Shown: piece after piece, positions 1 through 9,473 of the stretch
Layout: the number at the start of each line of letters is the position of its first letter
Position numbering within the stretch: the stretch's first letter is position 1
NCBI RefSeq assembly: GCF_000143415.4
Contig: NW_003314604.1
Span: forward strand, 1 to 9,473
Length of the DNA stretch: 9,473 bases
Source: Selaginella moellendorffii
Lineage: Eukaryota > Plantae > Lycopodiophyta
Direction: 5' to 3'
Program-made: the position numbers and the translations under genes
The notes under the pieces: model-generated
What the model saw: only the letters and a program-made list of their open reading frames with translations
What the model was told of the DNA's origin: nothing
Databases searched by the model: none

Positions 1-110
1 ATCTTTGTGCTCGCAGCACCCATGAATCCTTTCTGTTTCCTACGAAGACTTTAGTAAGAGGAATTAACTTGGGGTGTTTACCCTTTATGTTAGAGGAATC
101 GTGGCCGAAT

Positions 111-308
111 AATAAAACTGTTCTCCCGACAAGCAAAGCTCGTGATCTTGACCGAAACCGGTGGCCTTTGGAGCGAGTGATTTCGACCGAGCCTTGGATA
201 ACATCACCGTCTTCAATCACTAGTGGAAAACCTATCGATCACAAAGAGAGAGAAAAGCTGTTGTCCCCACCTGGAGAGGTTGTCTTTGGCAAATCCAAAG
301 AGTGAACG
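111..308 (-). pseudogene. PRMT10 exon 5/6/7 remnant
   Basis: Degenerate direct copy of about 1961-2208 (ATAAAACTGTTCTCCCGAC, CGAGCCTTGGA, TGGAGAGGTTGTC) plus an exon 5 scrap at 288-308. Confidence 0.8.
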
Positions 309-505
309 AGCATAGGACATGCTATCAAATAAGAAGTCCGGCTGCCTGCGATCAGCTTGAGTTTTCCTACAGGCACTTATATGTCGTGAGCAGAATCGTT
401 CACGACTGCCTGGTGCATCTTTGGTTTCCAAAGATTCTATATTCTATGCATGGGCATATGCTCTAAGCATCTCAGGCATTGATACCAGCGAAGTCCACGG
501 TGACT
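309..505 (-). pseudogene. Heavily deleted inverted PPR remnant
   Basis: The reverse complement matches blocks of 4340-4580 (e.g. GAGATGCTTAGAGCATAT, AGAATATAGAAT, ACGATTCTGCTCAC) and the E-like part (GGACTT..TTTGATAGCAT). Confidence 0.65.
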
Positions 506-681
506 GCCACTGTGCCTTGGCACGTGTCTCAAGCACATTGAGCGTCTCCTAGCCCACGTTATTCACGCAAGGCCTGTCTAATAGCATAAATACATGTCTT
601 CCTCCACACTATAATACATACCACTCTCCTGTTGTTGTTATCTTTGCAGTAGCACGGTTTAATCCTTGCGAAGCAAATCCC

Positions 682-978
682 ATGGACAAGGCAGCAAAGA
701 TCACTCTTGTTCTCACACTCACTGTTGCATTTGCATTTGCCTCACTCGAGTCCACCAATGCTGTTGAGATAGCTCCCAACACAAAGTTTGTGCCGGCTTC
801 TTCTCTTCTCTCATACTTCAGGAGCCTGAAAGAGCTGGAGTGCATGCCGCACTCTCAATGCTGCCCCGACTCCAAGCCCTGCCCATCAGAGGACCAGGAG
901 TGTAAGATCTGTGCCCACACTTATCCTGCACTGTGCTTCTGCACGGACAAACCTGAGCTTAACAAGCTGATGCTGTAA
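682..978 (+). CDS. Secreted 8-Cys peptide, Bowman-Birk inhibitor-like, copy 1 (loop CAHTYPALC)
   Basis: 98-aa intronless ORF: signal peptide (about aa 1-27, ending TNA), spacer, then C-x5-CC-x5-C-x6-C-x2-C-x7-C-x-C. The segment ICAHTYPALCFCTD resembles the soybean BBI second loop ICALSYPAQCFCVD. The ORF is intact in all three copies and has a TATA-like element upstream. Confidence 0.85.
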   Translation: MDKAAKITLVLTLTVAFAFASLESTNAVEIAPNTKFVPASSLLSYFRSLKELECMPHSQCCPDSKPCPSEDQECKICAHTYPALCFCTDKPELNKLML

Positions 979-1258
979 TCTGGAGGTATGCATAACTTAT
1001 CTCATGTTTCTTTATACTCTGTGCTAAGCATTTGTGTGTCCCAGAAGATGGTCTACCTTTGTACACCTTCTGATCTGAAGAGTAGAGTAATAATTTCTTT
1101 ATGTGCCCATTAATGGCTGTGAAGTGCCTATCTCTTTGATAGCCATGAGGTGATCCAAGTCTGTTCAATTCACTAAGACACAAAATTTGTGAAATTGAAG
1201 ATAATACATCAAGCATCAATCTTTGTTGTTTTTCTCTGTGTGACCATGGCAGCCAACA

Positions 1259-1329
1259 TGACTGCTGGTCTACTGGTAGAATAGTACCCTGCCACGGTAT
1301 AAACCCGTGTTCAATTCCCCGACACTTTG
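1259..1329 (+). pseudogene. tRNA-Gly(GCC) pseudogene or tRNA-derived remnant
   Basis: 1266-1321 (TGGTCTACTGGTAGAATAGTACCCTGCCACGGTATAAACCCGTGTTCAATTCCCCG) matches the plant cytosolic tRNA-Gly(GCC) core as recalled, with about 6 mismatches. Anticodon GCC at 1291-1293 sits in a GTACC/GGTAT stem. The acceptor stem does not pair and the T-stem has two mismatches. Confidence 0.85.
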
Positions 1330-1415
1330 GGATGTTTCTCCTTTTTTTGAGTCTCAGAGAGTTCAACTGGGGATTTCTGCTTCAATACAGGCGTTTATAT
1401 TTTAGATATCTACCA

Positions 1416-1866
1416 ATGTAAAGATAAGGCATTTAATCGAGCTCGCTCGCTCTGTTTGGTTTTTGTTGCTACTTCCCTCTTGACAACAAGCTTTTCATCT
1501 GGCAGCATCCGCCCTGACTTGATTGTATTGTCATTAGCATCAATCAAACAAAAAGTACCAGTCTTCACCGATATGGAACGCAGTGCGAGCTGGCTGTGGC
1601 TCCAATCCAGATGCAAACCAGTGGGAATTTCATCATTTTCACGGGCCACCATGACAGCAACTCGAAAGTACGTTCGAGAGGGAAGCTTGATCCTCAAACT
1701 TAGCAACTTTTGGGGGCCATAGATCATCTATGGATCATTAAACCTTTCACGATTGTTTGTCTAAAAGTGCCACTTTTGGATAGCAGCATCCATCCTTTAT
1801 TTTACCCGAAAACTTTAGTACCAGGATGAAAAACGAATTAGTTAATATTCACTTTTAAAAGTCATG
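1416..1866. repeat. Inverted repeat partner of about 5624-6129
   Basis: Reverse-complement anchors GAGCGAGCGAGCT, ATGCTGCCAGATGAAAAGCTTGTTGTCAAG, GTGGCCCGTGAAA and CTTTTAAAAGTGAATATTAACTA. Confidence 0.88.
1445..1793 (-). pseudogene. Degenerate paralog of the MGAASTK gene
   Basis: Begins ATGGATGCTGCTATCCAAAAG at 1793 with an early stop. It then reads MIYGPQKLLSLRIKLPSRTYFRVAVMVARENDEIPTGLHLD...GTFCLIDANDNTIKSGRMLPDEKLVVK. Confidence 0.5.
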
Positions 1867-1928
1867 TACCCTTTCGTGAGTGTCAATGTCTATAGTTTTG
1901 CTTGAAAGAATCAGGAAAATCTTAGTTT

Positions 1929-3510
<1,582 letters not shown>

Positions 3511-3533
3511 CCTCACCGCCACCGCTGCCTGTA

Positions 3534-3613
3534 AAACCCTAGACGACATAGATCCAAAACCCTAGACCCAGACCGTACAGACACGTCACCATACCGTACT
3601 AACACGTCACCAT
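3534..3613 (-). promoter_or_regulatory. Putative PRMT10 promoter/5' elements: two telo-boxes and a duplicated ACACGTCACCAT
   Basis: AAACCCTA at 3534-3541 and 3557-3564; 12-nt direct repeat at 3581-3592 and 3602-3613. Confidence 0.45.
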
Positions 3614-3874
3614 TAAGACATTATCGTTCAAACAGGTCAACTCTCAAACAAGCTTGAGAGTTTTATTATTATTATTATCAGTAGCGAAGTGCGTGGCTAT
3701 CAAAGAAACAGCCACTAATGCACCAATTGCAAAGCGGAAAATACAGAAGACGGGCGACTTATGAAGAATGGAGGAACAAATGTCTTTATGTGTTAAAACT
3801 AAGTGGTTGTGGGACACATAAATGCTTAGCACTGAGTATAAAGAAACATGAGATAAGTTATGCATACCTCCAGA

Positions 3875-4171
3875 TTACAGCATCAGCTTGTTAAGCCCAG
3901 ATTTGTCCGTGCAGAAGCACAGTGCAGGATAAATTTTGGCACAGATCTTACACTCCTGGTCCTCTGATGGGCAGGGCTTGGAGTCGGGGCAGCATTGAGA
4001 GTGCGGCATGCACTCCAGCTCTTTCAGGCTCCTGAAGTATGAGAGAAGAGAAGAAGCCGGCACAAACTTTGTGTTGGGAGCTATCTCAACAGCATTGGTG
4101 GACTCGAGTGAGGCAAATGCAAATGCAACAGTGAGTGTGAGAACAAGGGTGATCTTTGCTGCCTTGTCCAT
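3875..4171 (-). CDS. Secreted BBI-like peptide, copy 2 (loop CAKIYPALC, putative P1 Lys)
   Basis: 297-nt ORF with 6 nt differences from copy 1. The start is placed at 4171 by homology to copies 1 and 3 and by the TATATA at 4237-4242. Confidence 0.85.
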   Translation of the reverse strand: MDKAAKITLVLTLTVAFAFASLESTNAVEIAPNTKFVPASSLLSYFRSLKELECMPHSQCCPDSKPCPSEDQECKICAKIYPALCFCTDKSGLNKLML

Positions 4172-4236
4172 GGGATTTACTTCGCAAGGATTAAACCGTG
4201 CTGCTGCAAGGATAACAACAACAGGAGAGTGGTATG

Positions 4237-4370
4237 TATATAGAGTGGAGGAAGACATGTATTTATACTATTAGACAGGCCTTGCATGAATAACGTGGGC
4301 TAGTTGACGTGCAACTTGAGACACGTGCCAAGGCACAGTGGCGGATAAGATACAGTCATATGCCCACGTG
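4237..4370 (-). promoter_or_regulatory. Putative BBI-like gene promoter: TATA plus ACGT-core boxes
   Basis: TATATA 4237-4242, AACGTG 4292-4297, TGACGT 4305-4310, CACGTG 4322-4327 and 4365-4370. The TATA-like element, AACGTG and the proximal G-box recur in copy 1 (G-box 521-526) and copy 3. Confidence 0.5.
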
Positions 4371-5036
4371 GACTTAGCTGCTTCAGGGGTATTCCCAGGA
4401 TGGGCATCTGGCATCGGCAAAAGGGATCGTTGATGCAATGAATGAGGGGACATTGTCTCTTGGAATGAGATGCTTAGTGCATATTCCCATCCCCAGAATA
4501 TAGAATTTTTTGACAGCACACTTAGAGAGATGCCACAGGTGGACTTGGTCTCGTACGTGGACGATTCTGCTCACAGCATATGCCCAGGCTGGGAATCTCC
4601 ATGACCAGATGACCTGGTATCTTGTATCACGAGCAAGGCACTAACGTTCCACGTGGGGTATTGTGTTAAACATGACACACCCTCGCCTGGTTGACGACAA
4701 GGAAGCTGTTGGAATCAATGCCGTATCGCTACGGAGTGACGTGGAATGCCATGCTTGCCATCCTTAACTACAAATCATAATGAATTTGATGCCCACCAGA
4801 GACACAGCATATGCCCATTCGCGGCATCCAAGGCTCTCCTTTACATTCTCAATTTGGAGGGTGTTAGTCAGGACTAAGTAACATTTATGTGAGCATTCTT
4901 ACAGCATTGAGCCACTCCGGCCTGGTTCAATGGAGTTTGATTATTTTGTGTTTTCAGACAGGTAGACCTGGACTTGTGAATGAACCTTTTTATAGCATGC
5001 TAGGATCAGGGTAAGGTGGCGGTGGCGGCATTCCTG
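4340..5036 (+). pseudogene. Degenerate PLS/E-class pentatricopeptide repeat (PPR) gene remnant
   Basis: Broken frames read DIVSWNEMLSAYS, EMPQVDLVS/WTILLTAYAQAGNL, KLLESMPYRYGVTWNAMLA and LEGVSQD*VTF/SILTALSHSGLV, typical plant S/L2/S2 PPR motifs with stops and frameshifts. Boundaries are approximate. Confidence 0.85.
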
Positions 5037-5289
5037 ATATCCGAGTCAAGTGATTAGCGACCCGGTTGTAAGGGATCGATTGCCCAATGAAACGGTCCAG
5101 GACATTGCTGCTGTGAACTCGCGATTTTCGTTTACTCTTTTTGGAAGCGACAGGCTCTGCTGGCTGGTGTTCACGCTTTCATGATAAAATCCCGCTCTAT
5201 CCCTCTCTCTCTTTCTTTTTGCTAACTCTACTAGTGTGGCTTTCCAGGGGAATTCGTCGAATTCAGCAGAGAAGGAAATCGAGTTGACA
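5037..5289 (+). pseudogene. Inverted PRMT10 fragment (exon 5, intron 5, start of exon 6)
   Basis: Reads PSQVISDPVV, IDCPNETVQDIAAVNSRFSFTLFGSDRLC, the intron end ACTAGTGTGGCTTTCCAG, then GNSSNSAEKEIELT. It is a diverged reverse complement of about 2206-2492. Confidence 0.88.
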
Positions 5290-5294
5290 CTAAG

Positions 5295-5613
5295 GCATGA
5301 TTGCAGATTAAACTATTGTGGAGCACTCATATGCGATGCTAAGAAGCTCTTTGACGCTGCGCCGGTCGAAAGCATTGTGTTGTGGACTTCCGCTGCTTCA
5401 GGGATATTCCCAGGATGCACACAGAGCCCCAAGACTCTCCTTTACATTCAGGGTGTTAGTCGAACATTTATGAGCATTCTTAGAGAACGTTGAGCCTTTG
5501 AAAGAGGTCTGTCAATGCTTTGGATCGATGGAGTTCGATTATGTTGTGGTTTCTAAGGAAGATCACAGTGTATGATTGATGATCTTGGTAAAGCTGGACT
5601 TCTGAACGAGGCT
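5295..5613 (+). pseudogene. Second PPR remnant (C-terminal L2/S2/E-like part)
   Basis: Reads DAKKLFDAAPVESIVLWT, GVSRTFMSIL, FGSMEFDYVVVSKEDH and MIDDLGKAGLLNEA. Paralogous to 4820-5000. Confidence 0.8.
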
Positions 5614-5731
5614 AGCAGCTCTTCATGGCTTTTAAAAGTGAATATTAACTATTTCGTTTTCATACTATTCCTCCTCAGCTCCAGGTATTAAAAGTCTTCG
5701 TGGGTAAACAGAAGGAAGGAATAGAGGATAC

Positions 5732-6096
5732 ATGGGTGCTGCGAGCACAAAGGTCCAGATCACCAATGGCACTGACTATATTGTTGTTCGTCGTGACAGG
5801 TTCAGGATGATCTATGGTGTGAAGCTGGGAGAAGTTTGAGGATCAAGCTTACCTCTCGAACTTACTTTCGAGTTGCTGTCATGGTGGCCCGTGAAATTGA
5901 TGAAATTCCCACTGGTTTGCATCTGGATGTCAGGGACTTGGAGCCCCAGGCAGCGTTCTATATCAGTGAAGAAAATGGCACTTTCTATTTGACAGATGCC
6001 AACGACAATACATTCAAGTCAAGTCGGATGCTGCCAGATGAAAAGCTTGTTGTCAAGTGCTACTTAGTCCAAAAGGGAAGTAGTAACAAAAACTAA
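5732..6096 (+). pseudogene. Frameshifted gene for an unknown ~120-aa protein starting MGAASTK
   Basis: The ATG at 5732 reads MGAASTKVQITNGTDYIVVRRDRFRMIYGVKLGEV*. A 1-nt shift near 5820-5835 joins it to LRIKLTSRTYFRVAVM...KLVVKCYLVQKGSSNKN*. The paralog starting at 1727 keeps MIYG...LRIKL in one frame. Confidence 0.55.
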
Positions 6097-6180
6097 ACAG
6101 AGCGAGCGAGCTTTCCAACGTCTTTACATAAGAGCTGCAAATCCATGTATCTTTGCTTGATATGAGTTGAGTTGAGTGGA

Positions 6181-7210
<1,030 letters not shown>

Positions 7211-7532
7211 AGCCCTAGACCCAGACCGTGCAGACACGTCACAGTTAAGACTGACACATCGTTGTAGTTGTCAACTCTCAAACAAGCTTGAGAGTTTTTT
7301 TATTATTACCAGTAGTGAATGACACAGTACATGTCGTGGCTATCAAAGAAATAACCACTACTAGATCATTTGCAAAGCGGAAAATGCCCAAAATCACATA
7401 GTTTTAGCACATAAAAACATTTATTACTCCATTCTTCAGGTCAGAAGGTGTGCAGCAAGTCGCCCATCTTCTAGGACACACAAATGATTAGCACTGAGTA
7501 TAAAGAAACACGAATTAAGTCATACCTCCAGA

Positions 7533-7829
7533 TTACAGCATCAGCTTGTTAAGCTCAGGTTTGTCCGTGCAGAAGCACAGTGCAGGATAAGTGTGGGCAC
7601 AGATCTTACACTCCTGGTCCTCTGATGGGCAGGGCTTGGAGTCGGGGCAGCATTGAGAGTGCGGCATGCACTCCAGCTCTTTCAGGCTCCTGAAGTATGA
7701 GAGAAGAGAAGAAGCTGGCACAAACTTTGTGTTGGGAGCTATCTCAACAGCATTGGTGGACTCGAGTGAGGCAAATGAAATTGCAACTATGAGTGTGAGA
7801 ACAAAAGTGATCTTTGCTGCCTTCTCCAT
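7533..7829 (-). CDS. Secreted BBI-like peptide, copy 3 (loop CAHTYPALC)
   Basis: 297-nt ORF. The protein is identical to copy 1 except for 5 substitutions in the signal peptide (D2E, L9F, T14I, F17I, A18S). Confidence 0.85.
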   Translation of the reverse strand: MEKAAKITFVLTLIVAISFASLESTNAVEIAPNTKFVPASSLLSYFRSLKELECMPHSQCCPDSKPCPSEDQECKICAHTYPALCFCTDKPELNKLML

Positions 7830-7999
7830 GGGATTTGCTACGCAGGGACTAAACTGTGCTGCTGCAAAGATAGCTACAGAGAGTGGTATGTATATAGAGT
7901 GGAGGAAGACATGTATTTATGCTATTAGACAGGCCTTGCATGAATAACGTGGGCTAGGAGACGTGCAATGTACTTGAGACACGTGCCAAGGCACAGTGG

Positions 8000-8700
8000 C
8001 GGAAAGATACAGTCATATGCCCACGTGGACTTAGCTGCTTCAGGGGTATTCCCAGGATGGGCATCTGGCATTGGCAAAAGGGATCGTTGATGCAATGAAT
8101 GAGAGTGTCTCTTGGAATGAGATGCTTAGAGCATATTCCCATCCCCAGAATATAGAATTTTGGCAGCACACTTAGAGAGATGCCACAGGAGGACTTGGTC
8201 TCGTTCGTGGACGATTCTGCTCACAGCATATGCCCAGGATGGGAATCTCCATGACCAGATGACCTGGTATCTTGTACCACGAGCAAGGCACTAACGTTCC
8301 ATGTGGGGTATTGTGTCAAACATGACACACCCTCGCCTGGTTGACGACAAGGAAGCTGTTGGAATCGATGCCGTATCGCTACGGAGTGACGTGGAATGTC
8401 ATGCTTGCCATCCTTAACTACAAATCATAATGAATTTGATGCCCACCAGAGACACAGCATATGCCCATTCGCGGCATCCAAGGCTCTCCTTTACATTCTC
8501 AATTTGGAGGGTGTTAGTCAGGACTAAGTAACATTTATGTGAGCATTCTTACAGCATTGAGCCACTCCGGCCTGGTTCAATGGAGTTTGATTATTTTGTG
8601 TTTTCAGACATGATTTACGTTCTTGGTAGACCTGGACTTGTGAATGAACCTTTTTATAGCATGCTAGGATCAGGGTAAGGTGGCGGTGGCGGCATTCCTG
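8000..8700 (+). pseudogene. PPR remnant, duplicate of 4340-5036
   Basis: Nearly identical to 4340-5036 and shares most disabling lesions. Confidence 0.85.
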
Positions 8701-8943
8701 ATATCCGAGTCAAGTGATTAGCGACCTGGTTGTAAGAGATCGATTGCCCAATGAAACGGTCCAGGACATTGCTGCTGTGAATTCGCGATTTTCGTTTACT
8801 CTTTTTGGAAGCGACAGGCTCTGCTGGCTGGTGTTCACGCTTTCATGATAAAATCCTGCTCTATCCCTCTCTCTTTCTTTTCGCTAACTCTACTAGTGTG
8901 GCTTTCCTCGAATCCAGCAGAGAAGGAAATCGAGTTGACACCA
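8701..8943 (+). pseudogene. Inverted PRMT10 exon 5-6 fragment, duplicate of 5037-5289
   Basis: Same sequence as 5037-5289, with the exon 6 acceptor deleted. Confidence 0.88.
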
Positions 8944-9299
8944 ATTGTGGAGCACGCATATGCCCGAAATGGACATGAAGCGATGCTAAGAAGCTCCTTG
9001 ACGCTGCGCCGGTCGAAAGCATTGTGTTGTGGACTTCGCTGCTTCAGGGATATTCCCAGGATGCACACAGAGCCCCAAGACTCTCCTTTACATTCTCAAT
9101 TGGAGGGTGTTAGTCGAACATTTATGAGCATTCTTACAGAGCGTTGAGCCACTCAGGTCATTTGAAAGAGGCCTGTCAATACTTTGGATCGATGGAGTTG
9201 GTTTCCAAGGAAGATCACAGTGGTAAAGCTGGACTTGTGAACGAGGCCAAGGACCTGTTTGATAGCATCGCCGTACGATCCGGGTACGGCGGCATTCCT
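8944..9299 (+). pseudogene. PPR remnant, duplicate of 5295-5613
   Basis: Reads AYARNGH, QLEGVSRTFMSILT, LSHSGHLKEACQYFGSME and GKAGLVNEAKDLFDS. Confidence 0.8.
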
Positions 9300-9473
9300 G
9301 ATGGTCGAACTTATATCCGAGCCTGTTGTTGTGAAAGAGATCGATTGCTCCAATGCTGTTAAGTCGCGATTCTCGTTCACTCTTTAGGCTCTGTGGATTT
9401 GCCGGCTACTTTTGTTCTTGCGGATCAGAAATCTCTCCAGCTCTCTTTCCCTCTTCCCTACTCTATTAGTGTG
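9296..9473 (+). pseudogene. Inverted PRMT10 exon 5 and intron 5 fragment, running off the window
   Basis: ATGGTCGAACTTATATCCG, GAGATCGATTGCTCCAATGC, AAGTCGCGATT and AGGCTCTGTGGATTTGCCGGCT all match PRMT10 exon 5, with deletions between them. Confidence 0.85.

Follow-up and report, generated by a model that had tools for sequence, protein, structure and literature searches.

The window analysed here is a complete, unplaced scaffold of Selaginella moellendorffii with a length of 9,473 bp, and it carries a short cysteine-rich reading frame three times. This locus raises the question of whether a Bowman-Birk-type protease inhibitor (BBI) can exist in this plant as a gene of its own with a single inhibitory head, and how such a gene is related to the BBIs already reported from the same species. 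BBIs are thought to stem from internal duplication of a single-headed ancestor. In the BBI literature we found no description of a natural stand-alone single head that is homologous to BBI genes. The initial annotation, which was made from the DNA letters alone, had placed the sequence in a probable non-seed plant, and the identity of the scaffold bears this out. In our opinion the best explanation of the results, with a probability of about 55%, is that an intronless gene has recently been duplicated and is present in the window in three copies, each coding for a secreted Bowman-Birk-like protein with a single head. The parts of this explanation differ in firmness. At the level of sequence comparison the homology, the single head, the preservation of the reading frame and of the eight cysteines, and the Bowman-Birk register of the loop are all demonstrated; present-day expression and inhibitory action are graded separately below.

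The first copy (c1) is an intronless ATG-to-TAA ORF of 98 codons plus stop at positions 682–978 of the forward strand. The second (c2, 3875–4171) and the third (c3, 7533–7829) lie on the reverse strand, and each again consists of 98 codons plus stop. Protein identity among the three copies is 95–96%. There is no change private to c1, which equals the consensus of the three copies; c2 has the loop CAKIYPALC (P1 Lys, P1′ Ile) and a tail with SG in place of the PE of c1 and c3. An upstream extension of the ORF was considered and dropped: in c1 the extension is out of frame and there is an in-frame TAG at 649–651, the ORF list holds no extension for c3, and an in-frame upstream ATG is found only in c2 (4258). 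The region directly upstream of c1 (506–681, forward strand) is common to the three copies and is a putative promoter and 5′ UTR. TATA-like elements are located in it at 586–592, present in all copies, and at 610–616.

Regarding the layout of the precursor, the signal peptide, the 34-residue Cys core and the tail that had been read at the outset were all recovered in the 98-codon ORF at 682–978. Residues 1–20 (682–741, forward strand) are a predicted signal peptide according to hydropathy and the −3/−1 rule read off the sequence. More specifically, in c1 a charged n-region (K3, K6) is followed by a 14-residue uncharged hydrophobic h-region, I7–A20, in which 9-residue Kyte-Doolittle means reach 2.56. 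Two candidate signal-peptidase sites have small residues: cleavage would follow residue 20 in AFA↓S or residue 27 in TNA↓V. With the alternative cleavage after A27 the signal peptide would end at base 762. A Cys-free spacer without detectable similarity to the spacer of the S. moellendorffii BBIs (SmBBIs) follows at residues 21–53 (742–840, forward strand), and a helix is predicted with low confidence at its residues 39–48. The spacer length of ~26 residues proposed earlier holds for cleavage after residue 27 (26 residues) but not for cleavage after residue 20 (33 residues). The 8-Cys core C54–C87 (841–942, forward strand), a homologue of head 1 in BBI1/2/3/5 of S. moellendorffii, is exactly 34 residues long with the spacing C-x5-CC-x5-C-x6-C-x2-C-x7-C-x-C. 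The C-terminal tail of 11 residues, TDKPELNKLML (943–975, forward strand), stands directly before the stop codon, and in all three copies the stop comes 11 residues past the last Cys. In the MAFFT alignment LNKLML of the tail falls on the C-terminal KLVLVSE of SmBBI, which is a weak match. Conjecturally, the spacer would be a propeptide, and the hydrophobic tail would direct the protein to the vacuole from its C-terminus.

The three copies sit in duplicated DNA. Both c2 and c3 are inside a tandem direct repeat of ~3.66 kb, in which 2474–3742 matches 6181–7385 and a part of unit A at 3812–5535 matches 7474–9199 of unit B, and c1 is carried by a shorter inverted copy of 540–600 bp at 506–1046/1106. 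Each tandem unit also has protein-arginine-methyltransferase-like (PRMT) exons. When the methyltransferase ORF pieces were scanned against Pfam, singly and unspliced, PrmA/Methyltransf_25 was matched at 2959–3549 and PRMT_C at 2267–2533, both on the reverse strand; the exons of unit B are split over several frames. The sole annotated model of the scaffold is EFJ04383.1 (SELMODRAFT_432465, UniProt D8TG34), a 'hypothetical protein' of 269 residues. According to tblastn it consists of c3 with its downstream flank (7829–7425) followed by methyltransferase-like segments at 7189–7112, 6890–6771 and 6492–6127, and it appears from the sequence to skip the TAA through a GT that overlaps the stop codon. 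A read-through or spliced extension of this kind was dropped as a candidate reading. In c2 the downstream 'exon' is missing through a deletion, and in c1 it has another sequence; EFJ04383.1 is therefore taken as a chimera, the conserved reading being the 98-codon ORF. In other words, c3 is the 5′ part of the chimeric model and the remainder of it is made up of methyltransferase pseudo-exons.

What is this protein related to? An exhaustive HMMER (phmmer) search of 1.84 billion proteins (cluster representatives) returned three matches only: EFJ04383.1 (P0001), P0002, and the fragment P0003, which is treated below. P0002 is S. moellendorffii Bowman-Birk inhibitor 5 (BBI5; ARE30275.1, XP_024541989.1), so named in UniProt and GenBank, and its match (E 1.7e-5) pairs window residues 50–91 with BBI5 residues 39–79. 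By BLASTP the core is 51% identical to BBI5 over 39 residues (E 3e-11) with a single 1-residue gap, and all eight Cys of the core are in register with BBI5 head 1. The comparison with Selaginella BBIs by BLASTP and HMMER, proposed in the initial annotation as a check, has thus turned out in favour of the relationship. Alignment of the two small families, window copies versus SmBBIs, with hhalign gave a probability of 97.3% and an E-value of 1.8e-11. Because Cys-rich proteins can inflate such scores, the non-Cys residues were also shuffled with the Cys fixed. Window and head 1 are identical at 9 of 25 non-Cys positions as compared to a shuffled mean of 2.2, and nine identities were reached in 1 of 200,000 shuffles. 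Window and head 2 agree at 4 of 24 positions, a non-significant count; head 1 and head 2 of SmBBI are identical at 10 of 24 positions. When the core strings are read by eye, the identities between window and head 1 lie mainly in the N-terminal half, P-x-SQCCP-x-SK-x-CP, and those between head 1 and head 2 in the C-terminal half, CPKGK-x-C-x-V-C-T-x-S-x-PP-x-C.

The BBI5 gene is intronless, as are the window genes. In a blastn comparison of the gene and its flanks with the BBI5 locus, similarity was confined to the Cys core (54% nucleotide identity) and none was detected in the UTRs or promoter, so that the borders of a head deletion or insertion are not traceable. BBI5 scores 30.3 bits against the Pfam model PF00228 (Bowman-Birk_leg; MEROPS family I12), above the cut-off of 20.4 bits. 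Clustered with it at 90% identity are BBI1, BBI2, BBI3 and three genome models, and every protein in this cluster has 124–125 residues. The SmBBIs have two heads of 8 Cys each, with loops of the form CT(K/R)SxPPxC, but CMPSNPPLC in head 1 of some; core identity to BBI1/2/3/5 is about 46–51%. Pfam, another check named at the start, recognised the relative BBI5 but assigned none of the three window copies to a family at E ≤ 10. Moreover, the window gene has one head and 8 Cys, and the family criterion for BBIs is two heads. As the window protein alone falls below the Pfam BBI model, the proper label is 'BBI-like' and not a canonical member of the family. A six-frame scan of the window for the loop motif C-x(1,2)-C-x7-C-x-C hit the three gene copies only, with no remnant of a second loop, in agreement with the single Bowman-Birk-type loop seen originally. 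It is very likely that the window protein is a homologue of an SmBBI head and that it is encoded by a real single-headed gene.

Five BBIs of S. moellendorffii have been described, all of them double-headed, and BBI3 has been reported as a trypsin inhibitor (James et al. 2017, Plant Cell 29:461, as described in citing papers). No near-identical published protein was found: a word-index search among proteins of 54–171 residues in a collection of 5.8 billion clusters came back blank, and with BBI5 as the query only BBI5's own cluster was returned. Our literature search found no paper naming SELMODRAFT_432465, D8TG34 or EFJ04383. Judged from these comparisons, the window genes are an undescribed single-headed form outside the published BBI1, 2, 3 and 5 set. 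The earlier proposal had been that the proteins were either members of the reported set or an undescribed mini-inhibitor subfamily. The second half of it stands, given the homology to BBI5 head 1, and the first half falls, BBI1, 2, 3 and 5 being double-headed and ~46–51% identical; identity to BBI1, 2, 3 or 5, the finding that would have removed the novelty, did not appear.

The 9-residue loop C77–C85, CAHTYPALC in c1 (910–936, forward strand), was placed in the Bowman-Birk register by alignments with SmBBI and with the second loop of soybean BBI. In this register C77 is P3, A78 is P2, H79 (K in c2) is P1 and T80 (I in c2) is P1′, and on the prime side Y81, P82, A83, L84 and C85 are P2′ to P6′; the P1 and P1′ codons of c1 are bases 916–921. 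The pattern of the three copies is CA(H/K)(T/I)YPALC. Two copies, c1 and c3, have His at P1. The unusual P1′ that had been pointed out earlier is indeed Thr in c1 and c3 and Ile in c2, and neither residue occurs at P1′ in any BBI compared in this analysis. The consensus of Bowman-Birk loops is CTP1SXPPXC (PMC7760496). The loop has the C-x7-C frame of this consensus and its Pro at P3′, and has lost the near-invariant P1′ Ser (replaced by Thr or Ile), the usual P2 Thr (Ala) and the P4′ Pro (Ala).

In sequence the loop comes closest to the second loop of soybean BBI, the one for chymotrypsin. When the 20-residue loop segment was searched against the PDB, soybean 1d6r/1k9b, soybean 1bbi/2bbi/5j4q and adzuki 1tab were among the top seven matches, always at the second head, with E-values of 0.24–0.9 that are marginal on their own. 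The window loop with its flanks, KICAHTYPALCFCTD, is identical at 10 of 15 positions to the soybean BBI second loop, CICALSYPAQCFCVD. Among the positions in common are P2 Ala, P2′ Tyr, P3′ Pro, P4′ Ala and the exit CFC-x-D. A natural loop with activity against chymotrypsin therefore has the same P2 Ala, P2′ Tyr, P4′ Ala and CFC-x-D, and what is unusual is confined to P1′ Thr/Ile and P1 His. In loop-peptide studies of the Leatherbarrow laboratory the P1′ Ser is said to be conserved and not strictly needed for inhibition, and the cis-Pro at P3′ was reportedly critical.

The eight Cys would form four intramodule disulfides, and the pair C77–C85 would close the 9-residue loop at the tip of a β-hairpin. 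The loop would occupy the active site of a serine protease in the manner of a substrate (the 'standard mechanism'), and residue 79 would be its P1. The product of c2, with P1 Lys, would be directed to trypsin-like targets, and those of c1 and c3, with P1 His and P1′ Thr, may have a different, weaker or pH-dependent specificity. We consider it nearly an even question, leaning slightly to the negative side, that the protein acts as a protease inhibitor.

The divergence among the copies bears on whether the genes are maintained. The tandem units differ by ~3.5% substitutions and 59 gap openings in ~3,050 aligned bases. In the 297-base coding sequence there are 0 indels in any pair where 4.7–6.4 are expected (P ~0.002–0.01); indels are excluded from the coding sequence. 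The 13 substitutions in the coding sequence comprise 10 nonsynonymous and 3 synonymous ones, as under neutrality, and the c2–c3 divergence of 4.4% is no lower than the average of the repeat unit. The nine changed residues are divided between the signal peptide, the P1/P1′ pair and the tail; no Cys and no position within residues 21–78 is among them. Specifically, all five amino-acid changes of c3 are in the signal peptide and mostly conservative, and c2 is changed only at P1/P1′ (three nucleotide changes within five bases) and in two neighbouring codons of the tail. In canonical inhibitor families the reactive site is typically hypervariable. Where the changes fall is suggestive, although their number is small, and the same pattern would also result from micro-conversion with an unseen paralogue as the source. 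In the assembly and the Logan gene index no exact product of c1, c2 or c3 is on record. The genes also lie on a tiny scaffold next to decayed methyltransferase copies, a further point against the best explanation. On balance, the genes being functional and expressed at present has a slight edge in our judgement.

The same data can be explained in other ways. The three copies may be neutrally drifting passengers: a recent segmental duplication would have swept up a once-functional single-headed BBI-like gene along with fragments of methyltransferase pseudogenes, and the copies of this gene would be unexpressed or becoming pseudogenes, with ORFs that are intact through youth only. The ratio of 10:3 fits neutrality, and the coding divergence is not below that of the surrounding repeat unit. 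The adjoining PRMT copy B is broken into several frames, expression is not on record in the assembly and the Logan gene index, and the loop has lost its consensus residues at P2, P1′ and P4′. It is more difficult to reconcile passengers with 0 indels in 297 bases against ~1 gap opening per 47–64 bases in the background, with 24 of 24 Cys codons kept, no stops arisen and residues 21–78 unchanged. Moreover, in the time since the split from SmBBI (~50% protein divergence) the lineage has lost neither its signal peptide nor its frame nor any of the 8 Cys, and this calls for long purifying selection until at least the recent past. We regard the passenger explanation as unlikely. We hold it just as unlikely that the scaffold has been reused, i.e. 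that an expressed and folded protein is non-inhibitory and has become a cysteine-rich peptide with antimicrobial or membrane activity, or else a signalling ligand, whose recognition surface would be the variable loop. Such a role would agree with a loop that is off the inhibitory consensus at P2, P1′ and P4′ and has P1 His in two copies, with copy differences that sit on the exposed loop and tail, and with weak matches of the loop segment to the plant defensins 4uj0 and 1jkz. The defensin matches (E 0.9–4.7), however, lack significance and lose the Cys register. The retained 9-residue frame with P3′ Pro, the 10/15 match to the active soybean BBI chymotrypsin loop and the classical P1 Lys of c2 also argue against the reuse.

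It could also be asked whether the likeness to BBIs is real at all. The protein might have an unrelated cysteine-rich fold, knottin-like or other, in which a convergent loop is combined with a shared QCCP..PCP motif. P0003, a 370-residue fragment from a 1.4-kb JGI metagenome contig, matches QCCPDxxPCPS at an E-value similar to that of BBI5 (6.6e-5). This motif is all that P0003 has in common with the window protein, the register of C74, C77, C85 and C87 is not kept, and we treat the fragment as a motif-level match on sequence grounds. Profiles that include the Selaginella heads match spider double-knot toxins slightly better (E 0.14–0.2) than solved BBIs (E 2–7), but the toxin matches are not significant. 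Searches at the level of the fold returned no BBI. In the PDB sequence search the full-length protein had no hit and the 38-residue core found no BBI, and in the ESM Atlas the best scores for residues 50–98 were 0.78 and 0.75 (the second being a cyclotide cluster), under the useful range. The AF2 model on the three-copy alignment was unusable (pLDDT 52.5). With the alignment of the core and SmBBI, AF2 predicted a β-hairpin at 72–78 and 84–89 around the loop with a middling mean pLDDT of 67.5; this model matched nothing in the PDB with Foldseek and VIA-align wide, BBIs included. In these searches there was no significant sequence or structure match to a knottin, a defensin or another cysteine-rich fold, and the BBI call thus survived the check that could have removed it. 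Against an unrelated fold stands above all the match to SmBBI head 1, with eight Cys in register and one gap, which passes the Cys-fixed shuffle. The SmBBIs themselves pass the Pfam BBI model, and BBI3 is reported to inhibit trypsin (James et al. 2017, as described in citing papers). An unrelated fold is in our view highly improbable.

Regarding the origin of the single-headed Bowman-Birk-like gene, it would most likely have arisen from a double-headed ancestor via loss of head 2, or head 1 may have been duplicated alone, and the loop would later have drifted from CT(K/R)SxPPxC. The N-terminal half is shared with head 1 and not with head 2, for which the simplest explanation is an origin from a head-1-type module after the two heads had diverged. 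A single-headed ancestor of the BBIs was postulated long ago (Mello et al. 2003, as cited in later work). A bolder possibility would be that the module is an autonomous half-BBI that comes straight from the single-headed ancestor and not from a truncated double-headed gene. Selaginella would then keep both the pre- and the post-duplication form, and the tandem copies would be diversifying at P1/P1′ by selection for new protease targets. We find this quite improbable. Three unrooted lineages with ~25 variable sites are too little to establish the order of events, and angiosperm heads have a different Cys frame.

From the existence of a single-headed gene it follows that the Selaginella heads are probably self-contained modules with four disulfides each. 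With ~45 residues, such a module would serve structural studies and engineering as a minimal BBI scaffold found in nature, and it would offer a handle on the order of events, head loss versus head gain. The chimeric gene model EFJ04383.1 is also corrected. If the genes are silent, the result amounts to a minor annotation fix only. The find would gain substantially in weight if the peptide is present in planta and inhibits a protease, or if a broader sampling of lycophytes places its root outside the genes with two heads.

The closest known system is that of S. moellendorffii BBI1–5 (ARE30271–ARE30275) from the same species. The SmBBIs and the window protein are built alike, with a signal peptide, a Cys-free spacer, an 8-Cys module and a hydrophobic C-terminal tail, and the genes are intronless both in the window and in BBI5. 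Common to SmBBI head 1 and the window protein are P-x-SQCCP-x-SK-x-CP, the frame C-x2-C-x7-C-x-C and CFCT after the loop. The SmBBIs have 124 residues, 16 Cys and two heads, whereas the window protein has 98 residues, 8 Cys and one head. The window core has one extra residue between C4 and C5 relative to the SmBBIs, and its loop is CA(H/K)(T/I)YPALC as compared to CT(K/R)SxPPxC, or CMPSNPPLC in some first heads. The signal peptide, spacer and UTRs of the window gene have no detectable similarity to SmBBI. Unlike the SmBBIs, the window genes have no gene annotation of their own and stay below the Pfam BBI model when taken alone.

Legume BBIs are more distant. They have 14 Cys, two intertwined subdomains and C-x-C before the loop, where the window protein has C-x2-C; P1′ is Ser in legumes and Thr/Ile in the window, and P1 is Leu in the legume second head and His/Lys in the window. 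Outside the 15-residue loop segment there is no significant overall sequence match between a legume BBI and the window protein. The 'single-headed' 8-kDa BBIs of monocots have one potentially functional inhibitory loop per protein (PMC7995804). In these cereal inhibitors the domain is full-size and the second loop has been inactivated by loss of two Cys, whereas in the window protein the second head is physically absent and the Selaginella-type 8-Cys frame is kept. Another single-loop system is that of the PawS-derived peptides of sunflower, which mimic the BBI loop; SFTI-1 among them is a 14-residue head-to-tail cyclic peptide with one disulfide that is made within a seed albumin precursor (PMC11253845). 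SFTI-1 and the window protein are both minimal displays of a single BBI-type loop. Note that SFTI-1 is not homologous to BBI genes, whereas the window protein is the product of a stand-alone gene homologous to BBI heads.

The sole GenBank model on the scaffold, EFJ04383.1 (SELMODRAFT_432465; 269 residues; 7829-6127, reverse strand), is a chimera in which copy 3 of the 8-Cys Bowman-Birk-like gene is fused to methyltransferase pseudo-exons. The model apparently bypasses the stop codon of copy 3 by means of a GT that overlaps the TAA. A protein-arginine-methyltransferase-like gene is present in two copies, A (2264-3549) and B (6127-7237), both on the reverse strand. Pfam matches in this gene are to PrmA/Methyltransf_25 and PRMT_C, and it resembles plant PRMT10. 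Read piece by piece, copy A has long exon-like ORFs; copy B, with its sequence broken across several frames, is a probable pseudogene. Additional pieces that look like the methyltransferase C-terminus lie at 1410-1727 (reverse strand) and 5836-6096 (forward strand), in opposite orientation in the two units. Each methyltransferase-like region also contains a GT/CA dinucleotide microsatellite (2931-3119 and 6626-6821, both on the reverse strand), which translates into CVCVCV runs and is of unequal length in the two tandem units.

In each of the three copies of the 8-Cys gene, a pyrimidine tract with TTGCAG at its end precedes the ATG by 33 nt (625-651, forward strand, in copy 1). This splice-acceptor-like tract could point to an intron in the 5' UTR, or its presence could be a matter of chance. 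It cannot lengthen the ORF of copy 1, because there an in-frame TAG comes after the tract.

Outside the scaffold, the third protein from the exhaustive HMMER search, P0003, is a 370-residue fragment encoded on a 1,429-bp contig from a JGI metagenome. It is made of repeats bearing C-x4-CC-P-(D/N)-G-x-PCPS, has a hydrophobic segment at its C-terminal end and matches no Pfam family. Its likeness to the window protein is in the QCCPDSKPCPS motif (E 6.6e-5); the loop Cys register is not matched.

The known Bowman-Birk inhibitors (BBIs) of S. moellendorffii (P0002, which is BBI5, and P0004-P0009; L001, 10001-10375) have two modules of 8 Cys each, as compared to 14 Cys in legume BBIs. In BBI1 and two genome models of this cluster the head 1 inhibitory loop is CMPSNPPLC, with Met-Pro at positions that are usually Thr-Lys/Arg. 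The loop exit of Selaginella head 1, CFC, is similar to that of the second head of soybean BBI, and the head 2 exit, CRC, to that of the first. These crossed likenesses hint that the order of the heads was swapped, or else that convergence took place.

What the first reader, a model, noticed from the sequence alone, without database searches (positions are those of the whole stretch)
3917..3943. BBI-like paralogs differ at the predicted P1-P1' reactive site (His-Thr vs Lys-Ile)
Seen: copies 1 and 2 differ at only 6 of 297 nt. Three of these fall in two adjacent codons (CAC ACT at 916-921 vs AAA ATT at 3937-3932), two alter the C-terminal tail, and one is synonymous. Established: in the 9-residue Bowman-Birk loop C-P2-P1-P1'-x-P-x-x-C, P1 sets specificity and Lys/Arg gives trypsin inhibition. 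Inference: this young array is diversifying protease specificity, with one trypsin-type copy and two copies carrying an uncommon P1 His of unknown target.
Basis: partly seen in the sequence, partly recalled or inferred. Interest (0 to 1): 0.85.

Follow-up and report, generated by a model that had tools for sequence, protein, structure and literature searches.

The report
Spikemoss protease-inhibitor copies vary at tip
A spikemoss carries several nearly identical, unannotated, strongly transcribed genes for a small one-headed relative of its known protease inhibitors, and the copies differ at the residue that picks the target enzyme (His, Lys or Tyr), a pattern already known from legume inhibitors.

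Summary
The window is Selaginella moellendorffii scaffold GL377908.1, with three intronless 98-aa genes. Copies 1 and 2 differ at 6 of 297 nt, three of them in codons 79-80 (His-Thr vs Lys-Ile). Their only credible relatives are the two-domain SmBBI1-5. These genes are an unannotated one-domain version, and codons 79-80 align with P1-P1' and sit at the tip of a predicted hairpin. The syntenic scaffold carries a fourth copy with Tyr-Thr, so P1 takes three residues in four copies. Public contigs confirm His, Tyr and Lys forms; Lys-Ile is about 1% of depth. Changes are enriched at P1-P1' (p about 0.002), but p is 0.10 if Lys-Ile arose in one event, and gene-wide pN/pS is about 1. No copy has the canonical P1' Ser, Pfam does not call them BBI, and the fold search was inconclusive. 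P1 diversification, including His, is published for Vigna BBIs. Verdict: real, probably a diversifying inhibitor locus; selection and activity unproven. The scan noted the same pair before, apparently on the main scaffold (s1-341483).

The parts
682..978 (+). Copy 1: intronless 98-aa precursor (hydrophobic N-terminus about 1-27, pro-region, one 8-Cys domain 54-87, short tail); P1-P1' His-Thr
   Evidence: identical on GL377593.1; copy-1-type contigs in X1 and X8
910..936 (+). Copy 1 nine-residue loop CAHTYPALC; P1-P1' at 916-921
3875..4171 (-). Copy 2: 98-aa precursor, P1-P1' Lys-Ile; inverted relative to copy 1
   Evidence: exact contig in X1
3917..3943 (-). Copy 2 loop CAKIYPALC; P1 Lys 3937-3935, P1' Ile 3934-3932, P3' Pro
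3742..3808 (.). 67-nt in-place inversion in the 3' untranslated region of copy 2 only
   Evidence: I11; opposite-strand joint 3742/3808
4260..4266 (-). TATA-like box of copy 2; contig depth in the putative RNA runs falls off at about 4220 (equivalents at 586-592 and 7914-7920)
7533..7829 (-). Copy 3: 98-aa precursor, His-Thr, Cys domain identical to copy 1, 7 private changes in the first 114 nt; mis-annotated as the start of the fused model SELMODRAFT_432465
   Evidence: copy-3 letters in X1 and X8 contigs
7575..7601 (-). Copy 3 loop CAHTYPALC
1929..3510 (-). Intact PRMT10 gene between the inverted copies 1 and 2 (neighbour; same protein as SELMODRAFT_267887)
6174..7200 (-). Frameshifted, 3'-truncated PRMT10 duplicate carried along with copy 3
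4508..8157 (.). Extra tandem unit of about 3.65 kb (holds copy 3), absent from the main scaffold GL377593.1, which matches 1-4500 and about 8400-9300 at 100%

Best explanation
These are secreted or vacuolar, one-headed canonical serine-protease inhibitors of the Selaginella BBI-like family. After signal and pro-peptide removal, an 8-Cys miniprotein presents a disulfide-closed beta-hairpin loop whose residue 79 (P1) enters the protease S1 pocket. The locus is young and copy-number variable: one haplotype has three copies (His-Thr, Lys-Ile, His-Thr) and the syntenic one has one (Tyr-Thr). Tyr-Thr should be chymotrypsin-type. His-Thr, one base away from Tyr, is probably a shifted or weaker aromatic-pocket binder. 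Lys-Ile is derived from His-Thr on the copy-2 branch and should be trypsin-type but weak, because Ile replaces the hydroxyl residue at P1'. The excess of change at P1-P1' most likely reflects diversifying selection against pest or pathogen proteases. Shown: sequences, homology, copy structure, presence in putative RNA runs, statistical excess. Inferred: disulfide pairing, processing, inhibition, specificities, selection.
For: Homology to SmBBI: 60% identity over 35 aa, pairwise E 3e-11; only credible non-self hit among 1.84 billion proteins; all 8 Cys and the P3' Pro invariant. The hairpin alone retrieves soybean BBI loop 2 as top PDB hit, though weakly (E 0.35; E 0.088 for the Tyr copy). Two AlphaFold models put residues 79-82 in the turn of a two-strand hairpin. 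Four intact ORFs; codon 79 is the only codon with three amino acids; 4 of 28 substitutions fall in 6 nt, p=0.0024. Depth about 1e5 inside the gene against about 4 upstream in X1. P1 is under positive selection and takes His in Vigna BBIs (PMC12894363).
Against: No Pfam BBI hit for the four copies. No BBI structure retrieved by fold searches. P1' Ser and P2 Thr both absent; Ser-to-Ala at P1' costs SFTI-1 11-fold (PMC12670400). Gene-wide pN/pS about 1, not significant; p=0.10 if Lys-Ile is one event. Lys-Ile form about 1% of depth. No activity data.
Confidence: 0.55

Rival explanations
1. They are BBI-like inhibitors, but the Lys-Ile change is neutral or degenerative: one multi-base mutation or short conversion tract in a redundant, barely expressed copy, under relaxed constraint.
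For: Copy 2 is about 1.4% (X1) and 1.1% (X8) of loop depth and has an inverted 3' UTR segment. Differences cluster elsewhere too (signal peptide, codons 91-92), site patterns conflict along the gene as expected from gene conversion, and the cluster test is not significant when counted as events or without pre-naming the site. pN/pS about 1.
Against: The cluster falls exactly on the pre-specified specificity site and yields Lys, the commonest functional P1. An independent change (Tyr/His) hits the same codon. All ORFs and cysteines are intact.
Confidence: 0.28
2. The one-domain proteins are no longer protease inhibitors. They are knottin-like defence peptides whose exposed hairpin varies for another target, such as a membrane, ion channel or glycan.
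For: Loss of both P2 Thr and P1' Ser. The weak fold hits are cystine-knot peptides (gurmarin, a spider toxin, agouti-related protein TM 0.48), none significant. A paralog SmBBI1 has Pro at P1 of its first loop, so loops in this family can lose function.
Against: The loop keeps the 9-residue spacing, the P3' Pro and strong likeness to the active soybean chymotrypsin loop, which also has Ala at P2. The three P1 residues are Tyr, Lys and His, two of them classical P1 choices.
Confidence: 0.14
3. The Lys-Ile difference or the third copy is an assembly artefact of a small unplaced scaffold.
For: The window is a 9.5-kb scaffold that duplicates part of GL377593.1.
Against: Independent runs hold exact copy-2 loop and 3' end contigs and copy-3-specific letters.
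Confidence: 0.03

Closest known systems
Selaginella moellendorffii BBI1-5 (James et al. 2017, Plant Cell; ARE30271-ARE30275; paper not readable here)
   Same: Same species, intronless signal + pro + 8-Cys domain layout, same Cys spacing apart from one extra residue, 46-51% identity to their first domain; paralogs also vary at P1 (Lys, Arg, Pro).
   Different: One domain instead of two; different locus (beside PRMT10); P2 Ala, P1 Tyr/His/Lys and P1' Thr/Ile instead of Thr-Lys/Arg-Ser; not annotated as a protein in the searched databases.
Legume Bowman-Birk inhibitors (Pfam PF00228), especially the chymotrypsin loop of soybean BBI (PDB 1BBI)
   Same: Nine-residue loop with matching C-A-x-x-Y-P-A-x-C-F-C pattern; P1 variation among paralogs and alleles.
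   Different: 8 Cys and one head against 14 Cys and two heads; C-x2-C rather than C-x-C before the loop; no P1' Ser; no Pfam or fold match.
Vigna BBI1/BBI2 P1 diversification (PMC12894363)
   Same: P1 takes Lys, Arg, His and others; His target unknown.
   Different: There positive selection is shown with 42 taxa; here four copies inside one species give only an enrichment.
SFTI-1 and frog BBI-like peptides
   Same: BBI-type loop carried on a scaffold other than the legume BBI fold.
   Different: Those keep Thr-Lys-Ser; this one is a four-disulfide miniprotein with clear homology to SmBBIs.

Membership tests
Selaginella BBI-like family (SmBBI1-5) | Sequence homology and 8-Cys domain pattern | tested here: met
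Selaginella BBI-like family (SmBBI1-5) | Two tandem domains (double-headed) | tested here: not met
   stop after one domain in all four copies
Bowman-Birk family (PF00228) | Nine-residue Cys-to-Cys loop with Pro at P3' | tested here: met
Bowman-Birk family (PF00228) | Loop exposed at the tip of a beta-hairpin | tested here: met
   two AlphaFold models, mean pLDDT 76 and 70, strands 22-28 and 33-39 of the 48-mer; (prediction only)
Bowman-Birk family (PF00228) | Loop disulfide Cys77-Cys85 and cis-Pro | not testable with these tools
   model coordinates are not returned
Bowman-Birk family (PF00228) | Ser at P1' | tested here: not met
   Thr or Ile in all copies
Bowman-Birk family (PF00228) | Thr at P2 | tested here: not met
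   Ala, as in soybean BBI loop 2
Bowman-Birk family (PF00228) | Pfam profile match | tested here: not met
   0 of 4 copies, 6 of 6 SmBBIs
Bowman-Birk family (PF00228) | 14-Cys, two-headed legume framework and fold | tested here: inconclusive
   8 Cys only; fold searches gave nothing significant for a 48-aa model
Bowman-Birk family (PF00228) | P1-dependent inhibition of serine proteases | not testable with these tools
   needs an assay
Cystine-knot (knottin) peptides | Knotted three-disulfide core | tested here: inconclusive
   only non-significant hits to knottins
Positively selected reactive site | omega>1 at P1 | tested here: inconclusive
   enrichment p=0.0024, or 0.10 as events; pN/pS 0.8-1.6 not significant; no site model run (four sequences)

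The most novel reading that the evidence does not exclude
An overlooked, very highly transcribed one-headed lycophyte inhibitor on a knottin-like four-disulfide scaffold works without the canonical P1' Ser, and within one species its P1-P1' is being rapidly re-tuned (Tyr, His, Lys and further variants in another accession), with the abundant His form aimed at a protease class or pH regime not yet known for Bowman-Birk loops.
Probability: 0.2. Interest if true: 0.68.

Novelty: new variant of a known kind. Interest (0 to 1): 0.4.

Why it matters
It adds a one-headed, non-Ser-P1' branch to the only BBI-like family known from a seedless plant, missed by the annotation although it appears to be strongly transcribed. 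Four natural variants that are nearly identical apart from P1-P1' give a ready-made test of what a His-P1 loop inhibits, which the Vigna paper calls largely unknown, and a 35-residue scaffold of possible use for inhibitor design. The evolutionary pattern itself, reactive-site variation in protease inhibitors, is long known.

Tried and rejected
Pfam, phmmer on PDB with the whole domain, the word-index protein search, exact look-up and the Atlas feature search found nothing for the 98-aa protein. Hit P0002 is a repetitive Cys-rich metagenome protein matching only the C-x5-CC-P stretch, not the loop; rejected. Five fold searches were uninformative. James et al. 2017 is not held, so I cannot exclude that it mentions these genes; none of the deposited proteins found is one-domain. 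From memory a Torresea cearensis BBI has a His-P1 chymotrypsin loop; I could not verify it. The annotated BBI-PRMT fusions (P0001, P0011) are rejected as gene-model errors: every copy has a stop at codon 99 and its own 3' end. A surviving single-headed ancestor is disfavoured: the domain is closer to SmBBI domain 1 (46-51%) than to domain 2 (28-35%), which fits loss of domain 2. DNA run X11 did not confirm Lys-Ile; it seems to be another plant.

Full report
Observation. The window holds three intronless 297-nt ORFs at 682-978 (+), 4171-3875 (-) and 7829-7533 (-). Copies 1 and 2 differ at exactly six bases: one synonymous, three in codons 79-80 (His-Thr vs Lys-Ile) and two in codons 91-92. Copy 3 has His-Thr and seven changes, all in its first 114 nt.

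Source and layout. The window is the whole of Selaginella moellendorffii scaffold GL377908.1. Positions 1-4500 and about 8400-9300 match main scaffold GL377593.1 at 100% (one gap in the first tile), so the window is the same haplotype with one extra tandem unit of about 3.65 kb that holds copy 3 and a frameshifted PRMT10 duplicate. An intact PRMT10 lies between the inverted copies 1 and 2. Scaffold GL377587.1, syntenic on the left flank and probably the other haplotype, has one copy within 10 kb, 92% identical, with Tyr-Thr at codons 79-80. P1 therefore takes three residues in four distinct copies, and it is the only codon with three amino acids.

Reality and expression. Contigs from four public runs of four studies were laid on 3400-4600. 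X1 has a contig identical to copy 2 over 3904-3967, and X1 and X9 have contigs of the copy-2-specific 3' end, so Lys-Ile is real. Copy-3 letters occur in X1 and X8, and the Tyr form in all four runs. In X1 depth is about 1e5 inside the gene, about 4 upstream of 4260 and 0 at 3400-3600, which fits transcription from just below a TATA-like box; the runs are only guessed to be RNA. At the loop X1 shows His 25,045, Tyr 5,462 and Lys 441; X9 His 192, Tyr 298, Lys not seen at the loop; X8 mostly Tyr, Lys about 1%. Contig depth is a poor measure of expression, but Lys-Ile is lowest in all three. DNA run X11 carries Tyr-lineage letters in every contig at 3908 and 4003, so it looks like another plant; only 259 of 670 depth at 3933 has the Thr letter, which hints at further loop variants that the truncated table cannot resolve.

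Identity. A search of 1.84 billion proteins returned a mis-fused model of copy 3, a spurious Cys-rich protein, and SmBBI5. A profile search added nothing beyond the SmBBI cluster. SmBBIs have two 8-Cys domains; these genes have one, with all Cys and the P3' Pro invariant, 46-51% identical to domain 1 and 28-35% to domain 2. Codons 79-80 align with the Lys/Arg-Ser of the SmBBI loops and with Leu-Ser of soybean BBI loop 2, the top but weak PDB hit of the hairpin alone. A family profile retrieves 14 BBI or SFTI sequences among 15 PDB hits, all weak. Two AlphaFold models place residues 79-82 in the turn between two strands. Against strict membership: no Pfam BBI match, no P1' Ser, no P2 Thr, one head, and no significant fold match; the weak fold hits lean to cystine-knot peptides. 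SmBBIs are reported as double-headed inhibitors (PMC7995804; bioRxiv 10.1101/2025.08.26.658694); that BBI3 inhibits trypsin is from my memory of James et al. 2017, which I could not read.

Selection. Across the four copies 4 of 28 substitutions fall in the six bases of P1-P1' (expected 0.57, p=0.0024; mature region only p=0.0013). If the three Lys-Ile changes were one event, p=0.10; without pre-naming the site, p=0.19. Pairwise pN/pS is 0.78-1.57 and never significant; within the Cys domain every difference is non-synonymous (0-7 against 0 synonymous), also not significant. Most informative sites group copies 1 and 2, yet copies 1 and 3 are identical across the Cys domain, which suggests gene conversion and makes Lys-Ile derived on the copy-2 branch. 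The Tyr/His polarity is unresolved. The excess is real under the pre-specified hypothesis but rests on few events.

Mechanism. By established BBI chemistry P1 Lys/Arg gives trypsin and Phe/Tyr/Leu/Trp chymotrypsin inhibition (PMC7760496). Tyr-Thr should thus be chymotrypsin-type and Lys-Ile trypsin-type. P1' Ser matters: Ser-to-Ala raises the Kd of SFTI-1 11-fold (PMC12670400). Thr keeps the hydroxyl and Ile does not, so I infer that Lys-Ile is the weakest binder. His-P1 is reported in Vigna racemosa BBI2 with unknown target, and P1 is under positive selection in Vigna BBIs (PMC12894363). Secretion is inferred from N-terminal hydropathy only.

Verdict. A real, previously unannotated one-headed variant of the Selaginella BBI-like family with three P1 residues among four copies. 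It probably works like a Bowman-Birk loop inhibitor; it is not filed as a canonical BBI because several defining features fail. Diversifying selection is the likeliest reading (0.55) but unproven, and the phenomenon is known. Interest 0.4. The scan noted the same inverted pair before on another piece with the same 3490-base span (s1-341483), which matches GL377593.1 and is not independent DNA.

Noticed in passing
window 6124-7829 (-); L005:10001-11662: Public gene models SELMODRAFT_432465 and SELMODRAFT_414023 wrongly fuse the inhibitor ORF to broken PRMT10 exons; copies 1 and 2 have no called gene at all.
   Followed up: yes
window 1929-3510 and 6174-7200; L005:10679-11605: The three-copy haplotype has an intact PRMT10 here, while the syntenic scaffold has only a truncated one and different genes on its right flank (Tom22 on L004, an RSN1-type channel on L005): a structural difference between the haplotypes.
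   Followed up: partly
window 97-226, 5034-5289, 8698-8940, 9181-9473: Several inverted, decayed fragments of the PRMT10 3' end surround the array, a sign of repeated local inversion and duplication.
   Followed up: partly
run X11, window 3848-4034: At least five contigs cover the loop in this DNA run; one has shifted letters at 3928-3934 and one of equal depth lacks 3848-3888, which includes the stop codon. Possibly more loop variants and a pseudogene in another accession.
   Followed up: no
runs X1, X8, X9: The Tyr to His ratio at the loop differs strongly between runs (about 0.2, over 10, 1.5), which may mean organ- or condition-specific use of the copies.
   Followed up: no
L006:10001-10375, L008:10001-10375: SmBBI1-type paralogs have Met-Pro at P2-P1 of the first loop, probably an inactive head; their differences from BBI3/5 also concentrate in domain 1.
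   Followed up: partly
window 841-942 (Cys domain): Cys spacing C-x5-CC-x5-C-x6-C-x2-C-x7-C-x-C and weak hits to gurmarin, a spider toxin and agouti-related protein hint at a knottin-like core rather than the legume BBI fold.
   Followed up: partly
window 3510-3875: Copy 2 ends only about 365 nt upstream of the PRMT10 start on the same strand, so its 3' end overlaps the likely PRMT10 promoter region.
   Followed up: no
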